Shown: positions 1-64,000 of the stretch, one piece after another
Numbering within the stretch: the first letter of the stretch is position 1
How the letters are laid out: every line of letters begins with the position of its first letter
Virus record (IMG/VR): IMGVR_UViG_3300021431_000081
Coordinates: 1-64,000 of that record
Strand: one strand, 5' to 3'
Source: a virus
Lineage: Duplodnaviria > Caudoviricetes
DNA length: 64,000 bases
Program-made: the position numbers and the translations under genes
The notes under the pieces: model-generated
Seen by the model: the letters and a program-made list of their open reading frames with translations, nothing else
Databases searched by the model: none
Told to the model about the DNA's origin: nothing

Positions 1-432
1 AAAAAACCAAAAAAATCGACAGCTAAAACAAAAACTGAATTGAAAGATGGCATGTCTGAAGAAGAGTATGCTAAGAAAAAGCAGTTTTTTGATTATCTTA
101 AAGAAATAGCAGATGAGGAACATTTATCTGTTAAGCAAGTAGCCGTTGCAGAAAAATATATAGAGCGTTATAATTTTACTTATGAAGGAATGTATCAAAC
201 ATTAGTTTATATGAATGAAATAATTCATAAAGATTTAACTGGAGATGTTGTTGGTATCATTCCTTATTATTATTCCGAAGCAATGCATTTTCAAGAAGAG
301 TTAGATGATTTAGAAAAGGTTGGAAAAGATTTTTCTTTTAGAGGAAAATATAAAACAAAAATTGTAAAGACTAATACAATGCATCGTAGAAAAAACTATC
401 AGCCAATGGATGTGCTGAGTATAGGAGAGTAA
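1..432 (+). CDS. 5'-truncated replication-module protein, resembles SPbeta YorH-like proteins found before the helicase
   Basis: Frame is open from base 1 (KKPKKSTAKTKTELKDG...). The GDVVGIIPYYYSEA motif recalls YorH-like proteins (from memory). Confidence 0.5.
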   Translation, partial: KKPKKSTAKTKTELKDGMSEEEYAKKKQFFDYLKEIADEEHLSVKQVAVAEKYIERYNFTYEGMYQTLVYMNEIIHKDLTGDVVGIIPYYYSEAMHFQEELDDLEKVGKDFSFRGKYKTKIVKTNTMHRRKNYQPMDVLSIGE

Positions 433-433
433 G

Positions 434-628
434 ATGATAGTACCATATATGGATAGTTTGAATTTTGAGATTTATGTTGGAGATCTGATAGAAGCGTTGA
501 AACCTAAATCAGAAGAAGAGATTGAACATATGGCAGATGAATTACATCAGTCATTGGAAATTGCGATTTCTGATTTTATTGATGATAGCGAGAAATTTGA
601 TTTAGATAATTATCATCCACTGTATTGA
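434..628 (+). CDS. hypothetical acidic protein
   Basis: 64-aa ORF with an AGGAG RBS, tightly packed after the previous gene. Confidence 0.7.
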   Translation: MIVPYMDSLNFEIYVGDLIEALKPKSEEEIEHMADELHQSLEIAISDFIDDSEKFDLDNYHPLY

Positions 629-645
629 CGAAAGGATAAATAACT

Positions 646-1242
646 ATGAATATGAATAATATGTTTAACGGAATGTTTGGCAAAATTGCTCCAGGAATGT
701 GCAGACTTAGTATGAGTGGTAAGATCGCTGTTAAAACCAGTAATGGTTATAAGAGTTATGATATGAAGACAGGCAGACTTACTAATCAGGATAGCTTTGT
801 ATTTGATATTGGCGAAGATTTCTTCTTTGTCATCCCTACAAACAATGTAAAGGCAGGGGACATTATTTTGGTAGGTGGATCTCCTAAATGTGTGGTAGAA
901 GCACAGAAAAACAAGATCACTGTCATTGATTATGAAGAGGGATCTATTAAAGATATCCTACCCGAACGTCATGTGTTTATGGGTAATACATACTTCTACG
1001 GCAAAATCGTTTCTCTGTTTGGCGATAATTTCACTAAGTCGAAGAATGGTATGAACAACATCATGAAGTATATGATGATGTCCCAGATGATGAATGGCAA
1101 TGGCGGTATGAGTAATATGAGTCAGATGCTTCCATTTATGATGATGGGTGGCGGGAATTTCTCTGAGATGTTTGATGATATGTTTGATTTTGATGGTCTG
1201 AGCATGGATGCAGAAGATTCTGAGGAGGTGGAAGACGAATGA
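646..1242 (+). CDS. Met-rich hypothetical protein
   Basis: 198 aa with Met/Asn/Gly-rich termini (MNMNNMFNGMFG; MKYMMMSQMMNGNGGMSNMSQMLPFMMMGGG) and an AAGGA RBS. Confidence 0.8.
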   Translation: MNMNNMFNGMFGKIAPGMCRLSMSGKIAVKTSNGYKSYDMKTGRLTNQDSFVFDIGEDFFFVIPTNNVKAGDIILVGGSPKCVVEAQKNKITVIDYEEGSIKDILPERHVFMGNTYFYGKIVSLFGDNFTKSKNGMNNIMKYMMMSQMMNGNGGMSNMSQMLPFMMMGGGNFSEMFDDMFDFDGLSMDAEDSEEVEDE

Positions 1243-1418
1243 GACTTTTTGGATTTGGAGATAAGGTGAAAGAACAGCTTACTGGATATGTAGGAAAGGT
1301 AACTGGTATTGCAGAGTATTGCACAGGTACAATACAGTATCTGGTAGAGGGTATGGATAATACAGGAAGACCAACGGAATTTTGGTACGATGAAAGAAGA
1401 TTGGAGAGTGCTGAATAA
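1239..1418 (+). CDS. small SH3/KOW-like beta-barrel protein (not in ORF track)
   Basis: Translated by hand as MRLFGFGDKVKEQLTGYVGKVTGIAEYCTGTIQYLVEGMDNTGRPTEFWYDERRLESAE*. It has a GGAGGTG RBS, an ATGA overlap upstream and a TAATG overlap downstream. Confidence 0.75.
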   Translation: MRLFGFGDKVKEQLTGYVGKVTGIAEYCTGTIQYLVEGMDNTGRPTEFWYDERRLESAE

Positions 1419-2299
1419 TGGGTGGAGGATCTTGGACAAGAAGTAGTTTTGTAAATTATACAGCATCTACTAAGGCGGGAGCAACAGTAGATAGTCTTGG
1501 TAGTGTTGTTGGTGTCAGTTCTACGCAGGATATTTATAAACAGCATACTATTAATAAGATGCTTGTACCATACAAAGTGATGCGTGAGTGTCTGGATAGT
1601 GACGAACATCCTGAAACAAAGCCAGTACTGCTTGCACTTGATGTTACTGGTAGTATGGGAGATGCAGCAACTGAGGCTTCCAAACAGTTGAATATAATTA
1701 TGGAAGATCTGTATAAGACACTGAAGGATGTAGAATTTTGTGTCATGGGTATTGGAGATCTGGTCTGTGACCGTTATCCAATTCAGATCAGCCAGTTTGA
1801 ATCAGACATCCGTATTGCTGATCAGATGGAGAAGATTTACTTTGAATTCGGTGGCGGTGGCAATATGTATGAGTCATACACTGCTGCCTGGTATATGGGT
1901 GTGAGACATACGAAACTGGATTGTTGGAAGCGAGGACAGAAAGGTATTCTGATCACTATTGGTGATGAATTTCTGAATCCTTATCTTCCCATGGAGAAAC
2001 TGAATGCAGATACTGGTGATACGGTACAGGAGGATGTAGATACTAAAGGGTTATATGCAGAGGTATCTGAGAAATATGATGTTTATCATATTCATGTAAA
2101 TCATTTGAAGGATTATTCTTCCAGATATAGCTATACAAATGTTAAATCCACTTTTGCTAAAGTGATTGGAGATCAGAATATTATGTGTTGTGAAGATGTA
2201 AAAGATCTTCCTAAAATGATTACGGATCTGATTATCAGCCATTATACTGGGAGCGGTAATAATGGAGTTAAAGTAACTGACGAAGGTATCAGTTGGTAG
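1418..2299 (+). CDS. vWA (von Willebrand A) domain protein
   Basis: MIDAS-like LALDVTGSM, plus GIGD, GGGGNxxESY and ITIGDE motifs. Confidence 0.85.
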   Translation: MGGGSWTRSSFVNYTASTKAGATVDSLGSVVGVSSTQDIYKQHTINKMLVPYKVMRECLDSDEHPETKPVLLALDVTGSMGDAATEASKQLNIIMEDLYKTLKDVEFCVMGIGDLVCDRYPIQISQFESDIRIADQMEKIYFEFGGGGNMYESYTAAWYMGVRHTKLDCWKRGQKGILITIGDEFLNPYLPMEKLNADTGDTVQEDVDTKGLYAEVSEKYDVYHIHVNHLKDYSSRYSYTNVKSTFAKVIGDQNIMCCEDVKDLPKMITDLIISHYTGSGNNGVKVTDEGISW

Positions 2300-2317
2300 A
2301 ATAGGAGAAGAGACAGT

Positions 2318-3451
2318 ATGAGCATTGAAGCGAAGGTTATAATTGGTAGTTCGGCAGGTGATGAAGGAAAAGGATTGGCGGTAGATTATTATGCCCATCA
2401 GGCTAATCTAAAAGGGCATAAGACGCTTGTTGTACTTAACAATGGTGGTCCGCAGCATGCTCATACTGTTTCTTTAACGGATGGAACTAAACATATTTTT
2501 CGTCATGTAGGTTCTGGTACTTTTGCAGGAGCGGATACATATTTATCAGCATGGTTTTTAGTTAATCCTATTTTCTTTGCAGAAGAACATAAGAAATTAA
2601 AAGCTATGGGATATAATCCTGTTATCTATGTAGATGAAAGATGCAGAATTACCACTCCATATGAAATGATCTTGAATCAAATAGTGGAGCAATCCAGAGG
2701 TAAAAATCGTCATGGTAGTTGCGGTATGGGCATCTGGGAAACGGTAAAGTTGTACGACAGATATGTAATGAGAGCATGGGAAGATTATGCTTATCTTACA
2801 TCCAGAAAGAGTCTGATTGAAGAGCGTAAAGATCTGTTTCGTAGAAATTTTAGTCAGTATTTGAACGCTAATGAGATTACAGATGAAGTATGGAGTGAAT
2901 GGCAGCTACTTGTACAGGATGAAAAGCTGTATCAACGTTACTTAGAAGATCTGGATTACATGTATAAGAATACTATTGTATGTGATTCAGAAATCATAAA
3001 TCATTATGATGAAGTGATATTTGAAAATGGTCAGGGATTATTACTTAATGATGATCCTAACAATGTACATACCACTCCCAGTAATACAGGATTGGATAAT
3101 ATTCGTGTATTGGAACAGTTACATGATTTCTATGCAGAACCAGTATATGTTACCAGAACCTACTTAACCAGACATGGTGCTGATCCCGCTTTTATTGAAA
3201 ATAAGAGTTTGAGATTTAGCGATGAAACAAATATTCCCAATCCTTTTCAGGGTGCAATTCGTTACGGGAATCTGGATATGGGATTGATTCGAAGAATTGA
3301 GAAAGATTCTTATGACAGAGATTATGGCATTCTGGTAACTCATACCAATGAGATGATCTTACCTGAATATATAAAAGACAGTATACATAGTAATGTTTTG
3401 TATTCGTGTGGAAAAGAGCGGGAATCAGTAGGTGATAAAGATGTCTTATGA
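2318..3451 (+). CDS. divergent adenylosuccinate synthetase (PurA)-like protein
   Basis: Motifs GDEGKG, GGPQHAHT, HGSCGMGI, FENGQGLLL, TTPSNTG, YLTRHG and IRYGNLD occur in PurA order. Confidence 0.85.
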   Translation: MSIEAKVIIGSSAGDEGKGLAVDYYAHQANLKGHKTLVVLNNGGPQHAHTVSLTDGTKHIFRHVGSGTFAGADTYLSAWFLVNPIFFAEEHKKLKAMGYNPVIYVDERCRITTPYEMILNQIVEQSRGKNRHGSCGMGIWETVKLYDRYVMRAWEDYAYLTSRKSLIEERKDLFRRNFSQYLNANEITDEVWSEWQLLVQDEKLYQRYLEDLDYMYKNTIVCDSEIINHYDEVIFENGQGLLLNDDPNNVHTTPSNTGLDNIRVLEQLHDFYAEPVYVTRTYLTRHGADPAFIENKSLRFSDETNIPNPFQGAIRYGNLDMGLIRRIEKDSYDRDYGILVTHTNEMILPEYIKDSIHSNVLYSCGKERESVGDKDVL

Positions 3452-5126
3452 AAAACTCGTAGATAAACGAGCATATCTAAATGTAATAGGGTGCTTATTA
3501 CAAGAGCCAACCCTGATTGATGATATGGATCGCCCCTTGGATAGGTCTGATTTTAAAACAGAGGATTTCTATGAGTTACTTTTTGTAGCTATCTATAATC
3601 TGTATATCCAAGGGTGTGAAAAGATTGATGAATTTGCAATTGATTCATATCTTTCTAACTATCAAAAGCAGTATAAAATCTTTCAAGATAATCATGGTCT
3701 GGACTATTTGGTTAATGCGAGGGAGATTGCCAGTCTTGAAAACTATGATTATTTTTACCATAGAATGCGTAAGTTCTCTTTGCTTCGTTATTATGAAAAT
3801 AGAGGACTAGATGTTCGTAGATTAGTATATAACTATGATTTGATAGAAGAAAAAGCCGTTGAAGAAGAAAATCAAAAATTTGATAAGTATACTGAAAAAG
3901 ATATCGTAGATATTGTAGACTCAGAATTGGTAATTCAGCCAAAGATGGAGTATTGTTCTGAATTACTTACTTATAGTATTCAGGCAGGAAAAGGTATGCT
4001 TGAATTGGTAGATAAGCTATTAGAGACTCCTGATTTTGGATGGTCTTTTGCAAGTGTAGGATTCAATTCAGTATGCCGTGGTGCTAGGCGGGGAAAGTTC
4101 TATTTACGGTCAGCTGCGACCGGGACCGGGAAGTCAAGGTTCTTTCTTATGGACGCCTGTAACTTTGCAGTACCGTATAGATATGATGATAAGAAGAAAG
4201 AATTTGTTTATACAGGACATAATACTCCAACATTATATATAGGTACTGAAGGGTCTCTTCAAGAATTTCAGACAATTGTATTAGCTGCAGTATCTGGTGT
4301 AGATGAAGAGCATATACTAAGTGGCGATTATTGTAAAGGCGAGATAGAAAGAGTAAAACAAGCGGTCCAATATATTGCAGAGAGTCCTTTATATCTTGTT
4401 TATTGTGATGATTATTCCATTACAGATATCGAAAATATTGCCAAAAGGTATGTACTTACATATCATGTAGACATTTTTATTTTTGATTATCTTCAGTCTA
4501 GTCTTAAATTAATGTCTGAGATTGCAGGAAAAACATCCGTAAGAATGCAGGAATGGCAGTTACTTCTTATTTTTAGTACGAGAATGAAAGCATTAGCAGA
4601 ACGCTTAGATATTTTTATCTTATCAGGTACACAGTTATCTGCTGAAGCAACAGATGCTAGATACAAAGATCATACATTATTACAGGGTTCTAAAGCCATT
4701 GCAAATAAAATTGATATTGGTGTTATTATATCGATTCCTAATGCAGTGGAGAAGAAGAAAATTGAAGCAATCACAAGATATAAGATAGGTATTCCTGAAA
4801 TTAATCTTTTACAATGGTGTTATAAAGTACGTCAGGGTAAATTATCTAGAATTATTATTTGTAGCAATATGGATAAAGGTACTATGCGAATCAAAGATTG
4901 TTTTGCTGTTGATTTTGATTTCAAATATGTAGAAATTGATTTTTCTAATACAGATACAGAGGAAGTTGAAAAAATTATAAAAGAAAATTCTGTAAGTATC
5001 AATTCTATTAAAGAAGATCTGATACAAAAAGAAGCGGCCCAGACAGAAGAAATAATAGACATGGAAGATACTCTGGAAGATTCTATAGTAGAAAAAACAA
5101 TAATCAATGAAAAACTAATTTTTTAG
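3441..5126 (+). CDS. dnaB: replicative DnaB-like DNA helicase
   Basis: Walker A AATGTGKS, catalytic TE, FIFDYLQ, GTQLS and GSKAIANKID motifs. Start reassigned to ATG 3441 after the AGGTGA RBS. Confidence 0.9.
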   Translation: MSYEKLVDKRAYLNVIGCLLQEPTLIDDMDRPLDRSDFKTEDFYELLFVAIYNLYIQGCEKIDEFAIDSYLSNYQKQYKIFQDNHGLDYLVNAREIASLENYDYFYHRMRKFSLLRYYENRGLDVRRLVYNYDLIEEKAVEEENQKFDKYTEKDIVDIVDSELVIQPKMEYCSELLTYSIQAGKGMLELVDKLLETPDFGWSFASVGFNSVCRGARRGKFYLRSAATGTGKSRFFLMDACNFAVPYRYDDKKKEFVYTGHNTPTLYIGTEGSLQEFQTIVLAAVSGVDEEHILSGDYCKGEIERVKQAVQYIAESPLYLVYCDDYSITDIENIAKRYVLTYHVDIFIFDYLQSSLKLMSEIAGKTSVRMQEWQLLLIFSTRMKALAERLDIFILSGTQLSAEATDARYKDHTLLQGSKAIANKIDIGVIISIPNAVEKKKIEAITRYKIGIPEINLLQWCYKVRQGKLSRIIICSNMDKGTMRIKDCFAVDFDFKYVEIDFSNTDTEEVEKIIKENSVSINSIKEDLIQKEAAQTEEIIDMEDTLEDSIVEKTIINEKLIF

Positions 5127-5141
5127 GAAGGTGTATGAGAT

Positions 5142-6302
5142 ATGCAATATTTAGATAAGAATTATATATTGAGTACACTGACCGAAGATGATGTAATTAA
5201 AATTTGTAAAGAGTTAGGTAGTGTAAATTATAAGAAAGACAGTCAGGGTAATTTATGTTTTAGTACAAGTATTTGTCATGGAGGAGATTCACCATATAAG
5301 CTTATTTATTATGCTCATCCAAAAGAAGAATATGGTAATCGAAAATATGGTTGCTTTCACTGTTACACTTGTGGGGATACTTATGACATCGTTGAACTTG
5401 TAATTCGTGCCATGCGTCAACAGAGAAAAACATATACATGGTATAAAGCTTTAAGGTGGATAGCACAAATCACAGGAAAAATTGACGCAGCTTCAATTAC
5501 TGAGCATGAAAAAATCCATGTGGAAGATTTTTCATGGATTGATCGTCTAAAAAATGCACAGAAGAAAAAACGTAGTATACCTACTTTACCAGAAATAAAT
5601 GATCATGTGTTGGAAATTTTTTATTATGCTCCTCATGAAGAATGGTTAAATGATCATATTACTCGTGAAGCTTTGGGTAGATTCGGAATAGGATACTATG
5701 GTTTAACAAATCAAATCACTATTCCACATTATGATATAAACGAACGTCTGATAGGTGTCAGAGGGAGATACTTGGATGACGATGATATACAGTATATTGG
5801 AAAGTATGCTCCATTATATATTGGGAATAAATTTTTAAATCATCAATTAGGTAGTAATTTATACGGTATTCATGTTGCAAAAGATGCTATTTTACGAAAA
5901 AAGAAAATCATGCTTGTAGAAGCTGAGAAATCAGTACTGCAGAGTTACAGTTATTTTGGTGATGATAGTTTTACTGTAGCTACTTGTGGATCGAGTATAA
6001 CAACTACGCAGATTAAAATTATACTGGAAGTATTAAAAGTAAATGAAGTATTATATGCTCCAGACCGTGATTATCATGATGCTCATAGTTATGAAGCAGA
6101 AGTATGGTGGCAGCGTCAGATCAAAAAGCTTGCACCATTAATTCCTTATGTAAAGGTATGCATGGTGGCTGATGGTAAAGATCGGTTGGGATATAAAGAT
6201 AGTCCTACAGATTGTGGCAAAGAAATTTTATTAGAATTATTGGAAGAAAAGATTCCAATTACTATGGAAGATATTAAAAAGGTGGAAGAAACGAATGATT
6301 AA
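5142..6302 (+). CDS. DNA primase (Zn-binding domain + TOPRIM)
   Basis: ICH...FHCYTC zinc finger, ITIPH...GVRGR, LVEAEKS, PDRD and KDSP motifs; lies directly after the helicase. Confidence 0.88.
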   Translation: MQYLDKNYILSTLTEDDVIKICKELGSVNYKKDSQGNLCFSTSICHGGDSPYKLIYYAHPKEEYGNRKYGCFHCYTCGDTYDIVELVIRAMRQQRKTYTWYKALRWIAQITGKIDAASITEHEKIHVEDFSWIDRLKNAQKKKRSIPTLPEINDHVLEIFYYAPHEEWLNDHITREALGRFGIGYYGLTNQITIPHYDINERLIGVRGRYLDDDDIQYIGKYAPLYIGNKFLNHQLGSNLYGIHVAKDAILRKKKIMLVEAEKSVLQSYSYFGDDSFTVATCGSSITTTQIKIILEVLKVNEVLYAPDRDYHDAHSYEAEVWWQRQIKKLAPLIPYVKVCMVADGKDRLGYKDSPTDCGKEILLELLEEKIPITMEDIKKVEETND

Positions 6303-6699
6303 ATTATTTGTACTGATATGTATGATAATGTGTCATATAATTGCAGACTTTCATATGCAGGGTATTCTTGCACAAATGAAACAAAAAGACTGGTGGGATA
6401 AGAATTATCCTTCCAGAAAATATAAAAATGATTATATTACAGCTTTAATGGTACATAGTTTTGAGTGGACTTTTATGATCAGTATACCATTATTTGTATA
6501 TTGGTATATAGCAGCCGATCCAACACTCAGTATTGTAACAAGTGTATATATTATTTATTTTGTAGCTTGGACACTAATACATGCATATGTTGATAATGCA
6601 AAAGCCAATTTGAAAGCGCTTAACCTATATGGAGATCAGCTGATTCATTTATTACAGGTAGTAGTACTTTGGTTTGCATGTTGTTTTATTTGGAGATAA
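6295..6699 (+). CDS. DUF3307-like membrane protein
   Basis: HIIADFHMQ, H...VD and DQLIHL motifs with hydrophobic helices. Confidence 0.7.
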   Translation: MIKLFVLICMIMCHIIADFHMQGILAQMKQKDWWDKNYPSRKYKNDYITALMVHSFEWTFMISIPLFVYWYIAADPTLSIVTSVYIIYFVAWTLIHAYVDNAKANLKALNLYGDQLIHLLQVVVLWFACCFIWR

Positions 6700-6703
6700 A
6701 AAA

Positions 6704-7690
6704 ATGAATGAAGAAATTTTAAAGCCGTATGTACGGCCTGTAACAGATGAAGATCGAAAAAGATTACCTAAGTATTCTTATTCAAAGATCGAAACCTTTT
6801 TACATTGTCCTATGAGTTTTAATTATAAATATGGGCAGGAAATGTATAGTAATGATACATCTATTGCATTGGAGTTGGGTAGTTTATGCCATTATGTTCT
6901 GGAACAAAAAGGTAAGTGTATTATTACCGATAACACGATAAATTATAATGACTTGCAAAATATTTTGGTTCATGGTACAATAAATACTGATGAAAAGACT
7001 AAAGAACATTTACTTGGAATTGAAGAATTAAAAAAGAAATATTGGGAAGTCTGGTATGAGCCAGATTCAGAGGGTAATACATATAACGATAAATTAAATA
7101 TATTCGAAAATGTATTATATTCTGAAATGAACCCAGAAAAGGATTTTGATTGGTGTCCAGTAGCATTAGAACAAAACTTTGAATACGTATGGGATGATAG
7201 AGCAATTATTCATGGCTTTATAGATCGAATTGATATGAGTCGAAACGATCAGAATCTTGTTAAAACAATAGATTATAAAACCAGTAAAAAAGTATATGAT
7301 AATTCTAAGCTAGCCACATCATTACAGTTTGGGTTTTATGCCTGTGCGATCTTAAATACATATGGTATTTTGCCTAGTGAGAATGAATATCATTTTGTGT
7401 TTTTAGATAAAATACAAAAGGCACTTACTAAGGGTTGGGAGAAACGTTTTATTAAGAAAGTAACAAAGACTTTTGATGCAATAGATGAAAATACGAAATC
7501 TGGTATCTGGTCACCTAATCCTTCTCCATTATGCGCATGGTGTAACTTTAGCGTTACTAATCCTAATGCAACAGAATATAAAGATATATGTAATTATTAT
7601 TCTTTATGGACTCCTACTAATAAAACTTTTGAAGTAAATAAAAAGTGGGGAGTTGAAGAAGATAAGCCTGCTAGGAAACTTGTGTTTTAA
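6704..7690 (+). CDS. PD-(D/E)xK exonuclease (RecB/AddB/Cas4-like, probable Fe-S)
   Basis: SYSKIETFLHCP, GSLCH, GFIDRID, IDYKTS and LQ..FY motifs, with C-terminal CAWC...C. Confidence 0.85.
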   Translation: MNEEILKPYVRPVTDEDRKRLPKYSYSKIETFLHCPMSFNYKYGQEMYSNDTSIALELGSLCHYVLEQKGKCIITDNTINYNDLQNILVHGTINTDEKTKEHLLGIEELKKKYWEVWYEPDSEGNTYNDKLNIFENVLYSEMNPEKDFDWCPVALEQNFEYVWDDRAIIHGFIDRIDMSRNDQNLVKTIDYKTSKKVYDNSKLATSLQFGFYACAILNTYGILPSENEYHFVFLDKIQKALTKGWEKRFIKKVTKTFDAIDENTKSGIWSPNPSPLCAWCNFSVTNPNATEYKDICNYYSLWTPTNKTFEVNKKWGVEEDKPARKLVF

Positions 7691-7713
7691 ATAAATTAAA
7701 AAAGGAGCATTAT

Positions 7714-7887
7714 ATGTCTAAGAAACATCCCGGTAAAGATACTGAATTTGCAACATTTAAAAGAATTATGAAAAAGATGGAATATCAATTAAGGGAAGAA
7801 CATGAAGAAGAGCGTAAAAAGAGTCATGATATGAATCCAAGAAATTGGAAAAAGAAAAAGCGTGAGGAGGAAGATGATTATGAATAA
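7714..7887 (+). CDS. small charged hypothetical protein (not in ORF track)
   Basis: MSKKHPGKDTEFATFKRIMKKMEYQLREEHEEERKKSHDMNPRNWKKKKREEEDDYE*, with an AAGGAG RBS. Confidence 0.65.
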   Translation: MSKKHPGKDTEFATFKRIMKKMEYQLREEHEEERKKSHDMNPRNWKKKKREEEDDYE

Positions 7888-8434
7888 GGATGAACGAATT
7901 CAACAGTTTAAAGAATTTATTCTACGAGATCCTGGAGTTGGTAAAAGGATTACTCCTGAAGTGATTCAATGGCTTGATGATCATGGATATTTTACAGCAC
8001 CTGCTAGTACAAAATATCACGGTGCATATGAAGGCGGGCTATTTGAACATTCTATGAATGTAACAAAGGTACTTGTAAGTCTTACGAAGGACTGTCAGTT
8101 GGAATGGGAAAGGTCTTCCAGTCCTTATATTATTGGTCTGTTTCATGATTTGTGTAAGATTGATAATTATGTAAGTGAAGGTTTGTCAGTTGCGCTGATT
8201 TATAAATATAACACAGAAACTCTTCTTAAAGGGCATGGTGATAAATCTGTTATGCTTCTTTCCAATCTTATGCAATTGAACATGGAAGAGATTTTGTGTA
8301 TCAGATATCATATGGGAGCATTCACCGAAAAAGAAGAATGGGCTGACTATACCAGAGCCATTCATACATGTCCAAATGTATTATGGGTACATCAAGCTGA
8401 TATGATCGCTACACATATTTGGGAGGTGGATTGA
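7880..8434 (+). CDS. HD-domain phosphohydrolase (YhaM-like HD)
   Basis: APASTKYHGAYEGGLFEHS, FHDLCK, GHG, RYHMG and HQAD motifs. Confidence 0.85.
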   Translation: MNKDERIQQFKEFILRDPGVGKRITPEVIQWLDDHGYFTAPASTKYHGAYEGGLFEHSMNVTKVLVSLTKDCQLEWERSSSPYIIGLFHDLCKIDNYVSEGLSVALIYKYNTETLLKGHGDKSVMLLSNLMQLNMEEILCIRYHMGAFTEKEEWADYTRAIHTCPNVLWVHQADMIATHIWEVD

Positions 8435-9519
8435 TGTATTGGGATACTGCAGCAACTACTAAAATAAAACCTGAAGTATTGGAAGCCATGATGCCTTATT
8501 TTACGGATAAGTGGTATAATCCCTCCTCTATTTACGAACCTGCCAGAGAGGTTCGTAGAGATGTGGAGAGAGCCAGAGAAATTGTAGCTAAATCTATTAA
8601 TGCTGAACCTGAAGAGATTATATTTACATCTGGTGGCAGTGAGGGGAACTGTTTTTGCTACAATACCTCTGGAAGAATCGTAATGTCTAATATTGAGCAT
8701 ACCTCAATGGATACAAATTACGCAGATGTGCTACTCGCAGCGGATAGACAAGGTCTAATATATGGATCGAGCATTAAGTATTTAAGTATTTCACCACGTT
8801 TTGCCGAACATCCTAATATTATTTCAGTAGCATATGCTAATAATGAGATCGGTACTATTCAGGACATCCAATCTTTAGCAAATGCTGCTCACCTCGGGGG
8901 ATTTTTGTTTCATACAGACGCAGTACAGGCGTATGGGAAAATACCTATTGATGTTAAGGCGTTACATGTAGATTATCTGAGTGCATCTGGACATAAAATC
9001 GGCGCTCCTAAAGGGATCGGTTTTGTTTATAAACGAAAGGATGCCTGTGATCTTACTGCACTAATTACTGGTACTCAGGAACATGGTGTTCGTGGTGGTA
9101 CTGAAAACGTACCTTATATTATGGGATTAGCAAAGGCTGTAGAGTTGATTGATTATTCAGTTCAGGATTATATGAAAGAAATGTACGAGTACTTAATATT
9201 ATCAACTGCTGATATTGCTAAACCGAACGGTTTTCCTGCTCGGCGGTTATATAATATAGCAAGTCTTACCTTTAAGGATGAGATTGACGGCCAGGCATTG
9301 ATTGGAATGTTGAATGATAAAGGGCAGTATGTATCTGCAGGATCTGCTTGTCACGCACATTCCAAAGAACCAAGTCATGTACTTAAAGCTATTGGGTTAA
9401 GCGATGAAGAAGCCAATAGGACGATCAGAATTAGTTTTCTGGATGATGTGACTAAAAAAGATATTGATGAATTGGTAAGAGATATTAGAGAATGCCTTAT
9501 GGTGTTGAAAGGAGTTTAA
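8434..9519 (+). CDS. iscS: cysteine desulfurase (IscS/NifS family, PLP-dependent)
   Basis: YWDTAATT, NPSS, FTSGGSE, NNEIG, HTDAVQA, SGHKIG (PLP lysine) and SAGSAC (catalytic cysteine). Confidence 0.92.
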   Translation: MYWDTAATTKIKPEVLEAMMPYFTDKWYNPSSIYEPAREVRRDVERAREIVAKSINAEPEEIIFTSGGSEGNCFCYNTSGRIVMSNIEHTSMDTNYADVLLAADRQGLIYGSSIKYLSISPRFAEHPNIISVAYANNEIGTIQDIQSLANAAHLGGFLFHTDAVQAYGKIPIDVKALHVDYLSASGHKIGAPKGIGFVYKRKDACDLTALITGTQEHGVRGGTENVPYIMGLAKAVELIDYSVQDYMKEMYEYLILSTADIAKPNGFPARRLYNIASLTFKDEIDGQALIGMLNDKGQYVSAGSACHAHSKEPSHVLKAIGLSDEEANRTIRISFLDDVTKKDIDELVRDIRECLMVLKGV

Positions 9520-9520
9520 G

Positions 9521-9733
9521 ATGAGAAATCCTGATAGATTAGATAATTTTTATGATGAGATGAAAGCGTTGCATAAGAAGCATTTTTCTGACTGGCGCTT
9601 CGGGCAGCTCATGAGTAATTTCTTTGGTTGGGTATGTGAGACTTATAAAATGGATATTTTCTTCCCCGAAGAGGACAAGATGTTAGATTGGTTTTATGAA
9701 TTTTGTGGAGAAAAGAGGAACAAATATGAATGA
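9521..9733 (+). CDS. conserved phage hypothetical protein
   Basis: MRNPDRL...DWRFGQL motif typical of a small phage family; AAGGAG RBS. Confidence 0.7.
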   Translation: MRNPDRLDNFYDEMKALHKKHFSDWRFGQLMSNFFGWVCETYKMDIFFPEEDKMLDWFYEFCGEKRNKYE

Positions 9734-10400
9734 AATTAAATATACTGGAACTACTTTGACAACGAATAATACGATAGGTGGGATTTCTAATATGATAAGT
9801 GGTATTTCTAATGCTATGGAACCCGTGACTTTAAGTGCTTCCACATTTACAACAGATCAATGGTTTCAAACCGTAAAAGATTTTGAAAATTGTTTTACGA
9901 AGAAAAATGATGTATTATTTAGTATAGATATTTCATTTGGTCCTTTAATTAAAAGTATCAATGTACTAGTTCCTAATAAAGTTATGGAAGTAGAGATTGC
10001 TAATGGTGATATAAATTATCCGTCTTTCATTCCACGTCCGAAATCTGGTAAATATAAGATGGTAGTGCGAGAGCCTGATCAGTTTGATATGAGATATGGC
10101 TGTGCATTAGGTATCGCTAAAGCGATATACGGGAAGGTCTACATGCATGAATATCTTGAATCAAAAGTTCCTGAGATTCTTGGCATGAAATACTTTGTCA
10201 AAGAGATTGATAAAGCAATTAAAGAATATAATAAGAAATTAAAAGAAGCTGAAAAGATTGCAAAACAGGACGAAGAGCGTAAAACCATTATTGCCAGACG
10301 TAAAGAGAAGAATAAGCAACGTAAGACGAAGAAACTTGAGAAAGAACGTCAGGAAAAAATTGATATGATCGCAGAAGCAATTAAAAGATCAGGAGAATAA
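9726..10400 (+). CDS. hypothetical protein with basic coiled-coil C-terminus
   Basis: ORF with a GAGG RBS and a Lys/Glu-rich tail. Confidence 0.7.
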   Translation: MNEIKYTGTTLTTNNTIGGISNMISGISNAMEPVTLSASTFTTDQWFQTVKDFENCFTKKNDVLFSIDISFGPLIKSINVLVPNKVMEVEIANGDINYPSFIPRPKSGKYKMVVREPDQFDMRYGCALGIAKAIYGKVYMHEYLESKVPEILGMKYFVKEIDKAIKEYNKKLKEAEKIAKQDEERKTIIARRKEKNKQRKTKKLEKERQEKIDMIAEAIKRSGE

Positions 10401-10402
10401 CT

Positions 10403-11443
10403 ATGGCGAATAAGAGGAAACTGGCATCAATACAGTATGTTCATGATGTAACTCCAATTGAGGGTGCTGATAAAATCGAATGTGTTCATGTACTTGGTTG
10501 GCAGGTTGTTTGTCAGAAAGATCAGTTTCATGTCGGTGACTGGTGTGTATATTTTGAAGTAGATAGCTTCTTACCTATTGATGAGCGGTTTGAATTTCTG
10601 CGTAACAGCAGTTATAAGAAAACAGATCTGATGGGTGAGGGATTCAGACTTAAGACTGTAAGGCTTAGAGGGCAGATCTCACAGGGTTTAATCATGCCTT
10701 TAAGTATCCTTCCCATTGGTAAATATAATCTGGGAGACGATGTTACAGATATCCTTGGGGTGAAGAAGTGGGAAGTTGAGGAATATACTTCTGCAGCGGG
10801 TACTGTTATTGGTGAGTTTCCTTCTCACCTTTTCCCCAAAACGGATGAATTAAGGGTGCAGAGTTATCCTGAATTGATTGATGAGTTCAAGAAAGCGGGA
10901 GCGTATTATATTACCACTAAGATGGATGGCTCATCTGTTACCATGTACAACTATGAAGGACATGATGGAATCTGTAGCCGTAACAATGAACTGGCAGATG
11001 ATGATAAATGCGCTATGTGGAAATACGCACACGAACATCGGATTTTTGAGAAGATGAAAGAAATTGGTCTTGTCAACTTTGCAATTCAAGGCGAATGGTG
11101 TGGTCCCGGCATTCAGAAAAATAGGCTCAATCTTAAACGTCCTGAGTGGTATGTATTCACTATAATTGATATTCAAACTGGAAAACGAGTGGATTTAGCT
11201 GTTATGGAACGCATTTGTCTTGAATTAGGTATACGGACAGTTCCCTGTGAAGAAGTCAAGCAGGATTTTGAATACAGTTCTGTTGATGAATTACTGGAAC
11301 GTGCAAAGGGCAAATATCCCTCTGGACAGCAGAAAGAAGGAATCGTGATTCGTCCAATTACCAACAATGTTTGGTCAGATACAATCAATGGATGGCTCAG
11401 TATGAAAGTGCTAAACAATGATTATCTGGTGAAGGAGAAATAA
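10403..11443 (+). CDS. ATP-dependent RNA ligase, DRB0094/Rnl5-like with N-terminal OB fold
   Basis: PIEGADKIE...GWQVV...YFEVDS and LRGQISQG, then ligase motifs TKMDGSS, QGEWCG, EGIV and MKVLN. Confidence 0.9.
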   Translation: MANKRKLASIQYVHDVTPIEGADKIECVHVLGWQVVCQKDQFHVGDWCVYFEVDSFLPIDERFEFLRNSSYKKTDLMGEGFRLKTVRLRGQISQGLIMPLSILPIGKYNLGDDVTDILGVKKWEVEEYTSAAGTVIGEFPSHLFPKTDELRVQSYPELIDEFKKAGAYYITTKMDGSSVTMYNYEGHDGICSRNNELADDDKCAMWKYAHEHRIFEKMKEIGLVNFAIQGEWCGPGIQKNRLNLKRPEWYVFTIIDIQTGKRVDLAVMERICLELGIRTVPCEEVKQDFEYSSVDELLERAKGKYPSGQQKEGIVIRPITNNVWSDTINGWLSMKVLNNDYLVKEK

Positions 11444-11448
11444 AGACA

Positions 11449-11742
11449 ATGAAGAAAAAAGTTATCACTTACATTTCGGTGGCATTTGTGGCAATCATTA
11501 TTTCAGCCGTTCTCACATTAAGATTTTCAGCTAGTTTCCAAAGAGAAATAAAGGACTGGCAATCTGATGTCTCAGGTGGTCTTAATCGTACAGTAAAAGT
11601 ATATTCTAATGACGGAACTGAAATCGGATCATGGCATGGTAAGATTGATGTTGATGTAAATGAAGGTGGTCGAATTAAGTTTGACCTTGATGGTAAAAGA
11701 ACAATTGTAATTGGTGGGACTGTTATTATTCAGGAGGAATGA
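11449..11742 (+). CDS. small membrane-anchored protein
   Basis: N-terminal TM/signal helix followed by GGLNRTVKVY...GKID. Confidence 0.7.
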   Translation: MKKKVITYISVAFVAIIISAVLTLRFSASFQREIKDWQSDVSGGLNRTVKVYSNDGTEIGSWHGKIDVDVNEGGRIKFDLDGKRTIVIGGTVIIQEE

Positions 11743-11743
11743 T

Positions 11744-12232
11744 ATGAAATATACTATTCGTGATGGTGTATGGGAAACGAATAGTTCATCTGTTCATTCG
11801 ATGGTTGTTAAGAATACGGGCTTAAGGAATTGTCGCCTTAAGCCCAGAGCAGATGGATATATTCATGTGCCACTTCATTATTATGGATTGGAAGAAAAAT
11901 ACTATTGGACACAAAAAGAGAAGCTTGCATATTTACTGACTTGTGTAGCATATATGGCAAGCTGCGGTAATGGTACTGCTGATTATGACAGGTATTATGA
12001 TGATTACCATTATCAGTATGTAAATGATGCTGTAAGACATTATCTGGAAGAGCATGATAAACGTTATGATGTATTAGGTGTAAAAGTTGATAAATTAGAA
12101 GATGCAGAACTGGATCATCAATCTATTCCTGAGTTTGGAGAATTTCCAATTGCTGTTAGTATTTGGAATGAAGAGAGTATTCAGAACTTTATCTTTAATA
12201 GTTATGTGGGATTAAAGACAGAATGTGATTAA
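11744..12232 (+). CDS. ETNSSS-motif protein, paralogue 1
   Basis: Starts MKYTIRDGVWETNSSSVHSM after an AGGAGG RBS; contains EKLAY and LDHQS. Confidence 0.85.
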   Translation: MKYTIRDGVWETNSSSVHSMVVKNTGLRNCRLKPRADGYIHVPLHYYGLEEKYYWTQKEKLAYLLTCVAYMASCGNGTADYDRYYDDYHYQYVNDAVRHYLEEHDKRYDVLGVKVDKLEDAELDHQSIPEFGEFPIAVSIWNEESIQNFIFNSYVGLKTECD

Positions 12233-12241
12233 GGAGTAATT

Positions 12242-12994
12242 ATGAAATATACGATGCGTGAAGGGTGTTGGGAGACAAACAGTAGTTCAATGCATTCCAT
12301 GGCAATTATGAAGAATACTGGACAATACACCCTTGAAGAAATGATGAATGATATTTATATTACATCTAAAGGTGTATGGAATCTATATAATGATGATTTA
12401 GATTTTGGTCGTTGGCCTTTTGCTATTTTAAGTACTTTTGCTGAAAAAGTAAGATATGCTATTGCCAGTTTTGCAGGAAGTTACAGACCATATAATGAGG
12501 GCTGTAAATTTATTGATGATACTCTTTATCCTATTTTAAAAAAGTATATTCCCGGTTTCAAAAAGATACATTTTCCATCTTGTTGGAAACCCATTTATAG
12601 GGATCAGGATGGTAACGATCTTGAACCAGATGATGTTCATTATCATGATTTCGAAGATGGCGATTATTCTTATGGCTATGAGCAGGATGGGAAATGGTAT
12701 CATGCCGTTGAATCTGATGACGAATGGGAACTATTTTATTTTGGTGAAGTAGATCATCAGAGTTGTACTTTGTTACAGAGTTTCTTAAAACATGAAAAGA
12801 TCTCATTAGAGGATTTCCTCATTAACCGTCAGTATATTGTAATCATTGATGGTGATGAATATTGTGCTTGGGATAAGTATTTAAAATCTGGAATTATTGA
12901 TCGTAGTAAAATTGATCATGAATATCCAAAGATCACAATGCCTATGGACGAATATATTTATATGGAGGAACATGCTAATGAAGAAAACAATTAG
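12242..12994 (+). CDS. ETNSSS-motif protein, paralogue 2
   Basis: Starts MKYTMREGCWETNSSSMHSM; contains EKVRY and VDHQS; AAGGAG RBS. Confidence 0.85.
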   Translation: MKYTMREGCWETNSSSMHSMAIMKNTGQYTLEEMMNDIYITSKGVWNLYNDDLDFGRWPFAILSTFAEKVRYAIASFAGSYRPYNEGCKFIDDTLYPILKKYIPGFKKIHFPSCWKPIYRDQDGNDLEPDDVHYHDFEDGDYSYGYEQDGKWYHAVESDDEWELFYFGEVDHQSCTLLQSFLKHEKISLEDFLINRQYIVIIDGDEYCAWDKYLKSGIIDRSKIDHEYPKITMPMDEYIYMEEHANEENN

Positions 12995-13265
12995 ATTTGG
13001 TGTTTGGGAAACAAATTCCTCTTCTGTACACAATTTCTGTATCTGCACAGAAGAAGAGTTCAAGAAATGGGAAGACGGCGAACTGTTTTATGATGACACT
13101 GCAGAAGAATTGACAAACAAAGAAGTTAATCATTGGGATGAAGATAATTATAAGTACGACCAATGGTTTAATGAAAAGAATGACTGGTTTCATGTTTATG
13201 ATCATCATTTCACAACCCCATCAGGGGATCAGATGGTAATTTTTGGCTACTATGGACAAGAGTAA
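12978..13265 (+). CDS. ETNSSS-motif protein, paralogue 3 (short form)
   Basis: Starts MKKTIRFGVWETNSSSVHNF after a GGAGG RBS; C-terminus FTTPSGDQMVIFGYYG. Confidence 0.85.
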   Translation: MKKTIRFGVWETNSSSVHNFCICTEEEFKKWEDGELFYDDTAEELTNKEVNHWDEDNYKYDQWFNEKNDWFHVYDHHFTTPSGDQMVIFGYYGQE

Positions 13266-13281
13266 GGAGAATATGTAGACA

Positions 13282-14211
13282 ATGAAAATTAAGATTGCTG
13301 AATATGATAATGGTAATGTTCATGTTATTCGCTTTGACGATGGTACGGTAATTCGTTTTTCAGAGGACGATGAATTTGATTTTGCATATCCAGAAAACAT
13401 GGATGTTAAGATCTGTGATCGTTGTGATATGGGGTGTGTAATGTGTCATGAGGGCAGTACATCTGACGGCAAACTGGGAGATATTATGAACGCTGCCTGG
13501 GTAGATACGGTTCATCCCTTTACAGAGATGGCATTAGGTGGTGGTAATATATTTGAACATCCCGATTTGGTTCCATTCCTTAAGAAATTACAGGATAAGA
13601 AAGTATTCGCCAATGTTACCGTCAATCAGGTTCACTTTCTTAAGAATCAGGATCTGCTTTTAGATTTAAGTAGGAAAAAACTAATCTGGGGTATTGGCGT
13701 ATCCCTCGTAAAACCCACAGAAGAGTTATTTACCGCTTTGAAGAAATTTCCGAATGCCGTCATTCATGTGATCGCAGGTATTCTGGATGATCATGACCTG
13801 CAAATTCTTATGGATCATGGTCAGGATATCAAAGTCCTGATACTTGGATATAAGAAACTTCGCAGAGGTAATAGTTACTATCTGAAAGATAAGAATGAGT
13901 ATCATGGATATGGCACAAGCATTGACTGGAAGATCGGTATGCTTGAAAGATCTTTATACATGATGTTTCAGTATATCCGCATCGTATCATTTGATTGTCT
14001 GGCAATTGAACAGCTACACGTTAAAACTCATGTACCTCCTCAAGTCTGGGATCGCTTTTATCAGGGTGAGGATGGTACAATGACATTCTATATTGATATG
14101 GTAAACGAGCAGTTTGCTGAAAGCAGCACTGCATCATTAAACGAAAGATATTCTGTATTATCATCTGTAGATGAAATGTTCGCTAAAGTGAAGGAGAATA
14201 AGAATGTTTGA
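13282..14211 (+). CDS. radical SAM enzyme
   Basis: CxxxCxxC motif (CDMGCVMCH), ALGGGN motif, NVTVN and GIGVS strands; no evident Cys-rich SPASM extension. Confidence 0.9.
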   Translation: MKIKIAEYDNGNVHVIRFDDGTVIRFSEDDEFDFAYPENMDVKICDRCDMGCVMCHEGSTSDGKLGDIMNAAWVDTVHPFTEMALGGGNIFEHPDLVPFLKKLQDKKVFANVTVNQVHFLKNQDLLLDLSRKKLIWGIGVSLVKPTEELFTALKKFPNAVIHVIAGILDDHDLQILMDHGQDIKVLILGYKKLRRGNSYYLKDKNEYHGYGTSIDWKIGMLERSLYMMFQYIRIVSFDCLAIEQLHVKTHVPPQVWDRFYQGEDGTMTFYIDMVNEQFAESSTASLNERYSVLSSVDEMFAKVKENKNV

Positions 14212-14566
14212 TGAAAAAGTTGCTGTAAATAAACATGGAGTGAATAGCAATATTCACTCCAGAATTCTTTCTGAGGATAAAATGACTGCTGCGGGGTTCC
14301 ATCATCATTCAAAAGATGCCTGGTACTACAGTAAACTCATTGATAAGGACGTTACTTTTAATGTAACGATCAAGGATGATAATTCGGATTTTAGTATTGA
14401 TGTACTGGATGAGGATTGCTTGCAACCATATGATTATCAGGCAATGCTACATTGTAATCCAAATCATGGATTTGCAAAGAAGATTATGGAACAGGTAGAA
14501 CAATGTATGGATAAATTACAAAAGACAGGTATTCTATACGGACATGTTAGAGGAGAGTATATATGA
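14204..14566 (+). CDS. hypothetical protein
   Basis: ORF coupled to neighbours; IDVLDEDCLQPYDYQ motif. Confidence 0.7.
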   Translation: MFDEKVAVNKHGVNSNIHSRILSEDKMTAAGFHHHSKDAWYYSKLIDKDVTFNVTIKDDNSDFSIDVLDEDCLQPYDYQAMLHCNPNHGFAKKIMEQVEQCMDKLQKTGILYGHVRGEYI

Positions 14567-17500
14567 GTTTTTTTGGGATCCATAATCATACAGATAAAGG
14601 TAGTAACTTAAGATTGAGAGATTCTACCAATAAAGTAAATGAATTAATTAAGTATGCATATGACTTAGGACATAAGGGGATCTGTATTACTGATCACGAA
14701 TCCGTGACGGCTCATCTGACGGCCTTAAAGTATTGGAGAACTTTAGGAGATAATGATTTTAAATTAGGATTAGGTAATGAGATCTATCTTTGCCCAGAGT
14801 CTGTTACTGCGGAAAATGTGAAAGACAATGTCTATCCTCATTTTATTCTTGTGGCATTGGATGCCATGGGGCATAAAGGTATCCGTGAGTTAAGTACTAA
14901 AGCATGGATTGATAATTCTTTCATGTCTGTGATGTATAGAGTGCCTACTTATTATTCAGATCTGGATGAGATGATGACAAAATATCAGGGGCATATCATC
15001 GGTTCGACTGCCTGTATTGGCGGTGCAATACCCAGACAGTTGTTGAAGTATAGACAAAATCCATCACAGGATATCTGGAACTCATGCGTTGAATGGATTG
15101 AGATCATGAAAGACATATTTGGTGACGGATATTTCTTCCTTGAACTACAGCCATCTGAATCTGATGAACAGATATATGTCAATCAGCAGCTGATCAAACT
15201 ATCAGAAATAACTAATGTTCCGTACATTATTACCACTGATGCCCATTACTTAAGAAAAGAAGATCGTCCTATTCATAAAGCATTTCTAAATGCACAAGAT
15301 GGTGATCGTGAAGTAGATGAGTTTTATGCTACCACTTATGTGATGTCAGAGGATGAGATCCATGAGTATATGGATAAATATCTGTCTCCCGAAATTGTAC
15401 AGAAGGGGATAGATAACACTATGGTGATATATGACATGATCACTTCATACAGCTTAGAGAAGGATCTGGAATTACCGTATATTCCATTGAATACCAAGAC
15501 GTATGACAGAGCGCTGTATAAAAAATATCTTCCTCATATACCGTTACTTAAACAGGTTGCTGAGTCAGGTTATGAATCTGACGAGCATATGTTAAGAGAG
15601 TTACTGATAAGCATTGAGAAGCATCCTAATTACCAGACAGAAGAAGGTTACGAAGCTGTTAATACATGTTTGGATTATCTATTGAGATCTTCAGACAAGA
15701 ATAAGGTGAGATGGTCTGCTTATTTGATGCAGGAACGTGATTACATTCGGTTTGCTTGGGAGACAGGAAGCCTGGTCGGACCGGGACGAGGATCTGGTGT
15801 AGGATTCTGTCTGTTGTATCTGTTGGATATTACACAGATTGATCCATTACGTGAAACTACTAAGACATTTCCATGGAGGTTCTTGAATCCCGACCGTGTA
15901 AGTGTACTTGATATTGATACGGACGTTGAGGGCAGATTAAGAGATAAGATCATTCAGAAACTGAAGGATGTATACGGTGATGATAAAGTCTCTAAGGTTC
16001 TTACATTGCAGACAGAGAAGAGTAGAAGTGCAATATTAACGGCAGCTAGAGGTATTGGAATTGACAATGATACTGCTTCTTATATTGCATCATTAGTGGT
16101 ATTTGACCGTGGACAGCCCAGAACCTTATCTACTATGTATTACGGTAATGATGATGTACCTGCTTCGCCTGAGTTCGTTCGTGAAATGAATGCTCATCCT
16201 GAATTATGGGAAACCGCTTCTAAGATTGAGGGACTGGTATGCGGATGCGGTCAACATGCAGGTGGTGTAATCATTGCTGATAAGCCATTGACTGATTCTG
16301 CTGCGTTGATGAGAACGAAGTCTGGGGATGTGGTTACACAGTTTGATCTGCATGAGTTAGAGGATATGTCACTTATCAAGATCGACCTATTAGCTATTGA
16401 TGCTTTGGAGAAAATTCATGCAGAACTAAACTTGTTATTGAATGATCATGTTATTGAATGGCAAGGTAGCCTGAAGGATACATACGAAAAATATTTGGGT
16501 GTATATACACTGGAACGTGATGCCAAAGATATGTGGCAATTACTTTGGGATCATAAAGTACTGTCCTTCTTCCAGATGGAAAAAGAGTCTGGTAAAAAAG
16601 CTATTGCATTGTCAAAGCCAGAATCGGTAGACGATCTTGCCACATTGAATTCCGTGATTCGTCTCATGGCACAGGAAAAAGGTGCTGAACAGCCCTTAGA
16701 TAAGTTTGCCAGATTTAAGAATGATATCAATGAATGGTATCGAGAGATGGATGATTATGGATTGACGAAAGATGAGCAGGAGATATTGAAACCATTATTA
16801 TCTACATCCTATGGTATTTGTGAGTCTCAGGAGAAATTTATGAGCCTTGTACAATTGCCAGAATGCGGTGGTTTTGATCTTGAATTTTCTGATAAATTAA
16901 GAAAAAGCATTGCAAAAAAGAATCCTAAAGAATATGAAGAATTAACTGAGGTATATTTTAAAACGATAAAAGAAAAAGGACTTAGTTATAATTTATGCAA
17001 TTATGTGTGGAGAGTTTTAGTAGCCACCTCTCGTGGTTATGCGTTCAACGCATCGCATACCCTCTCGTATTCAATTGTAGGTCTTCAGGAACTGAATCTT
17101 GCTTATAAATATCCTATCATTTATTGGAACGCAGCAAACCTTATTGTGGATTCTGGTTCGATGGATGAGGATAGCAATGATTCGACTAAATATGACAAGA
17201 TGGGTACGGCCATTGCTAATATTCAAAAAGCAGGAGTACACATCGAATTCCCACTGATCAATTCTGCAAATTTTGGTTTTTATCCTGACGTACAAAATGA
17301 TCAAATCATCTTTGGACTGAAAGGCGTTAATGGTATCAATACAGAATTGACACAGATGATTATCAGTAATCGTCCGTATAATTCTATAAACGATTTTGCA
17401 GAAAAGATGTTGGATACTGGTATTATTACTACCAGTAAAATGGTCAAACTGATTAAAGCAGGATGCTTTACTGAATTACATAGTAAGAGTCGTTCTGAAA

Positions 17501-18462
17501 CCATGGAATGGTATTTAAACAATTATGTAGTTAATTCAGTATCAAAACTAAGCATTACTCATGTTAAAAAACTAAATGAAGCAGGTCTGATTCCTGACGC
17601 ATTAAAACAGGCATTAAATGTTTATTTCTTAAAACAATATATGCTTGATGACGAAGGATTGTATCAGCTTTACATTGATCCTGATAAGAAACCTTTGAAG
17701 CGTGGATATCATGATAGATATTATATTCTGGATGATGAAGCGCAGGAACGGTATTATAATTATTTTACAGATGATTGCATTGTAGATGTCGTAAATGAAC
17801 ATTATGTAGTATCTGAAAAGAAGATTGTAAAAGAGAGCGAGACATATTTAAGCGCTTTGAGAGAATGGTTAAATAGTCCAGATACTCTTAACAAGTATAA
17901 TTACTGTTTGTTCTTAGATGCTTGGGAGAAATATGCTACTGGTTCACCTGCTAAGTGGTCCATGGAAGCTTTATGTTACTATGACGGAGATCATGAGTTA
18001 AAAGACGTCAACGAATCCTTATATGGAATTGTTAATTATAATGAACTTCCTGAACAACCAGAAGCTTACGAATGGTATCCCAGATACATTAACGGCGAGA
18101 AAAAAATGATGCCCAAGTATAAGATCAGCAGAATTGCAGGAACTGTTCTTATGGCAGATAACAATCATCATACGGTTGCTTTACTTACTAAATATGGACT
18201 GGTAAACGTTAAGATGAACAAAGGTCATTATAGCTTTTACAGTAAACGGATCTCTGTACCTGATGGAAAAGGTGGTAAGACTGTCATTGAAAATAGTTGG
18301 CTGACACGGGGCAACTTATTGCTTATTAGTGGGATCAGAAGAGACGATCAATTCTGGCCTATGATTTATAATGATACGATTTATAAGCATACTGTTAATC
18401 TTATTAAAAATGTAAATTCTGATGGTTCTCTTACTTTACAGATTGAAAGGACAAAAATATGA
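14563..18462 (+). CDS. dnaE: DNA polymerase III alpha subunit (family C)
   Basis: PHP domain (HNHT, ITDHE, DAHY), GPGRGSG, FLNPDRVSVLDIDTD, HAGGVII, KIDLL and GYAFNASH. Confidence 0.96.
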   Translation: MSFFGIHNHTDKGSNLRLRDSTNKVNELIKYAYDLGHKGICITDHESVTAHLTALKYWRTLGDNDFKLGLGNEIYLCPESVTAENVKDNVYPHFILVALDAMGHKGIRELSTKAWIDNSFMSVMYRVPTYYSDLDEMMTKYQGHIIGSTACIGGAIPRQLLKYRQNPSQDIWNSCVEWIEIMKDIFGDGYFFLELQPSESDEQIYVNQQLIKLSEITNVPYIITTDAHYLRKEDRPIHKAFLNAQDGDREVDEFYATTYVMSEDEIHEYMDKYLSPEIVQKGIDNTMVIYDMITSYSLEKDLELPYIPLNTKTYDRALYKKYLPHIPLLKQVAESGYESDEHMLRELLISIEKHPNYQTEEGYEAVNTCLDYLLRSSDKNKVRWSAYLMQERDYIRFAWETGSLVGPGRGSGVGFCLLYLLDITQIDPLRETTKTFPWRFLNPDRVSVLDIDTDVEGRLRDKIIQKLKDVYGDDKVSKVLTLQTEKSRSAILTAARGIGIDNDTASYIASLVVFDRGQPRTLSTMYYGNDDVPASPEFVREMNAHPELWETASKIEGLVCGCGQHAGGVIIADKPLTDSAALMRTKSGDVVTQFDLHELEDMSLIKIDLLAIDALEKIHAELNLLLNDHVIEWQGSLKDTYEKYLGVYTLERDAKDMWQLLWDHKVLSFFQMEKESGKKAIALSKPESVDDLATLNSVIRLMAQEKGAEQPLDKFARFKNDINEWYREMDDYGLTKDEQEILKPLLSTSYGICESQEKFMSLVQLPECGGFDLEFSDKLRKSIAKKNPKEYEELTEVYFKTIKEKGLSYNLCNYVWRVLVATSRGYAFNASHTLSYSIVGLQELNLAYKYPIIYWNAANLIVDSGSMDEDSNDSTKYDKMGTAIANIQKAGVHIEFPLINSANFGFYPDVQNDQIIFGLKGVNGINTELTQMIISNRPYNSINDFAEKMLDTGIITTSKMVKLIKAGCFTELHSKSRSETMEWYLNNYVVNSVSKLSITHVKKLNEAGLIPDALKQALNVYFLKQYMLDDEGLYQLYIDPDKKPLKRGYHDRYYILDDEAQERYYNYFTDDCIVDVVNEHYVVSEKKIVKESETYLSALREWLNSPDTLNKYNYCLFLDAWEKYATGSPAKWSMEALCYYDGDHELKDVNESLYGIVNYNELPEQPEAYEWYPRYINGEKKMMPKYKISRIAGTVLMADNNHHTVALLTKYGLVNVKMNKGHYSFYSKRISVPDGKGGKTVIENSWLTRGNLLLISGIRRDDQFWPMIYNDTIYKHTVNLIKNVNSDGSLTLQIERTKI

Positions 18463-20720
18463 AAGAAGAAAGAATTGAAATCAGTTGTACTGTAGAATCA
18501 ATTCGATACTATAAAGATGCATGGGGAATCATTTCCGTGTCTGTGAAAGAGGTAATGGCGGGTTCCCCTATTACGGATAAATGGGGAGAATTAATATTAA
18601 AAGGTAATATGCCACAAGTAAAACAAGGATTTGATTATCATGTAGTGGCAGAATATGTTAATGATCCTAAATGGGGTGGACAGTATAATATTCTGCGTAT
18701 GTATTCTATAATTGATTTGGATAATTGTAATGATGAAATGAAGCATAAATTTTTATCCATATTATTTACAGAGAAGCAGTTAACCGAGTTATATAAAACA
18801 TTAGATGATCCTTTTACTACTTTAAAAAATGAAGATGCTACTGCTTTGGTAACAGTTAAGGGCGTAGGTTTCTTTAAAGCAATAGATTATATTAATCGGT
18901 TTAAAACTAATATACATTTAGGAAGGATTTTTACAGAATTGGCAGATTATAATTTGACTAATAACATGGTGCAAAGACTTATGGATAGATACGGATCACC
19001 AGATGTTATTATTCAAAAAATCAAAGACAATCCTTATATTCTTGCCAACGAAGTTGAGGGCATCGGATGGGCAACGGCAGATAAAATAGCTTTGGCAGGT
19101 GGTATTAATAAATATGATCCTAGACGTATAGGTGCCTATATTTATAAATACCTTAATGACAAGGGGAAAGAAGGATATTCTTGGATCACATCTGATGAAC
19201 TAATGGGCGGTATTTTAGAAGGTATTGGGGACGATACACCAGATAGTCAAATTGGTGAAGCGATCCATCAAATGGAAGATCGTCTTTGGTACAATGAGGA
19301 TAAATCTAAGATTGGTTTAAGATATTATTATGATATTGAAAAGCATATTGCTGAAGAACTGATTCGTTTGAGAGATGCAGACCCTTTTATTCCTGATTCT
19401 TCATTAAATGATTGGGAAGATATTATTAAAAGACTAGAAAAACGTCAGGGTTGGCAATATACTACTGAACAGATTGATGGTATTAAATTAGCATTAACAA
19501 ATAATATTACATTGATTACAGGCATGGCAGGTACTGGTAAGTCAACATTAGTTCGTGCTATCTTACAGGTATTAGGGAGTCATACTTATGTACAGTGTGC
19601 TTTATCTGGTAGAGCTGCTTCAAGATTAAGTGAGATTACTGGAGAAGAAGGACAAACTATCCATAGATTATTAGGTTATCCATGTCATACTAATAGTGGG
19701 AAAGATGGCTTTGCTCATCATGAAGACTGCCCATTAGATTATGAAATTTATATTCTTGATGAAATATCAATGGTTGATTCTACATTGTTTTATTATTTAT
19801 TAAGAGCCATTCCGTCTGGAGCAAAATTAATTTGTTTGGGAGATCATGGACAATTAGAGGCAATTGGTAGTGGGAATATAGCGCATGATATGATATCTTC
19901 ACCAGAAATTCCGACTGTGATGCTTACAAAAATTCAACGTCAGGCAGAAGCCTCTGGTATTATTTCTGAAGCATTTAAGGTACGAAATGGGCAGCAGATA
20001 ATTGAAGAAGAATGGACAGGAACAACCGTTAAAGGAGCGTTGAAGGATTTAAAAATTATTGCATATTCCGATGCATCCAATACTTTTTATAAGATTATGG
20101 CAGAGTATTCTGCATTATTTAACAGCAAAGACTTTGATTTGTTACAGACACAAATTATTGTTCCAGTTAAAAATAAGGGCAGTGCTTGTACTTCTGAATT
20201 AAATAATGCTGTACAAGAATTGATTAATCCTGCTAACAAGAAAAAGAAAGAAACATTAGTACATACTTTGGGTCGTAATTATATTTTACGAGAAGGAGAT
20301 AAAGTAATCAATGTTCAGAACAATTATAAAACGTCGCCTCCTATTTATAATGGTAACATGGGCATTATTCGTTCCATTAATGAAGAAAATGAAGAAATGA
20401 TCATTGATTTTATGGGAATAGGCGAAGTAGCTGTCGAGCGAAAATTTTGGAATAACATTGATTTAGGATATGCAATTACTATACATAAATCTCAGGGTTC
20501 TGAATGGGATCATGTAATTATTGGTATAGACTTTAGTGGGTATATTATGTTAACTAGAGAGTTGTTATATACAGCTATTACTCGTGCAAAAAAAAGTTGT
20601 TATTTATCCGTACAGACAAATGCATTTAGATATGCTACAGCAAATGAAGCTGTAAAAAATAAAACCACCCACTTAAAAGAATTGCTCCATGAAGTAGCAC
20701 ATCCCAAATTAACATTTTAA
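18459..20720 (+). CDS. recD2: RecD2-like SF1B helicase
   Basis: HhH repeats (GIGWATAD), GMAGTGKS, TIHRLL, DEISM, GDHGQL, YAITIHKSQGSE and LLYTAITRA. Confidence 0.93.
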   Translation: MKEERIEISCTVESIRYYKDAWGIISVSVKEVMAGSPITDKWGELILKGNMPQVKQGFDYHVVAEYVNDPKWGGQYNILRMYSIIDLDNCNDEMKHKFLSILFTEKQLTELYKTLDDPFTTLKNEDATALVTVKGVGFFKAIDYINRFKTNIHLGRIFTELADYNLTNNMVQRLMDRYGSPDVIIQKIKDNPYILANEVEGIGWATADKIALAGGINKYDPRRIGAYIYKYLNDKGKEGYSWITSDELMGGILEGIGDDTPDSQIGEAIHQMEDRLWYNEDKSKIGLRYYYDIEKHIAEELIRLRDADPFIPDSSLNDWEDIIKRLEKRQGWQYTTEQIDGIKLALTNNITLITGMAGTGKSTLVRAILQVLGSHTYVQCALSGRAASRLSEITGEEGQTIHRLLGYPCHTNSGKDGFAHHEDCPLDYEIYILDEISMVDSTLFYYLLRAIPSGAKLICLGDHGQLEAIGSGNIAHDMISSPEIPTVMLTKIQRQAEASGIISEAFKVRNGQQIIEEEWTGTTVKGALKDLKIIAYSDASNTFYKIMAEYSALFNSKDFDLLQTQIIVPVKNKGSACTSELNNAVQELINPANKKKKETLVHTLGRNYILREGDKVINVQNNYKTSPPIYNGNMGIIRSINEENEEMIIDFMGIGEVAVERKFWNNIDLGYAITIHKSQGSEWDHVIIGIDFSGYIMLTRELLYTAITRAKKSCYLSVQTNAFRYATANEAVKNKTTHLKELLHEVAHPKLTF

Positions 20721-20740
20721 ATTAGATAAATTATACACAC

Positions 20741-20769
20741 TTGCATTATAATGCATTGTATGTTATATT
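20741..20769 (+). promoter_or_regulatory. sigma-A-type promoter overlapped by a 14-bp palindrome
   Basis: TTGCAT (20741), 17-bp spacer, TATATT (20764) with an extended TG. The palindrome TGCATTATAATGCA spans 20742-20755. Confidence 0.6.
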
Positions 20770-20826
20770 AGTATGTGTGAAAAGAAAAAGCACCTATATT
20801 AGTATATATAAAAAGGAGACACGATT

Positions 20827-21081
20827 ATGATAACATTTGATGGGGAATATACTCTCATGCTTCACATGGAAGAAACCGAAGATCAGGCTTTGGAAAGAGG
20901 TGGAGTGAATATTGATGAAGTCAAACAGAATATAGCCAGTCTTATTGACTGGCTCCTGGCAGCAATATCTGAAAACATTGAACTAAAAGATACTGACTAT
21001 GTTTCTATTATTCCGAATGAATTGAAACTGGTCATGAATGACAAAGAGATACCGCTTGATGAAAATGAAGACGATGAATAA
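20827..21081 (+). CDS. hypothetical acidic protein
   Basis: AAGGAG RBS; 84 aa. Confidence 0.7.
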   Translation: MITFDGEYTLMLHMEETEDQALERGGVNIDEVKQNIASLIDWLLAAISENIELKDTDYVSIIPNELKLVMNDKEIPLDENEDDE

Positions 21082-21104
21082 ATAAATTAAAAAGGAGAGT
21101 ATCA

Positions 21105-21230
21105 ATGTCAACAATAGCTTATGACTGTATTTGCTTGGCAACTTTTGCAATTGGTGTAATTGTCGGTTGGGTAATAGCCATGGATGATAAAAATGGTATG
21201 AATGATGATTGGCGTTGGAGGTGGAAATAA
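21105..21230 (+). CDS. small single-TM protein (not in ORF track)
   Basis: MSTIAYDCICLATFAIGVIVGWVIAMDDKNGMNDDWRWRWK*; AAGGAG RBS; TAATG coupling to the next gene. Confidence 0.6.
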   Translation: MSTIAYDCICLATFAIGVIVGWVIAMDDKNGMNDDWRWRWK

Positions 21231-21484
21231 TGCAGGATGGAATGTATGAATCTAAGGATAAGATGGTAAGCCATCCTAGTCATTATCAGTCTAAAACAGG
21301 ATTGGAAGTACTGGATGTGATTGAAGCTTTTACTGAAGATCTGATGGGAGTCGAAGCTACTGATACTGGTAATATCATCAAATATGCTTGTCGTTGGAAA
21401 AAGAAGAATGGCATTCAGGATCTTGAGAAGATTCTGTTTTATACTACACATCTGATAAAACATCTGGAGGCACAAAATGAGTAA
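21230..21484 (+). CDS. DUF3310 (SaV-like) protein
   Basis: VSHPSHY...EVLDVIE...GNIIKYACRWKKKNGIQDLEK. Confidence 0.85.
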   Translation: MQDGMYESKDKMVSHPSHYQSKTGLEVLDVIEAFTEDLMGVEATDTGNIIKYACRWKKKNGIQDLEKILFYTTHLIKHLEAQNE

Positions 21485-21881
21485 GTTGAAAGTATACCTC
21501 GCAGGTGCGAGTAAGAATGAGTCAGATGAAGGACTGGGTTGGAGAAGGACAGTATTTAATGATTGGAATTCGGAATTCATTCAGATTATCAATCCCTTGG
21601 ATTACTTCCGTTATTCTGAAGATTGGCATCAAAGTGATAAACAGGTTAAAGAGTATTATCTGTCTCGTATTCGTAAAAGTGATGTGATTCTTGTTAATCT
21701 AAATAACAGTGACAGTTCATGCGGTACTTGTCAGGAAATCCAATATGCCATAGATCATGACATACCAGTTATTGGTTTCGGACGAGATCATGTATATAAC
21801 TGGTTACTTGTTGATTGTCAGTGCGTATTTGATACTGTTGAAGAAGCCATGGAGTACATTATAGATTATTATGGAGAATAA
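21477..21881 (+). CDS. nucleoside 2-deoxyribosyltransferase / nucleotide N-hydrolase-like protein
   Basis: VYLAG, INP, SDVILVNL, GTCQEIQYA and PVI motifs of the NDT/DNPH1 fold. Confidence 0.8.
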   Translation: MSKLKVYLAGASKNESDEGLGWRRTVFNDWNSEFIQIINPLDYFRYSEDWHQSDKQVKEYYLSRIRKSDVILVNLNNSDSSCGTCQEIQYAIDHDIPVIGFGRDHVYNWLLVDCQCVFDTVEEAMEYIIDYYGE

Positions 21882-21884
21882 GAA

Positions 21885-23870
21885 ATGAGTACAATAGATA
21901 CAATTAAAGATTTGGTAAAGACTCTGAATGAATACAGAGATGCCTATTACAACAACAGTAAGCCTATTGTATCTGATGCGGATTATGATAAGCTGTATGA
22001 TCAGTTAGAACGTCTGGAGAAAGAAACAGGTATTATCTTTTCCAATTCTCCAACTCAGACAGTAGGGTATCCAGTAAAGAGTGGATTTGAAAAGGTTACT
22101 CATAGTCATCCTATGTTGAGTTTATCAAAGACGAAGGACGTACTTGAGTTTTCTACTTACTGTGGTAATAAGCCTAGTCTGGTTAGTTTGAAAATGGATG
22201 GCCTGACTGTGCTGCTTACTTACGAGGATGGTAAACTTATTCAAGCAGAGACACGGGGTGACGGACAGATCGGTGAACTGATCACGGATAATGCCAAAGC
22301 CTTTATTAACATTCCACTTACAATTCCTTATAAGGATCATCTGGAGATTGAGGGTGAAGCTATTATCACGACAGATGATTTTGAGAAAATCAATTCCAGA
22401 CTTCCTAAATCAGAACAGTTTGCTAATCCCAGAAATCTGGCAAGCGGATCTGTAAGACAGTTGGATGCAGCAATCACTGCTAAACGGTTTGTACGGTTTA
22501 TTGCTTGGAAAGTACCATACCTAAATGAAATTGCCAGTGATAAAAATCTTAATGATTTTGCGGATAGATTGGATTTTGCTGAAGAATTAGGTTTTGATAT
22601 TGTGCCGTATTTCAGGGTGGCTAATTATGACTTGGTAAAAGAATGTATAAATAAATTAAAGAATAAAGCGGATCAATATAATTATCCATATGATGGATTC
22701 GTTCATACATACAGAGATATTAAATATGGGTATCTATTAGGTAATACAGGCCATCATCCTAAACACAGTTTTGTTCTTAAGGAACAAGATGAAGAATACG
22801 AAACCGAATTAACAGATATCATCTGGCAGATGGGGAAAACTGGACAGTTAACTCCTGTAGCTGTTTTTAATGAGGTGGATATTGATGGTAGTAAAGTTAA
22901 TCGTGCTTCATTGCACAACGTTAGTATTCTTACTAATCTGGATCTTCAGATAGGAGATAAGATTACTGTATATAAATCGAATATGATAATCCCTCAAGTA
23001 AAGAGGAATTTGTCAGCAGATGATCGGGAATCTACTTATATTAATATTCCTGCTACTTGTCCTGTATGTGGTTCGCCTACAAAGATCCAGAGAGATAATG
23101 ATTCAGATGTACTGATTTGTACGAATCCTGATTGTAGAGGTAAATTGCTTGGTAAATTGAAACACTTCTGCTCTAAGGATGCCATGGATATACAGGGATT
23201 ATCTGAAGCTACTCTGGAGAAATTCATTAATTTGCATTGGATTGGTAACATCTCTGAAATTTGTGAAGTATTAGAGAATCCCTCACATTACAGACGTTTG
23301 ATTGGCATGGATGGATTCGGTGTGAAATCAGTAGATAAACTTCGTAAAGCCATACAGGATAGCAAACATACTACACTAGATCGATTCATCAATGCATTGT
23401 CAATTCCAAATATTGGTAAAGAAGCTGCAAAGACAATCGCCAAGTATTTTGATTATGACTGGATTAAATTCGGTATAGCATGTAATACCAATTTTAACTG
23501 GCAGAAATTGGATGATTTTGGTGAAATCATGGCAAAGAGCATCACCAAGTTTTGGAATGATAATAAAGATTGGGTTACGGAATTGGGGTCTAGTATGGAT
23601 TTCTATAATCCAAATGCAACCACAGATAACACGCAAAATAATGCGCTTAAAGGCAAGACTTTTGTGATAACTGGTAAGTTAATTCATTTTAAGAATAGAG
23701 ATGAACTGGTTAAAAAGATTGAAGCCTACGGTGGTAAGGTTGCAGGTTCGGTTAGTAAGAATACTGATTATCTCATTAATAATGATGTGAATTCTACTTC
23801 TGGTAAAAATAAGAAAGCCAAGGAATTAGGTGTCAAGATTATTACTGAGGAACAGTTTCTTAGTGAATGA
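21885..23870 (+). CDS. ligA: NAD-dependent DNA ligase
   Basis: YY..D..YD, PMLSL, KMDG, TRGDG, NPRNLASGS, C4 zinc finger, HhH and C-terminal BRCT (GKTFVITG). Confidence 0.96.
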   Translation: MSTIDTIKDLVKTLNEYRDAYYNNSKPIVSDADYDKLYDQLERLEKETGIIFSNSPTQTVGYPVKSGFEKVTHSHPMLSLSKTKDVLEFSTYCGNKPSLVSLKMDGLTVLLTYEDGKLIQAETRGDGQIGELITDNAKAFINIPLTIPYKDHLEIEGEAIITTDDFEKINSRLPKSEQFANPRNLASGSVRQLDAAITAKRFVRFIAWKVPYLNEIASDKNLNDFADRLDFAEELGFDIVPYFRVANYDLVKECINKLKNKADQYNYPYDGFVHTYRDIKYGYLLGNTGHHPKHSFVLKEQDEEYETELTDIIWQMGKTGQLTPVAVFNEVDIDGSKVNRASLHNVSILTNLDLQIGDKITVYKSNMIIPQVKRNLSADDRESTYINIPATCPVCGSPTKIQRDNDSDVLICTNPDCRGKLLGKLKHFCSKDAMDIQGLSEATLEKFINLHWIGNISEICEVLENPSHYRRLIGMDGFGVKSVDKLRKAIQDSKHTTLDRFINALSIPNIGKEAAKTIAKYFDYDWIKFGIACNTNFNWQKLDDFGEIMAKSITKFWNDNKDWVTELGSSMDFYNPNATTDNTQNNALKGKTFVITGKLIHFKNRDELVKKIEAYGGKVAGSVSKNTDYLINNDVNSTSGKNKKAKELGVKIITEEQFLSE

Positions 23871-23883
23871 TGAAAGGATTATT

Positions 23884-24354
23884 ATGAGAGGACCAATAAA
23901 AGATCTTACTGGACAGAGATTTGGAAGATTAGTCGTTTTGGGTGATAGTGAAAAAAGACGATGGGGTCAGGTACTATGGAAATGTCGATGTGATTGTGGA
24001 AAAGAAATTTTAAAACCTGCGGGACATCTTGCAGCAGGTGAAATAAATTCTTGTGGTTGTTTAAGTCGAGAGACAGCACACAATCAACAAATAAAAAAAC
24101 TTGATAAAAACGGCGCTATGCCTGAAAAAATTATAAAATATAAGAATAATTCAAATAATACTTCTGACTATAAAGGAGTATCTTTAAAAAATAATATTTA
24201 TTGGACTGCCCAGATTTGTTACGCAAGAAAACAATATCATCTTCTTTGTAGCCATAACATCAACGATTGCATAGCCGTTCGTCAAGAAGCAGAACAGGCA
24301 GTTAAAGACGGTAACTTCTTAGAATGGATTGCAGCTTACAAAGGACATAAATGA
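23884..24354 (+). CDS. homing-endonuclease-associated Zn-ribbon + AP2-like DNA-binding protein
   Basis: DLTGQRFGRLVV...WKCRCDCG...SCGC followed by NNTSDYKGVS...WTAQI (AP2-like); no HNH motif seen. Confidence 0.75.
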   Translation: MRGPIKDLTGQRFGRLVVLGDSEKRRWGQVLWKCRCDCGKEILKPAGHLAAGEINSCGCLSRETAHNQQIKKLDKNGAMPEKIIKYKNNSNNTSDYKGVSLKNNIYWTAQICYARKQYHLLCSHNINDCIAVRQEAEQAVKDGNFLEWIAAYKGHK

Positions 24355-24378
24355 ATAAATTAAAAACGGAGGGTAATA

Positions 24379-26679
24379 ATGATTGACGAAAAAGCATATC
24401 ATTGGCTGAATGAGAATCAGTTGTCATATGACATCTGGGAAAAGAAGTACAGATACAATGGTGAATCATTTGATGAATGGTTGGATCGTGTATCTGGTGG
24501 AGATGCAGAACTGAGGGAATTGATCAAGGATAAAAAGTTCTTGTTTGGTGGAAGAACACTTAGTAATCGGGGAACAGATAAAAAAGGTAGTTTCTCAAAC
24601 TGTTATAGTCGGGGATTTGTACATGATTCCTTAGAGGATCTTATGCAAGCAGCTTCGGATATTGCTCATACCTTTAAGGCACAAGGCGGTCAGGGACTTT
24701 CTTTATCTAAGGTCCGACCTAAAGGCGCTCCTATAAACCACGGTCAGTTTGTCTCAGATGGTATTATTCCTTTTATGGAAATTTACAATAGAGTGACAGA
24801 ATCTATTAGTCAGGGTGGAAGTAGAAAAGGTGCTTTGTTAATGAGCCTTGATATCTGGCATAAAGAAGCTGAAGATTTTATAAAGATAAAATCAGAAGAA
24901 GGGCGTATTCAAAAAGCTAATCTGTCATTAGAAATAGATGACTCTTATATGGAGTATATTGAAAAATATCTTCAGACGAGGGATAAACCAATAGTTCTTG
25001 CAACTCAAATATTCGGTGGTGAAACTATTAATTATAATGTCGATCCCGTCCATCTTTATAAACTTATGATGGAAAAAGCTTGGGATTGGGGAGAGCCTGG
25101 GTGTATCTTTACCAATCGTTTTAGAAATTATAATTTAATGGAATATGTTGATGAATATACCATTGAGAACTGCAACCCTTGCGGGGAGCAACCGCTGCCA
25201 AAACACGGGGCGTGCAATTTAGGCAGTATTAACCTTTCACCTTTTGTGAAAAACACTTTTACGAATACTTCATATTTTGATTTTGATAGCTTTGGCAAAG
25301 CAGTTGATATTGCTATTAGAAGTTTGGATCGAATCATTGATGAAAATAAAGATAATCATGCATTACCTGAACAAAAAGAGATGGCGATGAAATATCGTAA
25401 CATCGGCCTTGGAATTATGGGGATGTATGATGCACTTGCTAAAATGCAGATGACATATGGTAGTAAAGAATCTATAGACTTTATGAATGATTTAATGGGA
25501 TTCATGTTCCGTAGGGCAGTTATTGCTAGTAGTAAGTTGGCAGAAAATTTTGGAACATTTCCAGGGTATAAGAGTGAAGTACTTAATTCTTCCATTATCC
25601 GTAAGCATTTTTCTGCACAAGAGTTAGATGAACTTGGTATTAGAAAACATGGATTAAGAAATTGTAGTCTTTTGTCAATTGCACCTGCAGGATCAATTGG
25701 AACTATGTTGGATGTAGCCACTGGTTGCGAACCCGCATTTAGCATCAGTTATCAGCGGAAAACAGAATCTCTGAATAATGGACAGGATAAGTATTATACA
25801 GTGTATATGGGAGTTGCTAAAGAATTCTTAGATAAATTCCCTGATACTAATCTTCCTTCTTATTTTGTTACGGCTTCAGATTTGGATTGGCATGATCGTA
25901 TTGATATGCAAGCAGTATTGCAGGATCACGTAGATACAGCTATTTCCTCTACAGTAAATCTTCGAAATGATATTACAGTCGAAGAGATTGAACAGCTTTA
26001 TTACTACGCTTGGAAAAAAGGTCTTAAAGGGGTGACGATTTTCCGTGATGGATGTAAGCGTACTGGTATTCTTACTACTGATAAAAAGACCACAGATGAC
26101 GAGCCTGTACCTGCCAATACTAATCCTCGTGAGTTCAAGAGAGGAATGATCATTAAGGTCAACAACGATACAGTTGGCAAAGAAAGACACCTGCAGACAG
26201 GATGTGGAACACTTCACATGGCAGCATTCTTTGATCCTAGCAATGGGGATCTTCTTGAGTGTTATCTCAGTAAGGGCAGTACTGGTGGATGCCAGTCAAA
26301 TCTTGCAGGTATTTCCAGATTGATTTCACTGTCAGCCAGAGGTGGAGTTGATGTATATGCCATTGCTGATCAGCTTAAATCTTGTCCTACATGCCCGTCT
26401 TATGCTGTGCGACATGCCAAACACAAAGATACATCTATAGGTGACTGCTGTCCCTCTGCTATTGCGAATGCACTGCTTGAAATGTACAAAGAGATGCAGA
26501 TGGATATCAGTGACGAAGATGGAACAACAGTTACTAAGAAGCCTGTACCAGTTGAGATGACTACAGTACTTGATAAAGAAGAGACTCATTCACTTACCTG
26601 TCCTGAATGCGGTGAAGCCCTCTCTATGGAAGGTGGATGTATGGTTTGTCATTCCTGTGGTTATAGCAAATGTGAATAA
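24379..26679 (+). CDS. nrdJ: class II (adenosylcobalamin-dependent) ribonucleotide reductase
   Basis: SNCY, NPCGEQPL, CNLGSINL, IAPAGS, AISSTVN and KGVTIFRDG motifs; C-terminal TSCPD-like domain and CPEC...CHSCGYSKC; no NrdB nearby. Confidence 0.9.
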   Translation: MIDEKAYHWLNENQLSYDIWEKKYRYNGESFDEWLDRVSGGDAELRELIKDKKFLFGGRTLSNRGTDKKGSFSNCYSRGFVHDSLEDLMQAASDIAHTFKAQGGQGLSLSKVRPKGAPINHGQFVSDGIIPFMEIYNRVTESISQGGSRKGALLMSLDIWHKEAEDFIKIKSEEGRIQKANLSLEIDDSYMEYIEKYLQTRDKPIVLATQIFGGETINYNVDPVHLYKLMMEKAWDWGEPGCIFTNRFRNYNLMEYVDEYTIENCNPCGEQPLPKHGACNLGSINLSPFVKNTFTNTSYFDFDSFGKAVDIAIRSLDRIIDENKDNHALPEQKEMAMKYRNIGLGIMGMYDALAKMQMTYGSKESIDFMNDLMGFMFRRAVIASSKLAENFGTFPGYKSEVLNSSIIRKHFSAQELDELGIRKHGLRNCSLLSIAPAGSIGTMLDVATGCEPAFSISYQRKTESLNNGQDKYYTVYMGVAKEFLDKFPDTNLPSYFVTASDLDWHDRIDMQAVLQDHVDTAISSTVNLRNDITVEEIEQLYYYAWKKGLKGVTIFRDGCKRTGILTTDKKTTDDEPVPANTNPREFKRGMIIKVNNDTVGKERHLQTGCGTLHMAAFFDPSNGDLLECYLSKGSTGGCQSNLAGISRLISLSARGGVDVYAIADQLKSCPTCPSYAVRHAKHKDTSIGDCCPSAIANALLEMYKEMQMDISDEDGTTVTKKPVPVEMTTVLDKEETHSLTCPECGEALSMEGGCMVCHSCGYSKCE

Positions 26680-26689
26680 AGGAGCAGAT

Positions 26690-27028
26690 ATGATCGTTCC
26701 TAATTCGTATGAATTAAATTATAACGTTAACCGCTATAGATTGGAGAAAACAGGTTTCGTAAGAAGCTGTGGTTTATATAGTAAAAGGTATTGGTTAAAA
26801 AAACCTTTTATTTATGTATCTCTGGATATTGACTTGGAGGAGAATTCACTTCTCCTTCAGGTCAAAAATATAAATAATGATTTATACTATACTCCATTTT
26901 ATTGTGAAAATGAACGTTGTAATAATCTAGTTTATCCAAAAGTGGTTAAAAAATACAATAAAATAATGGATGGTTTATGTAAAAAAGGAATCTTATATAA
27001 ACCCATAGGAGAGAAAGCGTATGGTTAA
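26690..27028 (+). CDS. hypothetical protein
   Basis: AAGGAG RBS before ATG 26690. Confidence 0.65.
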   Translation: MIVPNSYELNYNVNRYRLEKTGFVRSCGLYSKRYWLKKPFIYVSLDIDLEENSLLLQVKNINNDLYYTPFYCENERCNNLVYPKVVKKYNKIMDGLCKKGILYKPIGEKAYG

Positions 27029-27188
27029 GTTAATAATAACCTGTATCTTTATTGCTTTTGTTGTATTCATCATTCTTTTCTGGCAAGGTGCTGCATTGAA
27101 TAAGACTGATGAAGACAGAATGATGGATGATAAAGAACAGGAAGAATACATTAAAGCATGGAACGAGGGGCATAGTAAAAATGGCTAA
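27021..27188 (+). CDS. small single-TM protein (not in ORF track)
   Basis: MVKLIITCIFIAFVVFIILFWQGAALNKTDEDRMMDDKEQEEYIKAWNEGHSKNG*, with an AGGAG RBS. Confidence 0.65.
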   Translation: MVKLIITCIFIAFVVFIILFWQGAALNKTDEDRMMDDKEQEEYIKAWNEGHSKNG

Positions 27189-27351
27189 ATCAGTAATGAA
27201 TGCTTCTAAATGTTTTGAATGTGAATATGGCGAAAGCTATAAGGATAAAAAGTTAGAAAAGGTGCATTGTTTAGATAGAGATAAGCATTATATCTATGGA
27301 CAGTATATTGCACCGTGTGAATATTTTAAGGCTAAAGATAAGGAGAAATAA
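27181..27351 (+). CDS. small Cys-rich (putative Zn-binding) protein
   Basis: CFECEY...VHC...PCEYF; GAGG RBS. Confidence 0.6.
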   Translation: MAKSVMNASKCFECEYGESYKDKKLEKVHCLDRDKHYIYGQYIAPCEYFKAKDKEK

Positions 27352-27352
27352 T

Positions 27353-27787
27353 ATGTTACTTGCTAGAGTTATGTATCACGTAGATGGACTAGAAAAGATT
27401 GAAAGACTGCCCCAGGGTGACTGGACGGATCTGAGAGCTGCAGAGGATGTAGAACTGAAAGCAGGAGATTTTGCTCTGATTGATCTGGGAGTGAGTATTG
27501 AGATGCCTGCAGGATATGAAGCAATCATTGCACCGAGAAGCAGTACGTTTAAGAACTTCGGTGTGCTTCAAACAAACGGAATCGGCGTAATTGATAATTC
27601 CTATAATAGTAGTCAGGACGTTTGGAAGATGCCTGTATATGCAACACGAGACACCGTAATCCATAAAAATGATCGTATCTGTCAGTTCCGTATGCAGAAG
27701 ATTTCTCCTGATGCATTCTTTAAGACAGTTGATAATCTGGATCACAATCTTCCTCGTGGAGGGTTTGGCAGTACAGGGGTGGACTAA
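27353..27787 (+). CDS. dut: trimeric dUTPase
   Basis: DLRA, PRSS, GVIDNSY, RICQ and RGGFGSTG motifs. Confidence 0.95.
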   Translation: MLLARVMYHVDGLEKIERLPQGDWTDLRAAEDVELKAGDFALIDLGVSIEMPAGYEAIIAPRSSTFKNFGVLQTNGIGVIDNSYNSSQDVWKMPVYATRDTVIHKNDRICQFRMQKISPDAFFKTVDNLDHNLPRGGFGSTGVD

Positions 27788-28056
27788 TGTCTAAAAACAG
27801 AATAACTTATAGTTTTATCTGTGATATAAAAGATCAGCCTGGTTATAAAGTCCGTTATCATGTGATTGGTTGGACTATTAGAGATCATAAAGAAGTGTTG
27901 TTGTGTGAAGATGGAACTACTCTTGAGATCGATCCTGCAAAACTTAAAAAGATGATTTCAGATAAGGACTTTTTACAGTTTAATTATGATGATTACATGG
28001 AGAAGTTATGGCTTTTTGGTTCACTTGTGAAGAACGTGAAGAGGTGTCTTATTTAA
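27787..28056 (+). CDS. hypothetical protein
   Basis: TAATG coupling to dut. Confidence 0.65.
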   Translation: MSKNRITYSFICDIKDQPGYKVRYHVIGWTIRDHKEVLLCEDGTTLEIDPAKLKKMISDKDFLQFNYDDYMEKLWLFGSLVKNVKRCLI

Positions 28057-28328
28057 TATGTAAAACTCTGTTTGGCATTCTGGATAAACTGATAATAGAA
28101 AATAAGATGTCAATTGGATATAACATACGTGAAATAGGTCGTTACAGAGAAATAGATATATGGGTTTATTACTTAAAAGATGGAACACTTGAAACAATAA
28201 TCGGTAAAAGATTTCCTGTAAAGAAAAAATATAAAGATCCTCAGAAGCTGAAAGAGTTTATTGAAGATATTATGAAAAAAGTTGTAATGCGTTATAACCG
28301 CATTGAAAGTTTAAGGGTGAAAACATGA
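28008..28328 (+). CDS. hypothetical protein (start uncertain)
   Basis: ORF filling the gap, ending with an ATGA overlap to the ThyA-like gene. Confidence 0.5.
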   Translation: MAFWFTCEEREEVSYLICKTLFGILDKLIIENKMSIGYNIREIGRYREIDIWVYYLKDGTLETIIGKRFPVKKKYKDPQKLKEFIEDIMKKVVMRYNRIESLRVKT

Positions 28329-29074
28329 CAAGACATTATTACATTAGTGAAAAAACATTACCTTCTGCTTATCACAGAGCATTGGTAACATTAAATGAAC
28401 ATGGAAGAATATATTCCTGTTCTGATTGGAATACCAATCAAAAAGAGATCTCAGTCACTATGGAAGTTGAGTGTCCTCTGGAAGAACCAATGATCAGCAA
28501 ATGTTTTATTGGTGGACCGAGAGAACTGGAGCAGTATCGTATGGAGATGCTAGATGGTATTCTGGACTTCGAAGTAGAAAAAGGTAATTGGGCATACACA
28601 TATCATCAAAGATATATTGATCAATTGCCTTTCGTTATTGAAGAACTGAAGAAGACACCTGATAGCAGACGAGCAGTTATGGTTATCAGAGATAAGGCAG
28701 TGGATATGGGAAGTGATGATCCTGCGTGTCTGCAGCACATTCAATATCTTATACGAGATAATAAATTACACTGTTATGTACTTTTTAGATCAAACGATGC
28801 TTGTAAGGCTTCCTTCATGAATATGTTTGCTCTCATTCTTCTTCAAAAACGAGTAGCGGATGCAGTAGGAGTACAGATGGGGCATTACTATCATACTGCC
28901 AATAGTTTTCACTGTTACGAGAAGGACTTTGAGCTGCTTAACAATTACTGTCAGCAGATCGTTACTCATGCGGATGAAGACATTACCTATAATTATGTAG
29001 ATGGATGGGATGAAATCATGGAAGAAGAACGTGATGGAATTCTTGCACAGGTAGAAGAGTTAAAAGAGAGGTGA
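28325..29074 (+). CDS. thyA: thymidylate synthase-family enzyme (short ThyA-like)
   Basis: YTYHQR, DSRRAV, PACL (catalytic Cys), FRSND...MN (Asn specificity residue) and SFHCY. Confidence 0.8.
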   Translation: MTRHYYISEKTLPSAYHRALVTLNEHGRIYSCSDWNTNQKEISVTMEVECPLEEPMISKCFIGGPRELEQYRMEMLDGILDFEVEKGNWAYTYHQRYIDQLPFVIEELKKTPDSRRAVMVIRDKAVDMGSDDPACLQHIQYLIRDNKLHCYVLFRSNDACKASFMNMFALILLQKRVADAVGVQMGHYYHTANSFHCYEKDFELLNNYCQQIVTHADEDITYNYVDGWDEIMEEERDGILAQVEELKER

Positions 29075-29080
29075 AGACCC

Positions 29081-29227
29081 ATGGATGTAAAAGTAACCGC
29101 TGAGATGATTTTTGAGGATCTGGATATACCTGATGAGCCATTCGCAGATGAAGAATGGGAAGAAACTATTAAACTTAGTACACAGGCAGATAAAGTGAAG
29201 GTTATTTCCTGCCAGTATATGGAGTAG
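29081..29227 (+). CDS. small acidic hypothetical protein (not in ORF track)
   Basis: MDVKVTAEMIFEDLDIPDEPFADEEWEETIKLSTQADKVKVISCQYME*, with a GAGGTG RBS. Confidence 0.6.
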   Translation: MDVKVTAEMIFEDLDIPDEPFADEEWEETIKLSTQADKVKVISCQYME

Positions 29228-29230
29228 CTT

Positions 29231-29425
29231 ATGTTATTAGTAGACTTAGATGACGAATTGGATGAATTAGCAGATCGGGAAGAAGACCTTTGGAGTCCTG
29301 AAGTATATATAAGGATTGGCAGTTATATGGCTCCGCTAAGATCTATAAAATATATTCCTGAAGATGACAACCATGAAGAAGCAGTTATTCTTCAGGCAGA
29401 TGATTACGATGATGATTTAATGTAA
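29231..29425 (+). CDS. acidic hypothetical protein
   Basis: GGAG RBS; 64 aa, very Asp/Glu-rich. Confidence 0.65.
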   Translation: MLLVDLDDELDELADREEDLWSPEVYIRIGSYMAPLRSIKYIPEDDNHEEAVILQADDYDDDLM

Positions 29426-29460
29426 AAAACGTGACAATAATCACAGTTTAAGGAGACAAC

Positions 29461-29781
29461 ATGAGTATCATTTTACAGGAACAGGAGACTGTTGTTAACT
29501 TTGGTCGTACAGATGATTACGCTATTATTTATACTTCAGATAATACTCAGATGACAAAATTGGATAAAAAGGTGAAGGAGAACAGTGATGTCTGGTCTGT
29601 TGTTGAAGAGATTAAGGACAGACAGGGCAATGTGGTTGGTAAGAAGTATAAAGCACCTAAGAAGCTGATCTCTTTCAGAAGTACAATTAGTACCAGAACT
29701 GGTGGCAATCCTAATGCAGGTGAAGCGTTAAAGAAATGGCGTGAAGAGCAGAAAGCATTGAAGGAAAATAGTGATGAATGA
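29461..29781 (+). CDS. conserved phage hypothetical protein
   Basis: AAGGAG RBS; EQETVVNF...IYTSD...KLISFR. Confidence 0.75.
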   Translation: MSIILQEQETVVNFGRTDDYAIIYTSDNTQMTKLDKKVKENSDVWSVVEEIKDRQGNVVGKKYKAPKKLISFRSTISTRTGGNPNAGEALKKWREEQKALKENSDE

Positions 29782-29817
29782 TTTTAGTGTAACTAATTTG
29801 AAGCAAGCGAGGCGAAA

Positions 29818-29931
29818 ATGTTAAAAAAAATAATTTATATTATCGAAAGCTTTTTTGAACCATGTAATCCACCATATGATTGTCCATTTTGTATGCATTG
29901 TTATAAAAATGGAAGCGAGATAGAAGATTAA
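29818..29931 (+). CDS. possible 37-aa Cys-rich peptide
   Basis: MLKKIIYIIESFFEPCNPPYDCPFCMHCYKNGSEIED* after GAGG. Confidence 0.35.
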   Translation: MLKKIIYIIESFFEPCNPPYDCPFCMHCYKNGSEIED

Positions 29932-30067
29932 TTCAGTTAAAGCAAACTTTATCTTTGAGGGATAGATACAGACAGGCAAGGAATTGAGAATATAGCTATG
30001 GAGGGCAGACAGATAGCTGCTGTTCTGGATTATATTTTAAGGACTAAAGTGGAATAATGATTTAACA

Positions 30068-30108
30068 AATTATAGCGTGATTCTGATTGGAAGGATCACG
30101 CTATAATT
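30068..30108. promoter_or_regulatory. 14-bp perfect inverted repeat upstream of the integrase (operator or hairpin)
   Basis: AATTATAGCGTGAT, 13-nt spacer, ATCACGCTATAATT; each arm contains a TATAAT on one strand. Confidence 0.65.
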
Positions 30109-30123
30109 GAATGAGGGATTATT

Positions 30124-31362
30124 ATGGATGATGAATTATTATTGAAATACCGTAAAGAAGATGGTACAATAGATGTAGCAGGTTTACAGGCAGAATTAGA
30201 CCAGATGAGAATCCGTAATAAATATCTGACGCAGTTCAAAGAAGACGGTTATGAAATACGGCAGATAAGTAATGGACGTTTTACTGGTTGGTATTACACC
30301 AGAGTGCCTGATAAAACAGGAAAGAATAAAAGTATAAGTATTAAAAGAAAGACTCTGGAAGCATTGGAAGAGGTGATTATTACTACTTATAAAGAACTGG
30401 AGTTTAATCCTACGCTAAGAGAACTTCATGAAATAAGAGTAAAACATGAATATGATAAAGGCAGGATCGCTATAGAGACAACCAGACGATACAAAGAAGA
30501 TTTTAACCGTTGGTTTGGTGAATTCGGTGACAGGCATATAATGAGTCTGACATTAAAAGACTTTGTGGATTTTATGGAAGAAGCCTTTTATAAGAATAAA
30601 CTGGATAACAAACAATGGCAGAAATTGAAGTCTACCGTACAGCGAATAATCAAACAGGCTATCAGAGATGAACTGATTGACTATTCCATGACGGATATTA
30701 ATACCTATCTGGATGTATCTAAGAAAGAGATTGCCAATCATAAGAAACCTCAGAAGAAACAGGTTTATGATGAAGATGAAAAACGGATACTGATTGATTT
30801 CTGTGAACAAAGTGATCTGCCCCATGATAAAGCCATTCAGTTATTCTTCACTACTGGTTTACGGATTGGTGAAATGATGGCTTTGAAATGGGAAGATTAT
30901 CAGAAGACGTATTTATATATTCACAGAGAAGAAAGGACTTGGTTTGATGAAGAAAACCATAAGCATGTCGAAGTAGAAGACAATACTGGTAAAACAATCA
31001 ATGCCATCCGCAAAGTATTTTTACCGTTACAAGCCATTCGTATTCTGGAAGAATTAAAGAAAAAGGCCAAGGATCTGGATGGTTATATCTTTATAAATCA
31101 TCTGGGAACAAGAATTGATGCAGAGGCGGTACGAAAGAGATTGCGGAAGATCTGTCCTGAGTTAGGTGTGGAATACAAATCTCCCCATAAGATAAGGAAG
31201 ACACAGATCTCTGAGAGTTTCAATAACAACATTCCATCGCCTATTATTCAGAAGAATGCAGGACATGCAGATCTGAACACTACCATGAAATACTACGTCT
31301 ACAACACCATGTCTGATGAAAACATCTCTAAGTTATATCAAAGCGTGGAAGGGTGGCAGTGA
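30124..31362 (+). CDS. int: tyrosine integrase
   Basis: TGLRIGE (Arg), GKT (Lys), HKIRKT (HxxR) and GHADLNTTMKYY (His, Tyr); N-terminal arm-binding and SAM-like regions. Confidence 0.93.
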   Translation: MDDELLLKYRKEDGTIDVAGLQAELDQMRIRNKYLTQFKEDGYEIRQISNGRFTGWYYTRVPDKTGKNKSISIKRKTLEALEEVIITTYKELEFNPTLRELHEIRVKHEYDKGRIAIETTRRYKEDFNRWFGEFGDRHIMSLTLKDFVDFMEEAFYKNKLDNKQWQKLKSTVQRIIKQAIRDELIDYSMTDINTYLDVSKKEIANHKKPQKKQVYDEDEKRILIDFCEQSDLPHDKAIQLFFTTGLRIGEMMALKWEDYQKTYLYIHREERTWFDEENHKHVEVEDNTGKTINAIRKVFLPLQAIRILEELKKKAKDLDGYIFINHLGTRIDAEAVRKRLRKICPELGVEYKSPHKIRKTQISESFNNNIPSPIIQKNAGHADLNTTMKYYVYNTMSDENISKLYQSVEGWQ

Positions 31363-31404
31363 TTCAATTGATTCAAAATTGATTCACACTCCCGTTTAAG
31401 CATT

Positions 31405-31431
31405 AAAAAAGCACGTAAATACGTGCTTTTT
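31405..31431. terminator. bidirectional intrinsic terminator
   Basis: AAAAAAGCACGT-AAAT-ACGTGCTTTTT. Confidence 0.8.
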
Positions 31432-31433
31432 AA

Positions 31434-31456
31434 GCGGAGAGTGTGGGATTCGAACC
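31434..31456 (-). other. attP core: 3' end of a tRNA, probably tRNA-Ser (T-loop + acceptor strand)
   Basis: Reverse complement is GGTTCGAATCCCACACTCTCCGC. It lies about 70 bp after int, with no 5' tRNA half. Confidence 0.85.
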
Positions 31457-31650
31457 TCGTTAGTTATAATTAACAAGTTAATAAATCCCAATGATTCTTT
31501 CATTTTTTTAAGGTCAACCTTAAAATAATGCTGATTTCATTGATTCACAACAAAAAATGAGGAAAGGAGATGCCTGTAAACCTGCTAGTTCCGGGTATTC
31601 CTTGAATCAATTCACATCGTGATTCACACTCTGATTCACTCGTGTTCTCT

Positions 31651-31679
31651 ATTATATACATTAACCTGCTTAGTGTCAA
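31651..31679 (-). promoter_or_regulatory. perfect consensus sigma-A promoter pointing into attP
   Basis: On the minus strand: TTGACA (31679-31674), 17-bp spacer, TATAAT (31656-31651). Confidence 0.8.
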
Positions 31680-31702
31680 TAATAGAAAACACGATTTTTA
31701 TA

Positions 31703-31732
31703 TTGACTTTTATATATTCTTCATGCTAAACT
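31703..31732 (+). promoter_or_regulatory. sigma-A promoter for ORF 31758
   Basis: TTGACT, 18-bp spacer, TAAACT with an extended TG, followed by an AAGGAGG RBS. Confidence 0.6.
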
Positions 31733-31757
31733 CTTAATTAAAGGAGGGGTTTATATT

Positions 31758-32027
31758 ATGGCAGAAGAAGAGATTAAAAGAATTCGCAGAGATAAGAAAA
31801 CAGTATTAACTGAGAAGATCAAAGACATTGATGAGAAGATTAACTCTTATCAGTCTAAACTGGATGATCTAAAAGCCAAGAAGAAAGATCTTGAGAGAAA
31901 ACTGGAATACGAGAATAACTCTGAAGTTAGAGAAGCAGAGAAGAAGAAACAAAAAGAAATGATGGCTCTTATTAAGAAGAGTGGATTATCCTTAGAGGAA
32001 TTAACCGAATTACTGAATAAGAAATAA
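31758..32027 (+). CDS. small coiled-coil protein, stand-alone transcription unit
   Basis: Long heptad K/E helix ending LIKKSGLSLEELTELL; has its own promoter and terminator. Confidence 0.8.
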   Translation: MAEEEIKRIRRDKKTVLTEKIKDIDEKINSYQSKLDDLKAKKKDLERKLEYENNSEVREAEKKKQKEMMALIKKSGLSLEELTELLNKK

Positions 32028-32037
32028 TCTTCTGGGC

Positions 32038-32082
32038 AAAAAAGGGGTTATAGCCATTTCTGGTTATAACCCCTATATTTTA
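32038..32082. terminator. bidirectional terminator between the convergent arms
   Basis: AAAAAA GGGGTTATAGCCA-TTTC-TGGTTATAACCCC followed by a T-rich tail. Confidence 0.85.
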
Positions 32083-32961
32083 TTCTTTGATCCACTTAGC
32101 CATTACATAGCCGTGTTTCCCATTGTACTCAACGAAATACCATTTTTCCTTCTTACTGTTTATGATCTCTTTTTCAATTGTCACCTTATTGTTATACTTC
32201 AATGTAGGATAACTTTTCAAGTTGGCAGCAAAGGTGGATGGTTCTTTTCTAAAATTAAGTACGGATGCAATAACAGTACCGATCCGTTGATTATCTTTAT
32301 CTTCAATCACATTATTCGCTTCAGTGACGGCCTGACTCTTCGTAGGCCAATATTCTTTTAACCATCCATATACTTTCTTCTGTCTGGTCCGATATGCACC
32401 AACCTGATTGCCAGTATCAGACTGACAAGCTGCATATAAGTTATCCAGAGTGTAAGGCTTCTTCGTCTTCTTCAGTATTCTGCTGACAGCCCCAGATCCA
32501 CCTTGATGTCTCCAGTTGGCACACATCGCCTGTGCCTGATGATCGAGAACACCTAACTTCTCCGCTTCAGCGCAGAATTTCTGCATCTGTTCACCGACCA
32601 TTTCATCTTGTACACGTTTACCAACATCCGAGGAAATAATGGCAACAATACATCTTGCTTTGGCAGATGTCTTCTTAAGCTTGTATTTCGCCCAGGAAGA
32701 GAGTTTTAGATCTTTAGCTATGCCCTGTGTATCCAGACGCTTAAAAAGGTCAGGATCGGCTTTCTGGATACGTTGAAGAAGGTTCTTGGCTTCGTTCGCA
32801 TAGTGCTGATATTTACCAATGGTAATAGCATGCTCACTGGATGAGTTGGCATATGCTTCGGTGAAGTCATCATAGCGTCCTTTTGAGTATTGGTTTCCTC
32901 CTGTTTCTACGGCTCCAATTATATTAATCAAAACTTGTAATTCATCTTTTGTCAATGCCAT
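32080..32961 (-). CDS. endolysin-like protein: lysozyme-like domain + SH3b
   Basis: IIGAVETGG...ITIGKYQ lysozyme-like motif and C-terminal SH3b (LNFRKEPS...WYFVEYNGKHGYV). Confidence 0.7.
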   Translation of the reverse strand: MALTKDELQVLINIIGAVETGGNQYSKGRYDDFTEAYANSSSEHAITIGKYQHYANEAKNLLQRIQKADPDLFKRLDTQGIAKDLKLSSWAKYKLKKTSAKARCIVAIISSDVGKRVQDEMVGEQMQKFCAEAEKLGVLDHQAQAMCANWRHQGGSGAVSRILKKTKKPYTLDNLYAACQSDTGNQVGAYRTRQKKVYGWLKEYWPTKSQAVTEANNVIEDKDNQRIGTVIASVLNFRKEPSTFAANLKSYPTLKYNNKVTIEKEIINSKKEKWYFVEYNGKHGYVMAKWIKE

Positions 32962-32965
32962 AACA

Positions 32966-33940
32966 TCACACCTTATCTAATTCAATGTACTTCAGGCTGA
33001 CCCATCCTTTGCTTTCTCTGTCATATCCCCAAGTACCTTCGGGATTCATCTTAGTAATAACAACCGTTGTATCATTAGAGATAGATGTAATCCTATCATA
33101 AGAAGTTCCTGCACCCTTACGTACATTCAGACTGCTAGCGGTAACCTTACCCTTAACGGCACTTTTCTTATCAACATAATTCAGACTGATCCAACCCTTT
33201 TCATTGGCATATCCCCAATTATTCTCCACTTTGGTAATACTGACATAATCATTCTTTTTGAACACACCGATCAGCTTACTATGAGTTCCTGCAGCAGTAC
33301 GAATGTTTAACGCATTAGCAGTAATACGTCCAATTATTTCAGTTCCAGTAACTTCTATCTTTTCTTCGGGCACTTCGTTAATAGGTTTGGTGATCACTCT
33401 GGGAGTAGCCTTATCACCATCTTCGATCTGTACTGCTACGTGATGCCCCTCATATAACAGGATGTCACCACGATTGCAGTAATCACCAGAGGACGTATAC
33501 TTCTTAGCGGAGAATACTTCCACCAGTCCAGTATTAAACAGTCTGCGTCTGATCACAGAGGTAGTAGCGGAATTACCATCAATAAACAGCTTATTCTCAG
33601 GAACACCTGCATACATACAAGCGAGTGAAACTAAGGCACTGCAATCTGTCTCTACAGGAATGGTTACTTTCCCCGGATCATAATTATACTTTCTGGCTTC
33701 TTTCAGTAATGTGTTTCTCTGATACTGATCGTAACCAATATTATCATTCTTACATGCTCTCTCCATAGCCCAAGCTACTTTTTCAGCCATTACAGGATCT
33801 TTGAAGCGGATCACATAGTTCCATGGACGGTTATACCATTCACGAATGAAGACTTCCGTATTGCCCTGATCACCCGCTTTTCCACCACTATACTTATGCC
33901 GTTCATCATGCGTAGCATGAGCGATTCTTGGTTTAGCCAT
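32966..33940 (-). CDS. endolysin: NlpC/P60-like Cys-His amidase/peptidase + 2 x SH3b
   Basis: IGYDQ, ETDCSALV and GDILL..GHHVAV, then two LN.R..AG....GW.SL.Y SH3b repeats. Confidence 0.85.
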   Translation of the reverse strand: MAKPRIAHATHDERHKYSGGKAGDQGNTEVFIREWYNRPWNYVIRFKDPVMAEKVAWAMERACKNDNIGYDQYQRNTLLKEARKYNYDPGKVTIPVETDCSALVSLACMYAGVPENKLFIDGNSATTSVIRRRLFNTGLVEVFSAKKYTSSGDYCNRGDILLYEGHHVAVQIEDGDKATPRVITKPINEVPEEKIEVTGTEIIGRITANALNIRTAAGTHSKLIGVFKKNDYVSITKVENNWGYANEKGWISLNYVDKKSAVKGKVTASSLNVRKGAGTSYDRITSISNDTTVVITKMNPEGTWGYDRESKGWVSLKYIELDKV

Positions 33941-33944
33941 TTCA

Positions 33945-34301
33945 TCATCCCCTTTCATTTCCAACAATAGCTTCATAAGCTACAGCTTCAATGTTATCTA
34001 ACTCTGTACATGCAGTCTCAATCAGTGTCCGTACTTCAGGAGTAATGCTGACACCTTTACCTAATAGATAATTGATCACATACTGCTTCTTATCCACCTT
34101 CTTGATTTGACCAGAATTGGCTAACTTCTCAGCAGCTAATACACCCTTGTACACAATGTCATACAGATGCTTTTCCTTAAGCCAAGGAACCAGATCATTC
34201 TTAATAGCGGGAATCACATAATAGGAGATAACCAGACCAATAATGGCTACAATTATCTCTACACCATTCTGTAACAACACTTTCATAATTTCCTGAGTCA
34301 T
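33945..34301 (-). CDS. holin, LL-H-like
   Basis: One N-terminal TM helix; V.AAE, KK..V and LIE.A motifs. Confidence 0.75.
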   Translation of the reverse strand: MTQEIMKVLLQNGVEIIVAIIGLVISYYVIPAIKNDLVPWLKEKHLYDIVYKGVLAAEKLANSGQIKKVDKKQYVINYLLGKGVSITPEVRTLIETACTELDNIEAVAYEAIVGNERG

Positions 34302-34315
34302 AACTTATTCCTCCT

Positions 34316-34726
34316 TTATCCTACAGATTCTTCTTCAGTATCTTCAGTATCCTTTACATTCTCTATATCCTGATGTAATTTATGCATAGCGGTCTCATAT
34401 ATTATTCCACCTGTTGTATTCTCTGCTTTTGACTTATTGGCATATAAGCCATAAGTCATAACCTGACCTGCTATATCTGCTATTAACACACCTAAATACT
34501 GAAGATCCTGAAAATGCCACATAGCTACCATTGCATATATTGCAATTACATTAAAAAGAATAAAACAATAAACTGCCATTAACTTAGAAGTCGATGGCAG
34601 TTTAGGTATTCTTTTATATTTATTTTCCTCTTTCTTTAGTTGTAACTCTCTTTCCTTACTTTCGTTGATTAACTGTAATTCTGTTAATCGCCTGTTAAAT
34701 TCTTGTTCTGATATTAAATGAGACAT
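34316..34726 (-). CDS. two-TM membrane protein, holin-like
   Basis: TSKL-TM-TM-Y..KSKAEN pattern inside the lysis cassette. Confidence 0.65.
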   Translation of the reverse strand: MSHLISEQEFNRRLTELQLINESKERELQLKKEENKYKRIPKLPSTSKLMAVYCFILFNVIAIYAMVAMWHFQDLQYLGVLIADIAGQVMTYGLYANKSKAENTTGGIIYETAMHKLHQDIENVKDTEDTEEESVG

Positions 34727-34735
34727 AAGCGCCTC

Positions 34736-35284
34736 CTAGTAGTTGCCTTGTTGGGTTTCATCTGAAATAGGTAATGCTATCACTTCGGGATAAAGTTTTT
34801 CATCCACCATTCCATTTCCACCTGATTCACGGTATATGCGCACAGCTTCGGTAAACGTTAACAGATCCTGATGAGAAACACATCCTTTACTCATAGCATA
34901 ACGGTGTATACGGTTAATTGTATCTCTCAGGCTTGCTACAGCAATTTCCTTATTATTCTTGTCTAATGCCGTAAGTTGGTTATGAATATCCGTATGATTC
35001 TCTTTCACTAGCTGTGTAAGGCTTGTTAACTGTGTCTTTAATTCTTCCAGTTGACCGTACTGCCATTTATCATGCTTTTCCAGAACCGCTAACCGTTGCT
35101 GAATATCATCATCATGTTCTTCTTCTTTATTTTTTACTTCGTGATATCCATCCAGACGATCCTTTATCCATTTGAATGCCTGGTATAACTCCTTTACGAT
35201 TAAAAAAGAAATAATCAAAGTCACAACCAGTGACTCCAAGCCTTGTATCCCAAGTGGGGATAATATATTTAATATTGTGTCCAT
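34736..35284 (-). CDS. TM + coiled-coil lysis-associated (holin-like) protein
   Basis: N-terminal TM, coiled coil and C-terminal Y...GGNG...LP motif. Confidence 0.6.
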   Translation of the reverse strand: MDTILNILSPLGIQGLESLVVTLIISFLIVKELYQAFKWIKDRLDGYHEVKNKEEEHDDDIQQRLAVLEKHDKWQYGQLEELKTQLTSLTQLVKENHTDIHNQLTALDKNNKEIAVASLRDTINRIHRYAMSKGCVSHQDLLTFTEAVRIYRESGGNGMVDEKLYPEVIALPISDETQQGNY

Positions 35285-35303
35285 CTTACTTTCCTCCAAA
35301 AAT

Positions 35304-35331
35304 AAAGAGACCGTTAAATAACGGCCTCTTT
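35304..35331 (-). terminator. intrinsic terminator between fibre and lysis genes
   Basis: On the minus strand: AAAGAGGCCGTT-ATTT-AACGGTCTCTTT followed by ATTTTT. Confidence 0.7.
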
Positions 35332-35354
35332 AATTATATAGTTATTTATCCTTA

Positions 35355-38300
35355 TTATCCCCTGTTCATAAGAGTTTTCAGTTGCTCTTTTAATTGTTTG
35401 TTCTCTTGAGATAATTCTTGAATTGCTTTTAACATGTACATCTGAAGACTGTAAGAGTCAATACATTTAGCATTCATCTCTCCATCATCGAGATAACCAC
35501 CACCGCTTACTAAATCTTCATCAACTTTTTCTAACTCATCAGCGATTAAACCAACTTTTTGATGCTTGTGATCTGCTTTCCAGTCATACTCACGAAGACG
35601 CATTTTGTTAACTGCATCTAGGCCATTTACTTTAGTGTCCTTGATATTCTCTTTTAATCTTACGTCTGATCTTGCCTGTACAGTAGCTTTTACTGTATAC
35701 GGGAAATCAATATAAGAGGAATCACCATTAGGAGTGAAGTCAAAAATATTATGACCTAAATCAGGAGCATATAATGAACAATGTCCATTTGTATTTGCAC
35801 AAAGACGATAACCTGCTGCATTGTTTTGAAGTAATACACTAGCTCTGGTACTATTTGTTGTACGACCAGAAATTAGATCACCACCATCAGTAACAATATT
35901 GCCAGTTGCTTCAATATAACCAGTAGCGATCACATCAGTAGGTCCGAGACAACAATCAACCAGTAATCTACCAGTTATTTCTGCATTAGTGGTTTGAGTA
36001 TAACTACTCTTAGCATATCTCCATACATAGTGAGATGCCGTGTTGTCATGTAATGCAAAATCACCGTTTACAGTATTTACTAATTCATAGTTATTGAAAC
36101 TATTGGAGAATGTAACGTGCGATTTCTCAGTAGAAGTTGAGAAACCAACAGTAAGGTCTGCATTAGCATAAACCATACCAGTAATTGTGCCACCACCTTT
36201 TTGTAAGTAATTATCGCTAATAATAGTGGAGTAGTTACTTTCATCCAATACCCGTCTCCATGCTTGCCATGTGCCATTGTTCTTTCCACGTAACGAGATC
36301 TGTCCTGTACGGTAATCTCCAAATATCTCATGTTGCCAACTGGAACTATAGAACTGTGTATATAACGCACCATCAGTATGTTGATAGTTCCAATCGTCTG
36401 CTGCAAGGCTGCTTACATAACCTATGGCATTAGTAGATACACTTGCGATACCAAGATTGGTTGATGTTGTTACCTTAAAATTGGTTATAGCGTCTGCTGT
36501 ACCCTTAAAGGATGCTGAAGAATCAGTGATGGAAACGATCAAACCTTTCTTACTATCGTATATACCACGAGCGCCTGAAGTGTTGTTTCCGTACATATAG
36601 AACCATCTGGCAGTATCTTCCGTAGTATAACCTACAGCAAGTTGCACTTCACCCGATGCTTTTCTAACAGATATACTACCAGTAACAGCTGAAGAACCAG
36701 TCAGAGGAATATATACCTGATCTGTCTTACCTTTAATGTAGTTATACAAAGCACTCACTGGACGTCTGTGATAAGTTGTGGTAGTTGTACCACCACCTAC
36801 GTATTGAGAGATATAGTAATCTGCATCAACTGGATTGGAAGAACCAGTATCCAATGCATTTAAGAACGCATTGGCTGCATTCTTAGCACTTGTCTGACCA
36901 GTACCACCTTTACCTACTCCTAATGTACCTTCAATCTCCGTAAATGCGGGTGGATTACTTTCATCATATATCTTTCTCCAGTCACCCCAATCATTGGTAG
37001 TACGTCCAGAACGGACATAGAGCGGAGTTGTACGCTGATCATTATTATGTGCAGTTCCCGCCAGTTCCCATGAACTATAATCGCCTGTCCAACCTTTTAT
37101 ATGCATAATAGAATACCAAATACCTGTTGTTGGCATGGTAATATCATCAGTTGAGTTTGACATAGCAAAATAGAAGTTTGCACCTTGATCAAAATCACCG
37201 GGCAATACTTTATAACTTCTCAAATCATGTACATGAATTGATCCGTTAGGCTTAGTGCTGTTATTCGCTGACACACCTGCATATAACTGACCGTTGGAAT
37301 ATATATTACCATTCGAATGTATCTGGCCTGATACCTTAAGCGTTTTACTCACTGTTAAATCAGCGGTACCTGCAGTAAGTCTTACATCATAATCAGCGGT
37401 AGAAGTATCTGTCGCATGAAAATCAATATACTTACCGATATCCATAACACCATCACTACTAACATAAGGCACACCTTGAAACCATGCTCCCGATTTGGGC
37501 TGATTAACAGCAGTGATCACGCCTAAATTTGTCATATAAACAGGAGTATTTGTATCACCAACAGCAGTGCTTGCAGCACCATGTGCTACCATCTGCCAAT
37601 CCTGCCATTCTGTTTGACTCGAAGTTCTATAGAACATTCTGTTCGTATTATTACCACCATGATGTATATAGATCTGACTGGCATAATCAGGTGTAGTATT
37701 ACCACTTAACTTTCTATACGACATAGTAAGTATCTGACCATAGCCATAACTATTCGGCGCATTAGTTAATTTACCGCCTGTAATGTTATATATACCAGTA
37801 TCATAGAAGGTATTGGCATCTACAGCACCACCATAGCTAAATGCACTTACAACATCATGATCTAATGCAGTTACACGGCCATTAGCTGCTAAGTATACAG
37901 GTTTTGTTGCACTACCAACAGCACTTACACCTGCAGCAGTAACGGCATAACCGCTACCTGCATAGTTCGGAATATAGAAGTAGTTACTGTTGCCTGTACC
38001 GTAAGCAGCAATTTGGGTAGTGCTACTACCTGATGTATATAAACCAATCCAACCTTGAGAATTACCCGCCGTTCCAGAAGCCGTACTATTACCTATCCAC
38101 AGTTCCGTCCATTGAGTACCACTGTTACTGCTAGATACATTACTGGTCACACTAAGAGAATTGTGATAACGAGCATTTACTGTACCACTATTAGATGAAC
38201 GATCCTGTTGGAAGAGGAGATAGTTACGAGATGAAGGTACAGTAACACTTGCAGTAAAGGTTGTAGCATTGGTTGCGGTCTCTGCATTGCCATATAAAGT

Positions 38301-41300
38301 GACATTATTACTATCATCAATACCAATTACGGTTTTGCCAGTTCCTGCTGAGTTAGTAGTATATATGCCCCTAGTATTACTGGGACTAGCGTATAAATAC
38401 AGAGAACTCTTAGCAGTGCTATTATGTGTAACCAACAAACGAGCCTGTGCAGTATGCCCATATACATCAATAGCACCATTGGTAATATTGGTATAGTTCG
38501 TTGTTGTACTATTTGTACCAGACATAATAGTGCCATCACATTGTATGAGAGTATTACCATACATCCGTGTAGCATATACGTTCTCAGTTGCCATACCTTT
38601 ATTTTTAATCTCAAGGATGGCTGCAACTGTAGCATCAGCATCATCACCTGTTAATGGCGTTTCAGGATTGTAGGTTTCGATAGCTCCACGGCCTATGAAT
38701 GAGAAACGCTGTTTTCCCATGTATTGGTTACTTGCATATTCATTGTTTTGATATACGTCAACATAGTATTCGCCTGAAGTACCTACTAATCTAATTTGTT
38801 TGATTATAGCATTTAATAAAGCTGAAGTTTGTGTAATGGTAGCAAGAGTATTCATGGTAGTTAATTCAAACGTACCAACACTAGGCGCTCCTGTATTATA
38901 ACTACCAGTAGCATACATGGTAAAGTTAGCATAACCACCACCCTCTGCATTGGTTAAACCACTAATTTTTGCTATTCTATACCAACCTACTGCTTTACCA
39001 GATCCTGTAGGCATACTCGCTTCTGCAATATTCAATACATCCAACTTCTCTTTATCTGATGCACTCATAAGACCACCAGATACTGGTGTGGCTTCATGTA
39101 TAACAAATTCTCGTACTTTACCATCCTTGTACCAGTACATCGGTAATGTATTACTAAAATCAATTTGATAAGTATTAAGTGCATAACCAATCTTTATGTA
39201 TATCTTATTATCTTCTGAAGTAGGATAATCCTGTGTCCACCATGTGTTATCTAATGTAAATGTATTAGTGGCATCATTATAAGTACCTACAATGAATATA
39301 GGTTTATTAGCGGTTAATGTCGTTCCACAGTTAGTGGAATATCTAAAATCTATTGCTATTGCATGACTGGTAACAATATTTGCACCATTTATTTGGCCTG
39401 AGTTATAATTGCTACCAGTAGACATATAATAAATATTGCCTAACTTAAAACTAGCAGTATTCTTTGCTTTATTAGTAGCTGTACCGTGAGTAGTAGTAAA
39501 GCTTTGCCATTTACCAGTATCATCTTCCATAACTAAGCTATACTGCTTCATACCATTAGCACCTGCAGTAAGATAGGTATAGTAGTCTCTTACAGTATAA
39601 GTATCGTTCGCATCACTGGACTCTTGCAAACCGTTATCTGCACCATTGATTTCACTTAAGCCTAAGTAGTTGGTAGAACCAGTACCAGGTACAGATGCAT
39701 ATTTAACAGCTTCGTCCCATAATTCACATTCACAATTTTCTGTTTCCAGTAACTCAATAGTAAATGTACGTGGATAATTAGAATCTGTAGGATTGGTTGA
39801 TGCTCTAAGGCCAAGACCAATAAGATGTCCATAAGTAGATACGCCTGTCTGTGTTGCTCTGTATAAGTTATGGAAATAATAACATCTTCGAATACTACTT
39901 CCCTCATAGGAGTGGGCATTAAAGATTTTATTGGTTGACAGTGAACCTTGATAACCCCATATTTCAACGTCAGAATAACTATCATAGTAATTCTTTCCCG
40001 GAACCCAACAATGGATTCTATATCTTATTTTCCACATAACGTAATACGTGGTAGGTTTCACTGTCATGAAGTAAAAGGATGCATTGGCAGCATCATTAGC
40101 TGATCCGTAAAGTCCTGTGTAGGTTTTACTTGCTATGGGGCTAATGTCTGAATTGGTTAAAGTGGTTACCTTTAACGTACCATCAGAATCCATATATACA
40201 GGTTGAGAGGTTGAACCTGTTTTGCCTTGTGCGTGGGCAACGGTTTCCCAATCTCTCCAATTTACACCATTATTTTGCGGATGCGTCCTAAAGTATAAGC
40301 TATTAGCACCTGTTGGTATAGCAATCTGACTTGCCCATTGACCGCTATTATCCCAATCCATATGAAGGATATGTGCATCATTAGGCGGTTTACCTTCCGT
40401 CATGGCTGAAGTAGCTAAGAACGTTCTCAATCCTGCTTTATTATTACTTATAATATTTGCACTGGTAGGTCTGCCTGATGGATCTGGTGATAAGTATGCA
40501 GCTGACGTTGCTGATGTTGCTGTACTTGCATTACCGTTTAGAGTACCAGTGATTGTATAACTGCCTGTAATGGTTTTAGCATAAGGATCGATTACTAATG
40601 GTGTACCTGCCCCTGTTTTGGTTGTGCCATCAGCCGATGCAATGCCAAATATCCTGAGAGTACTATTATATTGGTCAAGAGCAATACCTGCTTGAGTGGT
40701 ATTAGCGGTTGATGCCATGAGTTGTAATTGTCCACCTTCACCTGATGCAGGTCTAAGACTAAGTCCTCCGGTCATCGTACCGCCTGTTAACGGTAATGCG
40801 TAAGAATGGTAATTTCCACTATGCAATACGATTTTATTATTATCAGTACCCGCAGTACCTAATGTCCTGTCAGGTGTAAAATATAAAACTCCATTTTTTG
40901 CCCAAACACTATCAACTGTAGTCGAAGTGTGATAGAAATTAATACCTTCTCTGGCATCATCTGCCAAGTCTGAAGTAAATATAGCATTCACACCAATGAT
41001 ATTTGAGTTTTGGAGATTAAGAGCATATGTACCTGCTGTTTTTGCTATTGCTCCTTCATCACCAGTTTGATTAGGGTATAAGTTCAAGACACCCGTCATA
41101 GTACCGCCTGATTTGGCGATGGCGTAAGAAGAGTAATTTTGGCTATCTAAAATATCCTGATATTGGAACGTATAACTCCATGAATGGAACTTCCAATAAA
41201 TATTGCTACCATGTCTCCAAGTACCAAATGCATATTTGGGTAAGCCAGTATTGGCATCTACGACAGATGTATTATAAATATATACTTCATAATATCCCTG

Positions 41301-44300
41301 TGAATTCGGACCTATACTACCTCTAAAAATAGCATCTGATTTACTAGGATATTCAATACAAATTTTCTTCAGTAATACCTTTAACCATTCATCATCACCC
41401 ATAGATGTTGTTAAATTAGTCTCTGGATCATCTACCTTCGTATCAGCAGTAGTTACTAAACCTGGTTTACAGAGTATTACAGCAGGATTGCCACCATTGG
41501 TTGTTCTAAACTCCCCTGCCATAATAATAGGTGCTTTCACGCTCACTGGGAATGTAGTAGCACCTGTACTAGGAGCCATTAACTCTATCTCTCTATAATT
41601 TAATCCACTATTAGTACCCGGTTTATTGGTTAACGGGATCTTATAATTCGCAGAGGTATATTGCCGTATATAAATACCTTCATCACCGTCATCACCTACT
41701 GCTAACTCTACAGCACCTTTGTTATTCGCTGTCTGATAACCCCTGAGTACCCAAGCATCATTTGCTCCATTAATACCACCAATACCTCTCCAGTCACCTG
41801 TTGTATTACCTGTATTGGCAAAGATGAGATTGCCCGTAATACCATTGGCGAGTGAGAAGGATGATGTGTTAGGATTGGAGATAGTAGATCCCGAATATGG
41901 GATATAAGTATCTGTTAAGTAAGATGTAAAGTTACCAGAGTGTAAGCCATAGTACATGGTAGCTGTTTGATAAGTTTCTGGTAAGGTGTCAACGAAGTCT
42001 ATGGTGATATTGGAGAGATTGATATTCTTTGCAGAATCTCCTATAAGCATTCGATCAACACTTACGGTAGTATACGTTTTATTAATGTAAATATAAAAAT
42101 ATTTACCATCACTGGCGAATATTTCAATATCATCTGGTAAATAACCTAATACAGAAGCAGATAATTGAGTCCATGTATAAGATGAAGCTAGATGGTGCGC
42201 TTGAATAAACACCTTTCCACCTTGATCAGTATTAAATGTCCGTATACTAACTTCCAGATATGTCATATTATAATTTGTATGATCGGGTAGAGCGATTCGT
42301 ACATACTTCCTTGCACCAGAACCGCCAACATAAGCGCCGAGATTAAATAAGTATGAAAGATTTTCTGTAGTATTCTGATTAATACTAGCAACAGGAGTAT
42401 ACCCTAAAGCAGTAGTAACATTGCTAGCCGTTAACTCTCCACGAATAGTAGCTGATGATTTATTTTCTACATTGCCTAATCCAATACCTGCTTTGGTTAT
42501 GTTGAAGGTAGCAGTACCTGTACCATCATAAGCTACGGTATTTCCACCATTTTGTTGTAAAGTCAGTTTGGGTATAGGATTAGTTACTGTTTTGTAGGGG
42601 ACTAATATACAAGTAGTACCATCATCATCTGCAGGAATTACGGATGGATCGTCTTTCTTGATAAATTGAATTTCAGCTAATGAAGGAGTTAAGTCATTTA
42701 AGTGAACTAAACTACTATTATAAAAATCTACACGAATACTTGGATAGTAAACATGAGGAGATGATTTTAGACCAACAGCAACATAATCTACAGAGTCTAT
42801 AGCGTATTTAAACAGATAAACTTCTGGATGCCATCCACCATTATCTACAACGCCCATATTACAGAATTTAGTGCCATAAATATAAAATACAAGTCGTAAA
42901 TCAATAGGACAACCGCTATTATAAGCATTTCCAGTAATATGAATTTCTGGCATATAATGACTTGCTACCCATTTCAGTCCTGTGTATATAATAATTTCAT
43001 CTACGTTTATACTTGTATAGTCACTAACTAAATTGAAAATAGTATCTTTAGCCCGAATATAACTATTCGCCTGTAAATTCGGTGCGGTAACACTAACAGG
43101 GAATGAGGTAGATCCATCAGTATCTAACAGAATAGCAGTATTCTTTGCCGTAGTGAATGTTCCAGAATATTGTCTTGCATATATAGGCTCATTACCATCA
43201 TCTGCTGTAGCAATCTCCATCCAACCACTATTACTTGCAGTAGCACCACCTGCAATACGCCAATAATCACTACTGCCTACCGTACCTTGTATCTTACGAG
43301 TGGTTGTACCAGAATCGGAGAATAGAAGATCACCTGTGAGTGTTCCACCACTTAATGGCAGGTAAATACTATCCCCATACGACTTCGTAACGATCCTATT
43401 CCATGATCCCCATCCGTTACTGTTCTTACGTCTGGTATATATTTTACTGGCATCATCAATATCAAAGAATACCTGTTGAGCATAAGTAGTATTAACCCAA
43501 GGAATGCTCATTACAATACCATCTCTGCCTGTTATATCTGTTAACGTGGTATAGTTTGTTGCTCGTCCAAGTTTAAAGTAGTTTGTTTCATAAAAAGCAT
43601 CAACTAATGCTATGGTATTCAGTTCGGTTGATAGTTTTAGTTTTTCTTCAGAATAAGCATTACTGATAGTAGTACCTGATATAGTAATACCAGTACCTGC
43701 AGTGTAGGTAGTGTCTTGTGTGGTAAAACTATCAAGAGTTTCATCCTTGTAATTTTTATAAGTGATTGTTCTACCTGAAACGGAGAGTGATGTTACTAAC
43801 TCTTCAGGAGCAGGTGTCCAGTCTGTGGGTTCAGTGCCACGTTCTACCTTCACCCATTCAATAACAGATGTAGCATCAGATACAGATGACGGCATATGAT
43901 AAATGCGTAAATATTTATTCGAAGCATAACCAACATACCAAGTAAATGTTTTTGTATAAATCCCATTTTCATCTTGATTTTCTGCTGTTATAGCACTTCC
44001 TGGAGGTGATATACTTCCTCCAGAATTATATATACCAAAATAACTCTTGGTTGATGCTAATTGTCCCTTGATCTGAATAGTAATTGTTTCACCCTCTAAA
44101 GGTGGACGATCTCCAAAATAATAATCAGCCAGAGCATAACTGGTTGATGAAATAGTTCTGAAACTATCCTTGATTAAGTTTCTACCACCAACTTCAACAT
44201 CGCCCACTGCATTATTTACCGCATTCTGAACAAAAGCAGTGGTAGCAATCTGAGTAGAATTCGTACCCGTACTTGCAGTAGGGGCTTTTGGTGTACCTGT

Positions 44301-45899
44301 TAGTTCAACACCATCAATTTTATTTACGTGTAAAGTATTATTAACAGCATCATATGTAAAATCAGTGTCATATGCTGCTCGTTTATTATTTCCTGAATAA
44401 CTTACCCATACCGGGCGATTACCTGCACTGGTAGCTTTATCAGTAGTAAGTGAAGTAGATTCGTTTACCGTAACCGATCCATTAGCATCAACCGTAATAT
44501 CTCCACCAGATTTTATGCCACCTATAGCACTACTGGAAGCTACTGGAAGAGTGTATTTGTTAGCACCTGCTTCTATACCATCCAGTTTCTTCTTATCAGT
44601 TGCTGACATTAAACCCGCAACAGCTTGTGTAGCTTCATGGATAATATACTGTCTTACTTTACCATCCTTAAAGTGATAAATGGGATGCGTAGGGTGGAGT
44701 GATGCCTGATATACGTTTATAGACTCACCCACATACATATATAACTTGCCATCATCCTCTGTTGGTAGATCCTGGGCCAACCAAGGATCAGATAAATAGA
44801 AGAGTTCATCTGTGGGAGATATTGTACCTACTAAGTATACAGGTTTATTAATATCCAAGTTATGTTCATTACCCGCTGTAGCGTGAGTATTAAAGGAATA
44901 ACGGGTATCAACGGCATAATGGGATACAAAAAATGTACTTCCACCAGTTAAAGAATTTTCATTTATGGTTGAACCACCATTATAATATACTAATTGTTGT
45001 GGACGAAAACCATGAGTATTACGTTCTTTCACTGGATTTGAATTATAACTGGTGACAATACTTTCCCAACGTCCATCATCTGTTTTCATGATAAGAGTAT
45101 ATGGAAAAATATGATTAGGACCTGCAAAAACACGATCACTACTCATATATAATTGATTGTAAGTATTTCTGTCACCTGATATAGTCTGTCCATTTGTTAT
45201 CGCATCAAATTGACCTACACCGCCATAATTTGTAGATCCAGTACCGGGAACGTCAGCATAGGTGATCATAGTATCCCTGAATTCAAAAGTACAATTTACT
45301 AATTCAATAATTTCAATATCAATTATTCTGCTATGCGTTTCATTAGAAGGATCATAGCTACTATGAAATCTAAGACCCAATTGATGACCGTATCCATTTA
45401 GTTGTCCTGCTTGTTTTGCATAACGAAGTAAATGATGGTAATAAGGTCTATAACTGTAATTAGGTATTACATTATAAGTACGATAACTATAATAAGTATC
45501 TTTTGATCCATCAATAGTAACCTCTGAATATTCGTACCCATCAGTCACTCCATTGATCTTTGCGTTTACTCTATAAGTTATTCTCCAAGGAGCATAATAA
45601 TCAGTAGGCTTAACTACACCAAAGTATATATAACCATTGGGATCATTGTTCGCAGTTACGTATACATTCTCATAATGTTTTGACATTAAAGGTTGTATTT
45701 CGGAATAATCGTAGGAGGGTTTAATGTACGGTAAATCTTTCCAAAGATCAGTACCGTTACCAACTTTGTACCATCCATCACGTTCTCCAGTTTTGGTATA
45801 AAGTATTTCTCCACTTTTTGGCACAGTAGTTAATGCTTTCCATTGTGCTTCGGTTTTATACGCATGGAGGAATCTAGTTTTTAAAGTCGTTTCTGCCAT
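35355..45899 (-). CDS. giant mosaic tail fibre (3514 aa) with Mtd-N-like anchor and C-terminal S74 intramolecular chaperone
   Basis: N-terminal W...GE..Y...KVGNG..W.DLPY, fibre repeats, a GGRNL..DWTPAPE CBM-like module, knob domains, and SDVRLKENI...GLIADE with a terminal coiled coil. Confidence 0.88.
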   Translation of the reverse strand: MAETTLKTRFLHAYKTEAQWKALTTVPKSGEILYTKTGERDGWYKVGNGTDLWKDLPYIKPSYDYSEIQPLMSKHYENVYVTANNDPNGYIYFGVVKPTDYYAPWRITYRVNAKINGVTDGYEYSEVTIDGSKDTYYSYRTYNVIPNYSYRPYYHHLLRYAKQAGQLNGYGHQLGLRFHSSYDPSNETHSRIIDIEIIELVNCTFEFRDTMITYADVPGTGSTNYGGVGQFDAITNGQTISGDRNTYNQLYMSSDRVFAGPNHIFPYTLIMKTDDGRWESIVTSYNSNPVKERNTHGFRPQQLVYYNGGSTINENSLTGGSTFFVSHYAVDTRYSFNTHATAGNEHNLDINKPVYLVGTISPTDELFYLSDPWLAQDLPTEDDGKLYMYVGESINVYQASLHPTHPIYHFKDGKVRQYIIHEATQAVAGLMSATDKKKLDGIEAGANKYTLPVASSSAIGGIKSGGDITVDANGSVTVNESTSLTTDKATSAGNRPVWVSYSGNNKRAAYDTDFTYDAVNNTLHVNKIDGVELTGTPKAPTASTGTNSTQIATTAFVQNAVNNAVGDVEVGGRNLIKDSFRTISSTSYALADYYFGDRPPLEGETITIQIKGQLASTKSYFGIYNSGGSISPPGSAITAENQDENGIYTKTFTWYVGYASNKYLRIYHMPSSVSDATSVIEWVKVERGTEPTDWTPAPEELVTSLSVSGRTITYKNYKDETLDSFTTQDTTYTAGTGITISGTTISNAYSEEKLKLSTELNTIALVDAFYETNYFKLGRATNYTTLTDITGRDGIVMSIPWVNTTYAQQVFFDIDDASKIYTRRKNSNGWGSWNRIVTKSYGDSIYLPLSGGTLTGDLLFSDSGTTTRKIQGTVGSSDYWRIAGGATASNSGWMEIATADDGNEPIYARQYSGTFTTAKNTAILLDTDGSTSFPVSVTAPNLQANSYIRAKDTIFNLVSDYTSINVDEIIIYTGLKWVASHYMPEIHITGNAYNSGCPIDLRLVFYIYGTKFCNMGVVDNGGWHPEVYLFKYAIDSVDYVAVGLKSSPHVYYPSIRVDFYNSSLVHLNDLTPSLAEIQFIKKDDPSVIPADDDGTTCILVPYKTVTNPIPKLTLQQNGGNTVAYDGTGTATFNITKAGIGLGNVENKSSATIRGELTASNVTTALGYTPVASINQNTTENLSYLFNLGAYVGGSGARKYVRIALPDHTNYNMTYLEVSIRTFNTDQGGKVFIQAHHLASSYTWTQLSASVLGYLPDDIEIFASDGKYFYIYINKTYTTVSVDRMLIGDSAKNINLSNITIDFVDTLPETYQTATMYYGLHSGNFTSYLTDTYIPYSGSTISNPNTSSFSLANGITGNLIFANTGNTTGDWRGIGGINGANDAWVLRGYQTANNKGAVELAVGDDGDEGIYIRQYTSANYKIPLTNKPGTNSGLNYREIELMAPSTGATTFPVSVKAPIIMAGEFRTTNGGNPAVILCKPGLVTTADTKVDDPETNLTTSMGDDEWLKVLLKKICIEYPSKSDAIFRGSIGPNSQGYYEVYIYNTSVVDANTGLPKYAFGTWRHGSNIYWKFHSWSYTFQYQDILDSQNYSSYAIAKSGGTMTGVLNLYPNQTGDEGAIAKTAGTYALNLQNSNIIGVNAIFTSDLADDAREGINFYHTSTTVDSVWAKNGVLYFTPDRTLGTAGTDNNKIVLHSGNYHSYALPLTGGTMTGGLSLRPASGEGGQLQLMASTANTTQAGIALDQYNSTLRIFGIASADGTTKTGAGTPLVIDPYAKTITGSYTITGTLNGNASTATSATSAAYLSPDPSGRPTSANIISNNKAGLRTFLATSAMTEGKPPNDAHILHMDWDNSGQWASQIAIPTGANSLYFRTHPQNNGVNWRDWETVAHAQGKTGSTSQPVYMDSDGTLKVTTLTNSDISPIASKTYTGLYGSANDAANASFYFMTVKPTTYYVMWKIRYRIHCWVPGKNYYDSYSDVEIWGYQGSLSTNKIFNAHSYEGSSIRRCYYFHNLYRATQTGVSTYGHLIGLGLRASTNPTDSNYPRTFTIELLETENCECELWDEAVKYASVPGTGSTNYLGLSEINGADNGLQESSDANDTYTVRDYYTYLTAGANGMKQYSLVMEDDTGKWQSFTTTHGTATNKAKNTASFKLGNIYYMSTGSNYNSGQINGANIVTSHAIAIDFRYSTNCGTTLTANKPIFIVGTYNDATNTFTLDNTWWTQDYPTSEDNKIYIKIGYALNTYQIDFSNTLPMYWYKDGKVREFVIHEATPVSGGLMSASDKEKLDVLNIAEASMPTGSGKAVGWYRIAKISGLTNAEGGGYANFTMYATGSYNTGAPSVGTFELTTMNTLATITQTSALLNAIIKQIRLVGTSGEYYVDVYQNNEYASNQYMGKQRFSFIGRGAIETYNPETPLTGDDADATVAAILEIKNKGMATENVYATRMYGNTLIQCDGTIMSGTNSTTTNYTNITNGAIDVYGHTAQARLLVTHNSTAKSSLYLYASPSNTRGIYTTNSAGTGKTVIGIDDSNNVTLYGNAETATNATTFTASVTVPSSRNYLLFQQDRSSNSGTVNARYHNSLSVTSNVSSSNSGTQWTELWIGNSTASGTAGNSQGWIGLYTSGSSTTQIAAYGTGNSNYFYIPNYAGSGYAVTAAGVSAVGSATKPVYLAANGRVTALDHDVVSAFSYGGAVDANTFYDTGIYNITGGKLTNAPNSYGYGQILTMSYRKLSGNTTPDYASQIYIHHGGNNTNRMFYRTSSQTEWQDWQMVAHGAASTAVGDTNTPVYMTNLGVITAVNQPKSGAWFQGVPYVSSDGVMDIGKYIDFHATDTSTADYDVRLTAGTADLTVSKTLKVSGQIHSNGNIYSNGQLYAGVSANNSTKPNGSIHVHDLRSYKVLPGDFDQGANFYFAMSNSTDDITMPTTGIWYSIMHIKGWTGDYSSWELAGTAHNNDQRTTPLYVRSGRTTNDWGDWRKIYDESNPPAFTEIEGTLGVGKGGTGQTSAKNAANAFLNALDTGSSNPVDADYYISQYVGGGTTTTTYHRRPVSALYNYIKGKTDQVYIPLTGSSAVTGSISVRKASGEVQLAVGYTTEDTARWFYMYGNNTSGARGIYDSKKGLIVSITDSSASFKGTADAITNFKVTTSTNLGIASVSTNAIGYVSSLAADDWNYQHTDGALYTQFYSSSWQHEIFGDYRTGQISLRGKNNGTWQAWRRVLDESNYSTIISDNYLQKGGGTITGMVYANADLTVGFSTSTEKSHVTFSNSFNNYELVNTVNGDFALHDNTASHYVWRYAKSSYTQTTNAEITGRLLVDCCLGPTDVIATGYIEATGNIVTDGGDLISGRTTNSTRASVLLQNNAAGYRLCANTNGHCSLYAPDLGHNIFDFTPNGDSSYIDFPYTVKATVQARSDVRLKENIKDTKVNGLDAVNKMRLREYDWKADHKHQKVGLIADELEKVDEDLVSGGGYLDDGEMNAKCIDSYSLQMYMLKAIQELSQENKQLKEQLKTLMNRG

Positions 45900-45975
45900 T
45901 TCATTTGTTCCCTCCTTTTTTATTAGTTATCTGATTTATGTAATAAGAGTTGTACTCTTTAATTTTCGAAGTTAG

Positions 45976-46017
45976 CCAATAAAAATACGTGAGCATAAAC
46001 CCACGTATTTTTATTGG
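45976..46017 (-). terminator. 16-bp perfect inverted repeat (terminator/processing hairpin) between two fibre genes
   Basis: CCAATAAAAATACGTG, 10-nt loop, CACGTATTTTTATTGG. Confidence 0.75.
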
Positions 46018-46024
46018 AATATAT

Positions 46025-47437
46025 TTAACTAAAATTGCCGTCTAAAATAATGACATCACCGGCTGTTTGTACTAATCCATTGGCATTAAAGCTTGTCATG
46101 TTCAACGCCACATTACTAGATCCATCAAAGTCTACAGCAGCTGCAGATCCCTTACCAGTAATAGAGAAGCTGACTGCCGTCTTTAACTTGGTAGCAGTAG
46201 CTGCCGTAGTAGCAGAATCCGCTGTTCCCGCACTGGATGCCTTACCTGCAAAGTTTGTTGCGGTAATTGTCTTCGTACTGGGATTGATGGTAATGCCTGT
46301 ATTATAAATTGCTTTTTGCGCACTTCCAGAAGTAGGAGAAGTGTTTGCAGACGCTAAAAGCGGATAAGCACCATTTGCTGTTGAGGATGTCTGTTTTACA
46401 TTCTCATCAGTAGTCTTATAACCTTTTCCCTCTACAAAAGTGGCTACTGCAGCACTTGTTGGTAAGTTAGTAGAAGTAGAACCTGCACTAATAGAAGAGT
46501 CAATCTGCTTGATTGATGCTTCACCCAGTGTAATAGTTCCTGATTTCGCAGTAGTTGTTAAGTCTGAAGTAGTAGTACTATACTTCAGGAATGTCTCAGA
46601 TTCATTACCTGCAGGAATATAACTCCAGTCAGAATTACCAACACTTCCTGACTTTAAGGCAATAAACAAATCCCCAACTTTTGCTGCCTGACCTGCATAA
46701 GTTCCTGCCTTGAATACCTTATAGGTATCACCGATTACAACATTTGAAGTAGGAAGAGCGGTTACATCACCACCAGTACCTACTGTTCCTTTGAATACCA
46801 TGGCATCAGATGCAGCAATCTTTGTACTGATCTGAGTATCAACGTACTGTTTAGTGGCTGCACCCAAGTCTGTCGTAGGATTAGCATGTAATGTTACAGC
46901 ACCAGTAAACGTACCGCCAGACTTTGGCATAGCTGCTTCCGCAGTCTCTTTTGCCTGATCAGCAATTCCTTTAGCGGTAGCTGCATCTGTCACACCTTGA
47001 TCGGCTTTTGCCATGGCACTTGCTACTGCTTTTGATGTAGCAGCTGTATCAGATGATGTAGAAGTCGTAGAATCAGAGAGCTTTACTACACCCTTCTGTC
47101 CCGTAGTACCATCCTTAATACTGATCTTTCCATCTGTTCCTACATCAATATTTGTACCAACAATTACACCACCCAATGTAGTACTAGTTGCTTTTGGTAA
47201 TTCATACGCAGCACTAGAAATTAAATTGGCAATTTCTGTTGGCGTGAGAGTAGCATATGGTAAATCGGACCATTTATTAGTACCGTCACCTACTTTAAAT
47301 TTGGGAATCCCAGAGGTGGTCAGCTCAATACAAATTTCACCTTTCATAGGAACTAAATTTGCATTACTACTTTCAGCCCATTGTGCCGTTGTTTTTGTAC
47401 ATACCAATAATCTAGAATTTAATGTTGTACTTGCCAT
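46025..47437 (-). CDS. tail fibre protein with Mtd-N-like anchor
   Basis: W...GEI...KFKVGDG..W.DLPY, GVVKLSDST fibre repeat and AATKQYVD. Confidence 0.8.
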   Translation of the reverse strand: MASTTLNSRLLVCTKTTAQWAESSNANLVPMKGEICIELTTSGIPKFKVGDGTNKWSDLPYATLTPTEIANLISSAAYELPKATSTTLGGVIVGTNIDVGTDGKISIKDGTTGQKGVVKLSDSTTSTSSDTAATSKAVASAMAKADQGVTDAATAKGIADQAKETAEAAMPKSGGTFTGAVTLHANPTTDLGAATKQYVDTQISTKIAASDAMVFKGTVGTGGDVTALPTSNVVIGDTYKVFKAGTYAGQAAKVGDLFIALKSGSVGNSDWSYIPAGNESETFLKYSTTTSDLTTTAKSGTITLGEASIKQIDSSISAGSTSTNLPTSAAVATFVEGKGYKTTDENVKQTSSTANGAYPLLASANTSPTSGSAQKAIYNTGITINPSTKTITATNFAGKASSAGTADSATTAATATKLKTAVSFSITGKGSAAAVDFDGSSNVALNMTSFNANGLVQTAGDVIILDGNFS

Positions 47438-47450
47438 AATTCACCTCCTT

Positions 47451-47765
47451 TTAAGAAAAATCCCCATTTATTACTTGTATCTCATTATAGTCACTGCCAA
47501 CAACTACATAACGCAATAATTCTTCACTATACACATATATTTTATTACTTCCTAAATCTACATATAAATGTGCATCTTCTCCCACGGCAGGAAATTCTAA
47601 ATAGTCATTAGCAAAGTGTAATTCTGGCGTATTGGCTTCCTGCTTATATTTCTGGAAAAGCTTTAATATTTCCTCATGATAAGTAGAAAGCCCATTTAAA
47701 TTAATCAATTTTTCATATACGTTAGGAGATGCATTAGTAGTTGTTGTTTCATTATTATCTGGCAT
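47451..47765 (-). CDS. small fibre-associated adaptor
   Basis: KLINLNGLSTY, FPAVGED..LYVD..NKIY and C-terminal INGDFS. Confidence 0.7.
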   Translation of the reverse strand: MPDNNETTTTNASPNVYEKLINLNGLSTYHEEILKLFQKYKQEANTPELHFANDYLEFPAVGEDAHLYVDLGSNKIYVYSEELLRYVVVGSDYNEIQVINGDFS

Positions 47766-47782
47766 ATGCACTCCTTTCTACA

Positions 47783-48643
47783 TTACGTGCTAGTAAACAA
47801 TGCTCTGATATCTGCTTCAGTAGCAACAGTAATATTAATTGAACTATTCTCTAAAGCAATAAGTCGATCTGTATGATTACTGATTGTATTGTTCATAGTG
47901 GTAATATTACCTTCAACTGTAGTAACCCGGTCTCCCAGTGAACTAACAGCAGTTTGAATCTGTCCTACTTTTTCATCGGTATATTGTTTTGCATCCTCTA
48001 AAACCTGCGCATCTGCTGTGGCAGCAGCTGTAGCAGCATCTGCTAATATGTTCGCTTTCTCTGCTACAATACGGTCATTGACATAAGTCTGAGTAGCGTA
48101 GCCATCCAGATTAACCGAAGTATCACCGATCTTCTGTAACGTACCTTGAAGTTTCATCCATTCCTGATACTTATCAGAACCAGTCACAGTAGTATCTTTA
48201 ATCAGATACATTACATTTTCTTTGGCTTCAGCATCTGTAGGTAATTCATCTACAACTACTGTAGTTAATGAATGGATCTTACCTACTTCCTCTGCAATTA
48301 AAGCTTCCACTTCATTCTGTGTTACCAGATCACTAAGCGCAATACCGCCATCAATAATCTGTCCATTGGCATCAAATACACCGATATTTCCTGATAATGC
48401 AGATACCACTTTACGCATTACTGCATCTAAATTTGTCTCAGGAATAGTAATAGAATAAGCGGGTACAGCACCACTGGCAATAGGCTCAGATGTACGATAA
48501 AACTCTAAGGATTTACCGTCCTGACTAAGCATAACAGTTTTTAATGATTTCGCATCACCGCTATCAATATACTGTTTAATTAATTGATCATATAGTGTAA
48601 TATTATCGAGCGAAATATACTTAATCTGATTTGTGTCTGCCAT
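47783..48643 (-). CDS. fibre-associated structural protein
   Basis: VVDELP...MYL...KYQEW...IG...LDGYAT module, a coiled coil and C-terminal ATEADIRALF. Confidence 0.7.
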   Translation of the reverse strand: MADTNQIKYISLDNITLYDQLIKQYIDSGDAKSLKTVMLSQDGKSLEFYRTSEPIASGAVPAYSITIPETNLDAVMRKVVSALSGNIGVFDANGQIIDGGIALSDLVTQNEVEALIAEEVGKIHSLTTVVVDELPTDAEAKENVMYLIKDTTVTGSDKYQEWMKLQGTLQKIGDTSVNLDGYATQTYVNDRIVAEKANILADAATAAATADAQVLEDAKQYTDEKVGQIQTAVSSLGDRVTTVEGNITTMNNTISNHTDRLIALENSSINITVATEADIRALFTST

Positions 48644-48658
48644 GTTCTCCCTCCTTTA

Positions 48659-49537
48659 CTAATTAAATAGATTCTCAATATTTTCCTGATCTTCCATAAC
48701 TAATTTCTGCGATAATCTTAAATCAAACTTCTCATTAAATGTTGCATCCATAGCTTCATCCACTACATCATAAACAACACTCTCTACACCTTCTCGTACT
48801 AATTCCCGAATGTATTCCAAAGCATTATCACGGGTAATTATATTTAACGCCTGAAGTTTAGCATCTACTTCACTATCTGTTAAGTAGCCCTGTTCTTTAA
48901 TCCACTCATCTGTTATATAACTGCGTCTGGTAACTTTTTCTTCATCAACAAAATAATCCGTAATAGAAGAGGATGATATAACTTTTATAGCCTTTCCATC
49001 CTCATAGGTATCTATGGTAATCAGATCATTGTTTATATTCTGGAACACTGTCTCCAATTGATCTGATATTTTATAAGCACCTTTTATTTTATACATACCA
49101 TCTTCCAATTCACTTAATACTACCGGGTCTTCAATAGTCCCGCCTATATTGTCAATTGGTCTGTTACCTATGGTATTGTAATCAAGATCGGAAGAATTAT
49201 ATACACTAATAGATTGGATATAGTAAGTGCCATTACTTCTTTGATTGACCATATACGCCTGATATGATCCTGTAACAGATGAAAGCACTGAGATGATCTG
49301 ACCGGGATAAGTATCCTTATGAGAATTTAAGAAAGACTCCGCAGAAGCAACTGAGGAAAAACGATAAACACGAGACTGGATAGGAACTAATGAGAAATCG
49401 TCTGTAACCAACAGCATCTCCTGTGTGTCGGAACAAAGAACAATATCCCATTGATTCACTGTACCTGCGTTTATATGATCTTGAATTTCTCTGTATGAAC
49501 TAAAGAAAAATCGGGAGTGCCTACCATAATCTGCCAT
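48659..49537 (-). CDS. tail-associated structural protein
   Basis: Position in the tail operon; YPGQIISV and DYNTIGNRP fibre-type motifs. Confidence 0.6.
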   Translation of the reverse strand: MADYGRHSRFFFSSYREIQDHINAGTVNQWDIVLCSDTQEMLLVTDDFSLVPIQSRVYRFSSVASAESFLNSHKDTYPGQIISVLSSVTGSYQAYMVNQRSNGTYYIQSISVYNSSDLDYNTIGNRPIDNIGGTIEDPVVLSELEDGMYKIKGAYKISDQLETVFQNINNDLITIDTYEDGKAIKVISSSSITDYFVDEEKVTRRSYITDEWIKEQGYLTDSEVDAKLQALNIITRDNALEYIRELVREGVESVVYDVVDEAMDATFNEKFDLRLSQKLVMEDQENIENLFN

Positions 49538-49558
49538 ATGATCATCACCCCTTTAATC

Positions 49559-50239
49559 TTAAATCTGATTTACCACTACATTACCACTATTCGGAGATTC
49601 ACCACCAATAGCTACTAAAATGTTATTCAGGGTCTCTAAATCAATTTCAGTTCCGATCTTAACATTATTAGCAGTTAAATAGAGAGACTTGTCATCTTCA
49701 TCTAATCTGATATTATCTGCTTTCGAAGCATTGATAATACTGGCTACTTCAGCGAGTGCTTCCGCTACCTTCTTATTCTCAACATACATAGCAGTCAGTT
49801 CAGCCAGAGCCTCTTTGGATGCATTAAACCAAGAGGTGATAGGAACAATCTTAATCGTGCCACTATTAGCACTGTTCCTTACATGCTCTACAGTATTACC
49901 GTCTGCATCCAGTTCTGCTTTAATAAAAGTAAGACTGAATTCTAACTCACCAGTTTCTGCTGTTAAGGCTGTGGTAGCTTGTGTAGTTGGTAATGTATAT
50001 AACAGATAATCATCTTTATAAGCATCATCTGTTAATACTAATTGAATAATACTATTCCGCTTGGAAATAGGCGTAATATATTCCAGAACAACATCATAAT
50101 CTGCCATTTCGTATTCATCGTTATATAATTTAGGAGTGATAAACCGAATAGAATCTACAGCATTTGATTTTTCTACTATAGCACTCGTAGCTTCAGTTCT
50201 TACTATAGCATTGTCATTTCCAATATAAAAAGTCAGCAT
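49559..50239 (-). CDS. BppU-like baseplate/fibre adaptor
   Basis: Ig-like strand pattern (SIRF..., LTAETGELEFSLTF) followed by a coiled coil. Confidence 0.55.
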   Translation of the reverse strand: MLTFYIGNDNAIVRTEATSAIVEKSNAVDSIRFITPKLYNDEYEMADYDVVLEYITPISKRNSIIQLVLTDDAYKDDYLLYTLPTTQATTALTAETGELEFSLTFIKAELDADGNTVEHVRNSANSGTIKIVPITSWFNASKEALAELTAMYVENKKVAEALAEVASIINASKADNIRLDEDDKSLYLTANNVKIGTEIDLETLNNILVAIGGESPNSGNVVVNQI

Positions 50240-50254
50240 AGTTTCCTCCTTTCG

Positions 50255-50401
50255 TTAATCTTCAGATATGATGTACTCATATTCTTCCTGAGTGATATTT
50301 TTAGCGGTTCTCATCATTATAATTTTTTCTTTGGTAACAAGTCCCTTTTTGTAAAGACTTCTTAAAGTCTCAACGACATCACTGTATTTTTGCTCTGCCA
50401 T
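50255..50401 (-). CDS. XkdX-like small protein (not in ORF track)
   Basis: MAEQKYSDVVETLRSLYKKGLVTKEKIIMMRTAKNITQEEYEYIISED*; ITxEEYxxI is the XkdX-type motif. Confidence 0.75.
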   Translation of the reverse strand: MAEQKYSDVVETLRSLYKKGLVTKEKIIMMRTAKNITQEEYEYIISED

Positions 50402-50402
50402 T

Positions 50403-50735
50403 TTAAATCCCCCTCTCTAAGATTTCTAATAAAAAATCTTCTCTTATCTCTTGAGCGGTCTTAAAATTATTTTTATCTAATGTTTTATATTCGTTTTCGG
50501 ATATCTCCTCTAAAGATACCGTGAGATATTTATCCTGTATAGGAAAGGGTAGAAGAGCGCTTGTATTATAAATCTTTTCTTTGTCTGATAGGAAACCTTG
50601 TGCTTGTGCTTTGTTACAACGAACAGGAATTCCATGTACAGCTTGAAACTTTACATATACTGGCCCAACACTATCTTCATAGGATAGAAGATCAATTACT
50701 TTCCTATTCCAAATAACTTTAAAATATTTCTTCAT
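50403..50735 (-). CDS. tail-associated hypothetical protein (XkdX partner)
   Basis: 110-aa ORF directly upstream of the XkdX-like gene. Confidence 0.6.
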   Translation of the reverse strand: MKKYFKVIWNRKVIDLLSYEDSVGPVYVKFQAVHGIPVRCNKAQAQGFLSDKEKIYNTSALLPFPIQDKYLTVSLEEISENEYKTLDKNNFKTAQEIREDFLLEILERGI

Positions 50736-50759
50736 AATAAGGATCTCCTATATATAAAA

Positions 50760-50792
50760 TAATAGAGCCGTTAACAAGTAACGACTCTATTA
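50760..50792 (-). terminator. intrinsic terminator
   Basis: On the minus strand: TAATAGAGTCGTT-loop-AACGGCTCTATTA followed by TTTT. Confidence 0.65.
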
Positions 50793-50802
50793 TAATGTAT
50801 GG

Positions 50803-53800
50803 TTAAATTGAGAATTCAATACAAATACCCTGAGTACCTGAAGAACTCCAGTAGTCTTCCGTACCTGCAGCATAATCATCATTATCACCACAGATGGAGT
50901 ACCAAGTGTAACTGTAGTTCGGCATAGCGGATCTCGTCATATAACGTCCAACTGTACCATCAGGATAAGCACGTTTACGATCATTTGATGTAATGATATA
51001 ATCAACAGTATAAGAACCATTCTCATCTGGTTCACCTGCTTCCTGATCATAAGGGTATCTGTTATAATTACTATTCAGTTCCAGAATAGATGGAATGGTG
51101 AAGTAGCAATCACCATAGTTAATTACCGCATTCTGTTCATTTGAACCAGAACCAGTATAACCTGTATTAGCGCCAATCTTACATTGCTTTAACAGTTGTC
51201 TCCATACCACAGGAACAGCCTGATAGAATCTGCCATTCAGTATGGTATTGCTTTCACTACGTACCCAACCACCAATATTTGAACCTGTAGCAACCGTCAT
51301 AGGATTGGAGAGCAGCTTATCTGCAATGAATGAAAGAGTAGATCTTGCACCAGAGTTATCTGAGAGATAGTAACGTCTAAATCCAGACACCTCACCTGTA
51401 ATCTCTTCATGAGGCCACAGAGCCATCTGTCTGCAAGCAGTATCACCCAGATCTGCGTAATACAGTTTAGCACCATAGATTGTACCTACAGAATAAGATC
51501 CTAAGATACCATCATCCGCTCTGGTTGCTCCAAAGATCAAAGTAGCACCATTGGTAGTAATACATCTGGATGCAGATATTACATTATATCCAATTGCGGG
51601 ATTTGGCATATTGCCAGTATAAACGTACAGATCGGTTTCACCCTTCTTATGCCGTAATACAACCATATCACGAGTGTCTGTATTACCCGCACTTACAGAT
51701 GTACCACCCCACAATACTTTATTGCCAGATGCATATCTGAATTGGAATCCGTTCATACCATTTGCCTGATAGCACTGGAAGAGTACAGAATTTGCACGAG
51801 TGGAAGAATCCATCTCATAATCTACTACCAAAATCCAGTCTTTATCTACATCCAATAACGGAATACCAGTATCTACATAATCACCCTTCACACCAGTAAA
51901 GGTTCTAGGACCGTTCGGGAACAGATCCACAGATTCAATGTTACTGTAGTTAAAGTCAATACCCATAGTAAAGCTGAGACTGTCTTTACTGTGAATGGTC
52001 ACGGGCAGATCACCTGTATCAGGATCTCTTAACTTGATCATAGCATATATCTGTGAAGGAGTCATCTCAGATAATGGAGTATTCTGTAAATCAGATTCAT
52101 TGTAATGATAAGAATCAAAGTCAGCTTCAACCACAATATCCTTCGTTAAGATAGGATATGTCTTCCAACCTTTGAATAAATGGTAAATATAGGACGCTTC
52201 CTGTTTGGTATAAACAGGCAATTCACCTGTATACTCCACAGCATCTCCATAGTTGCCCTTCAAAGTCTGAAGTACCGTACCGTCATAATTGACGAACTGA
52301 CAAGTATACTGGTGAGGAGTCTCATCATATACAGCCGTAATGGTTCTATCACTACGTACATTGGTTAACTGCAAATCCCAACCAGAGTAAGTATAGTCTG
52401 TTGCAATGGTCTCACCATCTTCCAGATAGATCACCATGGTTGGTGTAGGAATAGGATTAACCGCTCTGGTAACAGGATCTTCGGCATTCTGTCCTTCAAT
52501 TATATGTTGTACGTCCCAAACCGCATGGGCAGGATCAGGATCTATACTAGGATTACGGAATGTTACCGTATATGCTCTTAATATAGCGTCTGATGGAACA
52601 TCTACCATTAAGTCAGGCCAGATGTCATTATATGTCTCAAGTGTAAAAGTATCTGTAGTAGGAAGATGTACCGTACCACTTAAGATAGACTGCGTGATAT
52701 CATATCCAGATGCATCTACACCAGTAAGGTTAAGTAATGGTCTAAGCCAAGAATCTTCAACGGTCCAATCAATGCCAGTTGCTCTTAATCTATAAAGATT
52801 TGTAGCACGAGTAATCATATCCACCAAGTTTATTGTAGGACAAGATTCTGCTACAATTCGCTGTAAGTTTGTATAACCTGCAATCTGGAGATCTGTTAAA
52901 TAAACCAGATTTTTCAGAGTAATGGATGCAATAGCAGGTAAATGTGCCTTAGTAATTTTACCACCAGATGCAAATGTAATACCTGCCAGTCCAGTTCCTT
53001 CAGCATAGAATGTCTCTAAATTCGGGCATCCACTGAAATCTAATGTACCTGTCAAGTTAGGAGCATTCCTAACATCCAGGGTTTGCAGTAATACATTGTT
53101 ACCAATGTTTAATGTAGTCAGGAAGTTGTTGACATAGCCAGATGTAGTATTACCAATAATCAGCGTTCTTAACTTCGTAGCTTTGCTGAAGTCATTATCA
53201 TGGATATAACAAGCTGACAGATCATTCAATTCCTGAATTCTGGATGCGCAGTAAATAAGCACCGCAGTATCATCCATAGTAGTATAAGGACAGGTAACCT
53301 CATACGTCTGTCCTGCTTTTGCTCTGATCTGTTTTACAGAACTGTTACCAAATAAAACTGACAGATACATATCAGAATAAGGAACAATGCTCAGAGTGTA
53401 ATTCGGTGCTACCACTGCTGTAGTAGGAGTATTACATCTGAACATGATTTGATCAGAAGTTACGCTACTAGCAAGATGTTTACTGCCCATGTACTTCTCC
53501 TGATCACGTTCGAACTGTCTACGCTGATATTTTTTACGACCATTCATCATGGAATTCAGGAATCTGGTATTACCATTTCTATAAGGACGTAAGTACTTTC
53601 TTTCAATATCGAGTCTCCATAATTCTTCAGGGAACTGACTCTGCCAGTTATCAAACTGATTGATCAGTGAAGTAGCACTCCAACATCCCGTACCATCCAG
53701 AGACTGGTACATAACATTTAATCTATCAGGGAATAAGTAACGTATTCTTCTCCAGAATACGGAATCAGCTGCATTGTAAATCCAACCAGAGGCAGGATCA

Positions 53801-56800
53801 CCGTCTGAACGATAATCAATATCTTCTTTGCCATAAGGCATAGTTAATTCTCCCGTATTGTTAATTCCAATACTACTATCAAAATCATAGCCCCATAACT
53901 CAAATCTGTACTTACCATCAGCACACTTACCATAATGCCAGAATGTATTCTTGGAACGGTTATCAATCATAGTGTATCTCTCAGTAAATAAATACCAGAA
54001 AAGAGGAGAATCCACGATCATCCAGTCACTCAATTCATTGACGAATTCTTCATCAGTGGATGTTACCACCCAACCATAAAAGTCACGCCATACTTGCTTA
54101 TTCTCTAATTCCTGTTGTTCTTTTTCTGCTTCGGTTGCAGTAGACAATCCATCCTTGACCTCACCGCCAAGTTCATATCTAAATTCGAAAGTTTCATCCC
54201 ATTCATTATACAGACTATCATACTTAGGATTACCCGGCTTCCATTCAGCAGAAGTGATAGGATACTTAATGCTGCCATCTGCATTATAAACACCTGTATC
54301 AAAGGTGGAATTCGGTAAAGTATTATCACTGATTTCTATGCAGAATTCTTTAAGATCATTAGGATCGTTTACTCTGGTTACGTCAGTTTTCTTAGAATCA
54401 CCAATATTACCTATAGAATAGAAGTGCCATTCAGTATCTTGGAATTCACGGTGAGTAGTAACATCTGGATCGTTCTCACGAATAAAGACTACGCAGTTAG
54501 CAAATTCCATTGCATTTTTAACCTTGGGGTCATTTTCTCTGGCAACTGATAAGTAGGGGAGATAAGTATTATAACGATTCTGTAATTGTGCGTTATTTGC
54601 ATTTTCAGAGGAGGCCACGTTAACTTTTATATTGAACCAATTATTTGGTACAGAGTTCCTAGTCAGACTAACTTTACCTGTACCATCTGAAATAACGCTA
54701 CCATCACCTAACGTCAGCTTCGTTACGTAATTTGTATCCAGAGGAATCTTAGATATGATCTGATGCTCTCCATCAGCGCACATAATTATATCTATGTTCC
54801 TAGAGGAAGCACCATATTCGTTGGAGGTCGTCCCTTGTCCGGCGTGATAACAGTTCTCAAATGTCCAGTTATCTAACGTAGCATCTCCACCTTTATAAAT
54901 ACACTGCACCTTGGTATTCTTTACATAGTCTTTCTTGTTGTTCGTAAAGTATGGCGCATCAATCTTTATAATTCTTAACTGAGGACATTTTTCTGCTAAT
55001 GTCTCAGGTGTCAGATTATTATTCTCATCGTAGATCTGATTACGATTATAACGGCTTACCATTTCTTCTGCAGTACGTGCATCCGCAATAAAATTATTCA
55101 GAATATCCGAATCAGAAAGAGAAGAGTTGTAGCATTTCATTCTGTAAATCCAGATATCACATTCTGTTGAACCGAATGTAATACCAACAGGATCACTCTG
55201 CGTGAAGGAATCATCTGCACCATAAATCATAGGACGCAACCCTACACCATCTTCATAACTCATTACCATAGGAATATCTGAAGTATCCTTAGAAATATTG
55301 AATTCGAATTCAATAATGTCTTCTTCTGATAAAGGAATTTCTAACGAATTAACGGTTGATTTAACGTAAGTATAATGAGGTTTGCCAATTAAACCTACTT
55401 GAGATGTTTCTGAAGAACAACTCATCCAAGTAGTATTAATATCTCTTACATTTGTAATCTTATAAATTAATTTGAATTCTTTACCATTACGTTTAGCATC
55501 ATCACTAAATAATTGATAATCAAATGTAGCAGTAGTACCTGCCTTTACGCAGAAATACTGATCTCCTGCTTCATCAATCTGATAACCACCATTTACCCAG
55601 TCGAAGTTCTCAGATACAGACATAGAGTATGTACCATTTGTCCAAATTCTGTCAGCACTATTGTTGCTCTTGCCTACCGGGTTAAAGTCTACCTGTAAAT
55701 TAGCAGTAATAGGCGTTACATCAATATCCAGTTTCGTAACATTTACAGATATAGTTTTAATGATATTACGACACTTAATGGATAATGCATGTTGACCTAC
55801 GTCTGCGGATTTATATGACCATGTGTGAGTACCATTAGTAACAGTTAATGTAGACACTACCGTACCGTCTACTGACAAATAGATAGTAGGAGATTCTGTA
55901 TTTGGATCGTAAACAGTATATCTAATATTATTAGTATTATACTGAACAGTAGAAATAGTTTGTTGCGCTACACCAATAACAGGAACAGATGAGTTTTCAT
56001 CATAATAAATGATATCCTTGAAAATATGATCTGTTTCAATAGGAGTGCTATTAATATTGGCAGTGGCCCACATCTCTAACAGATGAGCGCCATGCGCTTT
56101 TTCTGGCAGAGTGTAACTCATTGGAATACCCGAAGAAGTAGTTGTTACAGATTCTAATTCTGTTCCATCTAACTTAAAGTGTATTACCTTGGAAACACTA
56201 CCATAAGGCGTATAATCGACACTGATCGGTCCAATAGGATAAGTAAATCCATCATTAAAACTGGATTCTAATCGAATATCTACTATCTGTACTGTCCACG
56301 CACGAGTACCAATCGTACCGTTATCATCTTCAATGGACAGTAAGAGTCTCTGAGATCCTAATGATACATAACTGGTAATATCAAATTCGTAATCCTGATC
56401 AGATGTCAGATTCTGTGTACCAATCACGGTATTGCCAATTCTCCATGTAGCAAAACCGCCTAATCCAATACCAGAACTATCCACAGATTTATAATGGTAT
56501 TTCAATACAACCTTACTGCCTACTAATGCGGTAACAGGTGTAGTGGTAATATATTGGATCGTAATAGTAGAAGAGGAACTAGACCCCCCACCCCCACCAC
56601 CAACGATCTTATACGCACTGACAACTGTAGGATTTGCCATCGCTTCATCATCAGGCTCATATTCCAACAGTTTTAATTTATATTTGTCTTCTTCAGATGC
56701 ACTTTCATCTGTGTTATAATCTAATCTATATTTTTTACCGCCATCCGAAGTTGCACCACTAATAGCTGTTTCTAATTCTGCAATCTTATTACCAAGTGTA

Positions 56801-57969
56801 CCAATACTGGTTTTGTTGGTATTTGCAGTAGATGTGGTTTCATTTAATGCGGTCTGTAATGCGGTAACAGAAGAAGTATCCGCTTTTGTGGCTAACTTAT
56901 TATCCACTTCCGTAGATGTGTAATATCCATCACCTGATAACTTATTATCTAAGGCTTCTACACTATCTTCAATGGTATCCAGTCTGGCATCATTACTGGT
57001 CTGATAAGCAGTTAACGCATCAGATACCGTACCAACGGCAGAACTGATGTCATCACCAATAGAATCTCTGAAAGCAGTAGTCCATGCAGCAGATGGATCT
57101 TGAGATAAGTCATGATGGCTTAATTCGTTTTCGCCATCATAGAATGTTATTACATGAGAAGTTGCATTATAAGTAACACTTAAATTAAGTGCATGATTGT
57201 CTACTTCTTCTTTGGTATAATAATTGACTAATGCATTGGCAATCTGAGTATTTAAATCCTCTCTTACATTACCCTCAACAGTAGCCACCACATTATCTTT
57301 TTCCTGATTGAATTCATCTAATTTTTCTGATACAGAGTCAACCGCTTCCTGTGCATCGGTGGCAGCAGTTTTAGCTTCTGTTACAGCTGCATTGATCTGG
57401 ATCAGATAAGAATTCCATCCATCATCAGGTTCAATTAAACTATCATAAGATAATCCTTCTAATACATTTAATTGATTATTGGGACGAGTCTTCCAGACAT
57501 AATTACCTGCAGATGTTGAACCAGTGGCCTGAATCTCAAACTTAATATTACCTTTGGATTTGGTCATGGCATTGTTGACCAGTAAATGGAACTTAATATA
57601 AGAATCATTATAGGAAACATTACATGCTACACTAATGATCCCTTCACCATCTGCATTCAACACATAAAACTGAATCAACATCTTTGTTAAATCAATACCA
57701 TCTGCATATCTTGGCATCCGAAAACCAATTAACTGAGCATGATTTTCCTGCGTGATATTGATCTGATCACTGGCTACTGTTACTGTTTTAGATGCTTCAA
57801 CTATGGAAGTGCTTTGATCATCTGTGTAATCTTCATACCAATTGTAACCATCTTCAACACCTAACCGTACCCACTCTGAACTATCTTCATTAACAGTATC
57901 AGCTAATGTAGCACCGTCACTTGCACTTAATAAACTCGCCCTAATCGAATCAGTGAAAGATGAAGGCAT
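50803..57969 (-). CDS. giant tail-associated protein: BppU-like + coiled coil + Ig/LamG-like + CotH-like kinase + LRR + B-repeat-like + DUF6273-like C-terminus
   Basis: [10 protein letters not shown]...GYDFDSSIG (CotH-like catalytic region), LxxLxxxN leucine-rich repeats, VTF.N...GW repeats, and C-terminal GGW..SE...PS..E...YMTRS. Confidence 0.7.
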
Positions 57970-57990
57970 ATCTTTACCCTCCTTTCTAAT

Positions 57991-58530
57991 TTATTGCATT
58001 TGGGAAATTAATTCGTCTAACTTGGTTTTATAATAATCAGAAAAGTCATTGGTAGATAAGCCTTTCCCATCTTCTTTATCTACTTTATTCGTCATCTGAG
58101 CAATGTAATTTGCAAATATCTTAAAGTCTTCGGAATCCACTACAACGCCATCATCATAAGCAGATTCTTCGACCACAACATCAAATACTAAACTAGGTAC
58201 ACGCTTTGTACCTGTTTCTTTATCATAAATATCTACATTGGCTTTGCCTCTTCCCGCTGACCATGATAACTGTTGTGGAAGAGTAAAAGTAACTGTACCA
58301 TTATCATCAATCGTTCCTTCATACAAACAGTGATTACCTACTGGTGTGATCACTTTTAAATAAGCCATTTCATTATCTTTATTGATGGAATATAATAAAC
58401 CATTTGCAGTAAACGTAACAACCAATTTATAAGTATATTGATTAAACTGTTTTACAGATATACTCTTAATAGGATTGGCAATTACATCTAGTACTAACGG
58501 TATCACAATAGATTCTGTAATAGATGCCAT
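57991..58530 (-). CDS. BppU-like baseplate protein (short)
   Basis: BppU-like domain followed by the KVDKEDGKGLSTNDF fibre motif. Confidence 0.7.
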   Translation of the reverse strand: MASITESIVIPLVLDVIANPIKSISVKQFNQYTYKLVVTFTANGLLYSINKDNEMAYLKVITPVGNHCLYEGTIDDNGTVTFTLPQQLSWSAGRGKANVDIYDKETGTKRVPSLVFDVVVEESAYDDGVVVDSEDFKIFANYIAQMTNKVDKEDGKGLSTNDFSDYYKTKLDELISQMQ

Positions 58531-58543
58531 AATTCACCCCCTA

Positions 58544-60856
58544 TTAATCTCTTGGCAGTTTTTGACAGGTTATTGTTCGCATCAGTAAACCAGTAGAAGT
58601 AATCTTGTGTTCACTGGTAATGGTAATCGTCCCTGAAGCAACATTGCCACTATTTACATACATAAAAGGATATACTTCACCTACTTCAAAATTCCTATCA
58701 TGAAAACTCTTAATGGTTACTTCGGTATAAGTGTTCTTACCTATCTCACCCATCTGAATGATTAATCGATTAAACTGCGTTAAATCATAAGCGTTATTAG
58801 TTGCTACCGAAGAACTAATAGCGCCACAGAAATTCAGATCATCCACATAAGAGAATGTGAGCGTTTTTCCTGTATTGGATAATAGCTGAACGGAACTTTT
58901 GGCACTAGAATTTACTACAGAATAATTGTTATTTGTAATTTTCATTAAAGTACTACTTTGACAGTTTATTTCACCTGAATTTAAAACACTGGGAGCAAAG
59001 GTTATAGGAAGATTTGATCCAGTTACATTTCTAAAGTAATTATTGCTGTATTCAATTCTATTAGATCTGCCTGTGATAAAAACATCATGAGTATTTACAT
59101 TTGAGGGTAATACATTATAATTGTTGGTATATACCACATCATCACAATAGGAGATGTAATTATAAGTGGAAGATCCTTTAATATTATTGCCACTAACTCG
59201 TCCTGTAAAAACATTCCTTAAATCAAATGCCCGTCTACAGTTTTCAATATAACAATCTTCAATAATTAAATTGGAAATTCCTAATAAGAAAAATGCAGTA
59301 TCTGTAGCATTATAAATCTTGCAGCCACGAATGGTGATATTCTTAGCAGGTCTGTCAGATTGCTGACTGGAATCATAATAAGAATGTTTACCAATAGCAT
59401 CTTCCATACTACGACCATTTCTTTCAAAGGTACAATTATCAATAGTCAGTCCATCTACTACCGTACCATCATAAGTTACAGAATCCTGACTCGCAAACCA
59501 GGGGAAGTTGCCATAAGTACAGTTATCAATATTTATATATTCTTTTCTACTAGATCCCCCAGATCCCATTCCTTGGAACAGGCAATCTCTAATGGTCACA
59601 TTCTTACAGGCACATATCTCAAAATAGTGATCACGAGTGCAATCCTTAAATACTACATTCTCCACTAAAATGTTCTGACCATGACATAGATCAATACTTC
59701 CTTTTTCAATTGTACCGTTACGAATAATAATCGTACCATTACCGTTGTATCCCGTATATACATCCGTAGATAGGAAGTTATGAATTAAGTGATTACCAGT
59801 AGTATTATCAATACCTGTTAAAGTTGCACCATTCAAATCTAAGATTGTTCCCTGATATACAATAACAGGCGCACCGACTTTATATTTCTTTCCCTGAGTG
59901 AACATTACCAATCGACCATTTTTAAATGTATTTAATAGTGATTCGGTATCATCTGTTTCACCATCTCCCACAGCACCATACATTTCTGGTGATACATAAG
60001 GTCTGAGTAATAAACCTTGTACGGCATTATCTAGTTTCTCTAAAGTCACTGCACCATCATTTATAGTAAATGTCTTAACAGCAGATGGATATAGCTTCTC
60101 ACTTGTTACAGCATGAGATTGTATTTTTGCTGCACTGACAGATCCATCAGCTAATTGCGCTTCTGTCACAGATTTATTCGCCAACTTTTCAGTTGTAACC
60201 GCTCCATCATTGATAGTTTCTGTAATAACAGCCCCATCATTGAGTTTATCATCTGTTATTGCTCCTTTTGCTATTTTTGAGGTGGTAATTGTTCCATCAG
60301 GAATTGAGATCATCAATGCGTCTTCCGCAGATTGTTTGGCTGAATCAGCACTGTTCTTAGCCTGTTCCGCAGATTCTGCAGCTAATTCGGCATTTGCTTT
60401 TACTTCATTTCGGAATTCCTGACTTTGTTTCAAAAAACTGGAGAATAAACTAAAATCATCAGATTCAACTACCACACCATCCTCATAAGCGGATGCCAGT
60501 ACATTAATCACAAAGTCCTGTGTGGAAACAATGTTACCTGTACTTAATGATACTATATCTACACGACCAGTACCTTTTCCTGAGTCCCATGACAACTGTT
60601 GTGGTAGAACGAATGTCACCGTTCCATCATCATTTATTTCTCCCGTATAACTATAGTTATTTTCATTAGAGGTAATTACTGCTAAAACACATTTCTGCTG
60701 ATTTGCGTTTAACGTTGTTTTATAGCCCTGATCTGTTATGATTACCGTAAGATTATAAGTATGTTGGTTATATTGATTAATCCTCAATTCTTTTACTTTA
60801 CTGGTGACAGTATCTAAGGACATGGATAAATTTACTGAATTCAATATGCTTGCCAT
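58544..60856 (-). CDS. tail spike/depolymerase: BppU-like + 10-aa repeat stalk + pectate-lyase-like beta-helix
   Basis: DGAVTTEKLA-type repeats, YVSPEMYGAVGDGETDDT and parallel beta-helix repeats (NVTIRDC.F). Confidence 0.82.
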   Translation of the reverse strand: MASILNSVNLSMSLDTVTSKVKELRINQYNQHTYNLTVIITDQGYKTTLNANQQKCVLAVITSNENNYSYTGEINDDGTVTFVLPQQLSWDSGKGTGRVDIVSLSTGNIVSTQDFVINVLASAYEDGVVVESDDFSLFSSFLKQSQEFRNEVKANAELAAESAEQAKNSADSAKQSAEDALMISIPDGTITTSKIAKGAITDDKLNDGAVITETINDGAVTTEKLANKSVTEAQLADGSVSAAKIQSHAVTSEKLYPSAVKTFTINDGAVTLEKLDNAVQGLLLRPYVSPEMYGAVGDGETDDTESLLNTFKNGRLVMFTQGKKYKVGAPVIVYQGTILDLNGATLTGIDNTTGNHLIHNFLSTDVYTGYNGNGTIIIRNGTIEKGSIDLCHGQNILVENVVFKDCTRDHYFEICACKNVTIRDCLFQGMGSGGSSRKEYINIDNCTYGNFPWFASQDSVTYDGTVVDGLTIDNCTFERNGRSMEDAIGKHSYYDSSQQSDRPAKNITIRGCKIYNATDTAFFLLGISNLIIEDCYIENCRRAFDLRNVFTGRVSGNNIKGSSTYNYISYCDDVVYTNNYNVLPSNVNTHDVFITGRSNRIEYSNNYFRNVTGSNLPITFAPSVLNSGEINCQSSTLMKITNNNYSVVNSSAKSSVQLLSNTGKTLTFSYVDDLNFCGAISSSVATNNAYDLTQFNRLIIQMGEIGKNTYTEVTIKSFHDRNFEVGEVYPFMYVNSGNVASGTITITSEHKITSTGLLMRTITCQKLPRD

Positions 60857-60870
60857 AATACGTCACCTCC

Positions 60871-61680
60871 TTATAATCCTACCTTAACAGCAGGTGCATA
60901 AGTCATATCTATCGTACATCCTATATTTACAGAAAAATTGTTTTCAGTGTTATCTACACTATTATATAATTTGGGAAAAATGAAGTTGAAATCCTTTCCT
61001 AAATTATGATCTTCGTTAGAAGAGGAGATTAGTAAATGCTTGCCATCCATTACAATAATTTCATCCGCAGTACAATTTTTAATGATCGTCTGCGTATTAT
61101 CCCGGAGATTGCTTAACTGAAAATCTCCAGATTCATGAATTGCAATACTAATGGTTGGTGTCACATAACCCTCTTCGTCTGATAAGCTATAAAGTGTAAA
61201 TTCTTTTTCATTATTTAAGTTTACATGAATGTTTACATCTTCATAATATGCATAAGGAGAATCAGTATATAAAGTAAGTTGTAAACCAATAATGCGTCCG
61301 CAGAATGTTACCTGCTGACTCTGAAAACTGCCCATCCAGTATATATCCCTATACTCATCTTGATCCACTTTGAATTTGCAAAATTTGTTTCTTCTACAAA
61401 GCCATCTCTGTAAGAATGACACTTCACGAGGAGTTAAGTACATTTCTTCCTGTGTAGCATTTTGACATGGATCTTTACATATGGTGAACGATATACTGTA
61501 TGGTTCTTCATAATGAGCATCATATAGTTCAAATATGTCCCTATTTGATGCCGTTCCCTGACTGAATTGTATATCTGCTCCTGAAGGAAATGTACCATTG
61601 GAAGCCCCCTCTAATGCACTCATTACATATCCGAATTCTGATAACTTTCTTCCATCAAATTCAAAATCTGTACAATACAT
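60871..61680 (-). CDS. distal tail protein (Dit)-like
   Basis: DFEFDG..LSEFG, .RWL., YTDSPYAY and FNFIFPKL motifs. Confidence 0.75.
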   Translation of the reverse strand: MYCTDFEFDGRKLSEFGYVMSALEGASNGTFPSGADIQFSQGTASNRDIFELYDAHYEEPYSISFTICKDPCQNATQEEMYLTPREVSFLQRWLCRRNKFCKFKVDQDEYRDIYWMGSFQSQQVTFCGRIIGLQLTLYTDSPYAYYEDVNIHVNLNNEKEFTLYSLSDEEGYVTPTISIAIHESGDFQLSNLRDNTQTIIKNCTADEIIVMDGKHLLISSSNEDHNLGKDFNFIFPKLYNSVDNTENNFSVNIGCTIDMTYAPAVKVGL

Positions 61681-61703
61681 TATGTTCTCCTTCATAAAGA
61701 GTC

Positions 61704-61730
61704 AGGGGACTGATTGTTCATCAGCCCCCT
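61704..61730 (-). terminator. GC-rich hairpin, probable terminator
   Basis: On the minus strand: AGGGGGCTGAT-GAACA-ATCAGTCCCCT. Confidence 0.55.
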
Positions 61731-61756
61731 TGGTTATCTTAATTATCTTAGTTAAC

Positions 61757-62197
61757 TTAATCTATTACTTCAACATCCTGCTCATCCATTTTTTCTACCA
61801 CTGGCTCCTCTTTCTTATCTTTCTTCAATAATGGACGAAGATACAGAATATCAATAGGAGTCATGGTGATACCAGTTTCTCCATCCAATGAGAATTCCTT
61901 TACATCAACATCGATCTCTGTATTCATCATTTCGATCATTTTGATGTTGAACTCTTCGGGGTTATTGATCAGAACAGATTCAGGATTGTTCTCATCCCGA
62001 ATATAATCGCCGTTTTCATCTTTCTTGGCATATTCCTGAATGCATGCCATACGCTTATCGCTTACAATCTTATAAGCAGTACTCATAGATTCAATATTAT
62101 CTGCGATAGCAATTGCCGTTCCTAAAGTAAGATTCTCTTTAGCCAGTTTATCTAAAGTCTCATAAATGTTAGTAATCTGATTAGCTGTAAATTTCAT
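61757..62197 (-). CDS. conserved tail-region hypothetical protein
   Basis: YAKKDENG motif; follows the S74-bearing tail protein. Confidence 0.65.
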   Translation of the reverse strand: MKFTANQITNIYETLDKLAKENLTLGTAIAIADNIESMSTAYKIVSDKRMACIQEYAKKDENGDYIRDENNPESVLINNPEEFNIKMIEMMNTEIDVDVKEFSLDGETGITMTPIDILYLRPLLKKDKKEEPVVEKMDEQDVEVID

Positions 62198-62200
62198 ATC

Positions 62201-64000
62201 CTAATCCTCCTTGTATTCATTCAATTGTCTTCTTAAATCAGTTATTTCCTTCTGGAGATAGGAGATCTCCTCAGTCATCTCTTGGAATGCTTTTACGAAA
62301 TAACCTGATAAGTAGAAATCGTTTATAGTTTTTATATTCATATTTCCCTCTTCATCATAACCGCCACCAACTACAAAATCGGAATCAATAGCTTCGATCT
62401 CATCCGCAATCATACCGATCTTCTGATGTTGTTTTGTGGATTTCCAGTCAAATGAATGAAGAGGAATTTGATTTATTACATTAAGTGCAGAGGAAACCTC
62501 TGTGTTTTTTATATTAGTTTTAAGACGGACATCTGAAGTGGAAGATGCTAAAGTATAAGAAGTGTAGCTGCCAAAGACAGGTGGAGTTGAACTGGCATTT
62601 TCAACTGATTGTCCATATACTTCTACGTTTCCTTCTTTACTAATCCTTATAACTGCAACTTTGCCTTTACTCGATGATCCTGTTGTTCCAATTGGAGTAT
62701 AATCAGAATTATCACTGGCAGTTATACTTACCGATCCTAAAGCTAGTTTATTAGTACCATGACTTATTGTATTTAATGTAATACTTTGTGTAACAATCGT
62801 TTCTGCACTCATTCTACCCGCACGAATAATTGGTGCTTCGACAGTGCGATTTGCAAAAAAATCATTGGAACAGTATACTTGATATACATTTAAATTTAAT
62901 CGTGGTTGTTTAGTTACAATAGGCATGGCGGCCTTATCCACTTGGCCTGTAATAGGGGAATAATCATATGCTTGGATATAATGATAATTATCATAAACAT
63001 ATTGAATCGTAGCATCTTTAACTGATAAAGAATCTGGAACCGTTGAATTTTTTATAGTAATTGTTTCATCTATTTCCAAACTTGTAGCTGATATTCCACC
63101 ATTAAAAGTTCCTGACGTAACATTTACTTCTTCTAAAGTCGCACCCTTTGCTTTTAATTTACCATTATTAGTTACAAGAAAAGCAGATTTTTTAACAATA
63201 TTGCCACCAGGTGCAGTTGTACATCCCGCATAAAAAGCTGCTTTTGTAGCATCTCCACCTATCGCTTGTATTCCCACTCTATAATGATTGACCTCATCAT
63301 AAAATTCAATTCGTCTACCATCATCAGTACTTGATGCATTCTCAGGAATAATAGTCCATCCTGCAATATTACCACCTTGTGTTGCATTGATCGTTCCTTC
63401 AAAATATCCATCTGTAGCATACAATTTACCTTTATTATCTACTTGGAAAGTACAATGCTTGGTGGTACTGCTATAAGGACCTAAGTAAATGCCGTCTTTA
63501 CAAAGATGCACACCATCAACAGTGGATGTAGTTAAAATCTTACCATTGGTATATAAACAGCCGTCTTTAATAGTAAATCCACCAACCATGCCTGACGTTG
63601 AATAAAGTTCTCCATGGATTATTGCATTATTTGCTTCTAACAAGCCATTATTACTTATTTTAGAATAAGTAACATTTAAACCGGGATCAGTAGTGGATAC
63701 AGTGCCGTCTTCTAAAATATAAACATTTTTCTTTAAATAATTATCTATACCAGTAACCTTATCCGTACTTAACCCAGTTACTGTACTATTCTGTTCAAGC
63801 GTTAATGAAGTGGCATTAATATGACCTTCTATATAAAGATCGCCTTGATCATTTAATTGTAAAAGAGTTTTATTTCCTGCCGTCATGGTTAATAATCTAT
63901 CACTCTTAGGATGTACCGAAAAAGTATTAACGTTATTAGTTACTTCAAGGCCATAATCATTCATAACTAATGATGCATCATCATTGAATATCTTAAGATT
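62201..64000 (-). CDS. 5'-truncated tail tip/central fibre protein with C-terminal S74 chaperone
   Basis: Frame is open to the window edge; G.I.A..G.IGG..I beta repeats, SDVRLKTNI...GMIADE and a terminal coiled coil. Confidence 0.82.
   Translation of the reverse strand, partial: NLKIFNDDASLVMNDYGLEVTNNVNTFSVHPKSDRLLTMTAGNKTLLQLNDQGDLYIEGHINATSLTLEQNSTVTGLSTDKVTGIDNYLKKNVYILEDGTVSTTDPGLNVTYSKISNNGLLEANNAIIHGELYSTSGMVGGFTIKDGCLYTNGKILTTSTVDGVHLCKDGIYLGPYSSTTKHCTFQVDNKGKLYATDGYFEGTINATQGGNIAGWTIIPENASSTDDGRRIEFYDEVNHYRVGIQAIGGDATKAAFYAGCTTAPGGNIVKKSAFLVTNNGKLKAKGATLEEVNVTSGTFNGGISATSLEIDETITIKNSTVPDSLSVKDATIQYVYDNYHYIQAYDYSPITGQVDKAAMPIVTKQPRLNLNVYQVYCSNDFFANRTVEAPIIRAGRMSAETIVTQSITLNTISHGTNKLALGSVSITASDNSDYTPIGTTGSSSKGKVAVIRISKEGNVEVYGQSVENASSTPPVFGSYTSYTLASSTSDVRLKTNIKNTEVSSALNVINQIPLHSFDWKSTKQHQKIGMIADEIEAIDSDFVVGGGYDEEGNMNIKTINDFYLSGYFVKAFQEMTEEISYLQKEITDLRRQLNEYKED

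Follow-up and report, generated by a model that had tools for sequence, protein, structure and literature searches.

A mobile phage gene trio built around a vWA-linked, PurA-fold protein predicted to serve neither AMP nor Z-base synthesis

Gene Content and Layout of the Locus

In the 64,000-nucleotide stretch analyzed here, DNA of a large phage of gut bacteria (hereafter the window; positions 1 to 64,000 of IMG/VR record IMGVR_UViG_3300021431_000081), four coupled open reading frames (ORFs) occupy positions 646–3451, all on the + strand. They encode a Met-rich protein of 198 aa (646–1242), a small protein of 59 aa (1239–1418), a vWA-like protein of 293 aa with a MIDAS-type pattern (1418–2299) and, beyond an 18-nt intergenic gap (2300–2317) in which we read the ribosome-binding site AGGAGAAG, a PurA-like protein of 377 aa that is a candidate PurA-fold ligase (2318–3451). 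The Met-rich gene and the 59-aa ORF join through an ATGA overlap (1239–1242) and the 59-aa ORF and the vWA gene through a TAATG overlap (1414–1420); both overlaps and the gap are as described in an earlier reading of this DNA (the original prediction). A DnaB-type helicase gene lies 3′ of the PurA-like gene, most likely starting at the ATG at 3441 with an 11-nt overlap. The PurA-like gene sits in the replication module, adjoining helicase and primase. A megablast search of the first 20 kb of the window against sequenced phages returned no match.

The original prediction treated all four genes as one cassette, but the core is a trio—the Met-rich, vWA-like and PurA-like genes, in that order—and the 59-aa ORF is a lineage-specific insert that, among 160 collection loci, occurs only in two (L004 and L005), both 95–98% identical kin. 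Its matches to PHROG families are weak and carry no assigned function there, its sole other phage relatives (in 37–42 kb Rhodobacter phages) are annotated as hypothetical protein, and no family name stands behind the “SH3-like” label that it had been given. The “YorH-like” label of the ORF at 40–432 fared no better, as that ORF matches only phrog_4680, to which PHROG assigns no function.

Conservation, Spread and Mobility of the Trio

A gene-neighborhood survey, set beforehand as a refutation test of the original prediction, found the vWA linkage conserved: the vWA gene immediately precedes the PurA-like gene in every one of the 159 surveyed loci that hold upstream DNA. The Met-rich gene in turn lies directly upstream of the vWA gene, and the whole trio is thus collinear, in 141 of 163 loci, a recurrence of gene order that exceeds chance, though many of the co-occurrences come from related Clostridia phages and bacteria and the counts are not all independent. 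At 76 of 80 viral loci, the trio lies between different flanks and hence travels as a cassette, which bears out the suggestion that an inserted, mobile module lies here.

The vWA and PurA-like pair is also present in Vibrio, Rhizobium and Mycobacterium (cluster C) phages, with a Met-rich analogue of the same architecture upstream of the vWA gene in the Vibrio and Rhizobium phages. A phosphoribosyltransferase-like gene and a cytidyltransferase gene are found close to the pair in a Rhizobium phage. The PurA-like family was found in 228 sequenced phages and in up to ~3,800 protein clusters (a count that may include some canonical PurA), and phages of the dominant gut and rumen Clostridia commonly carry the cassette, as do gut bacteria. 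Fragments of relatives also occur, on fragmentary contigs, in one bovine-gut RNA-Seq library. An apparent fusion of the vWA-like and PurA-like genes is represented by one sequence (P0393; 715 aa), and its central part has no match to either protein; a frameshifted read-through is the probable cause, so it was not used as Rosetta-stone evidence. The literature that we searched (on phage PurA relatives, adenylosuccinate/vWA, NrtR and Kongming) yielded no description of the trio or of the PurA-like family.

The vWA-Like and Met-Rich Proteins

The vWA-like protein begins with an invariant Met-Gly, ends in an aromatic residue and carries the motifs RExxDSxEHP, DVTGSM, QFESD, GGGGNxxESY and TIGDE. 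Among these, a MIDAS-type pattern (DxSxS...T...D) can be traced in order as D75-V-T-G-S79, G145-GGGNxxES and T180-IGDE; as a sequence pattern, it is conserved in 31 sequences. The protein matches phrog_2971 at 1e-58, 1387 cluster representatives (at 50% identity) match it at E ≤ 0.001, and it shares 31–33% identity with the genes that immediately precede the PurA-like gene in phages of Rhizobium and Mycobacterium; a Vibrio phage relative within the same identity range lies one small ORF away from its PurA-like gene. The protein had no match in Pfam, NCBIfam or PADLOC, none of the Pfam VWA families matched any of the 31 members at E ≤ 0.05, and a profile search of PDB sequences with the family gave nothing at E ≤ 1. 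Among named ESM-Atlas clusters, the nearest are labelled VWA_4 or VWA (0.83–0.84), a similarity that we take as a lead only.

The Met-rich protein is the most conserved member of the trio, with a conserved N-terminal region of ~130 aa followed by a Met/Gly/Asn-rich linker, an MFDxMFDFD motif and an acidic tail; Met makes up 12% of the protein overall, and 16 Met fall within the last 71 residues. Its median identity to the window copy is 67% at viral loci and 58% at genome loci. A total of 4670 database clusters match it, none of them bearing a Pfam family, and in the ESM Atlas it meets only unnamed viral clusters. Its AlphaFold model has a pLDDT of 45.9, with uncertain N-terminal secondary structure. 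The layout—an N-terminal domain, a Gly/Met-rich linker and an acidic tail containing Phe—recalls a single-stranded DNA-binding protein (SSB), and a profile search of the phage genome did not find PF00436 (SSB). We judged the resemblance superficial and set this reading aside because the vWA and PurA-like pair has Met-rich analogues beside it both in a cellular operon and in unrelated phages of Vibrio and Rhizobium.

The PurA-Like Protein: Fold, Family and Substrate Pockets

The PurA-like protein matches PF00709 at 6e-28, above the Pfam cut-off, over residues 7–294 only, and its AlphaFold model (pLDDT 79.9, pTM 0.86) resembles PurA (EC 6.3.4.4; E. coli/Salmonella type, PDB 1ADE/1CG0) over the whole length, albeit with 377 aa rather than ~430. 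A Foldseek search with this model gave 43 matches at E ≤ 0.001 among the matches listed (ranks 1–42), all of them PurA or PurZ structures, the best being B. anthracis PurA (4m9d; TMq 0.74); SRP54/FtsY GTPases follow PurA in the ranking by fold. Every motif quoted for this protein in the original prediction was found in its place (GDEGKG at residue 14, HAHT at 47, DETNIPNPFQGAIR at 302 and THTN at 341). The predicted retention of the catalytic Asp and His holds well beyond the window, since D15, H49 and Q239 are invariant in 22 diverse family members and align with Asp13 (in the P-loop GDEGKG), His41 (in GGxxxxHT) and Gln224 (in ExxQG) of Salmonella PurA; the C-terminal Ser414 position is shared as well. 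Three relatives, two of them on 224- and 342-kb contigs, carry inteins exactly at the catalytic motif (GGxQRGH/T, the slash marking the site), which fits a constrained active site.

The co-substrate pockets, in contrast, differ from those of PurA, in which Thr300, Thr301, Arg303 and Arg305 hold L-aspartate, and Asn38, Thr129 and Arg143 (the last from the other subunit) hold the IMP 5′-phosphate; the change is partial in the 5′-phosphate site. None of the four aspartate-loop residues (GATTGRxRR) is conserved in the family, the TTGRxRR stretch having given way to DxTNxxNxxQGxxR (DETNIPNPFQGAIR in the window), and in a comparison with Salmonella PurA and five PurZ/PurZ0 sequences it was PurZ, an enzyme that still uses aspartate, and not the PurA-like family, that retained an aspartate loop (TTxTxxxRR). 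This mapping draws on MAFFT, hhalign and the secondary structure of the model, and its register may be off by a few residues in a loop with pLDDT 56–71; residue by residue, the alignment agrees with the original prediction that the loop has been remodelled. Thr129 corresponds to an invariant Cys within HGSCGMG, which together with TRHG and DxTNxxNxxQGxxR makes up the invariant motifs specific to the family. The 139–147 segment holds no conserved Arg, i.e., an equivalent of Arg143 is absent, Asn38 is replaced by Gln in most members, and Val273 by His. A remodelled guanine-specificity motif had also been proposed, and this part stands for the window, where TKLD reads THTN (THxN in the family pattern), but not uniformly: the Asp333 position is N, D or R across the family, with Asp kept in the Rhizobium and Mycobacterium phage members, and hence no single NTP can be predicted for the family as a whole.

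Profile scores and phylogeny agree in setting the protein apart from its named relatives. Against the NCBIfam PurA equivalogs, it scores 73.5 bits where the cut-off is 395.55 (TIGR00184) and 72.6 where it is 402 (NF002223), and against the PurZ profile (NF038379) 18.9 bits for a cut-off of 300. In a tree with PurA, PurZ and PurZ0, all 29 vWA-linked sequences fall on one side of a branch with an SH-aLRT of 99, PurZ and PurZ0 lying with PurA on the opposite side. The family forms its own clade and thus appears, from sequence, to be a third, vWA-linked branch of the adenylosuccinate-synthetase superfamily. All five isolate host genomes that we checked encode a full canonical PurA in addition to the PurA-like paralogue. 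Public records annotate relatives as adenylosuccinate synthase, and PHROGs applies the label “2-aminooxy adenylosuccinate synthetase.” Taken together, the lost aspartate pocket, the separate clade and the sub-cut-off scores indicate that, as far as sequence can tell, the enzyme is neither one of ordinary AMP synthesis nor a Z-base enzyme.

Predicted Contact Between the PurA-Like and vWA-Like Proteins

The predicted complex of the PurA-like and vWA-like proteins scores 0.51, the best of three controls 0.26, with runs agreeing in at least 34% of contacts and a partner pLDDT of at least 70. In a benchmark, 58 of 80 solved complexes reached the mark for this score, as did two of 110 mismatched pairs; scores that reached the mark yet did not exceed 0.60 came from only seven of the same 80 complexes and from both mismatches. 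The model thus lends weak support to the idea that the PurA-like protein binds the vWA-like protein.

A Regulated Cellular Operon

On Lachnospiraceae chromosomes, the trio shares an operon with the gene for an NrtR-family regulator, by its family a Nudix-type, nucleotide-sensing repressor, and the operon has a palindromic operator sequence; neither the cellular occurrence or origin of the module nor this regulator figured in the original prediction. Operon carriers among isolates are Lachnospiraceae NE2001 and AC2031 and Eubacterium ruminantium FB3002, and the operon adjoins an ABC transporter and a two-component system. The NrtR-like gene (NUDIX plus NrtR_WHD) is present at 65 of 80 genome loci, adjacent in 48, and at none of 80 viral loci. 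A palindrome, TATTATC-N5-GATAATA, lies within the −35/−10 spacer and is found upstream of the trio at 23 of 80 genome loci vs. none of 80 viral loci; in three isolate genomes, perfect copies occur at this locus only. We regard it as the putative operator of the NrtR-like regulator, which appears to be local to the trio operon. A wider regulon was considered and rejected, as sites with one mismatch elsewhere in the three genomes fall mostly inside genes and look like chance.

The classic NrtR ligand is ADP-ribose, a breakdown product of NAD, and NrtR-family regulators can sense other ligands. In the window, a search for the operator gave one match with two mismatches, no more than chance, and the 155.8-kb phage genome has no match for NUDIX, NAPRTase (PF04095) or kinase (PF00069) genes, the Met-rich gene holding the position of the last. 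Any link to NAD or ADP-ribose therefore comes from the cellular relatives only.

Weighing Alternative Functions

The public annotation of relatives, the PF00709 match and the position next to helicase and primase would all suit an ordinary auxiliary metabolic gene, that is, a working adenylosuccinate synthetase that raises the AMP supply for phage replication. We consider this very improbable, because the four aspartate-loop residues, Thr129 and Arg143 are all missing, the scores fall far below the 395.55-bit equivalog cut-off in a separate clade, the five isolate hosts already possess canonical PurA, and AMP synthesis has no need of the vWA gene to which this one is invariably coupled. A PurZ-type enzyme that makes 2-aminoadenine (Z) DNA could likewise be read from a phage-encoded PurA homologue near replication genes, and from the PHROGs label. 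PurZ and PurZ0 (succino-amino-deoxyadenylate synthases of Z-genome phages; PDB 7ODX, 6FM1, and 7VF6) are also phage-encoded, shortened and altered in the purine-NTP motif. Yet PurZ has Ser at position 13 (GSTGKG or GSEAKG) and keeps the aspartate loop, whereas the PurA-like family does the opposite on both counts (GDEGKG in the window), and the clade and the phage hosts differ, as the partner genes appear to. The exchange of Asp13 for Ser defines PurZ in all 147 phage sequences studied, and its companions are DatZ, MazZ and DpoZ, or DutZ and DmtZ (PMC12884076); the HD protein encoded at 7862–8434 of the window has no significant similarity to S-2L DatZ, and the host make-up of 201 PurZ records differs from that of 228 records of the PurA-like family. 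Together with the NF038379 score and the position of PurZ/PurZ0 on the PurA side of the tree, these differences leave the PurZ-type reading next to no credence, and on sequence criteria it is already refuted.

A pseudoenzyme or NTP-driven switch is harder to dismiss, if still unlikely. Here, NTP hydrolysis would control the assembly of the vWA-like and Met-rich proteins, much as in SIMIBI-class GTPases, without ligation. Neither co-substrate site has kept its PurA form and no Arg143 equivalent is left, the PurA-like protein evolves fastest within the trio (median identity 40% vs. 52 and 67%), SRP54/FtsY GTPases are its next fold matches after PurA, and the partners look adaptor-like, with a MIDAS motif, low-complexity Met-rich segments and an acidic tail. 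Residues needed only for purine chemistry (Asp13, His41, and Gln224) are nevertheless invariant in 22 diverse members, the replacement loops are themselves invariant rather than decayed, and inteins lie within the catalytic His motif. Improbable, too, is a counter-defense or repair enzyme that restores an amino group to (d)IMP or to a different deaminated adenine nucleotide, with ammonia or some other simple donor as a possible nitrogen source, and so undoes deaminase-based immunity of the RADAR or Kongming kind and averts the ensuing NAD+ depletion. This would accord with the retained machinery for 6-oxopurine activation, with the phosphoribosyltransferase-like and cytidyltransferase genes near the Rhizobium phage pair, with the regulator of the cellular relatives, given its family's classic ligand, and with the Kongming route, in which dITP made from dAMP is the signal and the outcome is NAD+ depletion (bioRxiv 10.1101/2024.12.20.629578). 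The countermeasure that the same paper reports on the phage side, however, is a dNMP phosphatase, with no mention of a PurA relative (bioRxiv 10.1101/2024.12.20.629578); moreover, the vWA-like and Met-rich proteins would be left without a role, the regulated cellular operon beside an ABC transporter and a two-component system is a non-phage context that suits a purely anti-defense role poorly, and a PADLOC search gave no match.

A Proposed vWA-Linked Ligase

The explanation that we favor, at somewhat better than even confidence, is that the locus is a phage copy of a mobile trio whose vWA-linked, PurA-fold ligase joins a purine nucleotide to a nucleophile other than aspartate. The original prediction had likewise suggested that another amine may be ligated, possibly one that the vWA partner presents. 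We propose that the 6-oxo group of a purine nucleotide (or of a close analogue) would be phosphorylated at the expense of an NTP, and that the activated carbon would then be attacked by the non-aspartate nucleophile. The vWA-like protein, bound to the enzyme as its obligate partner, would present the second substrate or be that substrate itself, while the slowly evolving Met-rich protein may act as an adaptor, in place of the kinase-like protein of the mycobacteriophage versions. The product would be an unusual purine nucleotide or conjugate, neither AMP nor a precursor of the Z base. The phage copy would have shed repressor and operator, and we propose that, as a consequence, the phage trio is expressed with the replication genes; one possible purpose in the phage would be to re-tune a nucleotide or ADP-ribose-related stress circuit of the host during infection.

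A more specific version of this ligase model is speculative, and we think it rather unlikely: rather than making a free metabolite, the enzyme would join C6 of the purine nucleotide to the alpha-amino group of the N-terminal Gly of the vWA-like protein (the start Met having been removed), and the resulting protein–nucleotide conjugate would have a switching or signaling role within a circuit that has a Nudix-type gate in bacteria and is ungated in phages. If true, this type of protein–nucleotide conjugate would have no described precedent.

The phage NAD+ reconstitution pathways NARP1 (Adps + Namat) and NARP2 (Nampt + Nmnat) offer an analogy, in that phage-carried genes for ADP-ribose or NAD stress may be a common theme; this link is one of context, the enzyme family and the chemistry differ, and PF04095 (NAPRTase/Nampt) is absent from this phage genome.

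Implications

To our knowledge, members of the adenylosuccinate-synthetase superfamily have so far been assigned two roles, in AMP synthesis (PurA) or in Z-base synthesis (PurZ), and public annotation now labels the PurA-like family as adenylosuccinate synthase or PurZ. The family would instead be a third and very large branch of the superfamily, set apart by its substrate pockets and by an obligate partner protein, and it may point to an unrecognized nucleotide product or modification used by both sides of the phage–host conflict.

A mobile three-gene cassette beside the phage replication genes

The source virus record is 155.8 kb long and is rated complete by CheckV. At positions 646-3451 of the window, four co-directional ORFs on the plus strand encode a Met-rich protein (646-1242; 198 aa), a small 59-aa product (1239-1418), a vWA-like protein (1418-2299; 293 aa) and a PurA-like protein (2318-3451; 377 aa), in that order. 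The first two junctions are overlaps (ATGA, then TAATG), and the third is an 18-nt gap with a ribosome-binding site 5' of the PurA-like gene. A DnaB-type helicase gene and then a primase gene lie downstream. The likeliest helicase start codon is ATG 3441 (AGGTGA lies six bases 5' of it), which gives an 11-nt overlap with the PurA-like gene, and with that start inside the PurA-like gene the trio of Met-rich, vWA-like and PurA-like genes would be translationally packed against the replication genes. The 155.8-kb phage genome has no match to PF00436, the common SSB family, though it encodes DnaB and primase, and none to NUDIX, NAPRTase or protein kinase domains. An HD-domain protein encoded 3' of the replication genes (7862-8434) was considered as DatZ, the dATPase of Z-genome phages, and was set aside, having no significant alignment to S-2L DatZ.

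The trio was surveyed across 163 loci (80 from IMG/VR, 80 from GTDB genomes and 3 from sequenced phages), where the order Met-rich, vWA, PurA-like recurs in 141. The original prediction described a four-gene inserted cassette and named conservation of the vWA linkage as a check. The linkage is conserved, with a homologue of the window's 293-aa vWA-like protein encoded directly 5' of the PurA-like gene in every surveyed locus that holds upstream DNA. Insertion is likewise borne out: the genes that flank the trio in the window recur in only 4 of the 80 viral loci, so the trio moves as a cassette. Membership has to be cut from four genes to three: the 59-aa ORF occurs, among the surveyed loci, only in two near-identical relatives and is thus an insertion; beyond these, its phage relatives are confined to Rhodobacter phages with small genomes, where they bear the annotation hypothetical protein.

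Identity to the window's proteins is highest for the Met-rich protein (medians of 67% in viral loci and 58% in genome loci), intermediate for the vWA-like protein (52% and 53%) and lowest for the PurA-like protein (40% and 39%). The vWA and PurA-like pair is also found in Vibrio, Rhizobium and Mycobacterium phages (vWA identity 31–33%); Mycobacterium phages of the Bxz1 type and Vibrio phages of the Va1 type are among its carriers. When a Met-rich family profile was compared with 208 ORFs of the Vibrio and Rhizobium phages, its top two matches, with weak and composition-biased scores, were Met-rich genes 5' of the vWA gene, encoding proteins of the same architecture as the window's: immediately adjoining it upstream in the Vibrio phage, and next but one upstream, beyond a 105-aa ORF, in the Rhizobium phage. 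The Mycobacterium phage has a kinase gene at this position. In five viral loci (L027, at about 4915-5995, L029, L041, L069 and L083), roughly 1 kb of inserted DNA sets the vWA and PurA-like genes apart. A 715-aa protein, P0393, was considered as a vWA-PurA-like fusion, with residues 1-203 matching vWA, 321-705 matching PurA-like and the middle unmatched; this lone sequence, from a 4.2-kb contig, is probably a frameshifted read-through.

In public sequencing runs, window positions 400-3600 recovered the phage and relatives of about 90% identity from animal-gut metagenomes of several studies, some labelled bovine gut. One bovine-gut RNA-Seq library held short pieces of the relatives' Met-rich, vWA and PurA-like genes, which is not proof of transcription.

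A PurA fold with a replaced aspartate loop

The match of the PurA-like protein to PF00709 is confined to residues 7-294, and its scores fall far below the NCBIfam cut-offs for both the PurA equivalog model (73.5 bits vs. 395.55) and the model of PurZ, a Z-base (2-aminoadenine) relative (18.9 bits vs. 300). The AlphaFold model, for which 22 family members were used (pLDDT 79.9, pTM 0.86), matches PurA structures along its whole length, and PurZ structures rank lower. In a quick maximum-likelihood tree of 40 rows, which has long branches, samples PurA thinly and includes no archaeal PurA, all 29 vWA-linked sequences fall on one side of a branch (SH-aLRT 99) with PurA, PurZ and PurZ0 opposite, the separation that the proposed phylogeny was to examine.

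The motifs quoted in the original prediction are all present where it placed them, and alignment of the family with Salmonella PurA (E. coli numbering), five host PurA and five PurZ/PurZ0 sequences extends them. Asp13 and His41, the catalytic pair said to be kept, are retained throughout the aligned family, as is Gln224. Asn38 is Gln in most members, Thr129 is an invariant Cys, Val273 is an invariant His, and Arg143 lacks a conserved equivalent. The claim that the substrate loops are remodelled holds fully for the aspartate loop, in which Thr300, Thr301, Arg303 and Arg305 are all lost and an invariant DxTNxxNxxQGxxR stands instead, but only in part for the guanine motif, TKLD, which reads THxN in most members while its Asp is retained in the Rhizobium and Mycobacterium phages. 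PurZ is defined by the change of Asp13 to Ser (PMC12884076); it uses aspartate and keeps the aspartate loop, whereas the vWA-linked family shows the reverse.

Three further relatives of 795–831 aa, P0391, P0392 and P0394 (on 16-, 342- and 224-kb contigs, respectively), each contain an intein that includes a homing endonuclease. Of the three, only P0391 was aligned; its intein separates the catalytic His from the Thr that follows (GGAQRGH/C...HN/TV, slashes marking its ends), a position compatible with a constrained active site.

Partner proteins

The Met-rich protein (Met makes up 12% of the whole and 16 of the final 71 residues; the tail is acidic) has no named relative in the database and ESM Atlas searches. 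The vWA-like protein carries the MIDAS-type motifs DVTGSM and TIGDE, the family-specific invariant motifs RExxDS, QFESD and GGGGNxxESY, and an invariant N-terminal Met-Gly; it has no sequence match to any vWA profile or solved structure, so that the vWA label derives from these motifs and a weak Atlas lead. In an alignment of the family, a variable linker is followed by a conserved short hydrophobic-aromatic C-terminal tail, which ends in an aromatic residue (GISW in the window; for distant members, VEF or VYF) and resembles a docking peptide. The predicted complex of the enzyme with the vWA protein scored 0.51 vs. 0.26 for the best of three controls, with at least 34% of contacts agreeing between runs and partner pLDDT of at least 70; of 80 solved complexes, 58 reach the mark used, as do 2 of 110 mismatched pairs, and only 7 of those 80 and both mismatches do so at a score of 0.60 or under. 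The prediction hints that the two proteins may bind.

A bacterial operon with a putative dedicated regulator

The great majority of the genome loci belong to Lachnospiraceae, Ruminococcus and Eubacterium. In 65 of the 80, the flank includes an NrtR-family gene (NUDIX plus NrtR winged helix; L116:9399-10292 is an example), which in 48 of those is immediately adjacent and co-directional; the 80 viral loci have none. Isolates with the operon include Lachnospiraceae NE2001 and AC2031 and Eubacterium ruminantium FB3002. Around the operon of NE2001 lie genes for an ABC transporter, a two-component system, a methyltransferase and a TetR regulator; this locus is cellular context, not prophage. Bacterial operons are preceded by a strong TTGACA promoter whose -35/-10 spacer holds the palindrome TATTATC-N5-GATAATA; two or three copies lie 5' of the operon and one more before the NrtR-like gene. 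Of the 80 genome loci, 23 (L116:6200-6420, L117, L145 and 20 others) have the palindrome ahead of the trio, as against 0 of 80 viral loci, and perfect copies are confined to the cassette locus in three isolate genomes. Given this linkage and a putative operator confined to the locus, the regulator looks dedicated to the operon. The classic NrtR-family ligand is ADP-ribose, and other members sense different ligands.

Some bacterial loci hold variable genes between the PurA-like gene and nrtR (L117:9298-13191; L130:4670-8320; L109:11008-11589; L122:9249-9818). Among their products are a 1297-aa STAND-like NTPase (with weak hits to AAA_16/NPHP3_N), Pro/Gln/Gly-rich proteins and DUF6630 proteins starting MGLFNMFG; the window's Met-rich protein starts MNMNNMFNGMFGK.

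Proposed mechanism and significance

In the best-supported mechanism, the PurA-like enzyme would activate a 6-oxopurine nucleotide in an NTP-dependent step, a nucleophile other than aspartate would attack the activated nucleotide, and the vWA and Met-rich proteins would act as partner and adaptor, respectively; what the module makes, which nucleophile it uses and what biological role it has are inferred. That the protein has plain PurA function is very improbable: the aspartate-loop residues are gone, and each of five cassette-carrying isolate genomes additionally encodes a full canonical PurA. PurZ function, with Asp13 retained and the PurZ model score so low, can be given almost no weight.

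Two other readings depart from PurA and PurZ alike. The protein might be an NTP-driven switch without ligase chemistry, which we regard as unlikely, the family keeping Asp13, His41 and Gln224; or it might be a re-amination enzyme that counters deaminase-based immunity, for which the chances are slimmer still, the module also being a regulated cellular operon, as in NE2001. The activation mechanism with a non-aspartate nucleophile is preferred, at moderate confidence.

We found no description of a vWA-linked PurA-like family in the literature searched; a survey from 2026, covering 481 viral PurA homologues, sorted PurZ and canonical PurA and left the rest undiscussed (PMC12884076). New here are a cassette variant with a Met-rich protein, the operon of Lachnospiraceae with its putative operator, the aspartate-loop contrast with PurZ and the intein site in PurA-like relatives. 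The module most probably serves neither AMP synthesis nor Z-base synthesis.

Follow-up and report, generated by a model that had tools for sequence, protein, structure and literature searches.

In glycyl-radical systems, a small, single-cluster radical SAM (rSAM) enzyme acts on an invariant loop that is found on large catalytic proteins as well as on short ones bearing little else. The phage locus described here, in which three proteins with a common N-terminal tag (ETN-1 to ETN-3) are encoded just ahead of an rSAM enzyme, resembles these glycyl-radical enzymes and activases (PflA, PflB, and the “spare part” GrcA) by analogy, in that an invariant loop is borne by long and short putative clients alike. 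The ETN tag, however, is N-terminal rather than C-terminal, the small ETN fold gives no match to the GRE barrel, and the tag has no counterpart to the invariant glycine of the RVxG-type client loop, with N, S, K, or Y standing in for G8 in many members. A further parallel is offered by anSME and AtsB, acting on Ser- and Cys-type sulfatases, in which the rSAM oxidizes a serine within an invariant, near-N-terminal motif of a folded client, and the phage rSAM core has anSME (4k36, E 1e-3) as one of its best structural matches. On the other hand, none of the three ETN proteins has a (C/S)xPxR motif, the phage rSAM is without the SPASM auxiliary clusters, and no alkaline-phosphatase-fold match appeared in fold searches with the ETN-2 model.

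The RiPP maturases CteB, SkfB, SuiB, and EpeE, which bind their precursors by β-strand addition, are the top Foldseek matches, and here, too, the clients are encoded in tandem and share a conserved segment at the N-terminus. The RRE, the leader-binding domain of RiPP enzymes, is not found among the genes of the window cassette or the annotated recurrent neighbor families, however, and neither is a SPASM/twitch domain, a protease, or an exporter; the ETN clients are, moreover, folded proteins, in some cases fused to the enzyme. The C-terminal auxiliary-cluster cysteine motifs of the SPASM/twitch maturases as a group (anSME, CteB, AlbA, PqqE) are likewise missing from the phage rSAM. His-Xaa-Ser (Hxs) systems also encode rSAM enzymes together with a protein bearing a His/Ser-rich motif, and NCBIfam returns weak matches of the rSAM to AlbA and to HxsC, but the HxsC score (E 0.01, 14.8 bits) is far under its cutoff of 268, the ETN proteins have no HxS repeats, and there is neither an HxsB/HxsC pair nor an HxsD. 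The rSAM does belong to phrog_16999 (9e-36), the “Fe-S oxidoreductase” family that includes gp128 of phage Ma-LMM01, a name that is a generic label without a tested function; the ETN partners, in contrast, match no PHROG.

The four genes occupy positions 11744–14211 of the window (the whole 64,000-nucleotide stretch of DNA analyzed) and all run in the same direction, on the plus strand. ETN-1 (11744..12232) is a compact, acidic “class 0” protein of 162 aa (pI 5.2) with the N-terminal tag followed by EKLAY and LDHQS; its longest open reading frame begins with TTG at 11711, but homologs and the ribosome-binding site favor the ATG at 11744, which is therefore taken as the start. ETN-2 (12242..12994) is a long, acidic class 0 protein of 250 aa (pI 4.6) featuring the tag, FGRWPF, EKVRY, VDHQS, and IDGDEY, and within it lies an extra element, an acidic/aromatic β insertion of ~50 aa. 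ETN-3 (12978..13265), overlapping ETN-2 by 17 nt, is a short, acidic “class 1” protein of 95 aa (pI 4.5), in which the tag is followed by an acidic/aromatic body and a C-terminal FGYYGQE. The rSAM gene (13282..14211) starts 16 nt downstream of the end of ETN-3 and encodes a 309-aa enzyme with a single cluster motif, C48xxxC52xxC55. A Shine-Dalgarno sequence (AGGAGG, AAGGAG, or GGAGG) is found 6–10 nt 5' of each gene. Promoter-like matches are not in excess (15, versus a mean of 18.0 in shuffled sequence), nor are terminator-like matches (3 versus 1.7), and none of the three terminator-like sites is a plus-strand site inside 11744–14211. The flanking genes, of 97 aa (11449–11742) and 120 aa (14204–14566), recur in only 2/80 and 4/80 loci, respectively, and were not counted as parts of the module.

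The sequence-only reading had drawn attention to three tandem genes with nearly identical N-termini, and the tag, (I/M)RxG(V/C)WETNSSSxH, does open all three proteins (MKYTIRDGVWETNSSSVHS, MKYTMREGCWETNSSSMHS, and MKKTIRFGVWETNSSSVHN for ETN-1, ETN-2, and ETN-3, respectively). The serine codons of the tag differ between the genes (AGT-TCA-TCT, AGT-AGT-TCA, and TCC-TCT-TCT, in order); because its DNA varies at synonymous sites, the motif is kept at the protein level, as that reading had argued. Its account of the bodies also stands, EKxxY and DHQS blocks being common to ETN-1 and ETN-2 while ETN-3 is the short acidic form. Across 64 diverse class 0 members, tag residues R6, E11, T12, N13, S14–16, and H18 are conserved at 97–100%, and K69, Y72, D171, and D205 are further invariant residues outside the tag; the 95-aa class 1 forms are without this K/Y/D/D set, yet keep the tag perfectly. 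A locus may encode anywhere from one to six tagged proteins, all of them strongly acidic, with bodies of 95–280 aa, and at least two unrelated body classes have the tag alone in common. Such variable copy number, together with unrelated bodies sharing only the tag, is what one expects of a modification or recognition tag. The family, unnamed until now, is defined here as the ETN-tag family, by an N-terminal R-x4-E-T-N-S-S-S-x-H and an adjoining rSAM of the phrog_16999 clade; in the window, the tag is present in all three proteins and the rSAM lies 16 nt past the last of them. The ETN profile scores ETN-1 at 5e-28, ETN-2 at 5e-96, and ETN-3 at 1e-8.

The three cysteines of the rSAM, C48, C52, and C55, form the CxxxCxxC motif that binds the [4Fe-4S] cluster and are invariant in an alignment of 36 homologs. 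No further conserved cysteine was found in this alignment, and since only three are conserved the enzyme is taken to be without a SPASM or twitch motif, in agreement with the earlier description. The match to PF04055 is below the Pfam threshold (14 bits versus a cutoff of 29.5), though many close homologs do carry this domain, and PDB searches by sequence profile return matches that are weak, generic, and confined to the cluster motif. The fold itself is assigned with a Foldseek probability of 1.0 to rSAM structures. Best matched to the core are CteB (5why, 3e-5) and SkfB (6efn, 9e-5), followed by anSME, EpeE, and SuiB, so that its nearest structures are peptide- or protein-modifying enzymes; viperin and MoaA are among the weak matches. 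Other recognizable features are an N-terminal YxNGN...DGTxIR β-hairpin, GGGN, LILGYKxxRRG, and SFDxLAIEQL. One homolog (P0382) has an intein inserted precisely at the third cysteine of the cluster motif, a position thereby marked as essential.

The coupling of the two partners, proposed earlier from this single locus, proves to be general. The rSAM adjoins ETN genes, coming after their array, in 77/80 IMG/VR loci and in 15/18 genome loci (rSAM identity 27–39% in the latter), natural fusions providing added evidence, and three distant rSAM homologs also have ETN neighbors. Among the six ETN loci lacking the rSAM, four (L039, L065, L086, L096) end near the ETN genes, and a fifth (L088) is a 2.8-kb contig from whose remaining 1.9 kb the enzyme is absent. 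The sixth, L023, is a clean deletion of the rSAM. The pairing thus recurs in every intact related locus examined, L023 being a relative with the enzyme deleted. Any other gene is shared by at most 7 of the 38 dereplicated lineages. An IscS-type partner had also been suggested, and a NifS-like cysteine desulfurase (8419..9519, plus strand; TIGR03402, 4e-92) does lie near the module in the window, but such a gene is within 10 kb in only 5/38 lineages; it is possibly a helper supplying Fe-S clusters and no fixed component of the module.

Two outcomes that the sequence-only reading had named as counting against it, that ETN proteins usually occur without this rSAM and that they match a known unrelated family, are thus not what one sees. 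The ETN proteins match no family in Pfam, PHROG, NCBIfam, or PADLOC, nor any PDB entry by sequence profile. A tblastn search of 50,697 phage records with ETN-2 is also without a match; the cultured phages were found instead with the rSAM, which is better conserved. The AF2 model of ETN-2 is confident overall (pLDDT 89.9), with only tag residues 9–14 falling below 50. Foldseek finds no fold match for it in the PDB (best E 0.33), a wide VIA-align search reaches a best Z of only 3.3, BFVD contributes one match, to an uncharacterized phage protein, and shape and feature searches of the ESM Atlas return viral hypothetical clusters only. No similarity to nucleotide-binding, Ntn hydrolase, pyruvoyl enzyme, or GRE barrel folds appeared in the fold searches. 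The class 0 fold is on this modeling a candidate new fold, missing matches being no proof of newness. Nor was any paper describing the module found in the literature on the tag motif and on phage radical SAM enzymes. The ETN proteins and their rSAM are a real, common, and undescribed two-part system.

How might the two parts work together? The sequence-only reading had offered two routes, a tag that is modified or recognized and a composite metal site in a multi-subunit enzyme, and the evidence here is compatible with both. At the variable tag positions, tags of different classes within one genome are more alike (0.564) than tags of the same class between genomes (0.425), a within-genome likeness reached in 0/5000 permutations. 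The tags of different ETN classes in a genome have thus evolved in concert, which suggests one shared reader. Tag position 10 (W/H versus F) also tracks rSAM residue 6 (Ala versus Gly), in the N-terminal hairpin, over ~5 lineages and inseparably from phylogeny. The tag is, furthermore, the sole part that AF2 cannot place, whether in ETN-2 alone or in a natural fusion, as is expected for a segment that becomes ordered only on its partner. In the reading that we favor, with a probability of roughly 0.45, the tag docks on the rSAM, which then carries out radical chemistry at the TNSSS loop. The module would then be a self-contained, phage-borne, two-component system, in which the rSAM recognizes the tag common to the ETN proteins. 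The tag strand (hydrophobic-R-x-x-hydrophobic-hydrophobic-E) would pair with the conserved N-terminal β-hairpin of the enzyme, so that the invariant T-N-S-S-S-x-H loop comes to lie at the SAM/[4Fe-4S] site, where a residue of the loop, most probably a serine, would lose a hydrogen to the 5'-deoxyadenosyl radical. The outcome would be a modified or radical-bearing residue needed for the ETN protein's own function, with class 0 proteins as the main clients and the short, acidic class 1 proteins as additional clients bearing the same tag. Adjacency to the rSAM, copy number and body classes, tag conservation, concerted tags, the unplaced tag, the structural matches of the rSAM, and the intein all count for docking and radical chemistry at the tag. 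Counting against it is the want, in this rSAM, of the auxiliary clusters used by known Ser/Cys-oxidizing and thioether-forming protein maturases. It is a bolder and rather doubtful further step that a radical or new catalytic group is installed on the Ser-rich loop of an unseen fold, giving a phage enzyme family with “spare” short forms and a chemistry not yet known in viruses, serving, for example, counter-defense or nucleotide/RNA modification.

The natural fusions bear on this question from the other side. Fusions of ETN with rSAM exist in both orders, ETN-rSAM in about seven groups and rSAM-ETN in one case (P0386), in which a class 1 ETN alone follows the rSAM, and the fused genes stand alone in their loci. 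Fusion of this kind is seen more typically between enzyme subunits than between an enzyme and its substrate, and so counts against the favored reading, as does the possession by class 0 proteins of their own active-site-like set of invariant polar residues. An AF2 model of one fusion (P0208; pLDDT 73, pTM 0.52), for which MAFFT alignments merging unfused ETN and rSAM rows were left out of the input, shows a disordered tag and no confident packing of the domains, and thus lends docking no structural support while not speaking against it. One might instead, then, regard the ETN proteins as non-substrate subunits of an rSAM holoenzyme, presenting a nucleotide, a nucleic-acid end, or another small molecule to the radical site, an arrangement that we consider a serious possibility while judging it somewhat improbable. 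The tag loop (T, N, three Ser, and His, with R6 and K69) together with E11, D171, and D205 would bind phosphate and metal, the paralogs would differ in specificity or regulation, and the reaction would yield a modified nucleotide or nucleic acid for phage replication or counter-defense. Beyond the stand-alone fusions and the invariant K, Y, D, and D of class 0, such a role is supported by the far greater conservation of the rSAM (>50% identity among the relatives listed) than of the ETN bodies (33–40%), by the viperin and MoaA matches, and by the abundance nearby of genes for nucleotide and nucleic-acid metabolism. Against it, class 1 proteins dispense with the K/Y/D/D set while keeping a perfect tag, and it is one of these that is fused alone to the rSAM in P0386; every ETN protein is strongly acidic; and the ETN model has no nucleotide-binding fold match.

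Whatever the arrangement, the tag invariably forms the N-terminal edge of an ETN body, even in P0386 and in an ETN-ETN fusion (P0159). This is a placement that would suit a processing site, with a cut at or near N13/S14–S16, made autocatalytically or by the rSAM, releasing a short N-terminal peptide and exposing a new N-terminal serine or a pyruvoyl-type group; the fused forms would be self-cleaving polyproteins. Asn-Ser and Ser-Ser bonds are classical sites of self-cleavage in inteins and pyruvoyl enzymes. Known self-cleaving systems need no rSAM, however, whereas here it is constant, and, with no likeness to Ntn hydrolase or pyruvoyl enzyme folds, we regard such processing as improbable. Least probable of all is a RiPP-like system, in which the rSAM would mature the ETN proteins, as leader-core precursors, into secreted or released peptides: the tandem genes, conserved N-terminus, divergent remainder, adjoining rSAM, and resemblance of its core to RiPP maturases would fit, but the conserved part holds the candidate reaction site and is more than a leader, the 95–280 aa bodies fold into domains, and the fusions and the missing RiPP components noted above also count against it.

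Returning to the module as a whole, both partners form very large families, with 4,792 cluster representatives at 50% identity for the ETN profile and >3,600 clusters of rSAM relatives at 90% identity, and no family library names the ETN proteins, so that the module appears to be one of the commoner unexplained enzyme systems in phage genomes. It is carried by gut phages of Lachnospiraceae, other Bacillota, and Bacteroidales, and the pair is present in the Prevotella Lak megaphages. Its neighborhoods feature genes of replication, nucleotide metabolism, RNA repair, and DNA methylation by a methylase, among them RNR, PurA-like, and PolIII genes as well as Pnkp-like, RlaP, and RNA ligase genes, with SHMT and dCMP deaminase in one locus (L111). 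From this genomic setting one would expect the module to act inside the cell, early or midway through infection, for example in host takeover or counter-defense, rather than to serve virion structure. Either a protein modification or a two-subunit radical enzyme, new in each case, would be gained once the chemistry of the module is worked out.

The module is also found in culture. The Microcystis cyanophage Ma-LMM01 encodes an rSAM (gp128) that is 34% identical to that of the window, with an ETN gene (gp130) two genes upstream. The transcriptome of this phage places 162 genes in the middle class and makes no mention of gp128–130 (PMC5780444). A module locus is present as well in the genome of the cultured Eubacterium plexicaudatum ASF492, and the deletion variant L023 has in L014 a counterpart that makes the two a natural comparison pair; with gp128/gp130 of Ma-LMM01, the ASF492 locus, and L023 versus L014, the module is testable.

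The cassette in the window comprises three consecutive genes whose products begin with the tag R-x4-E-T-N-S-S-S-x-H (also written VFETNSSSTHSI; hence "ETN proteins"), followed by the gene for a radical SAM enzyme (rSAM), all four oriented in the same direction and each provided with a good ribosome-binding site. ETN-1 (11744–12232), ETN-2 (12242–12994) and ETN-3 (12978–13265) encode proteins of 162, 250 and 95 aa, and the rSAM gene (13282–14211) encodes one of 309 aa. The first 19 residues are almost identical among the three ETN proteins, and the Ser codons of the tag vary from copy to copy, which argues for selection at the protein level; the sequence-only reading had likewise described a motif kept as protein while its DNA differs at synonymous sites. 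All three proteins are acidic (pI 4.5–5.2), with 15–20% aromatic residues. The parent record is 155,845 bp long and rated complete, the window being its first 64 kb, and the cassette lies in a replication and nucleotide-metabolism block with genes for DnaB, a PD-(D/E)XK nuclease, an HD protein, a NifS-like desulfurase, an RNA ligase, PolIII alpha, RecD2, an NAD-dependent DNA ligase and ribonucleotide reductase. Directly past the rSAM stop, within a 120-aa ORF (14204–14566), is a perfect hairpin with an 11-bp stem (14236–14261), which scores as terminator-like on either strand; its plus-strand tail is not T-rich.

The genomic pairing of ETN and rSAM is obligate. In a sample of 80 IMG/VR loci that encode ETN-2 relatives (33–98% identity), nearly all carry tandem arrays of two to six tagged genes, and the rSAM lies immediately downstream in 77. 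Two of the other three stop at a contig edge. In the remaining locus, L023, the short ETN gene and the rSAM have been cleanly deleted relative to its sister locus L014. That deletion spans 2.5 kb (L014 8713–11235, including ~1.1 kb extra), and the long ETN gene is left as an orphan, so that L023 represents a naturally occurring deletion variant of the module. A second sample, of 18 loci at 27–39% identity from bacterial genomes and MAGs (Lachnospiraceae, other Clostridia, Bacilli and Bacteroidales, with Eubacterium plexicaudatum ASF492 and Acetivibrio ethanolgignens as cultured isolates), contains an rSAM in 15, in some cases upstream of ETN; among the remainder, L086 and L096 stop near their ETN genes, and L088, a 2.8-kb contig, has 1.9 kb past its ETN gene without an rSAM. 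ETN genes also adjoin each of three distant rSAM homologues found with a different query, and the tag at locus L110 reads FETNSSTEN. Using the rSAM as query recovers Lak megaphages, in which the rSAM is followed by four ETN genes, and the cultured Microcystis phage Ma-LMM01, where the rSAM is gp128 and the ETN protein, gp130, is encoded two genes upstream. In Prevotella phage Lak-B7 (L107, 234135–235013 region), whose record carries no annotation, this reversed, rSAM-first order is seen with ETN proteins of 166, 221, 187 and 100 aa.

Upon dereplication to 38 lineages (rSAM < 85% identity), ETN adjoins rSAM in 36, while any other gene family is present in at most 7, so that the pair constitutes a self-contained, mobile module; the co-occurrence that the sequence-only reading had asked about is thus borne out in both samples and in the dereplicated set. 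The module pairs an rSAM enzyme with a protein partner dedicated to it. We found no mention of the motif or the pairing in the searchable literature, and the module might prove categorically new once its chemistry is known.

That partner had earlier been assigned to no characterized family, and it has no match in Pfam, PHROGs, NCBIfam, PADLOC or the PDB sequences. A word-indexed search yields 158 relatives of ETN-2, and a full profile search of 1.84 billion representatives yields 4,792 matches at E ≤ 1e-3 (881 at E ≤ 1e-10). The AlphaFold2 model of ETN-2, built from a 37-sequence alignment, is confident (mean pLDDT 89.9, pTM 0.86), with pLDDT below 50 at residues 1–5 and 9–14, the start of the tag included. 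This model matches no solved fold: the Foldseek search that had been proposed, run against the PDB, gives a best E of 0.33, and exhaustive VIA-align comparison a best Z of 3.3. From BFVD and the ESM Atlas it retrieves uncharacterized viral proteins only. Clustering of the bodies, with the tag removed, gives two classes. Class 0, found in 39 of 43 lineages, holds ETN-1, ETN-2, Ma-LMM01 gp130 and most fused domains; class 1, found in 25 of 43, consists of short acidic proteins with a C-terminal FGYYG(H/Y/Q)(D/E), among them ETN-3, as its earlier description as a short acidic form would suggest. Only the tag is common to the two classes, an invariant element borne by unrelated bodies. Over 64 diverse class 0 members, R6, T12, S14, S15 and S16 are conserved at 100%, N13 and H18 at 98% and E11 at 97%, as are D205 (98%), Y72 (95%), D171 (92%) and K69 (91%), and class 0 thus possesses an active-site-like polar set.

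Within genomes, the tags evolve in concert. Identity at the tag positions that vary is 56% between class 0 and class 1 tags of one genome, as against 43% for same-class tags and 41% for cross-class tags from different genomes; when class-1 tags are permuted among genomes, 0 of 5,000 permutations reach the observed within-genome value. Position 10, for example, is W in all three window tags, H in both tags of locus L027 and F in most other genomes. Such similarity can come from gene conversion or from co-adaptation to one shared reader, which would most simply be the rSAM, since it is the constant partner. Tag position 10 also correlates with residue 6 of the rSAM, which lies in the N-terminal hairpin; this is suggestive but inseparable from phylogeny.

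The window rSAM falls in phrog_16999 (labelled "Fe-S oxidoreductase"; E 9e-36) and has more than 3,600 relatives, with identity of at least 50% for all 120 among the matches listed. Its conserved cysteines are the three of CxxxCxxC only, and we therefore assign it a single cluster, without the SPASM or twitch auxiliary-cluster domains, in line with the earlier remark that no SPASM domain was obvious. The N-terminal hairpin, YxNGN...DGTKIR, is conserved and precedes the cluster motif. In the homologue P0382, an intein (Hint and LAGLIDADG domains) interrupts exactly the third Cys of CxxxCxxC, a position typical for inteins that occupy indispensable catalytic motifs. Sequence profiles give weak matches only, to GDGT-MAS, SkfB, viperin, SuiB and PqqE.

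The two partners have fused repeatedly. P0208 (575 aa) is an ETN-rSAM fusion, its second half and the window rSAM sharing 30% identity across 316 residues, and further groups are P0384/5/7, P0390/1, P0393, P0395, P0394/6 and P0398/9/400. The tag is internal both in P0386, which has the reverse order (rSAM, then a short class-1 ETN domain), and in P0159, a long ETN joined to a compact one; a free N-terminus is therefore unnecessary. The P0208 model is of moderate quality (pLDDT 73, pTM 0.52), with tag residues 9–21 disordered and the rSAM hairpin at pLDDT ~53, and is therefore neutral as to docking. Its rSAM half best matches the solved structures of CteB (3e-5), SkfB (9e-5), HemN and anSME, next EpeE and SuiB, and more weakly MoaA and BlsE. 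At locus L113 (GCA_964551225.1 contig), fusion P0390 bears a degenerate tag, HETSSSSAS, among apparently chromosomal genes, which encode a two-component system, TrkA, a Na/H exchanger, LRR proteins and a VWA protein; this copy may be domesticated or lie outside any phage.

We propose that the rSAM would bind the tag and act on, or with, the TNSSS loop. That the tag is itself the target is the reading we favor, with a probability of roughly 0.45, because the copy number of tagged proteins varies, because unrelated bodies have only the tag in common, because the models leave the tag flexible, and because the nearest rSAM structures, CteB, SkfB and anSME among them, act on proteins or peptides. 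A serious though somewhat less probable competitor holds that ETN is a non-substrate part of the rSAM enzyme. It draws support from the further invariant residues of class 0, from neighborhoods of nucleotide and nucleic-acid genes, and from fusions that stand alone: at three fusion loci no second tag gene lies within 5 kb, and the fused protein is therefore the entire system there. Self-cleavage is improbable beside either of these, and a RiPP-like pathway more improbable still.

Occasional neighbors of the module include RNA-repair genes (Pnkp-like kinase-phosphatase-ligase, RlaP, RNA ligases), DNA methyltransferases, NifS and RecD2. In several lineages such RNA-repair genes, including those for a 1057-aa Pnkp-like protein, the RlaP nucleotidyltransferase and Rnl-type ligases, lie within 10 kb of the module (L034:2457–5627, L061:4372–5454, L103, and window 10403–11443). 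A further trio in the window (646–1242, 1418–2299 and a divergent PurA-like gene at 2318–3451) shows a weak match to adenylosuccinate synthetase (Pfam 6e-28, best PDB 3e-11), with no PurZ-named structure among its PDB matches. The trio is found together in 14–16 of the 80 ETN loci, 5–7 kb downstream of ETN there and 10–11 kb upstream in the window, and thus behaves as a second mobile cassette in the same phages.
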